Source: Limnothrix sp. BL-A-16 (GTDB lineage Bacteria; Cyanobacteriota; Cyanobacteriia; CACIAM-69d). From it: a DNA stretch of 64,000 nucleotides. The stretch spans positions 1 to 64,000 of the forward strand of contig CP166615.1 in NCBI GenBank assembly GCA_041937175.2, written 5' to 3'. Shown in pieces: positions 1-64,000 of the stretch; position 1 is the stretch's first letter; every line of letters begins with the position of its first letter. Both the position numbers and the translations under genes were made by a program. A model generated the notes under the pieces. It worked only from the letters and a program-made list of their open reading frames with translations, was not told where the DNA came from and ran no database searches.

Positions 1-8
1 CTGAGCTA

Positions 9-1037
9 CAGCCTTTACCTAGAACGATTGGTACGACATAATTATAAGTGTAGTTGAGTTATCGTCAGGAAAACTCATGGGTCGTTATTCTCTGGACTTG
101 CGCCGAAAGATTGTAGAAGCTTACGAAAAAGGAGACACTTCAATTCGGAAAGTGGCAAAACAGTTTTCGATTAGTCCAGATACCGTCAGGCGGCTTCTAA
201 ACCTATATCGTTCAACTGGAAGCTTAGTACCTAAGAAGTGTGGCACGAAGCGAGTGAGCATCTTATCTCAGAATGAAGAAGCCATCTTAGAAATTGTAGA
301 GACCAATCCTGATTTTACATTGCGAGAGTATTGCGAAGCAGTGCAAGAAAAATTGGGTGTCAGTTCTAACACAAGCATGATGGATCGATTTTTAAAGCAA
401 CATGACATCAGCCTCAAAAAAAACATACAGGAGCGAAAAAGTAATCACGGCGGAAGTACAAGCCGAGCGCGTGAGCTACTGGCAGAGAATTTTGAAAGTG
501 GAAGCTGAAAAGCTTGTCTTCATTGACGAAAGCGGTTTTTGGGTTGGGATGAATCGCCCCATGGCCAGAGCTAAAAAAGGAATGAAGGCTTATGAAACCC
601 AGAAGCCCTATTACGGTAAAAAGATGACAGTCATTAGTGCGATCAGGCGATCAGGAGTTGTCACAATAAAAGGATTGAAAGGCTCAATGAAAAAGGAAGA
701 TTTTCTAGAGTTTGTTAAAGTAAACTTGGCACCGCAGTTAAAAGCGGGTGATGTGGTTATCATGGACAACTTAAACTCTCATCATCGTCCAGAGGTGAAA
801 GAAATGATAGAAGCAGTAGGAGCAACAGTAGAATATCTGCCAGTGTATTCACCAGACTTTAACCCTATAGAAATGATGTGGTCACAGTTAAAAATCTTTT
901 TGTGGAAATTTAGAACAGAAACCATAGAAGTGTTGGAACAATTAACTAGATTAGCAGCCCGACTGGTGGATTTACAGTGCCTGAAAAACTGGTTTACTAA
1001 ATGTTGTTATTGTACCTAGTAATTGCGGTAAGGGCTG
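9..1037 (+). mobile_element. IS630-family insertion sequence, apparently complete
   Basis: Imperfect terminal inverted repeats CAGCCTTTACC...GGTAC (9-34) and GTACC...GGTAAGGGCTG (1012-1037). Flanked by TA (7-8) and TA (1038-1039). Encodes HTH and DDE ORFs. Confidence 0.93.
77..1019 (+). CDS. IS630 transposase split over two frames (77..508 HTH; ~417..1019 DDE), joined at an A8 run (416-423)
   Basis: YSLDLRRKIV HTH start. Catalytic motifs VFIDES, IMDN and YSPDFNPIEMMWS. Removing one A from CTC-A8-C gives the in-frame junction LKK-TYR. Confidence 0.9.
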
Positions 1038-1038
1038 T

Positions 1039-2169
1039 ATGTCTCATTCACTTTCTAAAGTAGTCAAGCTTAAAAAAACAGGTTCAAAATGGGAGTTTCA
1101 ATCGGAAGCAAATCTCGAAGATTTTCTGTATTTATGCTTAGACAGGATGTTGGGTGCTTCTCCATTAAGAAGACAGTTTTCTGTTGGTGGTCAGTTCTGT
1201 GACATCTTGGCTGTAGATTCTGATAAAAGACTACTCATTGTAGAACTTAAAAATCAAGAAGATCGATATGTTGTCAATCAGGTATCTCGATATTACGACG
1301 CTTTACTAGAAGAAAAGCCATTAGCTGATTTTGTTGACTACTCTAAGCCTATTAAAATTTTAATAATTTCCCCTGTCTTTCACAGAGATAATCTAATTGA
1401 CAGAAAATATAGCTGTTTAGATATTCATTTTTTGACATTTGATTTATCTATAGAATCTGAAAATCTCATATTCACTCTCCATGATTTAGAAAATAATAAA
1501 TTATCTTCGATCACTGTCTCGTATGAGCAGGAATCACAGGAGCGATTAGTTCAAGAACCACCAAGACGATTTTTGAAATTACTGACTGATGTTGTGGAAA
1601 CTGAACGACAATTTATTTTGAATGCAAGAGAGCAGATACTCGGATTTCATCACCAAATGAAAGAGATGCCTATTGGCAACAATATTTTGTATGGCTCTAG
1701 TAAAACCAGACCTTGCGCCGAGTTTAGATACGATGAAAGTCGCAAGACACCATCATTGTTTCTGTGGCTACCGCATGTTACATCAAGAACAATGAGCGCC
1801 AGAAAAATTGTTGCCAGGATGAAGGTCTGGACGGATTGGCTATCAGTGACTTCAGTAGGGCATGTTCCAAAGGGCAACGGAAGGATGGTGAGTTATGAAG
1901 AATGGCGGCTGGGATCAGTTCGACCTCTGAATAAATTGCTACCCCCTAATTGTGGGGTGCATTCTATTGAGAGATATTTTACCGACAAGGACTATCGAGA
2001 GCGGTTTGTCGAGGAAAGATATAAAAATCAAGCTTCAAATCCGCACTATAAATCAGGTTTGGCAATGTCCATAAAAGGATATCTCTCCTTAATTAAGAAG
2101 GAAGAAGAAATATCATCCTTGCAAGACTTAATAAACTTGGCGCTAGAGGTTTGGTTAGAAAAAACTTAG
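1039..2169 (+). CDS. PD-(D/E)XK endonuclease, NucS/DUF91-like N-terminal domain plus an uncharacterised C-terminal region
   Basis: E-x-x-LED...CDILAVD...IVELK...Q-x-x-RY motif. AT-rich. Confidence 0.7.
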   Translation: MSHSLSKVVKLKKTGSKWEFQSEANLEDFLYLCLDRMLGASPLRRQFSVGGQFCDILAVDSDKRLLIVELKNQEDRYVVNQVSRYYDALLEEKPLADFVDYSKPIKILIISPVFHRDNLIDRKYSCLDIHFLTFDLSIESENLIFTLHDLENNKLSSITVSYEQESQERLVQEPPRRFLKLLTDVVETERQFILNAREQILGFHHQMKEMPIGNNILYGSSKTRPCAEFRYDESRKTPSLFLWLPHVTSRTMSARKIVARMKVWTDWLSVTSVGHVPKGNGRMVSYEEWRLGSVRPLNKLLPPNCGVHSIERYFTDKDYRERFVEERYKNQASNPHYKSGLAMSIKGYLSLIKKEEEISSLQDLINLALEVWLEKT

Positions 2170-2314
2170 CACTGGACTATCTGTTTTAGTGATGCTAATA
2201 AACTGAGTTTTGCAAAACTGAGATATCTTGGTAAGGCTGTCAAGATTGCCTGCCGTCGCTTATCTTAGTTATTAAGCGTTTACAGTTCTTATTAGGTAAG
2301 GAGATCATAGATTT

Positions 2315-3109
2315 ATGACAACTATCCAAAATAACCACAACGAATTATCTGGCAAGCGAGCGTTGGTCACAGGTGGCACAAAAGGCATGGGAGAAGCCAT
2401 TGTCAAACGCCTGCGGCTAGCCGGTGCAATCGTTATGACGACTGCCCGCTCAAGACCCGATGAACTTCAGTCGCCGGAGTTATTCATTCAAGCCGACATC
2501 AGCACGCCTGAGGGTATGGAAAATGTCGTGACGGAGGTGCTCGCTCGTCTTGGCGGCGTAGACATCCTAATCAATAACGTGGGTGGTTCCTCTGCTCCGA
2601 GTGGTGGCGTACTTGCTTTGAGTGATGATGATTGGCAGCAGGCATTCAATACGAATTTGTTCGCTGCTGTTCGCTTAGATCGAGCCTTTCTGCCTAAGAT
2701 GCTGGAGCAGAGGTCGGGTGTAATTATTCATATTTCGTCTATCCAGCGTACCCTTCCACTTTATGATGCGACTTTGGCGTATGCAGCGGCGAAAGCGGCA
2801 TTGACTAACTACAGTAAAGGACTCTCGAACGAAGTGGCATCCAAAGGAGTGCGGGTTATTTCAGTAGCTCCTGGTTTCATCGAAACAACAGCGGCCACAG
2901 GACTTATCGAGAGGTTGGCAGAAGATGCAGGAACAGACATCGATACTGCTAGGCAAGGGCTGATGGATTCACTTGGGGGTATTCCGATGAACCGCACCGG
3001 TCGCCCCGAAGAAGTGGCGGAACTTGTTGCTTTCTTGGTGTCCGATCGCTCTGCCTATATTAATGGCGCTGAATATGTAATTGACGGAGGAACGATTCCT
3101 ACAGTCTAA
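2315..3109 (+). CDS. SDR family oxidoreductase
   Basis: TGGTKGMG, NNVG and YAAAK motifs. RBS AAGGAG upstream. Confidence 0.92.
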   Translation: MTTIQNNHNELSGKRALVTGGTKGMGEAIVKRLRLAGAIVMTTARSRPDELQSPELFIQADISTPEGMENVVTEVLARLGGVDILINNVGGSSAPSGGVLALSDDDWQQAFNTNLFAAVRLDRAFLPKMLEQRSGVIIHISSIQRTLPLYDATLAYAAAKAALTNYSKGLSNEVASKGVRVISVAPGFIETTAATGLIERLAEDAGTDIDTARQGLMDSLGGIPMNRTGRPEEVAELVAFLVSDRSAYINGAEYVIDGGTIPTV

Positions 3110-3405
3110 CGAATTAAGAATACACATTGAAAGAACCAGTATTCCTTGAAAACGCGCCTAGCAATCAGTTCGTTTTGAATGTGGTCAGCATGTCTTTCTC
3201 GCGTCGTCGAGTGTCACGTACTGCGCCCAAAGATTGAGGTGTTTTTAAATTTCATTAGAAACACCTCATAGAATAGTTCTCTACCTTTTGCTTAAAGTAA
3301 TTGGTACGTTCTGTCGCAGATGCCATGAAGGTTAAAACTGCTCTGCCAAGCGCTGTCACGGTGCTCATCAGGTGGAGTAATTGCTATGGCTAATTAACTC
3401 AATCA

Positions 3406-4236
3406 TCAATCAATGGAGTCCGACGCTAACGTTAACCGATCGCCCACCTGCAACATCCTAGATTCGTCGTTGGCGGCGGGAGGATTGGAGTCGATCGCCG
3501 GAACTTGGGTATTGATGGCCAATCGGTAAAAGTGATTAAAACGCGATCGCTCGGCCCAAGGTGGCAGGGTCGTTTGGCGCTGGGCCATGAAAGTTTTTTG
3601 AAATTGTGCCGTGGGTTCGCCGGTTTGGCTGTTGCGGGTGGGGACAATGCAGCGCTGACAGGGATTGGTGCCTAGAAATGGCACTGCGCCAATTTGAAAC
3701 GCGACCCCGCTGCCAGCGGTGCTGTAGAGCCGTTCTTCCCAAAAAGGCTCCACTTCATCAATTTCCAGGTTGGTTCGCAGCCGATCGCGCAGTTCCGCCA
3801 CGGTCAAATCGGGAAACCAACTGGCCACTGTTGCGATCGACCCTGTGCTAATCAGGGTGGGGCCCCAAGCGGCCGGATCATCGGGAAAGCCAGCCTCGCG
3901 GTTTTGGGCAATGGTGACCGGTTGCTGAAAATAGTCACTGAACCAGGCGGTCAATGCTGCCCGATCGTGATCTAAATGGAAGGTGGTGGCGGGCTGGGAA
4001 TCTGCCTGTAAACGCAGGGTGACGAAGCGTTGGGCTAAGTCAAAGGTTGCGCGAATTTTGTGGATGGCGGCGTTGCGCTTGCCGTTAATGAACTTGTCTT
4101 GGGCATCCAGCAGGGCAAATTCCCGATCGCCTGCCAAGGATCCCGCTGCCGTCAGGGCGGCTCGATCGACCGCCACACCATCCAAGGACTTAATCGGAAA
4201 CAGGGTGATGCGGGCCAGCCTCGGATGGGTGGACAT
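3406..4236 (-). CDS. MOSC domain protein
   Basis: FPIKS, DREFAL, RLRTNL and PCQRCIVP motifs. Confidence 0.88.
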   Translation of the reverse strand: MSTHPRLARITLFPIKSLDGVAVDRAALTAAGSLAGDREFALLDAQDKFINGKRNAAIHKIRATFDLAQRFVTLRLQADSQPATTFHLDHDRAALTAWFSDYFQQPVTIAQNREAGFPDDPAAWGPTLISTGSIATVASWFPDLTVAELRDRLRTNLEIDEVEPFWEERLYSTAGSGVAFQIGAVPFLGTNPCQRCIVPTRNSQTGEPTAQFQKTFMAQRQTTLPPWAERSRFNHFYRLAINTQVPAIDSNPPAANDESRMLQVGDRLTLASDSID

Positions 4237-4272
4237 GGGGGAGTAGAGAGGTGAGCGATGGGGAAACCGGCA

Positions 4273-4704
4273 CTAGCTGGCCTGGGCAGACTGTTGATCG
4301 TAGCCGTAAAAATCGATCCGATAGTCTGCGATCTTGACCCCCGTTTGGGCCTCGATTTGGGCAATCAACTCCGGCGGCAGGGTCACATGCACATCCACAA
4401 TTCGGCCGCTGTCGAGGCAGTTGATGTGGCTGTGGGGGTCGCTAATGTTGCCGTACAGACGACCATCAGCCCGATCGATACATTCCACAATGCCGTTACG
4501 GGCCAGAGCTTCCAGGTTTTGATAAACCGAGGTGTGGCCAATATCTTTGCCCCGCCGATTCAAACGGTCATAAATTTCCCGTGCGGATAGGTGTTCCCGA
4601 TCGTCCCATAGCAGTTCCAAGATGAAGCGGCGCTGGCGACTGACGCGCATTCCCAGGGTTTGGCAGCGTTCTAGGGCATCATCAAGCGATCGAATGGGTT
4701 TCAC
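4273..4704 (-). CDS. perR: Fur-family transcriptional regulator (PerR/FurC-like)
   Basis: MRVSRQRRFIL, HLSAREIY, TSVYQNL and HSHINC motifs. GTG start. Confidence 0.8.
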   Translation of the reverse strand: MKPIRSLDDALERCQTLGMRVSRQRRFILELLWDDREHLSAREIYDRLNRRGKDIGHTSVYQNLEALARNGIVECIDRADGRLYGNISDPHSHINCLDSGRIVDVHVTLPPELIAQIEAQTGVKIADYRIDFYGYDQQSAQAS

Positions 4705-5074
4705 GGGCAGCTTCTCAGCAGAACGGGTTAGACAATTGGGTTAGCGGGCAGGTTTGGGGACGGGCTAGAGAGCAGACGGTTTCTTGACAGCGGCGGGCCA
4801 TTCGGTGCGGGTGGTTGACCGTGGGGATTGTAAACCGCTGGGGGATGGGCGATCGGGGCTTGCGTTATTGCAGTCCTCTACCACATCAGGGGGCTATCTC
4901 ATACCCGGACTGATTTGATTTTAGCGCACCTCTTGGAAACAATGGTTTGGCGCGAATGGAATGCCCCCATGAACACCGATTCCGTTGTTGCGAATATTGA
5001 CTTTTGCTGACTTTGTGGGTGATTTGATCGCGCTGCTGATCAAACCGCCCATTGAGCCAAGTCACTGGTGGCTA

Positions 5075-5216
5075 GGGCCTGTCGTCATTTCCTGAGATCA
5101 GACAACAACGGTTGATTTTCCATGCCCCAATCGTCGTAACAAGGGGCTTAAGCCCCTTGTTTCTCACGATCTGCTAACGGTGGAATCAGGGTTTCAGGCG
5201 ATTTGACAACACGCCC
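5075..5216. mobile_element. MITE-like element, family A, copy 1
   Basis: TIRs GGGCCTGTCGTCA / TGACAACACGCCC, flanked by TA on both sides. Central palindrome 5140-5159. Homologous to 52058-52195 and 57960-58101. Confidence 0.8.
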
Positions 5217-6505
5217 TAAGACTCCAGGGCACTGCCTGCGGGCCCGATCGCCGCCACGGCCGTTTCCAGGGCGATCGCCGCGTGGGTCCAGTGGGTTCCC
5301 CCTTGGAAATAGGCCACATAGGGCGCGCGCAGGGGCCCATCGGCCGACAACTCCGAGGTGCTGCCTTCAATGAACGTGCCCCCCGCCATCACCACTTGAT
5401 CCTCATAGCCGGGCATCACGGCCGGTACAGGATCCACATAGGAATCGATCGGGGAAGCCTGTTGCACCGCCCGGCAAAGGGCGATTACCTTTTCGGCGCT
5501 GCCCAACTTAATGGCCTGGATGATGTCGCTTTGGGATGCGTCGGGTGCTGGATTCACCGGATAGCCCAGGTTGGAAAACACCCGCGCCGCCAAATAATTA
5601 CACTTGAGCGCTTCTCCCACCATTTGGGGAGCCAAAAACAAACCCTGATAGAGCAGTCGGTGTTGGTCGAAGGCTGCACCGCCCTCGGAACCAATGCCGG
5701 GAGCCGTTAACCGACAGGCCGCTTGCTCCACGAGGTCAGCCCGACCGGCCACATAGCCGCCAGCGGTGACGATCGTGCCGCCGGGATTTTTGATTAAGGA
5801 ACCGGCCATCAGGTCTGCGCCCATGGCGGTCGGCTCGTTGTCCTCCACAAATTCGCCGTAGCAGTTGTCTACAAAACAGATCGTGTTGGGGTTTTGAGCC
5901 TTAACCAGCGCCACAATTCGGCCAATGTCAGCAATGGACAGGCTGGGTCGCCAATCATAACCACACGATCGCTGAATCGTGACCATCTTGGTTTCCGGGC
6001 GAATTGCTTGAGCCAGGGCTTCCCAATCGATCGTCCCGGCCGGAGTCAAATCCAATTCTCGGTAGGTGACCCCAAAATCCATCAGGGATCCCTGACCGCT
6101 ACCCCGTTTGCCAATCACCTCTTCTAGGGTGTCGTAGGGTTTGCCGGCCACGGACAGCAACTCATCGCCGGGCCGCAGCACCCCAAATAGAGCACAGGCG
6201 ATCGCGTGGGTTCCCGAAACGATTTGCACCCGCACGATCGCGGCTTCGGCCTGAAGGGCCCGGGCCATGACCCGATCGAGCGTGTCTCGGCCCAAATCAT
6301 CATGGCCATAGCCCGAAACCCCTGCGAAATGGTGGGCCCCCACCCGTTCTGCCCGAAATGCATCCAACACGCGCTTCAGCTTGGCCTGCACGGCGCGATC
6401 GATTTGCCCAAATCGGGGCCCCAACTCTTCCACCGCTTGTTGCACCACCGCCGCTGCATCCACCGCGACATTGCCCAAGGTGGCCTGATCCATCTGAATC
6501 CCCAT
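5216..6505 (-). CDS. PLP-dependent methionine gamma-lyase family / aluminium resistance protein (YnbB-like)
   Basis: GYGHDDLGRD, SGTHAI, VDNCYGEF and GSLIKNPGG motifs. Confidence 0.9.
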   Translation of the reverse strand: MGIQMDQATLGNVAVDAAAVVQQAVEELGPRFGQIDRAVQAKLKRVLDAFRAERVGAHHFAGVSGYGHDDLGRDTLDRVMARALQAEAAIVRVQIVSGTHAIACALFGVLRPGDELLSVAGKPYDTLEEVIGKRGSGQGSLMDFGVTYRELDLTPAGTIDWEALAQAIRPETKMVTIQRSCGYDWRPSLSIADIGRIVALVKAQNPNTICFVDNCYGEFVEDNEPTAMGADLMAGSLIKNPGGTIVTAGGYVAGRADLVEQAACRLTAPGIGSEGGAAFDQHRLLYQGLFLAPQMVGEALKCNYLAARVFSNLGYPVNPAPDASQSDIIQAIKLGSAEKVIALCRAVQQASPIDSYVDPVPAVMPGYEDQVVMAGGTFIEGSTSELSADGPLRAPYVAYFQGGTHWTHAAIALETAVAAIGPAGSALES

Positions 6506-6978
6506 AACCGAACTAACCCCAAACGGCTTGAATTTTCGTAATTACGCCCAAAAAATTGCCAAAATTAGGCAAGTTTTCCAAAATACCGCCCCATTGCTCG
6601 ATCAAGATCACCAATAACCCAGCATCGAGGGGCAAAGATGCGCTGATCAAGGTCAAAACACATCCAAATCTGAGCGGGATCTGAGCGAGTCGATCGACTT
6701 TGATCCCCAACTTCTGCAATGTCTTCAGGGATCCCTGACTAATGCTAGTGTTGATCCCCAGGGCGATCATGATCAAAAGGTCTCGCGATCCCAAAAATTC
6801 CCTAAACCCCCGATCGCGATCAATCTGCCCCTCTGCTCCTGCTGCCAATTCCTTAATTTCGCAGCGCCAACCCACACCACCGCTGAATTTCGGTCAAACT
6901 GGATGCTCAGTCCATTGTGAAGAAATTCAAATAGGAAATGATACGCTGATTTAGCGCATCGATGACATAGGTAATTGA

Positions 6979-7803
6979 ATGACTGCCGCAACGTCCGCAC
7001 AGAACTTGCGCCCAGACTGGGGCGTAATTATCTTTATGACGGCGATGCACATCGCAGCCGTCGTGGCATTTCTGCCGCAAAACTTTAGCTGGGCAGCCGT
7101 TGGCCTGATGATCTTCCTCCACTGGGTGACGGGCGGCCTCGGAATTACCCTTGGGTGGCATCGCCTCGTCACCCACCGCAGTTTCGAGGTTCCCAAGTGG
7201 TTGGAGTACTTCTTTGTGTTCTGTGGAACACTCTCTTGCCAAGGCGGCCCCATCTGGTGGGTTGGTTTGCACCGCCACCACCACCTGCATTCGGACACCG
7301 ACCCGGATCATCATGATTCGACCAAGGGTTTCCTCTGGAGCCACATCGGTTGGATGATGTACGAAGTGCCCGCCGAAAGCGAAATTCCCCGCTTCACCAA
7401 AGATATCGGCGACGATCCTTTCTATAAATTCCTCGATCGCTACTTCCTGCTGCTGCAAATCCCCCTCGCCGCTATCCTTTACCTGATGGGTGGATGGTCG
7501 TTTGTGCTCTGGGGCATCTGTGTGCGGATGGTTTCCCTGTGGCATTGCACTTGGCTGGTGAACAGCGCCACCCACAAGTTTGGTTATCGCACCTTTGAAG
7601 ACTCGGGCGATCGCTCCACCAACTGCTGGTGGGTGGCTCTCCTGACCTATGGCGAAGGTTGGCACAACAACCACCACGCTCACCAATACTCAGCGCGCCA
7701 TGGTCTGCAATGGTGGGAAATTGATGCCACTTGGATGACGATCCAACTGTTGCAGCTCTTGGGTTTGGCGAAGAACGTCAAGTTGGTGAAGGCGGAATCG
7801 TAA
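6979..7803 (+). CDS. desC: Delta-9 acyl-lipid desaturase
   Basis: His boxes HRLVTH, HRHHH and HNNHH; GEGWHNNHH motif. Confidence 0.9.
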   Translation: MTAATSAQNLRPDWGVIIFMTAMHIAAVVAFLPQNFSWAAVGLMIFLHWVTGGLGITLGWHRLVTHRSFEVPKWLEYFFVFCGTLSCQGGPIWWVGLHRHHHLHSDTDPDHHDSTKGFLWSHIGWMMYEVPAESEIPRFTKDIGDDPFYKFLDRYFLLLQIPLAAILYLMGGWSFVLWGICVRMVSLWHCTWLVNSATHKFGYRTFEDSGDRSTNCWWVALLTYGEGWHNNHHAHQYSARHGLQWWEIDATWMTIQLLQLLGLAKNVKLVKAES

Positions 7804-8172
7804 CTGGGGGTGAGCGGCCGTTCAGCCCCGATCGCTTGACAACGGTTTGAGGAAAATTCTGATTCAATCCCAGCTTTGCCAAAAAAGCCTCAAAGCTTGA
7901 TTCAAGGATTGTCTTTAGTCGTTTCAACGCAACGATCTTTAAAACCAGTTGATTAGCTCTCTTTCGCTGTACGGTTGAAAATCCCTACCATTCAATTGCA
8001 AATTGATCGACGGGTTAGCTCAGGTCTGGCTTGAGCACTTTGAATGTTCCGAATGTCCTGAATATTTTGCAGATTTCGGTTGTTCTGGGCTGGTTAGTGC
8101 CTTGAGCCATTCTTGAAAGTCCAACCCGCGATTAAGCTTTCAGTCTTAAAGCAGTGCCCATGGGAGTGCTGC

Positions 8173-8352
8173 TTTTTTTGTTGCCCATTATTTTTTGTTG
8201 CCCATTATTTGTTGCCCATTATTTGGGTTGATCGGTTGTTCGATCGATGGGTTGATCGGTTGTTATGGGCGAGACTCCATTCCCTAGTCCAAATCGGGCG
8301 AGCCAAGCCCACTGCTTCCGACCCATGAACCAAGGCCCATGAACCAAGGCCC
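8173..8352. repeat. Cluster of short imperfect tandem repeats
   Basis: TTTGTTGCCCATTA x3, TGGGTTGATCGGTTGTT x2 and CCCATGAACCAAGG x2 in the convergent desC/groEL intergenic region. Confidence 0.75.
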
Positions 8353-8601
8353 AAAAGCTCCTTGGATGGTTGCCGGAGGGCGACTGCTGGCGAATTGGGT
8401 GTCATGACTATGCAGATGTCATGACTTGCTGACCAAGGGATTGGTAATCACCGTTAATGCAAAATCGGCTGGAAACTGCCTTTGGCATAGCTTCCAACCG
8501 ATCGGGTTTTGAGTTTGCTCGGGTGATGAAGGGATCGCTACACCCGCAGTCGGGGTAACGATTCCCTCAACAATGCCCGGGGCAAGGGTTTTGGGCGAGA
8601 C

Positions 8602-10356
<1,755 letters not shown>

Positions 10357-10409
10357 TTAGAAGCGTCGGTTCAATCGGGGTTCGATCGAGACGGCTCCGG
10401 TGGGGCTAA

Positions 10410-10721
10410 TTAGCCAACAACCGCCAGGATGTCTTTTTCAGAGAGCAGGACGTAATCTTCGCCACCCAGCTTGATATCCGTGCCAGCGTACTTGGAATAG
10501 AGCACTTTGTTGCCCGTGCTGACTTCGGGAGCTTGGCGGCTACCATCATCGTTGCGCTTGCCAGGGCCCACAGCGACGACTTCGCCAACTTGGGGCTTTT
10601 CTTTGGCGTTATCGGGCAGGAGAATACCGCCAGCGGTCTTTTCTTCAGCGGCGGCGACTTTGACCAATACGCGATCGCCCAAAGGAGTCACGGTCGATAC
10701 GCTCAACGATACGGCTGCCAT
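10410..10721 (-). CDS. groES: Co-chaperonin GroES
   Basis: [17 protein letters not shown]...AKEKPQ. Start shortened to ATG 10721. Confidence 0.98.
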
Positions 10722-10861
10722 ACAGAATCTGTCTCCAGAGGTTTGAAGTGAAAAGCTAGACCAATGGTGAAGCGGATAGGCGAAAGGCTGAAAATTCGTT
10801 GTTACGCAGTGTTGACTGCGCGGTGCTGACAGGGTGTCTGTCGCAGCCTGACCAACGGCTT

Positions 10862-10888
10862 TTAGCACTCTCTCCATCCGAGTGCTAA
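10862..10888. promoter_or_regulatory. CIRCE element (HrcA operator)
   Basis: Perfect TTAGCACTC-N9-GAGTGCTAA upstream of groES. Confidence 0.97.
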
Positions 10889-10915
10889 TTTACTGGAGAC
10901 CATGGGGCCTGACAA
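10887..10915 (-). promoter_or_regulatory. Sigma70-type promoter of groESL
   Basis: Minus strand TTGTCA-N17-TAAATT abutting the CIRCE. Confidence 0.75.
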
Positions 10916-10926
10916 CAGACCCCTCT

Positions 10927-10942
10927 GTACGGGTTTCCGAAC
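10927..10942 (-). promoter_or_regulatory. K-box
   Basis: Minus strand GTTCGG-AAAC-CCGTAC matches the cyanobacterial K-box GTTCGG-NNAN-CCNNAC, just upstream of the -35. Confidence 0.85.
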
Positions 10943-11028
10943 TGGCAACCAGGGCGTAACTTGGAAAGATCTCGATCGCCCCGCCCGGCATACCCCGCCA
11001 ACCACCCTCAGCCCCACTGCATTGCCCC

Positions 11029-11547
11029 ATGGCAACCCCATTGCATTCTTCCCTTCCGAACCCAGAGGCCGATCGACCCGATCCCGATGCCTCAACCCCT
11101 GGCCCCGTCGATGCCCAAACTAATTCCCCAGCCGAGGAGGCGCGATCGCTTCTCCCCGTGGTGCGAACCTTGGGAATCGATCGCATTGAACGTCACGTTT
11201 TCATTTGCGCCGACCAAACCAAGCCCCTTTGCTGTTCCAAGGAGGCCAGCCTGGAATCCTGGGACTATCTGAAGCGGCGATTGCGAGAATTGGGTCTTGA
11301 TGGAACCGGCCCAGGCCACCCCTCCGGTTCAGAATCTCCCCTGCCCTCCGTGGTTTTTCGGACAAAGGCCAACTGTCTCCGGGTTTGTACGGAAGGGCCA
11401 ATTCTGCTGGTTTATCCCGAAGGCGTGTGGTATCGACGCGCCACCCCGGAAGCGATTGAGCAGATTATTCAGGAACATCTCATAGGTGGGCGCGTTGTGC
11501 AGTCCCTGGCTTTCTTTGAGCGATCTTTGCCCCAAATGGCTCCCTGA
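11029..11547 (+). CDS. Thioredoxin-like (2Fe-2S) ferredoxin
   Basis: [23 protein letters not shown] and [13 protein letters not shown] motifs. Confidence 0.88.
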
Positions 11548-12016
11548 GCGGTGGAACTGGGCAGCCTCTGCGCTTGGGAATTAGGACTGCCTAGCAAAAT
11601 TACTGGTAGCACTCAACACCAGCATTGCCCTAAACTAGGAGACAGGTTAAAAAAATACCCATCAATCCTGTCCGTAGCTGGTTAACTTGCCCAGCCGTGG
11701 TTGGTTTTTCGGATTTCCTGCCCGTGGCCCAGCGACCACGAACCTAAGTTCATCCTAGTCGTATGATTGCGGCGCATTCCTGCGGCGGATTGCGACAAAG
11801 TTTCGGTGCAGTGGCAGTGAAGTGGTCGTGAACAATTGCGGTGAATTTAATTTCCCCCTTAAATTCCCGAACCGTAGGCTATGCAGTTCCTTGGGCTATG
11901 CAGCTCCTTGAGCAGCTCATTCAACGGGACTGAAATTAACCTGAGTGATTAAAAAGGTAGGCGATCGCATTCGATCGCGCTAGCTTCTGCTCTTCCTAAA
12001 GATCTTTTCGCTTCCT

Positions 12017-12664
12017 ATGAGAAGAAGCAATCTTGGTATTCAAAAACGAATCTTACTCATCGATGACGATCCAAATCTGATTTTGCTCGTCAAAGATTAT
12101 TTGGAATTTCACGGATATGTGGTGATTCCGGCTAGTAACGGTCGCGAGGCCCTAGAACAGCTTGAGCAAGATTTGCCGGATATGATCATCTGCGATGTGA
12201 TGATGCCGGAAATGGATGGCTACAGCCTGGTGAAATCCGTGCGCCAAGACCCACGAACGAACTGGATTCCAGTGTTGTTGCTATCGGCAAAGGGCCAAAG
12301 TCAGGATCGTATTAAGGGGCTGACCACGGGGGCTGATATCTACATGACCAAGCCCTTTGAACCGGAAGAATTGGTGGCCCAAGTCGAGTCTTCTTTGAAA
12401 CAGGCTTCCCGGTTAATTCGTTACCAAGCGAAGGGAGATCGATCGCCCAAATTCAAAGTACCCAAAGACGTGGAACTGACCCCCACGGAGTCGCGGGTGG
12501 TGCAGTTGGTGGCGCGGGGCATGGCGAATCGGGAAATTGCAGAATTGATGAGCGTCAGTCAACGGACGATCGAAAGCCACGTTAGCAATATGCTAGGCAA
12601 AACGGGACTCAGCAACCGCACAGAACTGGCACGCTGGGCGATCGAAACTCGAATGGCGTTGTAA
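12017..12664 (+). CDS. rre1: NarL/LuxR-family response regulator, Rre1/OrrA/Ycf29-like
   Basis: LLIDDDPNLILLVKDYLE receiver domain, LSAKGQSQDR, and LuxR HTH (LTPTE...RTIESHVSNML). Confidence 0.8.
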   Translation: MRRSNLGIQKRILLIDDDPNLILLVKDYLEFHGYVVIPASNGREALEQLEQDLPDMIICDVMMPEMDGYSLVKSVRQDPRTNWIPVLLLSAKGQSQDRIKGLTTGADIYMTKPFEPEELVAQVESSLKQASRLIRYQAKGDRSPKFKVPKDVELTPTESRVVQLVARGMANREIAELMSVSQRTIESHVSNMLGKTGLSNRTELARWAIETRMAL

Positions 12665-12883
12665 CCAAAAACTTCAGGAAAAAACTAAGCGAAAAAGTAA
12701 ATCAGCGATAGACAAAATGCTTAAGCAAAAAATAAGTGAACAGCTTAAGCAAACAACTCAAAAGCAAAACCTCAAACAAAACCTCAATAAAAAAATGAGC
12801 GATCGCCTGAATTGGCTAAGATCGCTCATCGAAATTGATATTGATTGAGTGGTGAGTGATGGTCTAGCTACTAGCTCGACAGG

Positions 12884-12999
12884 CTTAATGCATTGGGTCA
12901 AAGTTGCGGAGCCAGTCGTGGTAACAAGGGGCTTGAGCATCTTGCTGCTTAACGATCAGGTGACGGTAACAGCCATGTCATTTAACCCAGCGGATTAAG
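12884..12999. mobile_element. MITE-like element, family B, copy 1
   Basis: Imperfect TIRs CTTAATGCATTGGGTCAAA / TTTAACCCAGCGGATTAAG. Variant palindrome at 12925-12944. Homologous to 29286-29389. Confidence 0.7.
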
Positions 13000-13097
13000 G
13001 CAGCCACGCTACTACAGCAATCTTGATCGGCTGCTTTGGGCGGGCGGTCAATCTGCAATGATCGAAAATCGCCAGCCCGTTGACCACCCGAAAAATC

Positions 13098-13796
13098 CTA
13101 GACCGCAGCCAGCTCGCGAGTGGCGGGGTTTTTGCTGTTGCGAATTCCTTCGATCGCGGTGGCATAATCCGGCGCGTTGAACACCGCCGAACCGGCCACA
13201 ATCGCGTTTGCACCCGCTTCGAGCACTTGCCAGGTGTTATCCACCTTCAGGCCGCCATCCACCTCAATCCAAGGATCCAGACCGCGCTCATCGCACATTT
13301 GACGCAGCTTGCGAATCTTCGGCAACACACCGGGGATGAACTTCTGGCCACCGAAACCGGGGTTGACGCTCATGATCAACACCAGGTCGCACAGTTCCAG
13401 CGTGTATTCAATCAATTCCAGCGGGGTCGAAGGATTCAACACCACACCAGCCTTGGCACCGGCTTCCTTGATTTGGGCGAGGGTGCGGTGCAGGTGGGGC
13501 GAGGCGTTGTGCTCTGCGTGGACGGTGATGTGGTCAGCGCCGGCCTTGGCGAACGCATCCACATATTTTTCCGGCTCGACGATCATCAGGTGGACATCGA
13601 GGGGCTTTTGGGTGTGAGGACGCACGGCTTCAACGATCAGCGGGCCGATCGTGATGTTCGGCACGAAGCGACCATCCATGACATCAACGTGGATCCAATC
13701 AGCACCGGCAGCATCCACGGCCCGAATTTCTTCACCCAGGCGGCTGAAATCGGCAGATAGAATGGAAGGGGCGACGACGATGGGCTTTTGGCTCAT
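13098..13796 (-). CDS. rpe: Ribulose-phosphate 3-epimerase
   Basis: [26 protein letters not shown] and EVDGG motifs. Confidence 0.98.
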
Positions 13797-14054
13797 GGTG
13801 GGTGCGTCCTCTGGGGGCGGGCAAGGGTAGAAATTGTATTTGTTTTAACAGAATATGAACAATATTTGTTAAAACTTGCAGGTTTTTCAGGGTTTCTTGA
13901 CGAGCGATCGCGCTACAACCCAAACAGATCCACGATTTATCCACGATCAAGACAGGATCAGGATCTGTTCGCCCAAGATTTGCCCAAGATCTGTTCATCG
14001 CCCCAATTGAGTGAGTAATTCGGTCAGCTTTCAATAGCTATTCAGTGAGGAGTT

Positions 14055-15731
14055 ATGGGTCGATCGCGCCATTTGTTTTCCCTCCGATTCGATCGCCTCG
14101 GCCAAGCCCTGATTCGGACTGGGCGCTTGGTGTTGTTAGGGGCGATCGGCTGCTCGATCGCCACGACCGCCAGCGCCACTCTGCCCGCCGTGCTGTTGCC
14201 GCTGTCCACAGGGCCCGATGGCATCGATTCCGATCGACTGCATCAAGCGCCCTACAACATCACCGGCCGCAAAATTGGCATTGGCCAAGTGGAAATTGGC
14301 CGGCCCGGTCGTTTTGGCTATGACAAGCAGGCGGGGAACGCGGACGATTTTCGGCCCGCTGGCCTGTTGGTGATCGAAGAGCGACCAGGCCCCGATGAAT
14401 ATGTGGATGGCCATGCCCACAGCGTGGCGGGGGTGATGATTGGGCGATCGGGAAAATTGGCTCGGGGCGTGGCTCCTGGGGCCATGCTCTATTCCGCAGC
14501 CACGGGCCCATCCGAAGGCAATGGCCAAATTGGAGAATGTTTAGCCAGCCAGTCCGTGGCCCTGCAAAACCATGGCGATGTGCGGGCCATTAACTTCAGT
14601 TTTGGCGAACCCCTCAGCCAGGATCAGCGACTGAACGCCATGTTGGATGGCAATTCCCTGCTCACCCTTTGCGTGGATTGGTCGGCGCGGGCCCATGAGG
14701 TGCTGTACCTAATTGCGGGCAACCAGGGCGACGGGGGCATTTCCATTCCCACGGACACCTTTAACGGCATCAATGTGGCCTTTACCCGGCGGTTCCGGGG
14801 GCAGTTTTCTAAGTTGGATTTTGCCAACCTGGGGAATGTGGTGACCGGGGTGGGTCGGCATTTGGTGGGCTTTGAAAGCAATGCGGGGTTGCGGCGGTCG
14901 ATCGGGCTGGTGGCTCCGGGGGCCGATGTGGGGCTGTATGAACTGGGCGGCCAGGTGATTTATGCCAGTGGCACGAGCTTCGCCACCCCCCATGTCACGG
15001 CCACGGTGGCCCTGCTTCAGGAATGGGCTGAACGGCAAATTTCTGGAAACCAAGCCCGCTGGAGCAAAGATGCCCGTCGCCACCAGGTCATGAAAGCCGT
15101 GTTGATGAATTCCGCAGACAAGGCCAAAGATGCAGGAGACGGCAACCGGCTGGGGATGACCCGGGATGTGTGGCGCGAAGACGAAAAAACCTGGCTGGAT
15201 TCTGATGCCTTGAGCGATCCGACAATTCCGCTCGATGAACAAATTGGTGCGGGGCAACTGAACGCCTACCGGGCCTATCAACAGTTTGCGCCGGGTCAAT
15301 GGCAGCCGGGCGAGGCTGTGCCCTTGCTGGGCTGGGCGTTCCAGTCCTTAGCCTTGAAGGATGACCAACCCGCCGTTCACGACTACCCGATCGCCCAACC
15401 GCTCCAGGGCGGCAGCTTTGCGGCCCTGACCCTGACTTGGAGCCGCCATGTGGAATTGCTCGATCGCAATAACAATGGCCGGTTCGATCGGGGCGAAGGT
15501 TTTGTGAATAAAGGTCTGAGCGATTTTGATCTGTACCTGATTCCGGAAGGGGAAACCGTGGCCACCACCACTAATCCCTGTCGATCGATCAGTTCTGCGG
15601 ACAGCGTGGAGCATGTGTTCTGCGAAGTGCCCAAAACCGGTCGCTATCGGGTGCGGGTGGCCCTGAAGGAAGCGGCCGTGGGCCAAAGCGATGAGTATGC
15701 CCTCGCTTGGTGGACGAAGGGAGCTAAATAG
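14055..15731 (+). CDS. S8 (subtilisin-like) serine peptidase, secreted
   Basis: HAHSVAGVM, AGN and SGTSFATPHV motifs. Hydrophobic N-terminal signal. Confidence 0.88.
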   Translation: MGRSRHLFSLRFDRLGQALIRTGRLVLLGAIGCSIATTASATLPAVLLPLSTGPDGIDSDRLHQAPYNITGRKIGIGQVEIGRPGRFGYDKQAGNADDFRPAGLLVIEERPGPDEYVDGHAHSVAGVMIGRSGKLARGVAPGAMLYSAATGPSEGNGQIGECLASQSVALQNHGDVRAINFSFGEPLSQDQRLNAMLDGNSLLTLCVDWSARAHEVLYLIAGNQGDGGISIPTDTFNGINVAFTRRFRGQFSKLDFANLGNVVTGVGRHLVGFESNAGLRRSIGLVAPGADVGLYELGGQVIYASGTSFATPHVTATVALLQEWAERQISGNQARWSKDARRHQVMKAVLMNSADKAKDAGDGNRLGMTRDVWREDEKTWLDSDALSDPTIPLDEQIGAGQLNAYRAYQQFAPGQWQPGEAVPLLGWAFQSLALKDDQPAVHDYPIAQPLQGGSFAALTLTWSRHVELLDRNNNGRFDRGEGFVNKGLSDFDLYLIPEGETVATTTNPCRSISSADSVEHVFCEVPKTGRYRVRVALKEAAVGQSDEYALAWWTKGAK

Positions 15732-15846
15732 CGCGATCGCCCCCATCCTCAATTCAGCAGCATCCCGGTCTGATCTGGTCACGCCCGCTGCTGAATTGCT
15801 CAACTACCCAATTCGCTGCTTCAGTTCACGAATTGCTACCCTGCGC

Positions 15847-16809
15847 ATGAACGATCGCCCTTTTTTATCAATCGTTACGGCTACGACGGGTAAATTTAGT
15901 CAGGCTTGGCTGACTCGCCTCCTGACTGTGCAGGGGCCGGTCGAATTTGTGATGGTTTATCCACCAGGGGTACAGCCCCGTGCAACCGATGACCGGCGCG
16001 TGCGCGCCTTAATCAGTCCATTTCGAGGGGAGGTTTTACAGCGGTTCACAGGGCTTTTGAATGCAACCGGAAACTACACCATTGCGCTGGATGATGATGA
16101 TTTTATTCATCCAGATATCTGTGCTTTAGTTCAGCAATTTTCTCAACTATTTCCTGATGACTGGGTACTACGGCTATCGATTCAAAATATTCCACGCCAA
16201 CACCAGTCAGAAATCGAAGCACCTTGGCTTCCTATACCCAATCTAGAGACGATCACCCACACTTCTAACCACCAATCATCTGAACAGCACTCAACAGCTC
16301 ATTCCTTGCGACCAATCCCAATTGCCCCTCTTCAGAATCCAATTAACTGGATGTTAGCCATTTTCCCCTTCGCACAGCGTCGAGATCATTATGGACGACA
16401 TATAGAAAACTTTAACAATAGGGTTTGGAAAACAGACCTTTTAAAAGTCCCACTGAATGATTGGTCTCGTGTTATGAAAATATATGGCAACTTGTATTGG
16501 TTGCCCTCTTGGAGCCTTGATCGAGCGCTAGGGTTATTCGTACAAGCGTTTCATTTTAACCCGAATATCAGGTGGATTGGTTATAGCATTCAAGGCCCAG
16601 AGCAAGTTCGATATATCGTCGGTAATACTAATCCTGAAACTCAAGTTAAAAAGATTAACTATCGCTTTCATTTTTCTGCGGATTTATTACTGGCAAAACG
16701 ATTCCCGAAATATGGATATTTTTGGAATCTATTCTTTAATGGTTTCTACACAGCCATTAAGCAATACATCAAGTTATTGTATGCAAAGTTGCTATCACTC
16801 AGGCGCTAA
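15847..16809 (+). CDS. Glycosyltransferase family 2-like protein
   Basis: PFLSIV N-terminus and GLLNATGNYTIALDDDD (DXD) motif. Start moved to ATG 15847. Confidence 0.75.
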   Translation: MNDRPFLSIVTATTGKFSQAWLTRLLTVQGPVEFVMVYPPGVQPRATDDRRVRALISPFRGEVLQRFTGLLNATGNYTIALDDDDFIHPDICALVQQFSQLFPDDWVLRLSIQNIPRQHQSEIEAPWLPIPNLETITHTSNHQSSEQHSTAHSLRPIPIAPLQNPINWMLAIFPFAQRRDHYGRHIENFNNRVWKTDLLKVPLNDWSRVMKIYGNLYWLPSWSLDRALGLFVQAFHFNPNIRWIGYSIQGPEQVRYIVGNTNPETQVKKINYRFHFSADLLLAKRFPKYGYFWNLFFNGFYTAIKQYIKLLYAKLLSLRR

Positions 16810-17007
16810 AACTTGATCATCAAATCGTTCAATACCAACAACTCAGCACTGGCCATAGACTGCTAGGGTCTGTCGTTGTTTTCTGAGTTCAGCAAACCCA
16901 TACATGGAAACTCCAGACTGATCGATATATTGCTTTTCTGCATCGCCTGACAGATTACTCGCCACAATAACCGTCCATTTTTTGCCCGGCATCCTGAACC
17001 TCGGTCT

Positions 17008-17436
17008 ATGGATAAGCGCAACGCTGACTTGCTGCCACAAGAGCTTGATCGCCCCGAGTTGGGATTGCGCGATCGGGACATTGACCCGATCGGCTCCCGA
17101 CTGCGGCTCTATCTCTACTACGCGCCGATCATCGGTTGGCTTCCGGCCCTGTTGGCGCTGGGGCGATCGCCCTCGTTGGACGATCGGGAATTTGTGGCGG
17201 CCAAGCGATCGGTGCAGTTGGCGATCGGCTGGGCGATCGGGTTGGCGGTGGGCAGCGCGGTGGGCGAAAAATTACCCGATCCGACCCTGACCTTTTTGCT
17301 GTTGCAAAGTGCCTGGACGAGTACCTATTGCCTAATTTCTGTGGGGTTGATGGTGTCGGTGTGGCGGCGACGCTCCTGGGCGATCGGGCCGGGCCGCGGG
17401 CGATCGAGTCAGCGGCCTGATTCTGAGCCAGAGTGA
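17008..17436 (+). CDS. Hypothetical membrane protein
   Basis: Three hydrophobic segments; HIP1-rich, host-like sequence. Confidence 0.65.
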   Translation: MDKRNADLLPQELDRPELGLRDRDIDPIGSRLRLYLYYAPIIGWLPALLALGRSPSLDDREFVAAKRSVQLAIGWAIGLAVGSAVGEKLPDPTLTFLLLQSAWTSTYCLISVGLMVSVWRRRSWAIGPGRGRSSQRPDSEPE

Positions 17437-17705
17437 TTGGGTTGAGGCGCAAAAAACGCTAGCTAAACTTCTGCAAACTGGATGGTTATTCGCATCCTTC
17501 AACCTAATGCAGCCACTTAAAGCTCAGGATGTTAATCAAGATTCACAAAAACCTCATTGTGCGACTCCATAAAATGGGATAGGTATTATTTTGCGCTATC
17601 CTGGTTTCAACCACTCGCAAGAACAAATACTCACTCAAGCAGCAGCCTTTGTTCTTGCTGGTATTCTCTCAATCTTTAAACCGATCGCAATTGGTTGGAA
17701 ATCCC

Positions 17706-20099
17706 ATGGCTCAACTGGACAGCAATCAGATCGCAGCTTGTCAGAACCTCCAGGAATCCGTTGAAGCCATCGTGCATCTGGTTGAGCAAGAGTCCACACT
17801 CCAAAATCAAGATATTGCGTCAGTTCATACCTCTCTGCGCAAGGCGATCGCCCCGACCTTTGAAGTGGCCTTTGTGGGGGCTTTCAGCGCTGGGAAATCA
17901 ATGCTGATTAATGCCCTGCTAGGTCGAGAATTGCTCTATAGCGCTGAAGGCCATGCCACCGGCATTGAATGTTATATCGCCTATGCACCGAGCGATCGCG
18001 AACGGGTTGTATTGACCTTTGCCAGTGCGGCTGAAGTTCACGAAGAAGTGCAGGTCTTGTTGGAGCGGCTGGGGGTTTCTTCAGCGATTGATTTGAGCCG
18101 CGAAGAGACCGTTTCAACGATTCTCACTGCCTGCGAAAAGATGATCGAAAAAGAAGGCGGTGAATCCAAATCTGAACGAGCTAAACAAGCGAAGGCTCTG
18201 AAGTTATTAATTGAAGGCTGGTGGACTAATCGCGATCGCATCCATCCCACCAGCAACACCACCTACTCAATGGAGCAATTTAACTTCACCAACCTCAAGG
18301 ATGCGGCAGCCTATGCCCGGCGCGGCAGTAACAGCGCGGTGCTCAAGCGGGTGGAATATTACTGCTGTCATCCGTTGTTGGAAGACGGCAACGTCCTGGT
18401 TGATTTGCCAGGAATTGATGCACCGATCAAAAAGGATGCCGCCCTCACCTACAGCAAAATTAGTAATGAAGACACATCGGCTGTGGTTGCGGTTTTGAAG
18501 CCAGCCGCAGCGGGTGACATGACGAAAGAGGAAACCGAACTCCTAGAAGCAATGCGTAGCAATTCGGGCATTCGCGATCGGGTCTTTTTCGTCTTCAATC
18601 GCATTGACGAAACTTGGTATAACGTTCAACTGCGTCAGCGCCTGGAATCTCTGATTTCCAGTCAGTTTCGAGATGGCCAGCGGCTCTATAAAACCAGTGG
18701 GCTGCTGGGGTTCTATGGCAGCCAGCTCCGGGAAACCAGTGCGGGCGATCGGTTCGGTCTCGATAGCATTTTTGCTAGCAGCATCAAAAGCTCAGAAATT
18801 GCCGAAGAAACGCCACAGTTCGTCTATGAATTCAATCGCTATTGCTCCAGTTCTGGCAAATTACCGGCCAATCGTTTTCGGATTTCGGTCAACAACTACG
18901 AAAGCCAAAACGAAAATTACGTTCGGATTCTGAGCGAATATGGTTCACCCCTGGTGGATCAACTGATTCATGACAGCGGTATTGAAGTGTTTCGAGAGGG
19001 CATCACGCGCTATTTAACGGAAGAAAAGCGCCCCCAGCTCTTCTCGACTTTGGCGAATGATTTACAGCCCCTTTGCGTGTCCCTGCGTCGGTTGTATAGC
19101 GATCGCTACCGAGAACTCGATAGCCAACCCACAGAACTCGAAGGCATTAAAAGCAATCGGCTCGATCGGCTCAACACCGATTTGAAGCGCCTAGCCGAGA
19201 ACTTTGCGGATCATTTAAAGCGCGAAGTTAACGAGATTGTCACTAATCAATGTGTCAGCTTTGAAGACGATTTCCGCAATTTGCAAGTGCGGATGCAAGG
19301 ACGGATGGGCGAGCTGCTAAATGGATTTTCCGTTAAGCAAGCCTACCAGCGGGCCACGTTGGCTCATCCGCGCAATTCCACCGCTCCTTTGTTGGCAATT
19401 TTAGTTGAAGCATTCTATTACTTAGCCAATGAATTGGAAGAAGTGCTAACTGCGGAAATTGAGCGAGTAATTCGGCGGCTTTTTTCGTTGCTGATGGATC
19501 GAATTCGCCACCAAGATTACTATCGGGAACTATGCCGGTTGGTGGGAGATGATGCGGGATTGGAAGATCGATTGAAGGCGATCGAACAATCCGTACAGTT
19601 GGCGCTTCGCAGCGAGGCGAGCACTGAGTGCGATCGCTATGTGCGCGAAAGTCCCGATTTCTATCAGGAAGGCTCGGTTTCGCTCTATCAGTTTCGGGAA
19701 GTGTTGCGCCAAACTTCTGTGGGCTATGACTTTTTGCCGATGGTGGAAGCAGAACCCGCCATTCGCCAGTTGCTAGAACTTGACTTTGCACCCAAGGTCA
19801 AGCGCACGGTGACGAGCACTTTTCGCCAAGCGGTTAGCCAAACTCTGAAATCGCAACTGTTGCCCATCGCAGTGGAGTACGAAGAGGTGATTTTGCAGCA
19901 ATATACGATCGCCCGTAACCACTTAGAAAAAACGATCGAAAAGGAAGCCCAAGAGCAACTGGAGCAACTGGCTGAGCAAAAAGCTGTTTTGCAGGAGCAA
20001 ATCGCGACTTATAACCAGGCGGTGGAGGCGATCGATGCTTGTTTGCAATCCATGGGGTGCGATCGCTACCAACTCCCGATCGTTGAGTTGGTAGCCTAG
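17706..20099 (+). CDS. Dynamin-like GTPase (cyanobacterial KGK-clade DLP)
   Basis: G1 GAFSAGKS, G2 HATG, G3 DLPG and G4 NRID. Long helical C-terminal region. Confidence 0.92.
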   Translation: MAQLDSNQIAACQNLQESVEAIVHLVEQESTLQNQDIASVHTSLRKAIAPTFEVAFVGAFSAGKSMLINALLGRELLYSAEGHATGIECYIAYAPSDRERVVLTFASAAEVHEEVQVLLERLGVSSAIDLSREETVSTILTACEKMIEKEGGESKSERAKQAKALKLLIEGWWTNRDRIHPTSNTTYSMEQFNFTNLKDAAAYARRGSNSAVLKRVEYYCCHPLLEDGNVLVDLPGIDAPIKKDAALTYSKISNEDTSAVVAVLKPAAAGDMTKEETELLEAMRSNSGIRDRVFFVFNRIDETWYNVQLRQRLESLISSQFRDGQRLYKTSGLLGFYGSQLRETSAGDRFGLDSIFASSIKSSEIAEETPQFVYEFNRYCSSSGKLPANRFRISVNNYESQNENYVRILSEYGSPLVDQLIHDSGIEVFREGITRYLTEEKRPQLFSTLANDLQPLCVSLRRLYSDRYRELDSQPTELEGIKSNRLDRLNTDLKRLAENFADHLKREVNEIVTNQCVSFEDDFRNLQVRMQGRMGELLNGFSVKQAYQRATLAHPRNSTAPLLAILVEAFYYLANELEEVLTAEIERVIRRLFSLLMDRIRHQDYYRELCRLVGDDAGLEDRLKAIEQSVQLALRSEASTECDRYVRESPDFYQEGSVSLYQFREVLRQTSVGYDFLPMVEAEPAIRQLLELDFAPKVKRTVTSTFRQAVSQTLKSQLLPIAVEYEEVILQQYTIARNHLEKTIEKEAQEQLEQLAEQKAVLQEQIATYNQAVEAIDACLQSMGCDRYQLPIVELVA

Positions 20100-20175
20100 C
20101 CCCAATCGTGTTGGCAGCAAGGGGCTTGAGCATCTTGTCTAGTGACAGAAACCAAGATTTTTGAGGCGTTTTTGA

Positions 20176-20502
20176 ATGACTGAGCCAATTGTTTATCGCC
20201 TTGACGCAGAAGATGTCATTCGATCGGATAATGACGATTTGCCGTTTGTGGAAGTGCCGATTTGCTTGGTTAATCACATGATTGCCAGCCTAGGAGAAGC
20301 TCATGATGAAGATCTTGAAAAAGCGGCTTTTGCCCATGGCTTTCCTTGTCGAGTGCTACGCCCAGGCCAAAAGCAGTGGCTTTCTGGCAAGGTGCGTTTC
20401 TTCCTAGAAGTCGAGCTTGACCCAGATCAAGAAACAGAATCAATCAATTCTGAATCTTCTGATTCACCGCTGGACGAGCTACGAAAACTAGCTGGTGAAT
20501 AG
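20176..20502 (+). CDS. KGK-domain-like protein 1
   Basis: GFPCRVLRPGQKQWLSGKVR; tail DSPLDELRKL. Confidence 0.85.
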   Translation: MTEPIVYRLDAEDVIRSDNDDLPFVEVPICLVNHMIASLGEAHDEDLEKAAFAHGFPCRVLRPGQKQWLSGKVRFFLEVELDPDQETESINSESSDSPLDELRKLAGE

Positions 20503-20541
20503 AGTAAAAGTAGAACTGTAATCTTCAAGAGGGTATCGATC

Positions 20542-20865
20542 ATGAATCTTTCCAAAATGCAAGAACTTTTACTCAACGAAGTGGTCACGACGGGGTTTGG
20601 TTGCCACATCAATAATCGTCCCACTAGCCAGATTTCAGAAATTCGACAAACTATCAGTGATCGTTTTGGCGGAGATCTTAAAATTTTGCTCTCAGAAGAA
20701 GGGTTGCTGTGTCAAGTTTTAAGACTAGGCTCGCCAAAATGGAAATCTGGGCGACTGCGCTTGATGCTGCTTTTTGAGCCAGATGAACCTGTAAAGGAAA
20801 ACTCGTCAGAAAAAGATGAGTTGGATGAGTCTCTCAGCGAACTTCAACGTCTAGCCGATAGCTAA
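20542..20865 (+). CDS. KGK-domain-like protein 2
   Basis: EGLLCQVLRLGSPKWKSGRLR...FEPDEP; tail ESLSELQRL. Confidence 0.85.
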   Translation: MNLSKMQELLLNEVVTTGFGCHINNRPTSQISEIRQTISDRFGGDLKILLSEEGLLCQVLRLGSPKWKSGRLRLMLLFEPDEPVKENSSEKDELDESLSELQRLADS

Positions 20866-20901
20866 TTCCACAAGAAGATCTGAAAAACAAAAAATTTGGT
20901 T

Positions 20902-21294
20902 ATGGAAGAAGAATTCTTACCCTTAGATCCTGACGAAGTTATCTCAACAGAGCCTGACTATACGATTGCTGTAAAGCATCAGACTTGCACAACGCGAGAG
21001 TTTCTAAGTGCTATTGCTTCAGCACTGCAACACTATTCAAGTTACGGAGGTAGTCTAATCACCTGGAATGCGAAGCGGCGTTTATGGTTTATGGATGAAG
21101 GAATTGAGGGGCGCGCCTTGCGATTCAGTGAAAAAGGGTGGCAGTCGGGGCGGTTGAGGTTGTCGATCGAGTTTTGTCCCGATGAGCCAGAACCAGAGCT
21201 AGAACCAGAAACGCCAGAATTGCCCTTGTTGGAAGCTAGTATCGAACCGGCTGATTCTCCGTTAGATGAAATTCGGCGCTTGGCCGAGGAATAG
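20902..21294 (+). CDS. KGK-domain-like protein 3
   Basis: EGIEGRALRFSEKGWQSGRLRLSIEFCPDEPE; tail DSPLDEIRRL. Confidence 0.88.
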   Translation: MEEEFLPLDPDEVISTEPDYTIAVKHQTCTTREFLSAIASALQHYSSYGGSLITWNAKRRLWFMDEGIEGRALRFSEKGWQSGRLRLSIEFCPDEPEPELEPETPELPLLEASIEPADSPLDEIRRLAEE

Positions 21295-21325
21295 CAATGG
21301 CCAAAACACCTCGCACTAAAATTGA
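21165..21325 (+). repeat. Direct repeat, copy 1 (copy 2 at 21703-21864): KGK 3' end plus HNH 5' end
   Basis: About 160 bp near-identical at an offset of ~538 bp. Confidence 0.92.
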
Positions 21326-21332
21326 CTCGTAA
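21297..21332 (+). pseudogene. Remnant 5' end of the HNH gene (MAKTPRTKIDS*)
   Basis: Matches the first 10 codons of 21836..22072 (MAKTPRIKID). Confidence 0.85.
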
Positions 21333-21445
21333 TGTGACAGTTACGAATTTGATTAATCTGTAAGTTGAGTTTTGGTGCGAAAGCTAGCGCTAGAAAGATT
21401 TACAAGAATCTAATTCTCTTGGTATTAAATTTGGAGGCATTTAGA

Positions 21446-21832
21446 GTGGAAAATCATCAATTAATGAAGCTAGGTGAGGTGATTTCCATCTCTACTGCTC
21501 AACACATCAATATAACCAATGAAACCTGCACAGTTGAAGAGTTCATGAGAGGACTCTCTAGTGTAGTTGAGAGTTATGTAAAGGGTTATGGCAACTATCG
21601 TTGGACTGAAAGGCGGGGTCAGTGGTTCACTGAAGAAGGTGTTGAAGGACAGGTGTTGAGGTTTGGGCAAAATGAGTGGGAGTCGGGAACTTTGCGACTG
21701 AGGATCGAGTTTTGTCCCGATGAACCAGAACCAGAGCTAGAAGCAGAAACGCCAGAATTGCCCTTATTGGAAGCCAGCATTGAACCGGCTGATTCTCCGT
21801 TAGATGAAATTCGGCGCTTGGCAGAGGAATAG
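21446..21832 (+). CDS. KGK-domain-like protein 4
   Basis: GGAGG RBS plus GTG 21446. EGVEGQVLRFGQNEWESGTLRLRIEFCPDEPE; tail nearly identical to protein 3. Confidence 0.88.
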   Translation: MENHQLMKLGEVISISTAQHINITNETCTVEEFMRGLSSVVESYVKGYGNYRWTERRGQWFTEEGVEGQVLRFGQNEWESGTLRLRIEFCPDEPEPELEAETPELPLLEASIEPADSPLDEIRRLAEE

Positions 21833-21835
21833 CAA

Positions 21836-22072
21836 ATGGCCAAAACTCCCCGCATCAAAATTGATCCAGCCGTTCGACAATATGTGCTCGATCGCGACAA
21901 TCACCAATGTCAAAGTTGTGGCAGCCGCGATCGCCTAGAAATTGACCACATCAAATCCCTTGCGGCTGGCGGATCAAACGACATTAGCAATTTGCAAACC
22001 CTTTGTCGCAGTTGCAATGCTCGCAAGCGCGATCGCCTCGATTCGCGGTTCGATCGCCGGTTTAACCTGTGA
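21836..22072 (+). CDS. Small HNH endonuclease
   Basis: RD...CQSCG...LEIDHI...GGSN...NLQTLCRSCNARK. Confidence 0.93.
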   Translation: MAKTPRIKIDPAVRQYVLDRDNHQCQSCGSRDRLEIDHIKSLAAGGSNDISNLQTLCRSCNARKRDRLDSRFDRRFNL

Positions 22073-22212
22073 ACCCTGCCCTAAACATAATTTTCAGCCT
22101 GAAAAACAATGAGGAGCGAGGTCGATCGGTTTCCCAAAATTAGGAACCTGATGCCCCACTCCTCATCAATCATGGCTGAGTTGCTACTAACGACCCAGCC
22201 ACTCAATAACCA

Positions 22213-24660
22213 CTAGATAAACGCGCTTTGGGTGATGACGCTGGCGGTGACGTTCTGCAAAATGGCCAGCACCCCGCCATCCCGGAGCGCCAGTTGGGTG
22301 TTTGCGCCCTGTTGCGTAATCACCAGATCGCTGAACCGGACACCATCCGTCAGGGCCAGGCGATCGCTCCCCGAGGCCCCCAGCGTGAAATCCGTCACCA
22401 CATCCGGGGCCTGACCCGGGCCGTTGCGCCGCAGCACAAAGGTATCGTTCCCCGCGCCGCCGGTCAGCACATCCGTGGCCAAATCCCCCGCCAGCAAGTC
22501 ATTGCCATTGCCGCCCAACAGGGTGTCGTTGCCGCGTCCCCCAAACAAGCGATCGTCACCATCACCACCATTGAGCAAATCCGCGCCCTGATTGCCCGCC
22601 AGGAAATCTGCGCCCGCCGAACCGATCAGCGTGTCGTTACCGTTCATGCCCAACACACCCCCCGTACCCTCGATCGCTCCGGTGGCCAGGGTGTACGAAT
22701 CGTCCCGACTGCTGAGGGCAAAGAAGCTGGCCCGCAAGACCTCATCGGCCCGGCCAGACAGGTTTTGAATGCGGCGATCGCCCGCGATCGGGGTATCTGG
22801 TGCAGCGAACGTGCCCACTTCGCGCAGATAGTCTGCCAAGGCCTTTTGCTCGCTGCCCGTGGTGGTAAATGTGGACGTTGTGCCTGCGGGTACCAAGTCC
22901 ACTTGGTTATAGCGAGCTGCATTCTCCCGAGCAAACTTGGGGAAGGGGTAGTTGTCGCCGCCCGCTTCCTGGGTGCTGTTGCCTGCCAGGAAATTCAGCG
23001 TCACCACCCGAAACGTCCGATTGGCATCACCCACCACTTGCCCGTTGCGCACAATGAAATCGGTGATGTTGTCGTTTTCGTCGCGCAGGGCGATCGATTG
23101 CACCCGCTGGTTAACCGGCTTCGTGAGGTCAAAGCTGAAGGCCACGCCGCCCACCTGGGGAAACTGCCCTGGCGTGCGCCCCGGCCCCGAGCCGGCCACC
23201 CCATGCTCCAAAATTTCCTTCAGTTGGGTGGCTGTCAGCGTCACCAAACTTAGGGTGTTGTTAAAGCGCAGGGAGTTTTCGATATCAAGCTGGGAAATTT
23301 GTCCCGTTTGCTTGTTGGCCGCAGGGTTGGCGGGCACGGGCAAGCGCTCAACCTGGCCGCCCACTTGCCCACCGCCACCGGCGATCGCCCCGATCGCGTC
23401 GCGAATCCCACCACCGTTTTTAATCGAAATTACTGCGCTGGGATCGACCTTACGAGCCGCCGCCAAGTTCGCATCCGCCGTCAGGTTCCCCAGGTTGGTT
23501 TCTTGGGTGCGCACAAAGTCGCGGTTGCCTTCGAGGTAAACCGACGCGCGGCCAAACAAGTTGCCATCTTTGGCGTTAATCAGATTCCGCAGAGCTGTGG
23601 TGACCGCCGTAACCTGGGGACTCGGCTGGCCAGGATTGTTGGCCGTCAGGGCTTGCACACTGGCGCTATCGGTGGCATAGGCCCCATTCAGCGAGGGGTT
23701 GAGGCTGCTGGGAATTAACTTGCCTGCATCGTCAAAGTCTGCCACCAGGCGACCGACATAACGATAATTGGCAGCGGTGTTCAGGACGGCCACGGGCCCC
23801 GTGGGCGAAGTCTCAATGATTGGGTAAGCAAGACCAGAAGGCCGGGTATCGCCGGGGCGCAGTCGATCGCCCTCATCGGCCAACAGGGTGTGCGATCCAC
23901 CCGCAATCAGCACATCCACATCCCGCAGCCGTTTGGCCAGTTCGCGCTCAATTTCGAGCTGCTGCATGTGGGCCAACACCACCACCTTGTTGATCCCGGT
24001 GGCCGTCAGGGCATTCACGGCGGGTTGAATTTCCGCTGCCAAGGCATCCAATTCGGCGGCGCTGGGGGTGTTGCCAAAGCTGCCGGGCGTGATGCCCACG
24101 CCGGAACCCGGCGAAGAAATGCGGGCCAAGGTGGGGGTGGTGGCCCCGACGATGCCGATCCGCTCGCCACCAACGGTCAACACCACCGACTTGGCAATCT
24201 TGCCCGCGCGATCGTCGCTGGTGACGGTGGTGAAGTCCTGGCCATCGGGCACAACGTTATCGCGAAGGGCGCTGTCGTTGGCAAAGTTCAGGTTGGCACT
24301 CAGATAGGGAAACCTTGCTCCGGCATAGCCTTGGCCGGGCGTGAGCAAGGAGTCGATCGTGGAAGTGCCTTGGTCAAATTCATGGTTACCGAAAACAGAT
24401 GCCTGAATCCCAATGGCATTCAGGATGGCAATGTCAGCGCGGCCCACCCCTTCACGGCCTAAAACACTGCGGAGGGCCGTATCGCTCCCTGAAGAGAAGA
24501 AGGGGCCGGGGATGTAATTATCACCAGAGGACAGCGTGAGGGTGTTGGGAACGTCATCGCGCAGGGCATTGACTACCGTTGAGAACCCCACAGCATCATC
24601 CAGCGCAGGAATGCCAGCCTCAAAGTCTGAGCCGTGCAGAATTTGTAGCTTATAAACCAT
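22213..24660 (-). CDS. Metallophosphatase/5'-nucleotidase (cyanobacterial alkaline-phosphatase type) with C-terminal RTX Ca-binding repeats
   Basis: LQILHGSDFE, SSGDN, GNHEFD, GGSHT, ETNLGNLTADA and NGGGIR motifs; GGxGxD repeats. Confidence 0.9.
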   Translation of the reverse strand: MVYKLQILHGSDFEAGIPALDDAVGFSTVVNALRDDVPNTLTLSSGDNYIPGPFFSSGSDTALRSVLGREGVGRADIAILNAIGIQASVFGNHEFDQGTSTIDSLLTPGQGYAGARFPYLSANLNFANDSALRDNVVPDGQDFTTVTSDDRAGKIAKSVVLTVGGERIGIVGATTPTLARISSPGSGVGITPGSFGNTPSAAELDALAAEIQPAVNALTATGINKVVVLAHMQQLEIERELAKRLRDVDVLIAGGSHTLLADEGDRLRPGDTRPSGLAYPIIETSPTGPVAVLNTAANYRYVGRLVADFDDAGKLIPSSLNPSLNGAYATDSASVQALTANNPGQPSPQVTAVTTALRNLINAKDGNLFGRASVYLEGNRDFVRTQETNLGNLTADANLAAARKVDPSAVISIKNGGGIRDAIGAIAGGGGQVGGQVERLPVPANPAANKQTGQISQLDIENSLRFNNTLSLVTLTATQLKEILEHGVAGSGPGRTPGQFPQVGGVAFSFDLTKPVNQRVQSIALRDENDNITDFIVRNGQVVGDANRTFRVVTLNFLAGNSTQEAGGDNYPFPKFARENAARYNQVDLVPAGTTSTFTTTGSEQKALADYLREVGTFAAPDTPIAGDRRIQNLSGRADEVLRASFFALSSRDDSYTLATGAIEGTGGVLGMNGNDTLIGSAGADFLAGNQGADLLNGGDGDDRLFGGRGNDTLLGGNGNDLLAGDLATDVLTGGAGNDTFVLRRNGPGQAPDVVTDFTLGASGSDRLALTDGVRFSDLVITQQGANTQLALRDGGVLAILQNVTASVITQSAFI

Positions 24661-24726
24661 GATTTGCAACCCTTAACTTTGAGTTAACCGTGCTGGAAAT
24701 GACCCAGTGGGCACTCTTGCATAGCC

Positions 24727-24778
24727 AGGCTAAGACAATGATTGATTTGGGTTAAGATTTTGTTAGGATTCGGTTTCT
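24727..24778 (-). promoter_or_regulatory. Putative Pho box (SphR/PhoB site) and -10
   Basis: Minus strand AGAAACCG-AAT-CCTAACAA-AAT-CTTAACCC (11-bp period), 16 bp upstream of TAGCCT. Confidence 0.65.
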
Positions 24779-25142
24779 AATGAATTTTTTCTTGATGTTT
24801 TCTGATAAATAATTAAGCTCATAAATTCTATCTTTAAGCCAATTTTGGCAATTCAAGAAACCTTTGTTCATCACCAAATTATTATTGATATAATATCTTT
24901 TAAATAATATTTATTAGACATTTTTTGAAACGAGCAAATGTGCTCAAAAAATTAGATTTGCTATGGAAAATTATTCAAAAATCTGATTCTTTTGATAATT
25001 GACCTACTTCTTGACTGGGTTTCAATCAATGAACCAAGATCGCGTTTGCTTTGGTTGTAAAGTAAACGTGATTGCACTTAACAGCGAATACTAGTGATTA
25101 GAGCGGTAGTTGCGATCGGGTTCAAAGGATTGATCACAGGTC

Positions 25143-25841
25143 ATGCGGATTTTGGTGGTGGAGGATGACGATCGGATCTTGCAGCCCCTGGCGGAGGCCC
25201 TTCGCGATCGCCGCTACACCGTAGACCTGGCCAGCGACGGGCGATCGGGGCTGGAATTGGCCCAAGCCCTGGACTATGACTTGCTGATTTTGGATTGGAT
25301 GTTGCCCCAACTCAGCGGCGTAGAACTCTGTCGGCAACTGCGGGCCGCCGGGCAAACCGTGCCGATCGTGCTGCTGACCGGGCGAGACACCAGCCACGAC
25401 AAGGTGGATGGCCTCGATGCGGGGGCCGATGATTATGTCGTCAAGCCCTTTGACTTGTCGGAGTTTTTGGCGCGGGTGCGGGCCCTGTTGCGGCGGGGAA
25501 CCCTGGCCACCAATCCGGTGCTGAGTTGGGGCGCGTTGGAACTGGACCCGCGATCGTGCGAAGTCACCTACCGCCACCAGCCGATCGCCCTGTCACCGAA
25601 GGAATACGCCCTGTTGGAGCTGTTCTTGCGCCATCCGGGCCGCACGTTCGATCGCGCCAGCATTCTCGATAACCTGTGGAATTTTGACGAGCCACCCACC
25701 GAAGAAGCGATCACCGCTCACATTCGCCGCCTGCGCCAAAAACTGACCGAAGCGGGCGCACCCAAAACAGCAATTGAAACACGCTATGGCATGGGCTACC
25801 GACTTCATCCACAACTCCCGGAACTGGACGCGGGGCCCTAG
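25143..25841 (+). CDS. OmpR-family response regulator
   Basis: MRILVVEDD, LDWMLP, GADDYVVKPF motifs; winged helix IETRYGMGY. Confidence 0.95.
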   Translation: MRILVVEDDDRILQPLAEALRDRRYTVDLASDGRSGLELAQALDYDLLILDWMLPQLSGVELCRQLRAAGQTVPIVLLTGRDTSHDKVDGLDAGADDYVVKPFDLSEFLARVRALLRRGTLATNPVLSWGALELDPRSCEVTYRHQPIALSPKEYALLELFLRHPGRTFDRASILDNLWNFDEPPTEEAITAHIRRLRQKLTEAGAPKTAIETRYGMGYRLHPQLPELDAGP

Positions 25842-26054
25842 GGGATGTCTAAAAAGGCAAAATTGATACGCAGCTTGCCTGAGCGATCAATGCAGACAAG
25901 GGGCTTAAGCCCCTTGCCCCCACGACTATCTTCATCCACAACTGCCGGAACTGGACGCGGGGCCCTAGGGGATGTCTAAAAAGGCAAAATTGATATGCAG
26001 CTTGCCTGAGCGATCAATGCAGACAAGGGGCTTAAGCCCCTTGCCCCCACGACT
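25803..26054 (+). repeat. 127-bp tandem duplication (25803-25927 / 25930-26054) of the regulator 3' end and the left part of a family C MITE
   Basis: Two near-identical copies, each with the 20-bp palindrome (25897, 26024). Confidence 0.95.
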
Positions 26055-26093
26055 GCTGGCGCTCGGCAGTTGCTTCAAGACACTTTTCAGACG
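25968..26093. mobile_element. MITE-like element, family C, with decayed right end
   Basis: GGGGATGTCTAAAAAG ... CTTTTCAGAC; aligns with 57893-58168. Confidence 0.7.
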
Positions 26094-27708
26094 ATCGCGC
26101 TCTGGAGCTGCCCTGGCTGCCACCGAAGCCGCCCAGTTTCGGGCCCTGCGGCGGCGGTTGTTGTTGTCGTTTTTGGCAGTGATGACCGCAGTTGTGGGGC
26201 TGGGTTCGATCGTGGCGATCGAGTTTTTGATCTATAGCCTCTATCAGCAGGTCGATCGACAGCTTTTGGTATTGGCTCAAGCGGCCGGCCACAGTTTGGA
26301 AGCGATCGAGGAAGCCCACGAAGCGGAATTTGACGACGACGACGAACAAGATCGACAGCAAGCAAAGGAGCGCGAAAGCAGGGAGAAGAAAGCGCAAAAA
26401 GAGCAGGCAAAGCAAGCGAAAAAAGAGCGAGAAAGGGAACAAGAATCAGACGATGAAGACGAAGATAAAGACGAGTATGAAGATCAAGATGAGTATGAAG
26501 ATAAAGCAGATCAAAATCAGGCAAGAACCCTCAATAATGATCGCCCCAATGCTCCCAATTTCTTAGACGATCGCTTCTTTGAAAAACGGGAAGACTTGCG
26601 GCCGCGCCTGGATAACGATGGAGATTTGGATATTCCCTGGCAAAGTTTGCAGCAACTGGATCAGGGGGTGGAGTGGTTTGATGCGCGGGGGCAGTTGTTG
26701 GCTCGCCAAGGGCGGATGTTTCCCGCCTGGCCCCTGACCCCGATCGCCCAACCCCAGGGCGCGATCGCCCAAGATCAACAACTTCGCAGCCTGACCACGC
26801 CGTTCTATGACAGAGAAAAGCAGCCCCCCAGGCTTCGGGGCTATGTGCGGGTGACGGAATCGATCGACCCGATCAACAGCGCCATCCAGCAGCTTGCGAC
26901 GGGCCTGGCGATCGGCTCGGGCCTGGCGATCGGGCTGAGCACGATCGGGGGCCTGTGGTTGACGCGGCAATCCTTGCGGCCGATCGAGGCCAGCTTTCGG
27001 AAACTGCGGCAATTCACCGCCGATGCCTCCCATGAGTTGCGTGGGCCGCTGACGGCCATTCGCACCTCCGTGGAAGTGATGCAATCCCATCCTGAGCGGA
27101 TTGACCCGGCCGATGTGGCCAAGTTGGCAGCGATTCACAACGCCACCAGCCAGATGACCCAACTGGTGGAAGACCTGTTGCTGTTGGCGCGTCAGGACAC
27201 GCCCGGAGCCGCTGCCCACCCGCTCCAATCGATCGACCTGCCGGAGTTGCTGGAATCCTTGATCGAAACCTACGCCGATCGGGCCGCCGTGCAGCAAATC
27301 GAACTGACCAGCGAACTACCGCCCGCCAGCGTTTTGGGTGAGCCGCTGTTGCTGTGGCGGCTGTTTGGCAACTTGCTAGACAACGCCCTCAAATACACCC
27401 CAGCGGGCGGCCGGGTGCGGGTGGTGATTCTCCCGATCGGGCGCGATCGCCAAGTGCGGGTGGAAATTCACGACACGGGCATCGGCATCGCCCCGGCGGA
27501 CTTGCCCCAGGTGTTCGATCGACTCTGGCGGGCCGATCAGGTGCGATCGCACTGGGAAGGCGGCTCGGGGCTGGGCCTGTCGATCGCCCAGGCGATCGCC
27601 CGATCGCACCAGGGCCAAATCACCGTTCACAGCCAACTCAACCAAGGCAGTTGCTTCATCGTCACCTTGCCGGTTGTTGCACCGAGCAGCAACGCCTCCA
27701 CCCCGTGA
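25972..27708 (+). CDS. Sensor histidine kinase (2 TM, HisKA, HATPase) with a highly charged insert; start uncertain
   Basis: FTADASHELRGPL, NLLDNALKY, DTGIGI and GSGLGLSIA motifs. Confidence 0.92.
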   Translation: MSKKAKLICSLPERSMQTRGLSPLPPRLLALGSCFKTLFRRSRSGAALAATEAAQFRALRRRLLLSFLAVMTAVVGLGSIVAIEFLIYSLYQQVDRQLLVLAQAAGHSLEAIEEAHEAEFDDDDEQDRQQAKERESREKKAQKEQAKQAKKEREREQESDDEDEDKDEYEDQDEYEDKADQNQARTLNNDRPNAPNFLDDRFFEKREDLRPRLDNDGDLDIPWQSLQQLDQGVEWFDARGQLLARQGRMFPAWPLTPIAQPQGAIAQDQQLRSLTTPFYDREKQPPRLRGYVRVTESIDPINSAIQQLATGLAIGSGLAIGLSTIGGLWLTRQSLRPIEASFRKLRQFTADASHELRGPLTAIRTSVEVMQSHPERIDPADVAKLAAIHNATSQMTQLVEDLLLLARQDTPGAAAHPLQSIDLPELLESLIETYADRAAVQQIELTSELPPASVLGEPLLLWRLFGNLLDNALKYTPAGGRVRVVILPIGRDRQVRVEIHDTGIGIAPADLPQVFDRLWRADQVRSHWEGGSGLGLSIAQAIARSHQGQITVHSQLNQGSCFIVTLPVVAPSSNASTP

Positions 27709-27775
27709 GTGAATGCTTGAAACGGGCCGATCGTGCCTTGTCGAAGACCGATCCAATTCACCGATCGCGGCGGGT

Positions 27776-27841
27776 GGGACAAGGGGTTTGGGACAAGGGG
27801 TTTGGGACAAGGGGTTTGGGACAAGGGGTTTAAACCCCTTG
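27776..27841. repeat. (GGGACAAGGGGTTT)x4 ending in the palindrome CAAGGGGTTTAAACCCCTTG
   Basis: Read directly from the sequence. Confidence 0.95.
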
Positions 27842-27964
27842 CCTGGGTTGATCGGTGAAGTCATTGAATCCGTTGGGGCTGTTCAAAATATTCGCCACCC
27901 AAAGCCGATCGCCGTTGTGTGAACCCAGTGGACAGATTTTCAAGCGGTCGCTGGATGGTTCATC

Positions 27965-27996
27965 GTCATTTTTTTGTCATTTTTCCTACCTAGTCT
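27965..27996 (+). promoter_or_regulatory. Putative OmpR-type site GTCAT-N6-GTCAT, N10, -10 TAGTCT
   Basis: Same geometry as 28618-28649. Confidence 0.65.
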
Positions 27997-28062
27997 GAAA
28001 GGGGCAATGCTTCAGCAACTTCAGCCCCCAAAGGGGTTTGTCATTTTTGAAATTCCTTGAGC

Positions 28063-28575
28063 ATGGTGATGAATAACCTCAAACAACTCCAGTTTTTTGC
28101 CGTTGGTGCGCTCACAACCTTGATGGTTTTGCCAGAAGCGGCCCTAGCTCGATCGCTGGCGGAATCTTCCATGGATCAGTTGCAATCATCCAAAAATTCA
28201 GCCATCAGTCAACGGTCTACTGAGCGCTTAAACCGTTGGCAAGATCGAGCTAAAGATGATGACGATGACGACTGGGATGATGACGATGATGATGAACCCA
28301 TCATTCGCATTTCGGGCCGGGTGATTCGTTTTGGTGAGCGAGACGAAAATGAGTGGATTGTGGAAGCCAATGGCCGGCGATATCGCGTGGATGCGGGGCC
28401 CCGTTGGTGGCGCAACTTGCCTGTTTCTGTGGGCGATCAGCTCACCGTTGAAGGGGAGTTGGATGATGGCGAATTGGATGCATTTTGGGTGCAATTAGCC
28501 AACGGAGAAACGGTGCAATTACGAGGGCGATCGGGCCCGCCGCCTTGGTCAGGTGGTCGCCGTCGATCGCGCTAA
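28063..28575 (+). CDS. Secreted OB-fold-like protein with a poly-Asp tract
   Basis: Signal peptide (AALA); ISGRV...VDAGPRWW...VGDQLTVEGELDDGELDAF. Confidence 0.7.
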   Translation: MVMNNLKQLQFFAVGALTTLMVLPEAALARSLAESSMDQLQSSKNSAISQRSTERLNRWQDRAKDDDDDDWDDDDDDEPIIRISGRVIRFGERDENEWIVEANGRRYRVDAGPRWWRNLPVSVGDQLTVEGELDDGELDAFWVQLANGETVQLRGRSGPPPWSGGRRRSR

Positions 28576-28617
28576 TAACCTTCTTCAAGAGAGACCCACA
28601 ATCCCAACTCTGCGGTT

Positions 28618-28649
28618 GTCATGAGTTTGTCATTTTTGTTGGTTACGGT
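28618..28649 (+). promoter_or_regulatory. Putative OmpR-type site GTCAT-N6-GTCAT, N10, -10 TACGGT
   Basis: Same geometry as 27965-27996. Confidence 0.65.
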
Positions 28650-28720
28650 TTAGGCGATCGCTGACAACGCGAGTTTTGCAGTCCCGATCGCCCGACCGCT
28701 ATCTCTCTTGGAGAATGTTC

Positions 28721-29191
28721 ATGTCCTTGCTTCCCTTGGCGCGCTCATCTTCTGCACCGGCAAGAGTCCTGACCCGGGGGCGTTTGGCCCTGGCTTTGGT
28801 TGCTGCCCTCAGCATTGTGGCCAGCGCCGGTTGCAGTTCCCAAACTACGGCTAGCTCAGCTCCTGCGGCCAGCCCGGTGGAGCAACCCGCCGCCAGCCCC
28901 GTTGTGAGTCCGGCGGCCGGCGGTGACCTCAGCGCATTGACCGCCGTGGTGACCAAAACTCGGGCGGCGGTGGAAGCGGGAGACGAAGCCAAAGCCAAAA
29001 CAGAATTTGAGCAATTTGAAGCCGCTTGGAAACCCGTTGAAGATGGGATTAAGGAAAAAAATCCCAAGGCCTATGAGGCGATCGAGGAAGCCATGGACGG
29101 TGTGATCGGGCAACTGAGCGGCAATTTGGATAAGGCCAAAGCTCTGGCCGCTCTCAGCAGTTTGGAAGGGGCGATCGGGCAGGCAAAGTAG
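28721..29191 (+). CDS. Lipoprotein with a helical-bundle domain (DUF4363-like)
   Basis: Lipobox SAGC, Ala/Pro linker, FEQFEAAWKPVEDGIKEK. GGAG RBS. Confidence 0.7.
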   Translation: MSLLPLARSSSAPARVLTRGRLALALVAALSIVASAGCSSQTTASSAPAASPVEQPAASPVVSPAAGGDLSALTAVVTKTRAAVEAGDEAKAKTEFEQFEAAWKPVEDGIKEKNPKAYEAIEEAMDGVIGQLSGNLDKAKALAALSSLEGAIGQAK

Positions 29192-29285
29192 GGAAATATC
29201 AGCCGATTTTTCGATGTCCCTTGCTTGTTTTGTTGCTTGCTAATCCTGCCGGAACCGATCGCGTGACTTGCTGGTAGCACGGCTG

Positions 29286-29389
29286 CCTTAATGGATTGGG
29301 TCAAAGTTGCAGAGCCAGTCGTAGTAACAAGGGGCTTAAGCCCCTTGCTGCCTAGCGATTTGGTAACGGCAACAGTCATTTAACTCGAC
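29286..29389. mobile_element. MITE-like element, family B, copy 2
   Basis: CCTTAATGGATTGGGTCAAAGTTGC...; palindrome 29328-29347; aligns with 12884-12999. Confidence 0.7.
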
Positions 29390-29457
29390 CTATGAAAATA
29401 AGCTTGCCACGCCACTAGGTTCAGGCATTTTCTTTATTTCTGGAGGCTCGATCGCCC

Positions 29458-29760
29458 ATGTTTAAAAATTTTCAGACGTTCCAGAAATACCAACGCAAAT
29501 ATCATCGATTTCTGGCTCCGATTTTGCTGTTGCCTCTGACCCTAACGGTGATTACGGGTATGTTGGCGACTTTGGTGGAAGAATGGCATTTGCCAGGACT
29601 TAAACGCAGTCTCTTGATGGATATTCACACGGGTGAAATTTTTCATCTGGAAGCGATTTATCCGCTCTTAGATGGTTTGGGCCTGTTGGCTTTGATCCTG
29701 ACGGGGCTGTCGATGTTGGGATGGTTTAAACCAAAGCACAGCCCAAAGCCGTTGGAATAG
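29458..29760 (+). CDS. Small PepSY-TM-like membrane protein
   Basis: RKYHR...LPLTLTVITG...LMDIHTG; two TM segments. Confidence 0.72.
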   Translation: MFKNFQTFQKYQRKYHRFLAPILLLPLTLTVITGMLATLVEEWHLPGLKRSLLMDIHTGEIFHLEAIYPLLDGLGLLALILTGLSMLGWFKPKHSPKPLE

Positions 29761-29812
29761 GTCTATGGATCGTCGGGTTGCTTCTTGTATCAGCACCCAT
29801 CACTTGCAATTT

Positions 29813-30487
29813 ATGACCGATCGCTCTCCTCAACAGCTTCCTAGCCTCAACCTAGATCACCTGCTGAATCGTCGATTTCACGGCACACCCTGGCAAGCTT
29901 TTTGGCAGGAATTTTTGGGCAATAGTGGCCATTTTCTGATCCTGAAAATTTTGTCAGATATTGCCAAAGATGGCTGGTATGCCTCTATCAATGACGTTGC
30001 AGATTGGTCTTTGATTGGGGCTTTTACTGGGCAATCTTGGTTTCTCAGTCAACGAAAAATTCATCCGTTTTGGGGCAATTTAATTGGCCCTAGTTGCTAC
30101 ACGTTGGTTGATTTGCCGTTGAATGGTTGGGAATTTTTTGAAAATCCCAGTCATTGGATGCTTTGGGGTTTTCGTTCATTGGTGGCCGTTGCCCAGGCAC
30201 TCAGGTTGGCCTGGAAGCCCGCTTTAACCCGATATTTATTGCCCTTGGAAAGCATTGCCCGCACGGTGATGGTGTGGGTTGCCTATTTGATTACGACGGC
30301 GGCGTTGCACCAAGAGCCGGTAACGTTGACTTATATTCAAATCTTTTGTGCAGGCGCAAGCCACGAGTTTTGATTTTCGGCGTTGGTGTTTTTGGGGGTG
30401 TTGTTGGGGTTGCAATCGCTGCAACTGACGCAGCAACAGCAGCAAACCCAAGAAACTGCGGCCATTTTGCGTAATTTGGCCCAATAG
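29813..30487 (+). pseudogene. Disrupted multi-TM membrane protein gene (in-frame TGA 30371-30373; truncated at TAG 30485-30487)
   Basis: The same frame continues past the TGA into another TM helix and a coiled-coil (FSALVFLGVLLGLQ...QETAAILRNLAQ). Confidence 0.6.
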
Positions 30488-30513
30488 GGTGATCGGAGCC
30501 AGGCGGTGATTCC

Positions 30514-31761
30514 CTAGGTTCGAGGGCGAAACAGGGCAAAAACCGAGGTGTAACCGTGAATAAAAGTTGTGCCACCCACGGGGCCAATTTCACCGTTGCA
30601 GAAAAAGCCCGCCACCGGCATCAGACCCAGATATTTTTGCAACAGGCAGGAGTCAAAGTTGGCTTTGTTATACAGCCCTTGGCCACGGCCCACGCAGGCA
30701 AACATCAAGGCCCCGATCGGGTCGGGCTGTTCCGAAGGGCGATCGCGCAAATATCGTTCCAACAGGGCGCGGAGGTCTTCGGCGGAGGTGTCCGCATCTC
30801 GCAGATGAAACTGAATCCGCTGGCCCCGGCGGATTCGATCGCCGATCGCGATCGCGCCGCCGCTGGGATCCACCCCCAACAGGTTGCGAATCAGGAAATC
30901 ACCGGGTTCCAGGGTTTGGCGAAAGGCATCGCGGGCCAAACCCACAAAGAGAGAATATTGCGCCAGTTCGCGATCTTTGTCGCTGAGTTCTTCAATCAGT
31001 TGCCGCAGGGCCTTGAGGGGCGCTTGGGGTTTGTCGGCGATCGTGTCTGGGTCTAACTGAATCGACACTTGCATCACGATGTTGCGTTCGCATTCCGTGA
31101 CCCATAGGGGCTGACCGATCGGGCGGCAACCCTGGGCCACAATTGGCTCAATCACCACATCGCCGCTGAGGGCCACCCCCACCGCGCCCGATCGATAGGC
31201 CTGATAGTCCACAAAGAGTTGCTTGCTTTCCCGAAAGGAGTCCCCGCTGGCCAAGCCGCCGACGGTCACGGAGCCAGGATAGGCATAGTCCAGCCCTTGC
31301 AGCAGGTCGTTCATTTGCACCAACCCCGGATCCGCAAAGACCAAAAAGCTGGGGTTCATCGTGGGATCCGCCCCGATCGCCTCAATCCAGGGTTGGGGTG
31401 GCCCGTCCAAATCGGGCAGGGCCTCGCGATCGATGTGAAAAGTTTGGATGGTGACGTTGGGTAACCGCGCGGCCATCACACAGAGGGCCGGATCGTCTTC
31501 CACCTCTTCCACCTGTTGCGAATCCAGGTTGCCCACAACGCCGCTGCCCCCACAGCCCACCATGGCCCGAGCAGGCAGGCGATCGCGCAGCAGGGGCATC
31601 AGCCGCATATATTCGCTGCTGAAGGCCGATGAGATGAAAACCAGCAACAAATCTGGCGGTTGCCCCAAAGTGGCCAAAACACGCTGGCTGACCTCATCAA
31701 TGGCCGCTTCTAGGGATGGTTGCTTGGAAACGGCGCTGACCCATTTCATTTGGTCACTCAT
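30514..31761 (-). CDS. FIST N/C domain protein
   Basis: GGLAS, VAQGCRPIG, QFHLRD, FACVGRG, GFFCNGEIGP and HGYT motifs. Confidence 0.92.
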   Translation of the reverse strand: MSDQMKWVSAVSKQPSLEAAIDEVSQRVLATLGQPPDLLLVFISSAFSSEYMRLMPLLRDRLPARAMVGCGGSGVVGNLDSQQVEEVEDDPALCVMAARLPNVTIQTFHIDREALPDLDGPPQPWIEAIGADPTMNPSFLVFADPGLVQMNDLLQGLDYAYPGSVTVGGLASGDSFRESKQLFVDYQAYRSGAVGVALSGDVVIEPIVAQGCRPIGQPLWVTECERNIVMQVSIQLDPDTIADKPQAPLKALRQLIEELSDKDRELAQYSLFVGLARDAFRQTLEPGDFLIRNLLGVDPSGGAIAIGDRIRRGQRIQFHLRDADTSAEDLRALLERYLRDRPSEQPDPIGALMFACVGRGQGLYNKANFDSCLLQKYLGLMPVAGFFCNGEIGPVGGTTFIHGYTSVFALFRPRT

Positions 31762-31950
31762 GGGGGTAGTCCTCCTGCGGGCGCGGGGCGATCGCTCGGA
31801 TCAAGTCGGATCAAGATCCTAACCCGGGAGCCTCTGGCCAAGGGCGATCGTGCAGCGAACTGTTGCAAACAGGACTTTCGCCAAGGAACGGAAGGTTTGT
31901 GGCCAGCAAACCTCAAGCGGTTGATTAACCCATTGAAGAGTCGTTCGGAT

Positions 31951-33369
<1,419 letters not shown>

Positions 33370-33411
33370 TCACAGGTAAAACGGTTGGTTTTGGGGGGCG
33401 GATGGTTGATC

Positions 33412-33439
33412 GTAGGGGCGTACGGCCGTACGCCCCTAC
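33412..33439. repeat. GTAG-type REP-like perfect palindrome
   Basis: GTAGGGGCGTACGGCCGTACGCCCCTAC; related hairpin at 34037-34060. Confidence 0.85.
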
Positions 33440-33480
33440 CCGGATGTTTGCGCGCGATCGAACCCTGAATTTCGCTGAAC

Positions 33481-33927
33481 TTAAAAGGTCGATCGCTCCC
33501 AAATCGGGATCAGCTCAGCATCACGGGTGCGGCCATTGCAGTCGGTTTCCTCAAGCTGTTCGATCGGGGGTTGGGCAAACTCGATCGGCGCAGGATCGCT
33601 GGCGGGTAACAGGATGGCGGGACGGTTGCGGCGTTCGCGGGCGGCGGCCTTGGCGGCGAGTTCCAATTCCCGATCGGGGTCAAAGTCCAGCCCCAGCGCT
33701 TCGATCACCCGATCGGGATCGCTGCTGAGATCCACCAACAGCGGCATCAACTCCGTCACTCGTGGTTCCAGCACCGTCGCTGTCGCCAACAAAAAACTCG
33801 ACAGGGGGCGGCGGTGACCCAACTCGCTTTCTGTCCAAATGGCCATGCGGGCCAGCCAGGAGCGGTTATCGCGGTAATAGTCCAGCCACTTTTGACGGAG
33901 CGATCGGCGCAACTGTTCAACGTTCAT
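33481..33927 (-). CDS. DUF5331-like protein between chlL and chlN
   Basis: MNVEQLRRSLRQKWLDYY...RRPLSSF...DPDRVIEALGLDFDP. Confidence 0.8.
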   Translation of the reverse strand: MNVEQLRRSLRQKWLDYYRDNRSWLARMAIWTESELGHRRPLSSFLLATATVLEPRVTELMPLLVDLSSDPDRVIEALGLDFDPDRELELAAKAAARERRNRPAILLPASDPAPIEFAQPPIEQLEETDCNGRTRDAELIPIWERSTF

Positions 33928-34103
33928 AGGGCGGGAGATCGGTGGACTTTGGAGATATCAAACCTCGATCGAGCCTACTCGATCGTCCAACTCTCCTCGC
34001 GCGATCACTGGGGAGTAAGGGTAAGGCCCTGACGGAGGGCGCACCGCTGTGCGCCCCTACATTTCGCCCTGTTTTTGTCGATCGCCTACCCGATCGTCCA
34101 TCG

Positions 34104-34247
34104 TGGGAGCAAGGGGCTTAAGCCCCTTGTCTGGACTCGGATCCAGCCCTTACACCATCATCAATCAACCATCCTCGCGTTCCCCTTGGGAGCAAGGGGC
34201 TTAAGCCCCTTGTCTGGACTTGGGTTCAGCCCTAAACCATCATCAAT
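34104..34247. repeat. Tandem duplication (~83-bp period) of the palindrome plus the chlL 3' end
   Basis: TGGGAGCAAGGGGCTTAAGCCCCTTGTCTGGACT...ACCATCATCAAT occurs twice. Confidence 0.9.
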
Positions 34248-35092
34248 TCGGGTTCGGATTCCGCTGCTTTTGGTTCTTGTGGGTTCAGATAGAAGTCCGA
34301 CAGCATTGAGAACAACTCCCGATCGGGTGATCCATTGGGAACCACGCCCTCCGGCATCGCCAACAGTTGGTCGGCAATGTTCAGGTAATAGTCACAAACC
34401 GGCAGCAACGACGGGTCAGACTCCGCCATCTCAAACAGCGTTTTGCCCTTCACCCGCGAGACGCGAATATCTTCAATCAGCGGCAAAATCTCCAGCACCG
34501 GCATCGGTACCGCACTGACATATTTATCAATCAGATCCCGCTTGGAAGTCCGGTTGCCAATCAAGCCCGCCAGCCGCAGCTTGTGGGTTCGGGCCTTTTC
34601 ACGCACCGAAGCCGCAATCCGATTGGCCGCAAACAGCGCATCAAAGCCGTTGTCCGTGACGATCACGCAGTAGTCCGCGTAGTTCAAGGGAGCCGCAAAG
34701 CCGCCGCAAACCACATCGCCCAGCACGTCGAACAAAATCACATCGTACTCATCAAAGGCGTTCAGCTCCCGCAGCAGCTTCACCGTTTCGCCCACCACGT
34801 AGCCCCCGCAGCCCGCGCCGGCCGGCGGCCCGCCCGCTTCCACGCAATGCACGCCGCCATAGCCCTTGTGGATCACGTCATCGGGCCAAACGTCTTCGTA
34901 GTGATAGCTCTTGGCTTGCAGGGTGTCGATGATCGTGGGGATCAGGTAGCCCGTGAGTGTGAAGGTGCTGTCGTGTTTCGGATCGCAGCCAATTTGCAGC
35001 ACTTTTTTGCCACGACGGGCGAGGGCCACGGAGATGTTGCAACTGGTGGTGGATTTGCCAATGCCACCTTTGCCATAGACAGCGAGTTTCAC
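34232..35092 (-). CDS. chlL: Light-independent protochlorophyllide reductase Fe-S ATP-binding protein
   Basis: (GTG)[25 protein letters not shown] and [11 protein letters not shown] motifs. Confidence 0.98.
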
Positions 35093-35479
35093 GGGGGGAG
35101 TCCTCTGGGGAAATCTGGTTGGAACAGGACTGGAGCAGGAATGCAACGAGGATTTAGCCTCGATCAAGCTCAATCAATCTCGGTCAGTCTCAATCAAGCT
35201 CAGTCAGGCAGGGTCAATCTCGCTTAGTCTTCGCCAATCTCGGTGAGCTGCCCAATTTCTGAACCGGTAGACCGAGCGCGATCGAGCCGAGCGAGATGGC
35301 AAAACTCAAAACCGAAGCATTGAAGCCTGAGCAGAGGGGCCGATCGGGAATGGGATTGATCGGGAATGAAGCCAAGTGGTAGCGGAAATCGGGAATGCAG
35401 AGAAAAAACTGAGTTGGGGGTGGGCAGCCCTGGAGCGATCGCGGTTGGTTGCCCCACCGATGGCATTATCAGCAGATTT

Positions 35480-35493
35480 TTCCCGAAAGGAAA
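35480..35493. promoter_or_regulatory. Putative ChlR site
   Basis: TTCCC-GAAA-GGAAA matches TTMCC-N4-GGWAA, upstream of chlL. Confidence 0.5.
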
Positions 35494-35527
35494 GCAAGGC
35501 TAATTTTGTCCGGCCGCGCCAGCAGTC

Positions 35528-35544
35528 TTGAGAATAATTCTGAA
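35528..35544. promoter_or_regulatory. Putative Fur-family box
   Basis: TTGAGAAT-A-ATTCTGAA, an 8-1-8 inverted repeat with one mismatch. Confidence 0.45.
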
Positions 35545-36064
35545 TTTAAAAATTAGTCTTAAAGCTTTTCAAAATCAAGAAAACGCAGTTTTAAGTCAAA
35601 TTAATCAAATTTAGGGTCTTCTTTATATAAAAATAAAAACAAAACCAAAACATAAATTCCGAGACCAGCCCAATCCTTAATTCAGAGCCTGCTCGACTCC
35701 CCTGTCGATTTGGGGTTGTTCGGATGGGTGCGTGAGGGCGATCGCAACCCAAAACAGCCGGGCGATCGGGAAATTTGGCGCTGTTTGTTAAGAATTCAAT
35801 CAAAGCGGGGAGGGTTGGCAGGAAACCGGGCGACGGGATCGATCAACAACCTCACCCTTGGCAGCGATCCCCGATCGGGAGTTGCGCCCACTCGTCAGGG
35901 AAGCCAGAATCGATCGGCCGCTGGCGAGTGGTTTGTGGCAAATTGGTGGCAGCATCGAGCCGGTTGTGTTACGCCATCTGGTGTTGCCCAATAGTGCAAC
36001 GGCCCAAAACGCTTGCTGTTTTTGAAGTCTCTCCGAGTCCTGTTGTTGCCGAGGGTTGCCCGTT

Positions 36065-36487
36065 ATGTCTTTTGAGGTGTTGTTGATCCTGATCCTGGCG
36101 CTGATTTTTCTGTTGCAGTGGCTTGATGGACTCGATCGCGATCGACGCAAGGCAATTGAAGCGCGCCAAAAGGCTGAAGCGGATCTCCTCAATATGTTGA
36201 TGCTGCGTAAATCCTTGGCAGATTTGTTGAAAAAATTGGCGGCGAACCCTGGCGACATGGGCTTGCAACAGCAGATTTTGGCCTCGATGCGAGTGCAGGA
36301 GGATGCCAAAGGAACCGGCCTGGGTTATGGCTCCCTGTTGGCGCTTTTTGAGGCGAACTCCGGTGATAAAACCCTGCGCAAAACGGTGCTAGAGGCGGGC
36401 CGGATTCACTACGGCAAGATTGCGGGCGGGGTGGCCTCTTTGGACGATGAGCGCCGGGTCATGAACGATATTGCGGTGCGATCGTAG
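36065..36487 (+). CDS. Hypothetical protein with an N-terminal TM anchor
   Basis: Hydrophobic N-terminus; ends DERRVMNDI. Confidence 0.65.
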   Translation: MSFEVLLILILALIFLLQWLDGLDRDRRKAIEARQKAEADLLNMLMLRKSLADLLKKLAANPGDMGLQQQILASMRVQEDAKGTGLGYGSLLALFEANSGDKTLRKTVLEAGRIHYGKIAGGVASLDDERRVMNDIAVRS

Positions 36488-36773
36488 GGATAATCGCACG
36501 GGTGCTGAAGGTTGCTCCTCCGGGCGATCGCGGGGTGATTTGTCCCCTTGGAGGTCAAGGCTTTTGGCAGTAATGTTTTTAAAGTTTGTTTTTAGGATTC
36601 GCCCAGCACGCTGCACAGTCTGACTCGAAATTTTCCGGGAATTGGCGCTGGGACCATACTGGAAATGATGCCCGAACGCATTCTTGGAATTGCTTTGGGA
36701 ATCAGCTTTGAAAGTGTTGCTGGGGAAACTGTTTCTTCGATTCGCAAGCCGGGAAACCTGGTCTGAGCTGTTT

Positions 36774-37244
36774 ATGGTTTTGTCAAACCCTGCCCTTAAA
36801 TTGCCCGCTGCGATCGCCCTTGTCTGCGTCTTGACCGGTTGCGCCCAAAGCAAAGTTGCCCAATGCAAACAATTGGTGACCATTGCCAACTTGGCCAACG
36901 AAACGGCCCGGGAAGCCGCCACAGGCAAACCGGAGGCCATGCACCGCGCTGCTGAATCGTTCGATCGAGCTGCCCAGGATTTGGGCAAGTTGCCGCTCAG
37001 TGACACGCAACTAAAAGACCATCGATCGCGCTTGGCGGATATCTACACCGACACCAGCCGCAGCACCCGTGAATTTTTGACCGCCATTCAGCAAAAGGAT
37101 CGCAACCTGGCTGAAATTGCAGTGCAATCGCTGGAGCAGTCCGCCAACAATGAACGCAACCTGATCCAAACCATTAATCAAACCTGTCAGGTGGCTGAAT
37201 CTGCCGCCAGCAACCCGACCCAGCCAAATCCCCCAGCGCCGTGA
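36774..37244 (+). CDS. Hypothetical helical lipoprotein
   Basis: Lipobox LTGC followed by SKVAQCKQL. Confidence 0.7.
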   Translation: MVLSNPALKLPAAIALVCVLTGCAQSKVAQCKQLVTIANLANETAREAATGKPEAMHRAAESFDRAAQDLGKLPLSDTQLKDHRSRLADIYTDTSRSTREFLTAIQQKDRNLAEIAVQSLEQSANNERNLIQTINQTCQVAESAASNPTQPNPPAP

Positions 37245-37366
37245 GATCCGGTCACCGCTGATTACTTTCACCGCTGATTACTACTGATTACCGCTCAGAC
37301 GACCCACAGAGCGCGGGTTTCTAGAGGTTGATCGCGAGACGGATGGCCCCGCGATCAACCCTTGGA

Positions 37367-39628
37367 TTAAAACCAGTCGTCCTCATCGTCCCAATTGTCG
37401 TTGTAGGTCGATCGCCGATCGCGCGGTTGGCTGCTGCCGCCAATGTTGTTGTTGCGGGCTTCCCGTCGATCGCTCGATCGCCCTGACCCATCCTGGGGGG
37501 CGGGCCGACTGGGGCGATCGCTGGGGCCGCCGTAACCGCCGCCATAGCCCAAGTCGTAGGGATCGCGCGGTGCGGGTGCGGGGCGGCTGGGTTCCCGGCG
37601 GCGATCGCCCTGGCCGTTCGGTTCATTCCAACCCCGATCGCCGCGGCCTAAGTCACCGCCTCGGCCATAGTCATTGCGGCCATAGTCGTTACGACCGTAA
37701 TCATTGCGCCCGTAGTCCCGATCGAAGCGATCGCCCCCACCCAGCACCGCATCGCGCCCATCCTGGAAGGTGCGCCGAATTGAGCCGAAGAAGTTGTCGT
37801 CATCTTCTTCCGCATAGCGATCGCGCACATCCCGATTTAGGTTGTAGATCGCGTCTTGCAAATCGGCCTGGGTGCGATCGATCTCGATGTCGTCGCTGGC
37901 GGCGATCGCCTCGCGCAGGGCCTTGACGGATTTTTCGATCGCCCGGCGGTGAATCTCCACAAACTGCATCCCAAAATCAAGGGTCGCCTCCCGCAGTTGC
38001 CGTTCCGCTTGGAAAGTGAGGGCTTCGGCGCGGTTGCGTTTGTCCACCCGATCGCGCTGCGATCGATCCTGGTCGGCGAATTGTTGGGCCTCCTCGATCG
38101 CCTTGCGCACCTCCGACTCATTCAGGGTCGAAGCATCTTGAATAATCACGCTTTGCTCGCGGCCCGTGGTCATATCCAGCGCCGTCACCTGCAAAATGCC
38201 GTTCGCGTCGATGTCAAAAGCAACGCGCACTTGGGGCACACCACGCGGCGCAGGCGGCAACCCCTTGAGAATAAATTTCCCGAGGGATTTGTTGTTGGCG
38301 GCCATTTCCCGCTCCCCTTGCAGGATATGGATTTCCACCTGGGTTTGGTTATTTTCGCTGGTGGAAAACATGTCCGATCGCCGCACGGGAATCGTGGTGT
38401 TGCGCGGAATCAGCTTTTTCATCACGCCGCCGGAGGTTTCCAAACCCAAGGACAGGGGCGTAACGTCCAGCAGCAAAATGTCTTTCACCTCGCCGCCCAG
38501 AATGCCCGCCTGGATCGCCGCGCCCACGGCCACCACCTCATCGGGGTTGACGTTTTGGCTGGGTTCCTTGCCCACCAGCGATCGCACCACGTCCTGCACG
38601 AAAGGAATCCGCGTGGAGCCGCCCACCAGCACCACTTCATCAATTTGCGAGGGCCGCAAGCCCGCATCCATAAAGGCCCGCTTCAGGGGCGCGCGAATCC
38701 GTTCGATCAAATCGGTGCAGAGACCTTCAAACTGCGATCGGGTTAGGCGCGTTTCCAAATGCTTCGGCCCATCCTCCGTGGCGGTGATGAAGGGCAAATT
38801 AATTTCCGTCGCGCCCACGCCGGACAGCTCGATCTTGGCCTTTTCCGCCGCTTCCGTCAGCCGTTGCAGGGATTGGCGATCGCGCCGCAGATCCAGCCCC
38901 TCGGTTTCTAGGAATTGCTCCGCCAGCCAATCCACAATTTTGCGATCAAAGTCATTGCCGCCCAACTGCGTGTCGCCGCTGGTGGCCTTCACTTCAAACA
39001 CCCCATCGCCCACCTCCAGCAGGGACACATCAAACGTGCCGCCTCCGAGGTCAAACACCAACACCGTTTGGCTGCTAGCGCGATCGAGACCGTAGGCCAG
39101 AGCCGCCGCCGTCGGTTCATTAATAATCCGCTTCACATCCAGCCCGGCAATCCGTCCCGCGTCCCGCGTGGCCTGCCGTTGGGAATCGTTGAAATAGGCC
39201 GGAACCGTAATCACCGCGCCGGTCACGGGCTGGCCCAAATAGCGCTCGGCTTCATCGGCCAGCTTCCGCAAAATCATCGCCGACAGTTCTTCCGCCGGAA
39301 AGTCGCGCTGCAACTTGGGACACACCACGCGCACATTGCCCTCCTCATTGCGCCGAATCGTGTAGGGCACGCGCTTTGAGGACGGCGACAGCTCATCGTA
39401 TTTGCGGCCAATAAACCGCTTCAGACCATAAAAGGTGTTTTGTGGATTCAACACCGTTTGGCGGCGAGCCAACTGCCCCACCACCTTTTCGCCATCTTTG
39501 TTGAACCCAACGACGGATGGGGTGGTTCTCATCCCTTCGGCATTGGCAATAACGACGGGTTTCCCGCCTTCCATGACGGCCACGACGGAGTTGGTCGTAC
39601 CGAGATCGATGCCAACGACTTTTCCCAT
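37367..39628 (-). CDS. dnaK: DnaK, cyanobacterial DnaK3 type with a long low-complexity tail
   Basis: [17 protein letters not shown] and DLGGGTFD motifs; C-terminal WDDEDDWF. Confidence 0.95.
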
Positions 39629-39965
39629 TGCTTGGTTGTTTGTCTCTTGTTGCGGCTGCGAGGGGCTGAGGGCGATCGGGAAGGCCGTTCAGCCGAGTTG
39701 GATGGTCTGGCCAGTAGCGGGGTGGTGCATCGGCCAGCGCTTGGGGCAAGGGGCTTAAGCCCCTTGTCTGACGTGGCGGGGCCAGACTTTGGGTGGACAG
39801 ATTCAGCGCCCGATCGCGCGTTAAGAATCTTGTCGGCTTCATTCTATCCTGTGGCTTCCCATCCACCGAACCGAGAGGCGATCGAAACCGGGGTCAGTCT
39901 TGGTCAAAATCCTTTGCCAGAATGGAGACTGTTAGGCCGCAACCGATCGCCAGGAGCGCCGCCCC

Positions 39966-40652
39966 ATGCTGCCATCCTTCCTAGAATCATTGCCCAACGC
40001 TGACGAACTCCCCGATTCTTGCGATATTCCCGTGGATAACGAAGAACAAAATTTTATTCCCAACGTCCTCTTGTTCCTGCTGGAATACATTTGGAAGCAC
40101 CGGGAAGACTGGTTTTTTGCGGTTGATATGGGGGTTTACCACGCCACGGGGCCTCATCCGAAAGTGCCGGTGATTCCCGATGGCTTTTTGAGCCTGGGGG
40201 TCGATCGCCGCAAGAATGGTAAACCGCGCCGCAGCTACATCACCTGGACGGAAAACAACATTCCACCGATTTTGGCCCTGGAGGTGGTTTCCTACACACC
40301 GGGTGAAGAGTATGACGAAAAAATGGCAATTTACGCCCGACTGGGGGTGTTGTATTACGTGATCTACAATCCCGAATTTTGGCGGCGGGATGGTCACTTG
40401 CCCTTAGAGGTTTACAAGCTAGTGGAGGGAACCTATCAACTTCAGGTGGGTGAACCCTGCTGGATGCCGGAAATTGGCTTGGGAATCGGGCGCGATCGCC
40501 TCATCGATGACCCATTCGATCGCGAAGTGCTCACCTGGTACGACGCGCAGGGACAACGCTATCGTAGCGAGGCCGAGGTAGAGCGCGATCGAGCCGATCG
40601 CTTGGCCGCGCGGTTGCGGGAGTTGGGGATTGATCCAGAGGCGATCGAGTAG
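39966..40652 (+). CDS. Uma2-family endonuclease-like protein
   Basis: PVDNEEQ, IPDGFLSLGV, LEVVS and YARLGVLYYVIYNP motifs. Confidence 0.9.
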   Translation: MLPSFLESLPNADELPDSCDIPVDNEEQNFIPNVLLFLLEYIWKHREDWFFAVDMGVYHATGPHPKVPVIPDGFLSLGVDRRKNGKPRRSYITWTENNIPPILALEVVSYTPGEEYDEKMAIYARLGVLYYVIYNPEFWRRDGHLPLEVYKLVEGTYQLQVGEPCWMPEIGLGIGRDRLIDDPFDREVLTWYDAQGQRYRSEAEVERDRADRLAARLRELGIDPEAIE

Positions 40653-40693
40653 GTCATTGCTCGTTCTAGTGGGGAACGGCTCATGATTTGGGG

Positions 40694-41299
40694 TTAAAGC
40701 GTTGAGCGGCTGGCGCGATCGCATTGCTGCAAGAGGTGGTGCAACGCGCCCAATAATTCAGCCGGGTTGCGATTGGAATATAGGCCGGTTTCATAGACCT
40801 GGCCCGACCGATCGAGCCGATAAAACCGCCACCCATCGCCGTTGGTGACAATTCCCAACACCTCAATGGGGCGATCGCCGTTGCAATCTTGGCAGGCTTT
40901 CATTTCCACTAAGCATTGGGCTAATCCTTGCTCAAAGTCATCTTTTTTGGCTTCGACAATACACAGGAAGGGAGCCGCCACATAGTCTCGGCGCTCTGTA
41001 ATTAAGTAATCGACATTGCCGGTGACTTGTGCGGTTTCTAGCTTGACTCCTTTCCAGATTTTGAGATGTGCTAGGTCGGTGATTGCTTCTTCGCAAAAGG
41101 CATCAATCACCAGTTCTTTCGATTTTTCGCAGTAGCGCAGGTCAAAGTGCGCTTGGAGGCGGCGCAGGCGTTCCTGAAAGAAGGGGCTAGGCGATCGGGG
41201 TTGGCTTTCCAGTTCCCACAATTTCAGTTCGGTTAGGTTGAGATATTGATAAGCTTCTGCCAGGGCAAAGCTGGAGAAATTTTTGCGTTTTTTGATCAT
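40694..41299 (-). CDS. PD-(D/E)XK-fold protein (HsdR-N-like)
   Basis: GNVDYL...IVEAKK...GLAQCLVEM...GIVTNGDGWRF. Confidence 0.75.
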   Translation of the reverse strand: MIKKRKNFSSFALAEAYQYLNLTELKLWELESQPRSPSPFFQERLRRLQAHFDLRYCEKSKELVIDAFCEEAITDLAHLKIWKGVKLETAQVTGNVDYLITERRDYVAAPFLCIVEAKKDDFEQGLAQCLVEMKACQDCNGDRPIEVLGIVTNGDGWRFYRLDRSGQVYETGLYSNRNPAELLGALHHLLQQCDRASRSTL

Positions 41300-41348
41300 T
41301 GACCAAAATCTCTGAATTCCAGAAGTCCTTACCATTATCAATCATCCC

Positions 41349-41526
41349 GTAGGGTGCATGGGAGCAATCTCGAATTGTTATGAAATGTGCGGCTTCGTCT
41401 CCCATGCACCGTGGGTTGGGGCAACACAACCGATCGAAAATTATCGGTTTGTTGCGGTGGATTGCGGTGCATGGGAGATGAATGGAAATTGTCATTGCCT
41501 CCCATGCGTTCTCCCATGCGCCCTAC
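41349..41526. repeat. REP/REPIN-like composite inverted repeat
   Basis: GTAGGGTGCATGGGAG (41349), CTCCCATGCACC (41399), GGTGCATGGGAG (41466), and CTCCCATGCGCCCTAC ending at 41526. Confidence 0.8.
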
Positions 41527-41612
41527 CCGTGAAAAAAAATTGACCGCGCAGAGCGTGGGGTAAAGCAGAAGGGAAAAGAGGGAAAGAAGCGTAAAAGGGA
41601 AAAGAGTCCTGG

Positions 41613-43448
41613 CTAGGGCAAAGCGACAACCCGAAACCCAACGTGGCCGTAGATAACGTCGCGATTGACAGCCCACCACCCATAGCGATGCGCAGAGCGG
41701 CAGCCCAACGGAAAGTAGCTCCAAGAACCACCACGCAGGAGTTTGATTTGTTTATTGTCAAGATCAGTCAAATTCTGGAAAGCTCCATTGTCTATTTGTC
41801 CGCTTTCTCGAAATTGACTTATAAATAGTTGTTCATGTTTTAAATTGTCAAACCAAGGATGACCATTAACCGGTGCATTTTGATAGGTATTATGCCAATC
41901 ATCCAGACACCATTCCCACACATTCCCGTGCATCTCCTGCAAGCCAAAATCATTGGACGGGAAGCGACCAACCGGCGTGGTTCCAACACCGAAGGCTTGG
42001 CCATAGTGCGCTAAATCGTGGCTCAGGTTATTACCAAAATGAAACCGAGTCGTTGTGCCAGCGCGGCAAGCATATTCCCATTCGGCCTCGCTGGGCAGTC
42101 GGTAGCGTCGTCCCGTTCGCTGCCAGAGCCGCGCACAGAACTCCATCGCTTCAAACCAGTTCACCTGCTCCACCGGTCGATCATCGCCCTTGAAATAAGC
42201 AGGGTCAGGCTCAAGATCTCGGCAAACCTTGGGCCAGGCTGCCACGGCCCGCCACTGAGCCTGCGTGACAGGAAAGCGCCCCATATCAAACGCTGGCATA
42301 TCCACCCAATGTTGCGGCCGTTCATCTGGACTGGAACTCTCCTCCGACTCGGGCGATCCCATCAGAAACCGCCCTGCCGGAATCGGCAACAGTTCCAACA
42401 GTACCCCGCCGCCCAAATCCTCCACGATCGTCTGGGGCTTTGCTGGCTCCCTGTTCACCGGCTCCCCATGCTCAACAACTGGCTCAACCCGCTTCGGACT
42501 AGCAGGCACAACAACCGGCGACGGCGAGGCGTTGTGTTGTTTGCTCCGAAGTCGGAATAACGCCTCAAAACACTGGCGGCCCAACTTCCCCGCCGAGGCA
42601 ATATTGATCCGAATCCAGAGCTGTTCCGCGAGCTGCAAATCGCCCTCAAGTTCCGCCTGAAAAGCATCCGCCCGTAACTCTGCCCAGTCTCCCGGCTCCG
42701 ATTGGTGCGGAAACAAAATCAGGTGCGACTTGCGGATCGGCTCCACCACCGTATGCGGCGTTTGCCGCCGATCGCGCCCCACCAACTGCGGCACGCGATC
42801 GACCAAATAGCGATCCAAACTCGCCACCGTCGCATAGCCCCGCTGACTGCGAAACGCCTCCAACAGCGCATGGGTAAACGCCCCATGCTGCAATTCTTCT
42901 AGCTCATAGGACGACTCATAGCGACTGCAAGAAGCAATACTCACCACCCCCTTGAGCCGGCCCTGGTTCGCCGTGTCTTCGCCAACGCCCGCCACCCCCT
43001 TGGCCCCAGTCGATCGCCCCTCATCCCGACAGGCATCCAACAACAGCACCACATTGTCCGCACCGCACCGCCGCAACTGCTCCACCACGTAGGACACGCG
43101 GATCCCCGTTTCGGCCACGCTCATCGGCGAAGCTTCCATGGGCATCAGATAATCGCGCCCTTCCGCGTCCAACATTCCGTGGCCACTGAAGAAAAACCAA
43201 AAGTTGTCGCCCGCCGTCAGCTTGCGGTTGGCGGCAATTTGGCCCAGCAGTTCAATCACATTGGCCCGGGTCGGTTGCCGCAACCGATCGCCCTGCTGAG
43301 AGTCAAACAACCGCACAAATTCAAAGCCGATCGACTGCCAAAACGCCGCCATTTCCTGGGCATCGCGCTCGGCATATTTCAACGGCGGTAAGCGATCGTA
43401 TTGGTTCACCCCGATCGCGATCGCCCAGTTCCGCCCTTCAGCGCTCAT
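41613..43448 (-). CDS. Caspase-like (peptidase C14) plus FGE-sulfatase (SUMF1) domain protein
   Basis: AIAIGVNQY, FFSGHG and LDACR; then FLMGSP, RLPSEAEWEYACRAG, MHGNVWEWC, RGGSW and GFRV. Confidence 0.93.
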   Translation of the reverse strand: MSAEGRNWAIAIGVNQYDRLPPLKYAERDAQEMAAFWQSIGFEFVRLFDSQQGDRLRQPTRANVIELLGQIAANRKLTAGDNFWFFFSGHGMLDAEGRDYLMPMEASPMSVAETGIRVSYVVEQLRRCGADNVVLLLDACRDEGRSTGAKGVAGVGEDTANQGRLKGVVSIASCSRYESSYELEELQHGAFTHALLEAFRSQRGYATVASLDRYLVDRVPQLVGRDRRQTPHTVVEPIRKSHLILFPHQSEPGDWAELRADAFQAELEGDLQLAEQLWIRINIASAGKLGRQCFEALFRLRSKQHNASPSPVVVPASPKRVEPVVEHGEPVNREPAKPQTIVEDLGGGVLLELLPIPAGRFLMGSPESEESSSPDERPQHWVDMPAFDMGRFPVTQAQWRAVAAWPKVCRDLEPDPAYFKGDDRPVEQVNWFEAMEFCARLWQRTGRRYRLPSEAEWEYACRAGTTTRFHFGNNLSHDLAHYGQAFGVGTTPVGRFPSNDFGLQEMHGNVWEWCLDDWHNTYQNAPVNGHPWFDNLKHEQLFISQFRESGQIDNGAFQNLTDLDNKQIKLLRGGSWSYFPLGCRSAHRYGWWAVNRDVIYGHVGFRVVALP

Positions 43449-43491
43449 GTATCCCAGGTTTGGTCATTGCTTTCACGCCACCATAACGGGT

Positions 43492-43956
43492 TTAGCCCTT
43501 CAGTTTCAATTCGATTGCGATCGTGCCCGTCATGCCGCCTTTCGCCCCCACCGCTTGGATGCCGATCGACCCCTCCGCCGAAATCCCCAACTGTAGCTGC
43601 ACCTTTTCGATCTCCAGGGTTTGCAAATCCGCCTGGGCGATCGCCCGTTGCATCAGGGTTTCAAACAACTTGATCTGCTGGGCCAACTGCCGCGCCGACA
43701 CATCCACCACCTTGGTGCTCACCCGATTGATGGTTTGGTCGATCTGGTCACGTATTTGACGATTTTGGGTTTCCTGCTGTTCATCGGGAAAATAGCTCAA
43801 ATTCCCCATAAAGTCCGAGATCACTCCTTTACGACCGGGTTCAGGATCAGCCGTTGTGAGATTCGCCGCCGGGGCGATCGGCTCATCCACCAACAGCACC
43901 AGCGACACAATGTCTTCAGACGAAGAGGATAAATTTTCAGGGCGATCGGGGGTCAT
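43492..43956 (-). CDS. Pepco/Trypco-like peptidase co-occurring protein
   Basis: C-terminal LEIEKVQLQLGISAEGSIGIQAVGAKGGMTGTIAIELK, directly upstream of the caspase gene. Confidence 0.65.
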   Translation of the reverse strand: MTPDRPENLSSSSEDIVSLVLLVDEPIAPAANLTTADPEPGRKGVISDFMGNLSYFPDEQQETQNRQIRDQIDQTINRVSTKVVDVSARQLAQQIKLFETLMQRAIAQADLQTLEIEKVQLQLGISAEGSIGIQAVGAKGGMTGTIAIELKLKG

Positions 43957-44073
43957 GCAATCCCTCCTACGGGGGGTGACAAATTTTGGCCAACCATTTG
44001 CCAAGATAGAACTATTGGGCCGCAATGCCAGGAGCGCCGCGCCGTGCTGCCATCGTCTTTGGAGTGATCTGCT

Positions 44074-44787
44074 GTGGATCCACTGTCCCCCGTTGACGAG
44101 TTAATCGATGCCGACGATACCCTTGTCGATAACGAAGACCAATTTTTTATTCCCACTGTGTTGTTGATGTCGTTGAACTACCTCTGGCGACATCGGGAAG
44201 ATTGGTTTTTCTCGGGCAATATGGGCATTTATCACATCACGGGTTCTAATCCGTGCATTCCGGTGGTTCCAAATGCCTTCTTGAGCATTGGGGTTGATCG
44301 CCGCAAAGATAGAAAATCACGCCGAAACTACGTTATTTGGACGGAAAACAACATTCCACCGATTTTCACCCTAGAGCTGGTGTCCCACAAGCCGGGCGGG
44401 GAATATGACAGCAAAATGGCGATTTATGCCCGTTTAGGCGTGTTGTATTACGTGATCTATAACCCCGAATTTTGGCAGCGGGACGGTCATGATCCCTTTG
44501 AGGTTTACAAGTTGGTTGATGGGGCTTATCAACGGCAAAGTGGTGAACCCTGTTGGATGCCGGAAATTAGCTTAGGGATTGGGCGCGATCGCCTCATCGA
44601 TGACCCGTTCGATCGAGAAATTCTCACTTGGTATGACGCGCGGGGCCAACGCTATCGCAGCGAGGCGGAGGTGGAGCGCGATCGAGCGGCCGCCGAACGC
44701 CAACGGGCCGCAACCGAGCGCCAACGAGCCGATCGCCTGGCGGCCCGGCTGCGGGAGTTGGGGATTGATCCTGAGGCGATCGGGTAG
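44074..44787 (+). CDS. Uma2-family protein, paralog of 39966..40652, possibly degenerate
   Basis: High similarity to the first copy. The homologous start GTG 44044 is followed by an in-frame TGA at 44065. Confidence 0.8.
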   Translation: MDPLSPVDELIDADDTLVDNEDQFFIPTVLLMSLNYLWRHREDWFFSGNMGIYHITGSNPCIPVVPNAFLSIGVDRRKDRKSRRNYVIWTENNIPPIFTLELVSHKPGGEYDSKMAIYARLGVLYYVIYNPEFWQRDGHDPFEVYKLVDGAYQRQSGEPCWMPEISLGIGRDRLIDDPFDREILTWYDARGQRYRSEAEVERDRAAAERQRAATERQRADRLAARLRELGIDPEAIG

Positions 44788-44878
44788 GACAGCGGGCGTG
44801 AATTTTCTTAAGGGATGGGAAATTCGCGGGGGCAACTGGCTAGACTGAGCGAGAACGGTTTCGAGAGCCAGGGGCACC

Positions 44879-45445
44879 ATGAGTGCGTTTGATTTTCAGC
44901 GATCGGGCGATCGCCCCCCCAGATTCAGCAAAGCGCCTAAGCCTCGGGAGTTGGGGTGGTCAGTGTTGGCTCCCTTGGACGATCGCGATCAGCACCCCTG
45001 TCCCATTTGTCGCCACGGACAAATCCAGCCGATGCCGATGATGGAGGATGCCTGGGCCTGCGATTTTTGTCGGCATCTGTTCACGCTGGATTTGCAATCC
45101 CGGATTTTGCGGGTGGAAGACAGCACCCAGCCCTTGCAGTGGCGTTGGTTGGGGCGATCGTGGCAACCGGTGCGCCACAGCAATGAAGCGCTCACGCCGA
45201 CCATCTGGCTGCTGGCGGTGATTTTGGCGATCGGGCCGGTGGGGTTGATTGGTTTGTCGCAATACCTCTTTCCCCCGTTGCCCGGCTCCCGATCGGTGGG
45301 ATTTGGCCAAGGGTGGTTAATTTCAGCGGCGATCGGGCATTTCATTTTGGCCGCCTGGTTGGTGCTGGAGCATTACCAGTGGCCGCTCTATGTGTCGTTG
45401 AAGTTGCGCTGGCAAGATTGGCGATCGAACCGTCGATTATCCTGA
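44879..45445 (+). CDS. Hypothetical Zn-ribbon membrane protein
   Basis: CPICRHG...CDFCRH; two TM segments. Confidence 0.75.
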   Translation: MSAFDFQRSGDRPPRFSKAPKPRELGWSVLAPLDDRDQHPCPICRHGQIQPMPMMEDAWACDFCRHLFTLDLQSRILRVEDSTQPLQWRWLGRSWQPVRHSNEALTPTIWLLAVILAIGPVGLIGLSQYLFPPLPGSRSVGFGQGWLISAAIGHFILAAWLVLEHYQWPLYVSLKLRWQDWRSNRRLS

Positions 45446-45576
45446 CTGGCCATCTTGATCTGACTCGATCTGAATGGATCTGAATCATGCGGATTGAATC
45501 GGCGCGATCGACCGAAGCGCGATGCATAGGAGCGCAATGTATGGGGGCGATTAACCAGGCTGGCCCCATGGGCAAC

Positions 45577-46731
45577 CTAGGCCACCAATGAACCTTGACA
45601 GGTCTGGTCTGCCAAGTCCCGTTCCCACTGCTGGGCCTCTTGAATCGCTTGGGCCACCACTGCTTGGCAACTGTGGCCCGTTTCCACCTGTTGGAGCCAC
45701 TGTTGGGCGGCGTTGCCTTCCCGCAAAATGCGCTGTAAGGGTGACAGGAAGCAGCTAAACCCGCGCTCTTTGGCGATCGGGCGTAATTCCGCGTAGAGCT
45801 GGGCGATCCAATCCCTGGCCTTGATGGTGCGGCCATCCTGCCAATGGCGTAGGGATGCATCCAAGCTGTGGCGAGCGACGGCCATTTCGTTGGCCAGGGT
45901 CAACGACAATAAATCGTCATTGCGGGTGGCGGTTGGCAACAGGCTCGCAGTGAGTGGATCTAAGCTGGGATCATCCATCAGTTGGCACAGCCGAGCCTCC
46001 AGTAGGGCCGTGATCGCCAGCAGGGCCAAGGGGTCAATCACCGGGTCACAAATCCGCAGTTCCAATCGATTGAGGTTATAGGGCCGGCAATCGCCGTTGG
46101 GCCGCACGGAACTCCAGAGGTGGCGGACATTTTGCATGGTTCCCAGTTCCAATTGTTCTTCAGTCCAGCGAATGAAGTGCGCGTGGCTTTCAAACAGGGG
46201 CACTCGATCGGGCGTTTGGGGGAACAGATGCCAGCGGGTGGAATGGAATCCGGTTGGTTCGCCATCCAAGAAGGGAGAGGAAGCGCTCAGGGCCAAGTAG
46301 AGCGGTGCTTCCACCCGCACCAGCCGACAAGCCCGCATCAACAGTTCTGGATCGGCAATGCCAATGTTGATGTGAACGCTGGCGGTGACGACTTTGGTTC
46401 CGTAGGTGCGTTCAATGTAGGCGTGGTAAGGGTTGGCTGGGTCAGATCGGTAGAAGCGATCGCTTCCGCCCAGGGCTAATGTGCCGCCGGGCACTAGGGT
46501 GTAGGGGCCCAGGGTTTTCAGGTATTGGCGCAGGCGCAACCGAGGAACCAGTAAATCGCACAGCAATCGCTCATAGCTGCACAGGGGAGCGGTGGTGTAT
46601 TCCACATTGCGGCTGTCGGGTTCGCGCACAAAGCCGTCTAGGTTGGCGGTAATGCGATCGGACAGGCCCACAATTTGCCCATCGTGGGTGCCGGTATAGA
46701 TTTCAATTTCAAAGCCTTTGGACAGCATCAT
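45577..46731 (-). CDS. gshA: Glutamate-cysteine ligase, cyanobacterial type
   Basis: LSKGFEIEIY, EPDSRNVEY, TASVHINIG and NRLELRICD motifs. Confidence 0.9.
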   Translation of the reverse strand: MMLSKGFEIEIYTGTHDGQIVGLSDRITANLDGFVREPDSRNVEYTTAPLCSYERLLCDLLVPRLRLRQYLKTLGPYTLVPGGTLALGGSDRFYRSDPANPYHAYIERTYGTKVVTASVHINIGIADPELLMRACRLVRVEAPLYLALSASSPFLDGEPTGFHSTRWHLFPQTPDRVPLFESHAHFIRWTEEQLELGTMQNVRHLWSSVRPNGDCRPYNLNRLELRICDPVIDPLALLAITALLEARLCQLMDDPSLDPLTASLLPTATRNDDLLSLTLANEMAVARHSLDASLRHWQDGRTIKARDWIAQLYAELRPIAKERGFSCFLSPLQRILREGNAAQQWLQQVETGHSCQAVVAQAIQEAQQWERDLADQTCQGSLVA

Positions 46732-46982
46732 AGGGAGTTGTGAAGCAATTGGGCGCGTCGGTCTGCTCTGCCAGCCCGATTTCTATTGTCGCCTGCGGCG
46801 CGATCGCCCGAGGGCTGTTCTGCCGTTGCCGGGATTTTTTGTGTCTTGAAAGGGGCGATCGCCCGGCGGCTGTTCTGTCGGGTTCTGGCCTGGTTTTGTT
46901 GGATCGGGTTTTGCCCGGCCGGTGGGCAATATGTTGCGCGATCGCCCTTGCAGAGCATCAGTGGTTCAGAGGCCGTAGCAGC

Positions 46983-47900
46983 TCAGAGACCGTAACACTG
47001 GGCGACCTGAGCCGCTGCCCGGTGGATGAGGGCGTGGCGATCGACCAAGGCCGCCAAATCATCGCAGTAGCCGCCACCGATCGTGCAGGCCACCGGATAG
47101 CCCGCCGCCACACAGGTGGTCAGCACCTGCATATCCCGCCGAAACAAACCGGAATCGGTGAGGGCGAGCTTGCCCAACCGATCGCCCCCATGGGGATCCA
47201 CCCCCGCATCGTAAATCACCAGATCGGGCCGCACTTGGGCGAGCAAATCGGGCAGGAAGCGATCGAGCGTTTGTAAATAGTCATCATCTTCCATGCCTTC
47301 TGGCAATGCCACATCCAAATCGCTGGCCTGTTTGCGGGCGGGAAAATTTGCCTCGCAATGCATAGAAAAGGTGAAGACCTGCGGTTCGTTGCGAAAAATC
47401 CAGGCGGTTCCATCCCCTTGATGCACATCCAAGTCCACGATCAAGACCCGATCGACCAAGCCTTCGGCCTGCAAAACCCGGGTGGCGATCGCCAAGTCGT
47501 TAAAGATGCAAAATCCGGAGCCAAAATCGGGGAAGGCGTGGTGGGTGCCGCCCGCCAAATTGCAAGCCAGACCATGGCGCAGGGCCAGCCGCGCCGTCAG
47601 CACCGTGCCACCGACTGCCACACAGGTACGATTGGCCAAGGCCGGCGACCAGGGCAACCCAATTCGGCGTTGGGCTTTTGGATCCAAAGTGCCTTGGCAA
47701 TAGGCTTCCACATAGGAGCGATCGTGCACCAGCTCAATCCAGTCCTGGGGCGGCCGATCGGGCTGGTGAAACTGTTCGGGGGTTGCCGTGCCATCGCTGC
47801 GCAACCGGTCATAGAGCCTTGCAAACTTTTGCATCGGGAACCGGTGGCCGGGGGGCAACGGCGCGACATAATCGGGGTGATAAACTAGCGGCACATTCAT
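46983..47900 (-). CDS. Histone deacetylase family protein
   Basis: GHRFPM, GGTHHA, GFCIFND and DLDVHQGDGT motifs. Confidence 0.95.
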   Translation of the reverse strand: MNVPLVYHPDYVAPLPPGHRFPMQKFARLYDRLRSDGTATPEQFHQPDRPPQDWIELVHDRSYVEAYCQGTLDPKAQRRIGLPWSPALANRTCVAVGGTVLTARLALRHGLACNLAGGTHHAFPDFGSGFCIFNDLAIATRVLQAEGLVDRVLIVDLDVHQGDGTAWIFRNEPQVFTFSMHCEANFPARKQASDLDVALPEGMEDDDYLQTLDRFLPDLLAQVRPDLVIYDAGVDPHGGDRLGKLALTDSGLFRRDMQVLTTCVAAGYPVACTIGGGYCDDLAALVDRHALIHRAAAQVAQCYGL

Positions 47901-48256
47901 CGCAATCTTGGCTCCGCAATCTTGGCTCCTGGGGCCGACCTGCGGTGGGTCGCCGGTTCATCGCTGGTTCAAGGTTGGTCAACAAGCCGGGGATGGCGGG
48001 GCGATCGACCCGGTTCCCATCCCAGAGCTGTGGGGCGAATCAACGGTTGATTGCTCCGGTTGATTATTCCCCAAGGATTGTCCCCAAACGCCTTCCTAGG
48101 GTAACGCTCTCGCCTTCAAGGTGCGATTCGGGTGATTTGGGCGACTTGGGTAATCTGGGCGATCGCCCCCCAAGGTTTAATTAACTGAAACTAATGAATT
48201 GAAAATAATTGAAAAATTAATTGTTCAATTAGTTCATGGGATTTTGAAACGGGATT

Positions 48257-48781
48257 TTGTCCGTGCAACCTTTCAGCGCAACTTGGCTTTACGGCAGCAA
48301 CGATCCAGAGAATGCCGTTCATTTTGAGACCATTCGCCAATGGTGGGTGAGCTTGACGGGAAAATCCGTGACTTGGCGACAGCGCTTGCTCGATCGCGCC
48401 ACGGATCCCCAGACCCTTGATTGGGATGCGGAGCGCTTCGACGATGAATTCACCATCCAAGGGCCGGAAGTTCGGGGCATCACGTTCTATTACAAAAAGC
48501 TGGGCAGTGATCTGGAGCGCAACACCACGCCCCAGTCCCTGAAGCTGTCAGCCAATGGGCAATATCTCTACATTTATCCCCAATCTCAAAATGATGTGGT
48601 GATTCGGGTGGGCCAGCCGGAAGCCCGCTTGGACACGATCGCCCTCACCAATCCCACCGCCACCGTCAAAACCGGTGGCGGCCAATGCATTCTCACGCTG
48701 ATCGATCGCCCAGCGGGCCAGGCTGTGGAAGTGACGCTGAATGCAGAATCCCTGCTGGCTCTCAAAAAGCTGTTGCCCTAG
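48257..48781 (+). CDS. Hypothetical protein
   Basis: 174-aa ORF with a TTG start; HIP1-rich; co-oriented with the next gene. Confidence 0.65.
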   Translation: MSVQPFSATWLYGSNDPENAVHFETIRQWWVSLTGKSVTWRQRLLDRATDPQTLDWDAERFDDEFTIQGPEVRGITFYYKKLGSDLERNTTPQSLKLSANGQYLYIYPQSQNDVVIRVGQPEARLDTIALTNPTATVKTGGGQCILTLIDRPAGQAVEVTLNAESLLALKKLLP

Positions 48782-48820
48782 ATCTTGCACCGAGATCTTG
48801 ATCAGCGAGGGGCCGATGCC

Positions 48821-49360
48821 ATGAGCCAATCCCGCCGAGGGCGATCGCCCCTGCAACAGCTCTGGATCGCCAGTTGGGCGATCGGGTTGGTGGGTTGCGC
48901 CAGTGGTCGCACCCTCAGCTTTCCTTTCGATGCGGCCGGAGCCAACCCCAACAGCCTCAACAGCGCTTTTTCGGAAACCAGCCCGGCCGTGGCGGGGCGC
49001 TTTTTGGTGTTTGTGTCCGATCGCCGTGGCAGCCAGGATGTGTTGCTCTATGACCTTCAAGAACGACGGGCGATCGAGCTGCCAGAGCTAAACGCCTTTG
49101 ACACGATCGCCGCCAGCCCCAGCATTTCCAGCGATGGCCGTTGGATTGCCTTTTCTGCCAGTCGCCAGGGCCGCACCGATATTTACCTTTACGATCGCAC
49201 CACCAATCAATTGCGCAACCTGACCCAAGCCCTGCAACTGGAAACCCGCAACCCGCAACTGAGCGCCGACGGCAGCCGCATCGCCTTTGAAATTGAACGG
49301 AGTGGCCAGTGGGACATCGCAATTTATACCCGCGATGGCCAGCCGATCAATGTTCCCTAA
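48821..49360 (+). CDS. TolB-like (PD40 repeat) lipoprotein
   Basis: Lipobox LVGC; PSISSDGRWIAF and PQLSADGSRIAF. Confidence 0.85.
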   Translation: MSQSRRGRSPLQQLWIASWAIGLVGCASGRTLSFPFDAAGANPNSLNSAFSETSPAVAGRFLVFVSDRRGSQDVLLYDLQERRAIELPELNAFDTIAASPSISSDGRWIAFSASRQGRTDIYLYDRTTNQLRNLTQALQLETRNPQLSADGSRIAFEIERSGQWDIAIYTRDGQPINVP

Positions 49361-49731
49361 GCTAATGCCAGCGCACGTCAAGCCAGCTTTTTCGGCTGAA
49401 CTTGAATGAGTAGAGTGCCCAGACAGCCACAGAATCAGGGTTTCAGCCTATCCCGAACCGAGATCAAGCAACCGAGATCAAACAACCGAGATCAAACAAA
49501 GGATCCGCCCGATCATCACTCCCAAACAGCCAATGGTCTTGGGGATGAATTGTGGTTGATCCCGAATTTTTGGTTCTTAATCAAGATTTGAAATGGAACG
49601 GCACAAATTGCGAAGAAAAATTAGCAAGCTCGCTCATTTTCGATGAAATTCCATAAATAAAGATCACGAAAAATATCGAAGAGAGTCATGATTCTAAAGA
49701 CAATCTTCTAGTTTATTGGGGATGAAGATTG

Positions 49732-49772
49732 TTTGGCAAAAATGATAATTGATTTGGCAAAAATGATGATTG
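49732..49772. repeat. 21-bp-period tandem repeat upstream of the tail-collar cluster
   Basis: TTTGGCAAAAATGATAATTG-A-TTTGGCAAAAATGATGATTG. Confidence 0.85.
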
Positions 49773-49979
49773 CCTCAGGTTTTGAGTCGTGGGTTAATCA
49801 TTGCCAGCAAGACTTCTGAGCGGTTTTCATAGCAATCAGCGATCGCCCCAAATAGGCGCACAGTTACCGAAGCATTCCGCGTCGAGTGACATTTTTGCAT
49901 GTCTCGGCAATGCCTATTTTCGGAGGGCTGGTGCTGACGATGACCGACTCATTCACTCCTCAATTACCCTTAAATAAAT

Positions 49980-50513
49980 ATGCTCGAACCCTTCATTGGA
50001 CAGCTCGAACTATATCCCTACAATTTCGCGCCCGAAGGCTGGTTGCCCTGCGACGGGCGATCGCTCCCCATCCGAGAGAATGAAGCCCTCTTCAGCTTGC
50101 TTGGCACCACTTACGGCGGAGATGGATATACGGTCTTCAACTTGCCAGATCTCCGAGGCCGTGTCCCGATCGGCCAGGGATCAGCACCCGGCCAAGGTCG
50201 AACCTATGACATCGGGAGAACTGGTGGACAAGCCCAAGTTACCCTGACGGTTGCCAACCTGCCCGCCCACACCCACACCCTCGCCACCGCCGACAGTTCC
50301 ACCACCAACAGCCCCAGCGGCAATTTTCTCGGCCCCCTCACCACCGCCGATGGAACACCCGCCAACGCCTATGACTCTACCCCCGAAGCCAGCCTAGCCC
50401 CGGGGGTGATTGCCAATACGGGCGGTGGCCAGCCTCACGAAAACATGCCCCCTTACCTCGCCCTGCAATGGTGCATTGCGACAATCGGCGAATATCCCAC
50501 CCGCGATTGGTAA
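49980..50513 (+). CDS. Phage tail-collar domain protein (MdpB-like) 1
   Basis: PFIGQ...FAPEGWLPCDG...LFSLLGTTYGGDG...LPDLRGR...HENMPPYL. Confidence 0.93.
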   Translation: MLEPFIGQLELYPYNFAPEGWLPCDGRSLPIRENEALFSLLGTTYGGDGYTVFNLPDLRGRVPIGQGSAPGQGRTYDIGRTGGQAQVTLTVANLPAHTHTLATADSSTTNSPSGNFLGPLTTADGTPANAYDSTPEASLAPGVIANTGGGQPHENMPPYLALQWCIATIGEYPTRDW

Positions 50514-50565
50514 TGGCGCGCTTTTGTTGAATCCCGTTTCGTTGTCCTCTTCTTTCTCTTCAGCC

Positions 50566-51093
50566 ATGGATCCATTTATTGGACAGATTCAAGCCTTTGC
50601 CTTTCCCTTTGCGCCTCGGGGGTGGGCCCTGTGCCAGGGACAAGTATTGTCTATTAGCCAGAGTCCAGCGCTCTTCGCCCTGCTCGGAACGACCTACGGT
50701 GGTGATGGCAGAACGACCTTTGGCCTGCCGGATTTGCGCGGTCGCACCAATATTTCGCAAGGGCTGCCCTCGAATGGGTCACCGTACCTCATGGGGCAAT
50801 TGGGCGGTGCGCCGGAAGTCAGTCTGCTGACGACTCAAATTCCTGCCCACACCCACGAAGTCAAAGTTTCCTCAGATGCCGCTGCTGTTTTTCCGCAAGA
50901 TCGCTATTTCGGAACGCTCACGGCCAATGCCGGTGATGCGCCCAAGGGCTACGGCACGACGGCGGGCAAAGCCACTATTTCTCCAACAGCAATCTCAGCC
51001 ACCGGGAACAGCACGCCCTGTGACAATATGCCGCCCTTTTTGGTGGTGAATTGGTGCATTGCCACAACGGGAATTTTCCCGAGTCGGTGGTAG
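50566..51093 (+). CDS. Phage tail-collar domain protein (MdpB-like) 2
   Basis: MDPFIGQI...FAPRGWALCQG...LPDLRGR...GIFPSR. Confidence 0.93.
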   Translation: MDPFIGQIQAFAFPFAPRGWALCQGQVLSISQSPALFALLGTTYGGDGRTTFGLPDLRGRTNISQGLPSNGSPYLMGQLGGAPEVSLLTTQIPAHTHEVKVSSDAAAVFPQDRYFGTLTANAGDAPKGYGTTAGKATISPTAISATGNSTPCDNMPPFLVVNWCIATTGIFPSRW

Positions 51094-51263
51094 ATCGCAA
51101 GGCGGTTTGCATTCATTGTGTGGGCGATCGACCGGGTTCTTGTCCTCAGTTCTTGCCCTAAATGATTGGGTCATCATGGGGCTGATTGTGATCGACCAAC
51201 CTGGTTGGTTAAGGCTCTTTTTCAAGATCGATTACTGACCAAAACCGATTACCGAGGTGCTTT

Positions 51264-51782
51264 ATGATCGATGCCTATATTGGACAGGTTAAATCCTTTG
51301 GCTATAACTTTGCGCCAACAGACTGGATGCTTTGCGATGGACGGACATTGCAAATTGCTCAGTACACAGCGCTTTTTAGTCTGTTAAGTACGACGTTTGG
51401 GGGCGACGGCATAAACACGTTTAATTTGCCGGATTTGCGGGGACGCATCGCGATCGGCCCTGGCCAAGGCCCCGGATTGCCCAACTATCCACAGGGGCAG
51501 CGAGGGGGGAGCGAACAGGTGACGCTCACCGTTGCTCATTTACCCACCCACAATCACGCGATTAAAGCGTCTTCGGATTCGTCGGTTTCTACTCCGGCGA
51601 ATAACTTCATTGGCCCGGTGGACGATCGCTTCAAGGGTTTTGATCTCACGCCGGAAACTTCCTTGAATGCGGCTGCCCTATCGAAGGTGGGTGGTGGCCA
51701 ACCCCACAACAATATGCCGCCCTATTTGGTCACCAATTGGTGTATTTGCGTCCAAGGCGTATATCCGAGTCGCCCCTACTAG
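51264..51782 (+). CDS. Phage tail-collar domain protein (MdpB-like) 3
   Basis: YIGQV...FAPTDWMLCDG...LPDLRGR...HNNMPPYL...GVYPSR. Confidence 0.93.
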   Translation: MIDAYIGQVKSFGYNFAPTDWMLCDGRTLQIAQYTALFSLLSTTFGGDGINTFNLPDLRGRIAIGPGQGPGLPNYPQGQRGGSEQVTLTVAHLPTHNHAIKASSDSSVSTPANNFIGPVDDRFKGFDLTPETSLNAAALSKVGGGQPHNNMPPYLVTNWCICVQGVYPSRPY

Positions 51783-51830
51783 GACACGATCGCATCATGT
51801 TTTGATTGCTATCTCTTGAGGATTTGTTCT

Positions 51831-52058
51831 ATGTCATCAGAAACGGAAGATTGGGTAATTTACAAGGTTGTGATTAACCACGAGGAACAGTATTCGATTT
51901 GGCCAGTCGATCGAGAAAATCCGTTGGGTTGGAACGATGTGGGCAAGCAAGGCCCCAAATCGGAGTGCTTGGATTACATCAAGGAAGTGTGGACGGATAT
52001 GCGTCCACTGTCTCTCCGTCGCCGGATGGAAGAGGCCGCGCGTCTTTCGGGGGCATAG
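51831..52058 (+). CDS. MbtH-like protein
   Basis: [10 protein letters not shown]...PLGW...[17 protein letters not shown]. Confidence 0.96.
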
Positions 52059-52195
52059 GGCGTGTCGTCAAATCACCTGAAGCCCTGATGCCACCGTTAG
52101 CAGATCGTGGGAAGGGGCTTAAGCCCCTTGTTACGACGACTGGGACATGGAAAATCAATCGTTTCCGCCTGATCCTAGGAAATGACGACAGGCCC
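52058..52195. mobile_element. MITE-like element, family A, copy 2
   Basis: TA|GGGCGTGTCGTCA...TGACGACAGGCCC|TA; palindrome 52111-52130. Confidence 0.8.
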
Positions 52196-52311
52196 TAGTC
52201 CCATTGCGATCGGCGGGTTAGGCGGAATCGGTCGCGAGGGGACGATCCTTGATAGCATGACGGTGGTATGCTACTGCCCTTCATTCGATTTCACGATCGC
52301 CCCGCGACCCG

Positions 52312-53406
52312 ATGGCTGAACAATATTTGCTCGATAAGCTGCAATCCGTTGAGCAAACCTTTAATGAGTTAACCCGCCGCCTTGCGGATCCTGACGTTGC
52401 CACGGATCCGACAGAATTTCAGCGAGTGGCCAAGGCGCGATCGTCCTTGGAAGAGACGGTGGCAACCTATGACGCATGGAAAACGGCCGTCAGCGATTTG
52501 GAAGGGGCCCGCGAGATCCTGAAGGAGTCGGGTGATGACCCGGAGTTGCGGGAAATGGCGCAACTGGAAGTGGAAGATTTGAACGATCGGGTCGCCCAGT
52601 TGGAATATCAACTGAAAATTTTGCTGTTGCCCCGTGACCCCAATGATGACAAAAACATCATGTTGGAAATTCGGGCCGGCACGGGTGGCGATGAGGCCTG
52701 TATCTGGGCGGGCGATTTGCTGCGAATGTATTCCCGCTATGCCACAACTCAAGGCTGGAAGGTGGCCTTGGTGAGCGAGTCGCTGTCGGAGGCAGGCGGC
52801 TTCAAGGAAGTGATCCTGGAAGTGCAGGGCGATCGGGTTTACAGCAAGCTGAAGTATGAAGCGGGTGTTCACCGGGTGCAGCGCGTGCCGGCCACGGAAG
52901 CGGGCGGCCGGGTACACACTTCCACAGCCACTGTGGCAATTATGCCGGAGGTGGACGAAGTGGAAGTTCACATCGACCCGAAGGACATTGAGCTAACCAC
53001 GGCGCGATCGGGCGGGGCCGGTGGCCAAAACGTGAACAAGGTGGAAACCGCCGCCGACCTGTACCACAAGCCGACGGGCATTCGGGTGTTTTGTACGGAG
53101 GAGCGATCGCAGCTCAAGAACAAGGAGCGGGCCATGCAAATCCTGCGGGCTAAGCTCTACGAAATGAAGATGCGAGAACAACAGGAGGCGGTGACCTCTG
53201 CCCGGCGATTGCAGGTGGGCAGCGGTTCCCGATCGGAAAAAATTCGCACCTACAACTACAAAGACAATCGCGTGACCGATCACCGTCTGGGCCAAAACTT
53301 CACCCTCACGGCGGCCCTGGAAGGTGACATTGACGAGATGGTTCAGTCTTGCATCACCCAAGATCAACAGGCCCAATTGGAAGAGCTGGCAGCCCAGGTT
53401 GGTTAA
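52312..53406 (+). CDS. prfA: Peptide chain release factor 1
   Basis: [15 protein letters not shown] and GAGGQNVNK motifs. Confidence 0.98.
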
Positions 53407-53434
53407 CGTTATTGAGTTGTTTGCACCCGTAACC

Positions 53435-54163
53435 ATGTCCTGGCAACGTCCCGACGGTCGATCGCCCGACCAGCTCCGCCCCGTTCGATTCCAGCGCAAT
53501 TTCACCAAATATGCCGCCGGGTCAGTGCTGGCCTGTTGCGGTGACACGCAGGTGATTTGCACCGTGTCTGTGCAGTCCGGTGTGCCACGCTGGCTGGCGG
53601 ATTCAGGCCAGGGTTGGCTGACGGCGGAATATCGAATGATGCCGGGGGCCACGCCCGATCGCCAATCGCGGGAAACCTTCAAGCTGTCCGGGCGCACCCA
53701 AGAAATTCAGCGGCTGATTGGGCGGAGTTTGCGGGCGGCGGTGGATTTGCGGGGTTTGGGGGAGCGCACCCTGGCGATCGATGCGGACGTGTTGCAGGCC
53801 GATGCGGGCACGCGCACCACGGCGATCACGGGCTGTTATGTGGCGCTGGTGGATGCGTTGCGGTCGCTGGTGGATGCTGGGGAGTTGGCCGAGTTGCCGA
53901 TCGTCTCGCCCGTGGCGGCCGTTTCCGTGGGGTTGATCGAGGGAGCCGCCTATCTGGATTTGAACTACCCGGAAGATGTGGCCGCCGATGTGGACTTCAA
54001 CGTGGTGATGAACGGCGAGGGTAATTTAATTGAGGTTCAGGGCACGGCGGAATCGGGTAGCTACAGCCGATCGCAACTGAATGCGCTGCTGGATTTGGCC
54101 GAAAAGGGCATCGGTAAATTGATGGCGGCCCAAGCGGCGGCTCTTGCCGACTCAAATGGTTAA
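53435..54163 (+). CDS. rph: Ribonuclease PH
   Basis: [27 protein letters not shown] and QADAGTRT motifs. Confidence 0.97.
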
Positions 54164-54175
54164 GAATTAAAGTTT

Positions 54176-54532
54176 TCAGGCGATCGCATAGCCTGAAAAT
54201 TGGCGGAAATGAGGTGGATGAAACCCAATCACAATATCTTCTTTGGGAATACCTCGTTCAACCAAATTCTGAGCAATATCCAGCTCGGTGTTATTGGCCT
54301 GGATCCAGATCTTGCCTTGTTTTAGATCCAGGTGGATTGAGCAACCATAAATTCTTTGTTTGTTGTACCAGCCGATCGCCAAAACCTGGTAGTGATCATG
54401 CTCGCTGTCAAACAGGGTTTGAATTTCGATGTCGCCATAAGATGGCTTATAGGCTGCATAGTCTGTCAGAAGCTGCCTAATTACAGCTCGATAGGCTTGC
54501 AGTTTCTCTGTCTCTGAATTTAAGGCTTCCAT
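54176..54532 (-). CDS. xisI: XisI-family protein
   Basis: HDHYQV..IGW...IHLDLKQGKIWIQ...GIPKEDIVIGF. Confidence 0.92.
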   Translation of the reverse strand: MEALNSETEKLQAYRAVIRQLLTDYAAYKPSYGDIEIQTLFDSEHDHYQVLAIGWYNKQRIYGCSIHLDLKQGKIWIQANNTELDIAQNLVERGIPKEDIVIGFHPPHFRQFSGYAIA

Positions 54533-54933
54533 TCAAGAATTACCTCACTATCAACGTCGTAAACCAAGAATTTAAGTTGATATTTCTCAATCACCATCTG
54601 TGGAAATGCTTTTTGAAAAAAGGTTTCATAGGCCGTATCAGGAATAGCTAGAAAGAGTTCTCGCTGTGGCTCAAAAACCTCTAGTGCAACTCGATAATTG
54701 ATAAATTGTCCAATTGCAAGATGAAAATCAGAAAGGCCAGAAGTATTTATAAAGCTCTTGATTTCAATGGCAATTTTATGATTATCACGTTCAGCGGCGA
54801 GTAATTTTTCTGCCCCGAGATCAATGAAAAAATCAACTCCGCCAACTTTTAAAAATAGAGGATCATTTGTAATAGTCCACCCATCTTTGATCAAGGCTGT
54901 TTTAACTACGTTATGAAATAGGTCTCTGGCCAT
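54520..54933 (-). CDS. xisH: XisH-family protein
   Basis: MARDLFH..VKTALIKDGWTITNDPL...IDLGAE...IEIKSF. Confidence 0.93.
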   Translation of the reverse strand: MARDLFHNVVKTALIKDGWTITNDPLFLKVGGVDFFIDLGAEKLLAAERDNHKIAIEIKSFINTSGLSDFHLAIGQFINYRVALEVFEPQRELFLAIPDTAYETFFQKAFPQMVIEKYQLKFLVYDVDSEVILEWKP

Positions 54934-55142
54934 TTTGTTGTGATGGTTGAGGCGGAGGTTTCCCGGTGAATGACTGGCGTGATGATGAGTCTGCGCTTGA
55001 CTGAATTTTAATCGATCGATTGTGGCAACTCGATCGATCAGTGGTGGGGGCAAGGGGTTTAAACCCCTTGTCTGTTGATGGTGTCGCGGGGTGTTGCTGG
55101 TCAGTGGAACAATAGAAACCTGTTCGCGATCGCTGAGGACTT

Positions 55143-55835
55143 ATGGCGCAGGTTTTGGTGCTGACGAATGATGACGGGTACGATGCGCCGGGGATTGCCG
55201 CGCTCGATCGCGCTGTTACGGAGTTGCAGTTAGGGTCAGTACGGTGGGTTGCCCCTGCTAATGAACAGTCGGGCTGTGGTCACCAGATTAATAACCATCG
55301 CCTGCTGGCGGTACAGGAGCGCGATCGCGGGTTCTCCGTGGCGGGCACACCGGCCGACTGTGTGCGGTTAGCGGTGAGCGAACTGGTTCCCGAGGTGAGC
55401 TTGGTGCTGTCGGGCATTAACGCGGGCGGCAACCTGGGCACGGATGTTTATAACTCGGGTACGGTGGCGGCCGCTCGGGAAGCAACGCTGCAAGGCCGGC
55501 GGGCGATCGCCCTGTCGCACTGGATCCGGCGGCCCCTGGAAATCGATTGGGACTGGGCGGCTCAGCAGGCGGTGCGGGTGTTGCCGTTGCTGCTCGATCG
55601 GCCCTGGGAGCCTGGCAGTTTCTGGAATGTGAATTTCCCGCATCTCGACCCCGGTGCTCCCGATCCCGAAATCGTGTTTTGTGAGCCTTCCCGTGACCCG
55701 GTTCCACCGATTTATCGGCGCACAGGAGAGGGCTATCAGTACAGCGGCACCTATGGTGGTCGCCCCCAAACGCCGGGAACCGACGTAGCTGTTTGCTTTG
55801 GCGGCGCGATCGCCATTACGCAGTTGCGGGTTTAG
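55143..55835 (+). CDS. surE: 5'/3'-nucleotidase SurE
   Basis: LTNDDG, GTPADCV, SGINAGGN and SGTVAAARE motifs. Confidence 0.95.
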   Translation: MAQVLVLTNDDGYDAPGIAALDRAVTELQLGSVRWVAPANEQSGCGHQINNHRLLAVQERDRGFSVAGTPADCVRLAVSELVPEVSLVLSGINAGGNLGTDVYNSGTVAAAREATLQGRRAIALSHWIRRPLEIDWDWAAQQAVRVLPLLLDRPWEPGSFWNVNFPHLDPGAPDPEIVFCEPSRDPVPPIYRRTGEGYQYSGTYGGRPQTPGTDVAVCFGGAIAITQLRV

Positions 55836-55895
55836 GGAGTCGATCGCGGGCGATCGCTAAAATTGAAACAGCTCATCCCCCATGCGAGGCTGGTT

Positions 55896-56465
55896 ATGGT
55901 GCTTGCTGTCTCCCGCGATCGGGCCCTGTCGCTGGCTGAGTTTCTCGCATTGCCCGAAACTCAACCGGCCAGCGAATACATCAACGGCCAGGTTCATCAG
56001 AAGCCAATGCCACAAGGTCAGCACAGCTACTTGCAATCAGAACTTACTGCGGTGCTGAACAGTGTTTTGCGCAAAGCACGCATTGCTAGAGCCGGTGCAG
56101 AATTGCGTTGCACCTTCGGGGGGCGTGTGCTTGTGCCCGATATCGTGGTGGTCAAATGGGATCGAATTCCTCGCCAATCCGATGGCCGAGTCGCCAACAG
56201 TTTCGATTTTGCACCCGATTGGATTGTGGAGATTGCGTCACCACAACAGCCCTTGATTCGGCTGATCGAAAAGATGCAGTTTTGTTTGGATCAGGGCACA
56301 GAAATGGCTTGGTTGATTGACCCGGAGGATCTGTCGGTGTTGGTCTATCAAGCAGGGCGATCGCCTCGGGCTTTCGTAGACTTGGGCGATCGCCTGCCCG
56401 TGCCTGATTTTGCCCAAGGGGTGGCACTGATGATTGAGGATCTACAGAGCTTTTTGCTGGATTAG
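55896..56465 (+). CDS. Uma2-family endonuclease-like protein
   Basis: LPETQPASEY...KPMPQGQHS...VPDI...APDWIVEIASP. Confidence 0.9.
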   Translation: MVLAVSRDRALSLAEFLALPETQPASEYINGQVHQKPMPQGQHSYLQSELTAVLNSVLRKARIARAGAELRCTFGGRVLVPDIVVVKWDRIPRQSDGRVANSFDFAPDWIVEIASPQQPLIRLIEKMQFCLDQGTEMAWLIDPEDLSVLVYQAGRSPRAFVDLGDRLPVPDFAQGVALMIEDLQSFLLD

Positions 56466-56559
56466 CCCAATTAAAGATGGTTCAGTTTTCCTGAATTTGA
56501 CCTGCCATTTTGAGTTGAAATGGCTCAAGTGATTCATTGGAGATTAATAGGAAACTGAC

Positions 56560-56886
56560 CTAATTCTTGGATGCTTCTAATTCTGCTTTCATGCGCTCCA
56601 AGGTGATGTGCATTTGATCAAACATCATTTGAGGAGTCATACCAAATTGCGAGAGGTGGGTTTTTAGTTGTTCCACTTGCATTTTGGCCATGAAGTCATC
56701 TGATAATTCAAATCGCTTCATGAAAATCCGATAGCGATCGAGCACGGTTTCCATCTGTTCGATGTAAAGTCGCTTTCCTTCGCGATCGAACTTGCCGTAG
56801 TCGCCTCCAAGCTGCACTAGGGATTGATAAGTGCCAAAAATTTCCCTAGCTTCCTGTTGGACAATTTCAGAATCAAAAATGCTCAT
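56560..56886 (-). CDS. DUF1825-family protein
   Basis: FDSEIVQQEA...YGKFDREGK...FMKRFELSDDF. Confidence 0.88.
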   Translation of the reverse strand: MSIFDSEIVQQEAREIFGTYQSLVQLGGDYGKFDREGKRLYIEQMETVLDRYRIFMKRFELSDDFMAKMQVEQLKTHLSQFGMTPQMMFDQMHITLERMKAELEASKN

Positions 56887-57340
56887 GTTTTATGCCTGGG
56901 TCATTGTTAACACCCATTTGTCTTTGATCTTAGCCGATTCTCCTCTGAGGCAAAACGCCCACCCAGTCGAGAGATCCGAACTTGAACGATCGGACTTTGC
57001 GTAGAGAAATTAGGGCAGTGAACAGGGGCGATCGATGGCTGGTTTGCTCGGTCTGCGGTTTCAATGGGTGTTCAATGGGGGTAACCGATGTTGCTTTGGC
57101 GCGCGCCGCCCCTCGACCCGCCAATTTGCCAACTATGATGAACAATGTGCGCAACATCGCTGTCACCAACTCAGCCAAGGGAGTTCAAGACCGGTGCTTA
57201 GTCCCCAGAGTGGCTTAGGCTTGGAAACGTCCAGCACTCTATTGTTGCCCTGTTTTTCCTTGCTTTTTCTGCGTTTCGTTGCTGAATCCGTTGTCTAACG
57301 AGTAACTTCCATTGCCAGCCAGTTAACTGAGGAGAGAACC

Positions 57341-57745
57341 ATGACGGAAGTGGCAGGAACCTTAACCCGACCCCGCAAGCGGACAATGGCCGTGGCCCTG
57401 GCCCTCACTTGTTTTGTGGTTCCCTTTGCATCAGGGTTGCACAAGTTCTATTTGCGGCAACGATGGTGGGGCGTGGCCTATTTTCTATTTTTTTGGACGA
57501 TGATTCCCCAAATTGCCAGCGCGATCGAGGCCATTTGGTATCTTTCCCAAGACCAAGAAGAGTTCGATCGCAACTTTAATAAAGGGCTACCGGCTGCCCA
57601 ACGAACTGTTACGGTTACTGTGCAACCGGAGCGGGTAAATGCGGTGGGGGATGCCCTGCGAGAGTTGGATCGACTTCGCCAAGAAGGATTAATTTCTGAG
57701 GCAGAGTTTGAACAAAAACGCCGTCTGCTGCTCGATCAGATTTAG
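57341..57745 (+). CDS. TM2/NINE plus SHOCT domain protein
   Basis: GLHKFYL; LDRLRQEGLISEAEFEQKRR. Confidence 0.88.
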   Translation: MTEVAGTLTRPRKRTMAVALALTCFVVPFASGLHKFYLRQRWWGVAYFLFFWTMIPQIASAIEAIWYLSQDQEEFDRNFNKGLPAAQRTVTVTVQPERVNAVGDALRELDRLRQEGLISEAEFEQKRRLLLDQI

Positions 57746-57892
57746 ACTGACTGTCATCAATCTTGCTTGAATCTAGACCCAATTTTGAGCATTAAGTTTT
57801 GAACATCCGTTCCATCATGATTCAATCTCAATTTAACAGTAACTTGGTCTTGGGTTTGACTTTGATCATAAGCTAGTAGCAACTTGGTTTCA

Positions 57893-58168
57893 GAGGATGT
57901 CTGAAAAGCCAGAACTGATACTCTGTATGCCCGATCGATCACCGGAAATAAGGGGCTTAGGGCCTGTTGTCAAATCGCCTGAGACCCTGATTTCACTGTT
58001 GGCGGATCGTGGGGGCAAGGGGCTTAAGCCCCTTGTCTAGGGTGGCCAGAGTATGGAAGATCAACCGTTTTCACTGGATCACAGAAAATAACGACAGGCC
58101 CTTCAGTCCCTTGCTGCCACGACTATTGGTGCTTAGTTCGGGCCGAAAGATCCTTTTCAGACATCCTC
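57893..58168. mobile_element. MITE-like element, family C, interrupted by a family A copy
   Basis: Perfect 16-bp TIR GAGGATGTCTGAAAAG / CTTTTCAGACATCCTC; flanks TCA and TTA. Confidence 0.85.
57960..58101. mobile_element. MITE-like element, family A, copy 3 (nested)
   Basis: GGGCCTGTTGT...ACGACAGGCCC; palindrome 58016-58035. Confidence 0.82.
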
Positions 58169-58231
58169 TTAGACTGTTCAAAATCTCAGTAGCTCAAATT
58201 TAGCAAGATCACTTAATTACCATAATTTCTG

Positions 58232-58822
58232 TTGACTGCTGTGCCTCAATTTTCTTCTCAAAATCCGATACTGAATTGGCTGACAGCGCCCTTTCAGCCT
58301 GCGAACCCAGCCCTGAAGGCAGCTCGCAGCAAAATCGCACATGATCCGTTTTGCCGATTAAATTCTGCATTGGAAGTGGCTGTGGCGGCCGAGATGGGCA
58401 TTGCAATTGATGCTAATCGCGCCAGTATTGACGATTGGTTACGATTACCGGGGCTGTCGATTCGGCAAGCCACCTTGCTGACTCAATTGAGTGCGAGTGG
58501 AGTGGTGTTTTACGGATTAGAAGACCTGGCTGCTGCTTTGGGGGTAACGGTGGCGCAGTTAGAGCCTTGGACACCGGTTCTGCGGTTTTATTTTTACGAT
58601 CCGGAGGCGGCTTCTTTTCAACGAACCTTGGATGCTAATCATGCTACGGTTGATGAATTGGAGCGGCTGCCGGGTGTCGATCGCGCCTTGGCAGAACGGA
58701 TGATTCGCGATCGCCAAGAGCGGGGTGCTTTTCGCAGCTTAATTGACTTAAAACGCCGCTTAAATTTATCTGGTGAACTGCTCGGAGAATTAATGCACTA
58801 TTTGCGGTTTCCAACGTCTTAG
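58232..58822 (+). CDS. ComEA-family helix-hairpin-helix DNA-binding protein; start uncertain
   Basis: IDANRASIDDWLRLPGLS; LDANHATVDELERLPGV. Confidence 0.85.
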   Translation: MTAVPQFSSQNPILNWLTAPFQPANPALKAARSKIAHDPFCRLNSALEVAVAAEMGIAIDANRASIDDWLRLPGLSIRQATLLTQLSASGVVFYGLEDLAAALGVTVAQLEPWTPVLRFYFYDPEAASFQRTLDANHATVDELERLPGVDRALAERMIRDRQERGAFRSLIDLKRRLNLSGELLGELMHYLRFPTS

Positions 58823-58993
58823 ATGATGTTTGTTTTAAGAAAATAAATTGAAAAATGTGATTTAAAAAATCCTGGTCGAACAATAATTGTGAATAACAAT
58901 TGATCGAAAATATTTTTATGAAAATGTTGTTGATACAAAATCTTTAAAATAACATTTACTTTAAAATAACATTTATCAGATGAGATTGATGAG

Positions 58994-59689
58994 ATGAACT
59001 TAATTGATAATTGGCCAAAAACGACAGAAGCCGCCAAAGAAGTTCAAAACCAACTGCGCGATCAAGTGATTTTGCAAGATCAATTCTCTGCCCCAAAATT
59101 GATTGGGGGCGCTGATGTGGGATTTGAAGAAAATGGCGCGATCGCCCGTGCAGCCGTTGTGGTTTTGAGCTTTCCCAGCTTGGAGCGGATCGAATTCGCG
59201 ATCGCCCGAACTCCCACACCCTTTCCCTATGTGCCGGGATTTTTATCTTTTCGAGAAGTGCCAGTGATTTTGCAAGCTTTTGATCAGCTTCAGCAAAAAC
59301 CCGATCTGATTTTGTGTGATGGTCAAGGCTATGCTCACCCGCGCCGGTTTGGGTTAGCTTGTCACTTGGGATTGTTGTTGAATCTGCCAACCATCGGTGT
59401 CGCAAAATCCCACTTGATTGGAACCCACGAGCCGCTAGATTTGGCGAAGGGAAGTTGGCAACCTTTGATCGATCGCGAAGAAACCATTGGCGCAATTGTC
59501 CGATCGCGCCACAATTGTCGGCCGCTTTATGTTTCCTCGGGGCATCGAGTGAGTTTGCCCACGGCGATCGAGTTGGTTTTGAATTGTACCCCGCGCTATC
59601 GACTGCCAGAAACCACCCGCTGGGCCGACGCGATCGCCTCTCAACGGGGGTCTTTCAAGGATCCTGGATCCGATAAGGTCAACCCATAG
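58994..59689 (+). CDS. nfi: Endonuclease V
   Basis: GADVGF, PYVPGFLSFRE, DGQGYAHPRRFGLA and RLPE motifs. Confidence 0.97.
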   Translation: MNLIDNWPKTTEAAKEVQNQLRDQVILQDQFSAPKLIGGADVGFEENGAIARAAVVVLSFPSLERIEFAIARTPTPFPYVPGFLSFREVPVILQAFDQLQQKPDLILCDGQGYAHPRRFGLACHLGLLLNLPTIGVAKSHLIGTHEPLDLAKGSWQPLIDREETIGAIVRSRHNCRPLYVSSGHRVSLPTAIELVLNCTPRYRLPETTRWADAIASQRGSFKDPGSDKVNP

Positions 59690-59873
59690 CCAAGTACAAG
59701 TAATCGTCAATCAACCCTGATTCGATCCTGACTCAAAATATTGCTGCGATATTAATTTATTGTTTTAGGTGTTGTTTTAGGTATTGTTTTAGGCGATTTT
59801 TGCAATGATGAGCTGGCGATGAACTCAAGGGGCTTGCTGAGCGATTTTTGAATTTCTGGGCCTAAATTTCAAG

Positions 59874-61070
59874 CTAAATTTCAAACTTCAGTTCTCGCAA
59901 AGTTTGGCGAATTCGCTCTGCTTCTGGTGACTGCTGTTGATCATATAATTCAACGGCTGTCTTGAAAGCTTTCAGGCTTTCGGGTACATTGCCCCCTTTT
60001 AAGAAAGCCGCGCCTAAATTTTGGTGAAACTCAGGTTTTTTGGGATCAAGCTCAATCGCTTTTTGATAATGCTCGATCGCCTCCACAGTACGGTTCATTG
60101 CGCGCAGGTTTGAACCCAAATTGTAATGGGCGATCGCAAAGTTGGGGTCAATGATAACTGCTTTACGATAGCTCTCATAGGCCGCCTGTAGGTTTCCTTT
60201 TTGGCGGTAAAGATTGCCTAAATTGATCAAAGAACCTAATTTCAAAATTGGTAATACTGGTTGACGCAAAGCCGCACGGTAATGGGCTTGGGCTAGATCG
60301 AGATTCTGTTGTTGATTATAAAAAATTGCCAGATGATAGTGCAGCTCATATAAAACTTCGGACATTTTCTCTTGTTCTGCCCGCTTGAGTCCGGTTTTTA
60401 AGAGTGCAATTCCCTGCTCGGGTTCCCCTAAGTCGATGAGAAGGGCCCCCAACTTGCTACAAACATAGGGATCCTCTGGATTTGCTTTCCAAAAAACTTC
60501 CATGGCAGCCTTGGCCCGATCGGCTTTGGAAGCACTGGCAATCCGATCGAGCCGATAACCATCGTGATCGATGGCCGGCATCGAAAGGGACACAATTTTC
60601 CAGTGGGGTTCCTGTTGCAAAAGTCGCACCACACTGTCATCAATAATGGCGTGGTAGGGGCGATCGAACTGAATTTCAGGATGCCGCCGAAACAAACGCG
60701 AGACCAGAGAATAGGGCGATTGCACTGCGCCCAATTCTCGACGCACCAAATTCACCACCAAATGCTCGGGATAGCTAACCGCTTCGCGAATCGGTTCGAT
60801 CGCTTCCGGCAGCAACCACTCATCCGCGTCCAACACCAACACCCAATCGCTCTCGATTTGTGCCAAAGCTGCATTTCGAGCGGCCGCAAAATCATTACAC
60901 CAATCGAAAAAAGCCACCCGCGCCCCATGCGATCGGGCCCGCTCAACGGTGTCATCGGTGGAACCCGTATCTAACACTAAAATTTCATCCACACAGTCGT
61001 GCACACTGTTGAGGCAGCGATCGATCTGATGGGCTTCATTTTTGACAATGAGCGATAAACAGATACTCAT
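59874..61070 (-). CDS. GT2 glycosyltransferase with TPR repeats
   Basis: IVKNE, DTGSTD, DFAAARN and LDADE motifs; TPR-like C-terminus. Confidence 0.92.
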   Translation of the reverse strand: MSICLSLIVKNEAHQIDRCLNSVHDCVDEILVLDTGSTDDTVERARSHGARVAFFDWCNDFAAARNAALAQIESDWVLVLDADEWLLPEAIEPIREAVSYPEHLVVNLVRRELGAVQSPYSLVSRLFRRHPEIQFDRPYHAIIDDSVVRLLQQEPHWKIVSLSMPAIDHDGYRLDRIASASKADRAKAAMEVFWKANPEDPYVCSKLGALLIDLGEPEQGIALLKTGLKRAEQEKMSEVLYELHYHLAIFYNQQQNLDLAQAHYRAALRQPVLPILKLGSLINLGNLYRQKGNLQAAYESYRKAVIIDPNFAIAHYNLGSNLRAMNRTVEAIEHYQKAIELDPKKPEFHQNLGAAFLKGGNVPESLKAFKTAVELYDQQQSPEAERIRQTLRELKFEI

Positions 61071-61287
61071 GGCCGAAACACCGCGTGTAAATCTGAAGGG
61101 TAGATAATGCCGTTAAAATAACGAGATGATCGTTTGATCTTCGTCAATCTGGTCACTGATCTGATGCTGATCGATTCCAGATCGAACCAGATCTTAATCA
61201 GTCCTTAAATTGCAGTTTGCGCGCAATTTCCAATCACAACCTCCCGCTTTCATACTGGCTAAATCGTTTTCTAAATTGTCTCATCCT

Positions 61288-63066
61288 ATGCCCCAAGACG
61301 TTCCACTCGGCTCAGTCATTCAAGGTTCCCTTAGCGAAGGGCTGGAGGTGCGGCTCCATGCCGATGTTTCCGTGGAAGAGATGCGAGTGGGCAAATTTTT
61401 GGTGGTGCGGGGGCGACGATCGCACTTTTTTTGCATGTTAACCGATGTGGCGTTGGGAACCTCCAGCCAACGAATTACGATCGATCCGCCCCATCCCGAT
61501 GATGATTTTTTGCGCGATGTGCTGGCCGGTAGTGGCACGTTTGGGACGATCGAACTCGCGCCCATGCTGATGTTTGTGCCCCAAGCAGAGATGGATTGGG
61601 AAAATTTGCCCCTACCCGATCGCTTGGCTCCGGAACCTGCCCGATCGGCCCGTAAAAACGGCAAAGCTAAGGACAAAAACGGCAACCAAGCATCCAGTAA
61701 TTTAGCCTCCTTTGCGGCTAACCGCGATGCCAATTTGGAATTGTTGCCCGTGAAAACCATTCCTAGTCACTTCTCGCAGGTCTATGAAGCGAGCGATCGG
61801 GACTTTCGGATTGTGTTTGGTTGGGAAGACGATGCCCAGCGCCGAAATTTTGCGATTGGTATGCCGATCGATACTGATGTGCCCGTTTGCATCGACCTCG
61901 ATCGGTTTGTGGAGCGCAGTAACGGCGTTTTTGGGAAATCAGGAACCGGGAAATCATTCCTCACCCGTCTGCTGTTGGCGGGCACAATTCGCAAGCAAGT
62001 GGCGGTGAACCTCATCTTTGATATGCATTCGGAATATGGCTGGGAAGCCATGCGCGAAGGCAAAGGCATCAACACCGTCAAAGGCTTGCGCCAACTTTTT
62101 CCGGGGCAAGTGGAAATTTACACCCTTGATCCGGAATCCACCAAGCGCCGAGGTGTGCGCGATGCCCGAGAACTCTACATCAGCTATGACCAAATTGATG
62201 TGGAAGATTTGATGCTGGTGAGTGCGGAACTGAATCTTTCCGAAGCCAGCGTTGAAAATGCAATTATTCTGCAAAATGAATTTGGCAAATCTTGGATTTC
62301 ACGGCTCCTGAGCATGACCAATGAGGAAATTCAGGATTTTTGCGAAACCAAAATGGGTAGCAAATCTTCGATTATGGCGCTGCAACGGAAGTTGAACCGC
62401 CTTGATCAGATCAAATATATGAGAAATGCTGGCTCGGATTATATCAAGCAAATTTTAGATTCTCTGGAAGCCGGAAAGCACGTTATTATCGAATTTGGTT
62501 CCCAGTCAAATATGTTGGCTTATATGCTAGCCACCAATATTATTTCTCGCCGGATTCATGGCATCTATATGCGCAAAGCTGAGCGGTTCCTGCAAACCAA
62601 AGATCCCAACGACAAACCCCGCCAACTGATGATCACCATTGAGGAAGCACACCGATTCCTTGACCCCGCCACCGCCAAGCAAACTATTTTCGGCACGATC
62701 GCCCGTGAAATGCGGAAATATTTTGTCACCTTGCTGGTGGTTGATCAGCGTCCCTCGGGGATTGATAACGAGGTAATGTCGCAAATTGGAACCAGAATCA
62801 CGGCTCTGTTGAATGACGAAAAAGATATTGAAGCCATCTTTACCGGTGTGGCAGGAGGGCAAAGCCTGCGATCGGTTTTGGCCAAACTGGATTCTAAACA
62901 ACAGGCCCTAGTTTTGGGCCATGCCGTGCCCATGCCTGTGGTGGTTAGAACTCGTCCCTATGATGAGAAGTTCTATGCGGAAATTGGCGATACTTTTTGG
63001 GAAGAACTGCCCGATGAAATCGCGATCGCGGAAGGGGACAAAGCCAAGGCTGATTTGGGATTTTAA
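61288..63066 (+). CDS. HerA/FtsK-like ATPase (DUF87)
   Basis: GKSGTGKS, FDMHSEY, IEEAH, AREMRK and QRP motifs. Confidence 0.9.
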   Translation: MPQDVPLGSVIQGSLSEGLEVRLHADVSVEEMRVGKFLVVRGRRSHFFCMLTDVALGTSSQRITIDPPHPDDDFLRDVLAGSGTFGTIELAPMLMFVPQAEMDWENLPLPDRLAPEPARSARKNGKAKDKNGNQASSNLASFAANRDANLELLPVKTIPSHFSQVYEASDRDFRIVFGWEDDAQRRNFAIGMPIDTDVPVCIDLDRFVERSNGVFGKSGTGKSFLTRLLLAGTIRKQVAVNLIFDMHSEYGWEAMREGKGINTVKGLRQLFPGQVEIYTLDPESTKRRGVRDARELYISYDQIDVEDLMLVSAELNLSEASVENAIILQNEFGKSWISRLLSMTNEEIQDFCETKMGSKSSIMALQRKLNRLDQIKYMRNAGSDYIKQILDSLEAGKHVIIEFGSQSNMLAYMLATNIISRRIHGIYMRKAERFLQTKDPNDKPRQLMITIEEAHRFLDPATAKQTIFGTIAREMRKYFVTLLVVDQRPSGIDNEVMSQIGTRITALLNDEKDIEAIFTGVAGGQSLRSVLAKLDSKQQALVLGHAVPMPVVVRTRPYDEKFYAEIGDTFWEELPDEIAIAEGDKAKADLGF

Positions 63067-64000
63067 AACATGCTAGTGGGACGTTAATTGGGATGTGAAG
63101 GATTGAGGTTATGGGACGGGCGCTTGATGGGGCGATCGCCCGCAGGATCTTGAGCACCTGAAACTTGAGTGTCCGAACTCTTTACAACAGCCATGATTTT
63201 TTCTCAACCCCCAAGCGACCAGTTATGGCCGCGTCCATGGCTGCGGCCACCGCTATCAGGGGCGATCGCGCGGGCCTGCAAGGCTTAACAGTGGTGTGAC
63301 AAAAACTTCGTATGACTGCCATGGCAATGTCGCACCCGCTGGCTATACCTAGACCATGATGCTGATCTTAGGAAGCAGCTGAAGGGGTTACCCGAATCCC
63401 AACCAAGTGCAGGGCGGGATACCAATCTTTCAGGTTCGGTTATTGCTCCCCGGTCTGTTGTACCCAATTCCAACTTTTGCGATCACTATGGAAAAAGAGT
63501 CGCGCTCAGAAACCTAAAAAGCCTGATTCTTCATTCAAATTTGTGGAGTGAATGACAGCAAAACTTCAGTGCCTCGGTATTTGTTTTGACCCTTAACGTT
63601 ACCGATCGAGCTGAGATCTTGCTTCTGGGAGATTCACCAATGAACTTCAAAGAAACTGAATGCCCATACCTCCCTTCGTGATCACACTCCAGCCTTTCTT
63701 GAATGGCTGATTTCTAGTTCATTTCTGGCTAATTTTGAGCTGATTTTGATGGATTCTGACTAATTTTCGGTTGATTTTCGATTGATTTCTAGCTGATTGC
63801 TGAATTTTCGGTTGTGGCCGGCTTTGGCTAACTGAGTTTTGGCTGGCTTTGGTTGCGTTTTTCGTGGTTTTGCGAAATTGTCGCCTAATGGCTCGCCATA
63901 CCTCTGCTGGGAACTGTTGCCCAAGGTTAATTTAATGAACTTTTTGCAATCCAAGACCGTCTAATTCTTTGTCCCTTTGAGTGTTGCCAGGTGGGTTTTG

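Follow-up and report, generated by a model that had tools for sequence, protein, structure and literature searches.

An allelic cassette of KGK genes between a SynDLP-type dynamin and a small HNH gene in Limnothrix: a candidate conflict module

Dynamin-like proteins (DLPs) of the KGK clade carry the extended P-loop GxxxxGKS/TxL/INALL/I (PMC5827413) and are recognized by a KGK gene lying 3' of the DLP gene. GTP hydrolysis, oligomerization and liposome fusion have been reported for SynDLP (Slr0869) and for no other member considered here; it is described as dispensable in standard growth, and accessory proteins are expected by its authors (PMC10104851), who place it nearer to dynamin, Drp and Mx proteins than any other bacterial protein known. 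In this literature (PMC5827413, PMC10104851) the function of KGK proteins is termed enigmatic, and the searched sections treat neither KGK copy number, allelic exchange and stacking nor a genome-wide coupling of dynamin and HNH genes, while the 2018 supplement has an HNH gene downstream in three rows and a restriction endonuclease in one. An anti-phage role has been reported for the Leo-type dynamin pair, which adjoins known defence systems in 60% of cases (bioRxiv 2022.05.11.491447, Millman et al.), and for DynA of Bacillus subtilis, which belongs to the core genome, restricts the spread of phage (PMC8844932) and is protective against phage (bioRxiv 2022.05.11.491447). A precedent of another kind is provided by the T6SS immunity genes of Vibrio cholerae, which are reported to form sequential-displacement arrays where small paralogous alleles are gained and reshuffled by recombination beside conserved anchors (PMC5361080).

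The window analysed here comprises 64,000 nucleotides of Limnothrix sp. BL-A-16 (contig CP166615.1, positions 1 to 64,000), and its positions 17706..22072 hold six ORFs, all in the same orientation, running from a DLP gene through four KGK genes to an HNH gene. Together with the Pfam matches (cut-offs 25.6 bits for PF08872 and 21.4 bits for PF01844), these bear out the preliminary description of a co-oriented locus with one DLP, four KGK paralogs and a minimal HNH nuclease. The features are as follows.

17706..20099, + strand: SynDLP (Slr0869)-type dynamin-like GTPase, 797 aa; P-loop GAFSAGKS (K64); BSE cysteines C12/C779
20176..20502, + strand: KGK1, 108 aa, subfamily A, first slot (PF08872, 46.9 bits; tree)
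20542..20865, + strand: KGK2, 107 aa, subfamily B, mosaic (PF08872, 40.3 bits)
20902..21294, + strand: KGK3, 130 aa, subfamily C (PF08872, 55.5 bits; tree)
21297..21332, + strand: 11-codon stub (MAKTPRTKIDS-stop) repeating the start of the HNH gene (repeat D5; alignment, translation)
21446..21832, + strand: KGK4, 128 aa from GTG, second subfamily C allele (PF08872, 52.4 bits)
21836..22072, + strand: minimal HNH (His-Me finger) nuclease-like protein, 78 aa, pI 9.7 (PF01844, 57 bits, E 2e-15)

KGK4 probably starts at GTG 21446, which is preceded by GGAGG; an alternative ATG at 21464 would give 122 aa. The four KGK genes are all that the genome holds according to a Pfam scan, with which a purpose-built broader profile agrees. 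The gene set is not a new one but that of the published KGK-clade/SynDLP operon; the pairing of dynamin and KGK genes has been described before, and what is new here is the cassette behaviour of the KGK block.

Judged by its sequence, the DLP is a full-length SynDLP ortholog, matching PDB 7zw6 over residues 10-793 (phmmer, E 9e-294, 979 bits) and Dynamin_N in Pfam (E 5e-18). It fits the extended P-loop with GAFSAGKSMLINALL, where columns G58-L72 are invariant in 37/37 sequences; C12 and C779 align with the SynDLP BSE disulfide cysteines C8/C777, both nearly invariant, and four PF08872 genes lie downstream. Its dN/dS against two same-genus relatives is 0.03, and the gene, present as a single copy, is near-core in some families (25/26 and 9/10 genomes) and found in 0/82 genomes of others, a vertical pattern. 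In the HNH protein, C25, C28, D37, H38, N52, C57, C60 and N61 are invariant in 37/37 aligned sequences; we take D37-H38, N52, N61 and the four cysteines to be catalytic and zinc residues. The HNH clade follows the dynamin from genome to genome: it occurs in 51/201 genomes, 50 of which also encode the DLP, within 6 kb in 38.

The likeness to Leo-type systems extends to the dynamin GTPase, but those have two consecutive dynamins and the window locus has one. Since PADLOC matches to the DLP reach residues 4-148 only (4-73 for LeoA) and NF041922 scores 24.3 bits against a cut-off of 325, we rejected a Leo-type assignment; a second LeoA-like gene stands upstream in 5 Nostoc-type loci and is absent at the window locus. 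DynA, a chromosomal dynamin outside defence islands with membrane-fusing activity, may serve as a model for a protective core gene, although it is a two-headed protein and the window DLP is a weak match to its family (NF052648, 36.7 bits vs 1600); we know of no KGK array or HNH partner of DynA. The dynamin neighbours are mostly housekeeping genes, and with the near-core, single-copy distribution this is unlike a mobile defence island. PADLOC on 138/373 neighbour representatives from 100 loci, run without a control set, found Zorya parts in 2 loci, a type II restriction-modification cluster in 5, PIN (PDC-S70) in 4, and 14 Uma2-type members in four clusters.

The KGK block (20100-21835) was described beforehand as AT-rich and, unlike its flanks, free of HIP1 sites. 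The first part holds, with a GC content of 0.446 against a median of 0.562 and only 3.4% of 5000 random 1736-bp windows equally low; the second stands as an observation (0 sites in the block, 6 in the DLP gene, 2 in the HNH gene) but not as a signal, given that 15% of the random windows also have none, and a foreign origin read from this gap was rejected. A promoter and terminator scan gave no signal exceeding chance, and none of the RNA runs contained more than 0.12 of the locus words.

Comparison across genomes, which the preliminary description had set as a check, demonstrates that the KGK block forms a cassette of alleles, which are replaced and stacked by recombination using homology in the dynamin 3' end, the conserved KGK core and tail, and the HNH start. 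Whole arrays differ between near-clonal strains, and the KGK set is thus not invariant between a conserved DLP and HNH. Loci L162 and L164 agree in the DLP (99% aa, pS 0.07), in the HNH gene (pS 0.08) and in both flanks (94-100% identical in 200-bp windows), whereas five inner windows of the KGK block are 42-62% identical and its edges 72% and 81%; L162, like L163 and L206, is a metagenome contig and could be a chimera. Where KGK genes are replaced, HNH proteins remain 95-97% identical. Crossovers fall near the core-tail boundary: between the third KGK genes of L163 and L164 the N-terminal halves share 55% aa identity (pS 0.92) and the cores have pS 0.44, while the tails are nucleotide-identical (pS 0, pN 0). 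The earlier suggestion that KGK genes are exchangeable is supported in that their number and identity differ between near-identical dynamin and HNH genes. Of the proposed 'expanding array', the change in number stands, with 0-4 copies across 76 dynamin loci (33 of them without an adjacent KGK gene) and up to 5 elsewhere, but expansion does not, and turnover fits better.

The window array carries marks of the same process. KGK1 differs from its L023 counterpart at pS 0.69 where the DLP of the same pair has pS 0.28. KGK2 has a body resembling the L023 allele (N-half pS 0.19, tail pS 0.68) and a tail resembling an L022 allele (77% aa identical to the third KGK there). KGK4 and KGK3 share 32% aa identity in their N-terminal halves (pS 0.83) and 98% in their tails (pS 0.22), with a near-identical 3' segment of about 170 bp that continues into the HNH-start stub, itself 87% identical to 21835-21864. 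KGK3 and KGK4 appear to be two stacked alleles, and the stub would be the scar of the stacking event. The common core and terminal helix ascribed to the paralogs are seen in the alignments, yet because KGK3 and KGK4 share this segment and stub, part of the tail likeness reflects recent recombination and not selection only. AU tests rejected, each time at the borderline, keeping together two near-clonal C alleles (p-AU 0.044) and four same-genus C alleles (p-AU 0.043), and gave no rejection in the other two of four tests (p 0.053, 0.285), borderline evidence that old alleles are common to several lineages. Lake metagenome contigs part ways directly after the KGK1 stop in 3/4 runs, and one fuses a KGK3-type core directly to the last tail and HNH gene. 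Depth over KGK2-4 was lower than over DLP and HNH in the four lake runs, with parts lacking cover in X8 and X11, but contig depth cannot rank the parts of a locus and we give these values no weight.

Calculation of dN/dS by region had likewise been proposed beforehand. B-type bodies indeed lie far above the dynamin in amino-acid change, with 11N/2S against 4N/38S in the DLP (Fisher p 7e-7) and 6N/1S against 5N/12S in a second comparison (Fisher p 0.02). Positive selection on KGK bodies was nevertheless rejected, as pN was significantly greater than pS in 0/4 tests. Relaxed constraint fits too, because no pN excess is significant and A-type bodies look purifying (4N/10S).

We propose, as a reading whose chances we regard as evenly balanced, that the conserved dynamin and small HNH protein serve as fixed anchors on either side of a polymorphic array of KGK cassettes, which is kept by conflict. 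Biological conflict would maintain the KGK polymorphism: the variable body of each small acidic KGK adaptor may recognize a protein that is foreign or linked to infection (by a phage, satellite or plasmid), its acidic linker and amphipathic S-x-L-D-D-L/I helix may bind a constant partner, and the constant output would be dynamin-driven membrane remodelling or repair and/or HNH activation. The whole would resemble a protective dynamin of the DynA type, encoded in the core genome and fitted with exchangeable parts for specificity, and not a mobile defence island. More tentatively, SynDLP could be the unchanging motor in antiviral machinery of an Mx-like kind, with interchangeable KGK adaptors, passed around in natural populations, setting its specificity and a dedicated minimal HNH protein providing the killing or genome-cutting output. 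For SynDLP, whose structure and biochemistry are described, the question moves from light-stress membrane repair to selection for many KGK alleles. If defence were confirmed, bloom-forming cyanobacteria would possess an immune system of modular specificity built on a core-genome dynamin.

A housekeeping stress module is a possible but doubtful alternative, in which SynDLP repairs or remodels thylakoid or cytoplasmic membranes, the KGK proteins act as accessory regulators under loose constraint, for instance curbing oligomerization or futile GTP hydrolysis, and array turnover is nearly neutral since paralogous tails invite recombination. The reported binding of anionic thylakoid lipids, the liposome fusion and the repair proposed for SynDLP (PMC10104851, PMC9950537) agree with it, as do the near-core, single-copy dynamin, the housekeeping neighbours and ccsB-KGK-tilS slot, the lack of a significant pN excess and the 33/76 dynamins without a KGK neighbour. 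It does not account, however, for the company that a nuclease-like gene keeps with the dynamin in 50/51 genomes, nor for the replacement of one intact allele by another, deeply diverged one (saturated pS, pN well below pS) among near-clonal strains.

The stacking also recalls sequential-displacement arrays (PMC5361080), and KGK proteins might be inhibitors or immunity factors that keep the basic HNH protein or the dynamin inactive, or neutralize foreign effectors that enter the cell, old alleles being retained much as they are in orphan-immunity arrays. Charge complementarity (KGK pI 4.4-4.9 vs HNH pI 9.7), the last KGK gene abutting the HNH start in many loci, and KGK and HNH genes together on contigs apart from the dynamin in two genomes (G132, G219) speak for this, but we consider it unlikely: the presumed cognate toxin, HNH, is unvarying where KGK genes are replaced, and HNH stands without an adjacent KGK gene in 12/76 loci. 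In V. cholerae the effector is reported to vary with the immunity gene, whereas here dynamin and HNH are constant (99% and 95% aa where the array is replaced) and the neighbours scanned showed no secretion or delivery genes; the orphan-immunity array was accordingly rejected as a class for this locus. Least probable, to the point of being remote, is a DNA-damage or replication-linked module of a CrfC-like dynamin and a nuclease under LexA control, for although mutation of lexA in Synechocystis is reported to raise slr0868-slr0871 about 6- to 16-fold, the same paper notes that LexA there is not believed to govern an SOS response (PMC4759255). The conserved HNH partner would suit such a module, but it gives no reason for allelic cassettes, and a CrfC clamp-binding dynamin was rejected at 28.5 bits against a cut-off of 1146 (NF007368). 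Presumed box patterns for LexA (cyanobacterial), NtcA and CRP showed no excess over shuffles upstream of 81 dynamins, the LexA pattern occurring at 1/81 loci against 0.43 expected.

Within the conflict reading, a simple docking of the tail on the dynamin or HNH protein is weakened because the tail motif also ends 12/24 KGK proteins from loci without dynamin, and because KGK genes occur without HNH in 11 loci as HNH does without KGK in 12/76. A complex prediction of DLP, HNH and KGK4 scored 0.00 for KGK as partner in two runs, which weighs neither way. At E<=0.001, Foldseek matched the KGK4 model (pLDDT 84.7, pTM 0.62) to nothing in PDB or BFVD, the best structural match of this model reached Z 3.2 (MDM2/SWIB, rmsd 3.8, 59 aligned), and a natural tandem-KGK protein (pLDDT 73) likewise gave a best Z of 3.2; SWIB and swapped-hairpin ideas were rejected as unsupported. 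A KGK profile search of PDB sequences came back empty and an Atlas search returned KGK clusters only, so that the predicted fold appears without match among solved structures in these searches, from which novelty does not follow. Low-sensitivity single-protein searches with KGK3 against 50,697 phage records, and with one KGK representative against viral contigs, gave no match. Elsewhere, one branch of the KGK family occupies the conserved ccsB-tilS housekeeping slot, and KGK genes are also found in integrase/primase elements and on 3 plasmids.

Within the window, the six co-oriented ORFs of the preliminary description were confirmed by an ORF check, as follows:

17706-20099, plus strand, dynamin-like GTPase of the SynDLP (Slr0869) type
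20176-20502, plus strand, KGK1, subfamily A
20542-20865, plus strand, KGK2, subfamily B
20902-21294, plus strand, KGK3, subfamily C
21446-21832, plus strand, KGK4, subfamily C
21836-22072, plus strand, HNH protein (PF01844)

The domain calls were likewise borne out by Pfam, with Dynamin_N in the 797-aa protein, HNH in the 78-aa gene and PF08872, scoring above cut-off, in all four small genes; Pfam and a broader profile found no further KGK gene in the 4.56-Mb genome. The GTPase is an ortholog of SynDLP/Slr0869 (PDB 7zw6, E 9e-294, residues 10-793) and has the P-loop lysine and both BSE cysteines. The KGK block is indeed AT-rich (GC 0.446, equally low in 3.4% of 5000 random windows), while its absence of HIP1 is real but shared by 15% of random windows. 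Directly 3' of the dynamin stop lies a ~40-bp dispersed repeat (window 20095-20142), of which this genome and both same-genus genomes contain dozens of matches, and upstream lies an AT-rich glycosyltransferase-like gene (window 15691-16809; Glycos_transf_2, E 0.0013), for which the same-genus relative L022 has no space between its two flanking genes.

Our comparisons show that a conserved dynamin–HNH pair encloses an allelic, recombining KGK array. KGK3 and KGK4 have in common a ~170-bp segment that begins where the core ends, passes the stop and reaches into the HNH start, leaving an 11-codon HNH stub behind KGK3. Since, in addition, their tails are close (synonymous differences, pS, 0.22) compared with their N-halves (pS 0.83, 32% identity), we regard them as two alleles of one slot, stacked. 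A foreign allele may have been added by a homologous exchange on one side and illegitimate joining on the other, or the stack may have arisen by duplication followed by replacement. Against the same-genus relative L023, the dynamin has a pS of 0.28 (dN/dS 0.03) and KGK1 one of 0.69, while KGK2 combines a close body (pS 0.19) with a different tail (pS 0.68). The third KGK of L023 is split by an insertion at which the assembly breaks (L023:9240-9515; L143:1-455), presumably the start of an IS630-type transposase.

Four loci with dynamins 96-99% identical each carry a different KGK array. Between L162 and L164, dynamin and HNH have pS values of 0.07 and 0.08 and the flanks are 94-100% identical, as against 42-62% in the inner KGK windows. 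L163 and L164 are close in their first two KGKs; their third KGKs have synonymously saturated N-halves of 55% identity and tails without any nucleotide difference. In L206, the first KGK is that of L162 and the second is of the L163 type. Because three of these four loci are metagenome contigs, chimeras are possible, a doubt that spares the KGK3/KGK4 stack and the L023 comparison, both of which come from genome assemblies. Three of four lake metagenome runs contain contigs that depart from the window sequence directly after the KGK1 stop. In one contig, a KGK3-type core runs straight into the last tail and HNH, though here the assembler may have joined two copies of the repeat. Among the loci compared here, the KGKs fall into three subfamilies whose order, A then B then C, is constant while duplication varies; several deep forks of the tree are weak. 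In AU tests of nine trimmed rows, monophyly was rejected for the two near-clonal C alleles (p 0.044) and for the four same-genus C alleles (p 0.043), and two other groupings were left unrejected (p 0.053, 0.285); with this borderline support, old C alleles may be shared across lineages. Comparison of arrays across genomes thus upheld the expectation that KGK number and identity vary between relatives while dynamin and HNH stay conserved.

From 171 dynamin loci the best 80 were taken, a Nostocales-heavy set, and 76 of them extended 2.5 kb or more beyond the gene on its downstream side. These 76 contained KGK and HNH in 32 cases, HNH only in 12, KGK only in 11 and neither in 21, a few HNH hits being broken genes; zero, one, two, three or four KGK copies were present in 33, 30, 9, 2 and 2 loci, respectively. 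Copy number reaches five in other lineages. In an even sample of the phylum (201 genomes, related ones not being independent), dynamin occurred in 62, the HNH clade in 51 and PF08872 in 61; dynamin was present in 50 of the 51 HNH genomes, within 6 kb in 38, and in 54 of the 61 KGK genomes. Catalytic and zinc residues of HNH are kept in 37/37 aligned copies, in which the basic ends are also conserved. A protein of ~80-100 aa without a Pfam match follows HNH or its position in 17 loci (e.g. L025:9757-10056). Five Nostoc-type loci (L047:602-2167, L056, L060, L080, L088) have an additional dynamin gene, LeoA-like, a few kb upstream of SynDLP, and have neither KGK nor HNH downstream.

PMC5827413 defined a 'KGK clade' among cyanobacterial dynamins, marked by a downstream KGK gene; it terms KGK function enigmatic and has HNH downstream in three table rows. 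PMC3141437 describes a KGK ortholog group in filamentous cyanobacteria. In PMC10104851, SynDLP is reported to be expressed, dispensable under standard growth and able to fuse membranes in vitro, and accessory proteins are held probably to restrain it. No mention of HNH was found in the main text and supplements of that paper, and our search, with subscription journals mostly outside its coverage, found no literature on KGK function or allelic exchange. The gene set belongs to a known clade; what is under-described is how the cassettes behave and how tightly HNH is coupled.

In the KGK4 model, residues 1-80 form a small alpha/beta body, followed by an acidic linker modelled with low confidence and by a helix at the end; the four KGK proteins are acidic and HNH is basic. 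The tail pattern was matched in 36/51 dynamin-adjacent KGKs versus 12/24 others, the dynamin of locus L013 itself ends in SILDDLR, and some natural proteins consist of two KGK domains fused in tandem. The off-dynamin tails, the L013 ending and the fusions together argue that the tail serves the KGK family as a general handle, whose partner may be another KGK, HNH, dynamin or a host protein.

We see an even chance that KGKs are conflict-driven adaptors, in which the variable body would provide specificity and the constant terminal helix would dock, by analogy to DynA (PMC8844932), a Leo-type system (bioRxiv 2022.05.11.491447) and sequential-displacement arrays (PMC5361080). Regional dN/dS bears on this in part: close B alleles have more nonsynonymous change in the body (11 nonsynonymous/2 synonymous and 6/1) than in the dynamin (4/38 and 5/12; p 7e-7, 0.02), but pN exceeded pS significantly in none of four tests and A-type bodies gave 4/10, so that the B-body changes are compatible with diversifying selection or relaxed constraint. 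Deep alleles are intact and constrained, since pN between them stays below pS. Among the genes inserted between KGK and HNH are HicAB, Uma2 and DUF2252, yet thioredoxin, IF3 and P-II occur there as well; PADLOC, run on 138 of 373 neighbour representatives, gave uncontrolled counts, with Zorya parts in 2 of 100 loci and a type II RM cluster in 5.

A housekeeping membrane-stress module with near-neutral KGK turnover is a less probable, though serious, alternative. In contrast to most mobile defence systems, the dynamin is near-core and single-copy, occurring in 25/26 and 9/10 genomes of two families and in 0/82 of another. That KGKs form an inhibitor or immunity array seems unlikely to us. Least likely of all is a DNA-damage module: slr0868-slr0871 rise about 6- to 16-fold without LexA in Synechocystis (PMC4759255), and are thus co-regulated, but LexA boxes were not in excess in the upstream regions of 81 dynamins. 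In two further sources, slr0869 is a suggested Crp target (PMC3159480) and is listed as sigma-factor dependent (PMC8875361). A palindrome-like TCAG-N7/8-ACTG element, absent in the window, lies upstream of the dynamin in 26/80 loci (e.g. L047, L058, L094). It stands at about -75 to -100 relative to the match start, with constant spacing to an AT-rich box; because the pattern was itself derived from these related loci, the 26 are no independent count.

Outside the dynamin loci, KGK domains are found in a conserved ccsB-KGK-tilS slot, in elements carrying primase-helicase and integrase genes and beside amidases. The ccsB/tilS-side branch (L102-L107, L113, L117, L118, L121) includes several fusions to 250-500 residues of acidic low-complexity sequence, often ending in an S-L/V-L/F-x-D-V/I-W-Q-D helix. 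Full-tail KGKs lie in DUF3854 primase-helicase elements (L111:5014-5487, L115:5187-5657, L116:5035-5433), divergent from the primase in two. KGK was found on three plasmids, and on two of them, from Nostoc (L207, L208), full-tail KGK genes adjoin tyrosine recombinases.
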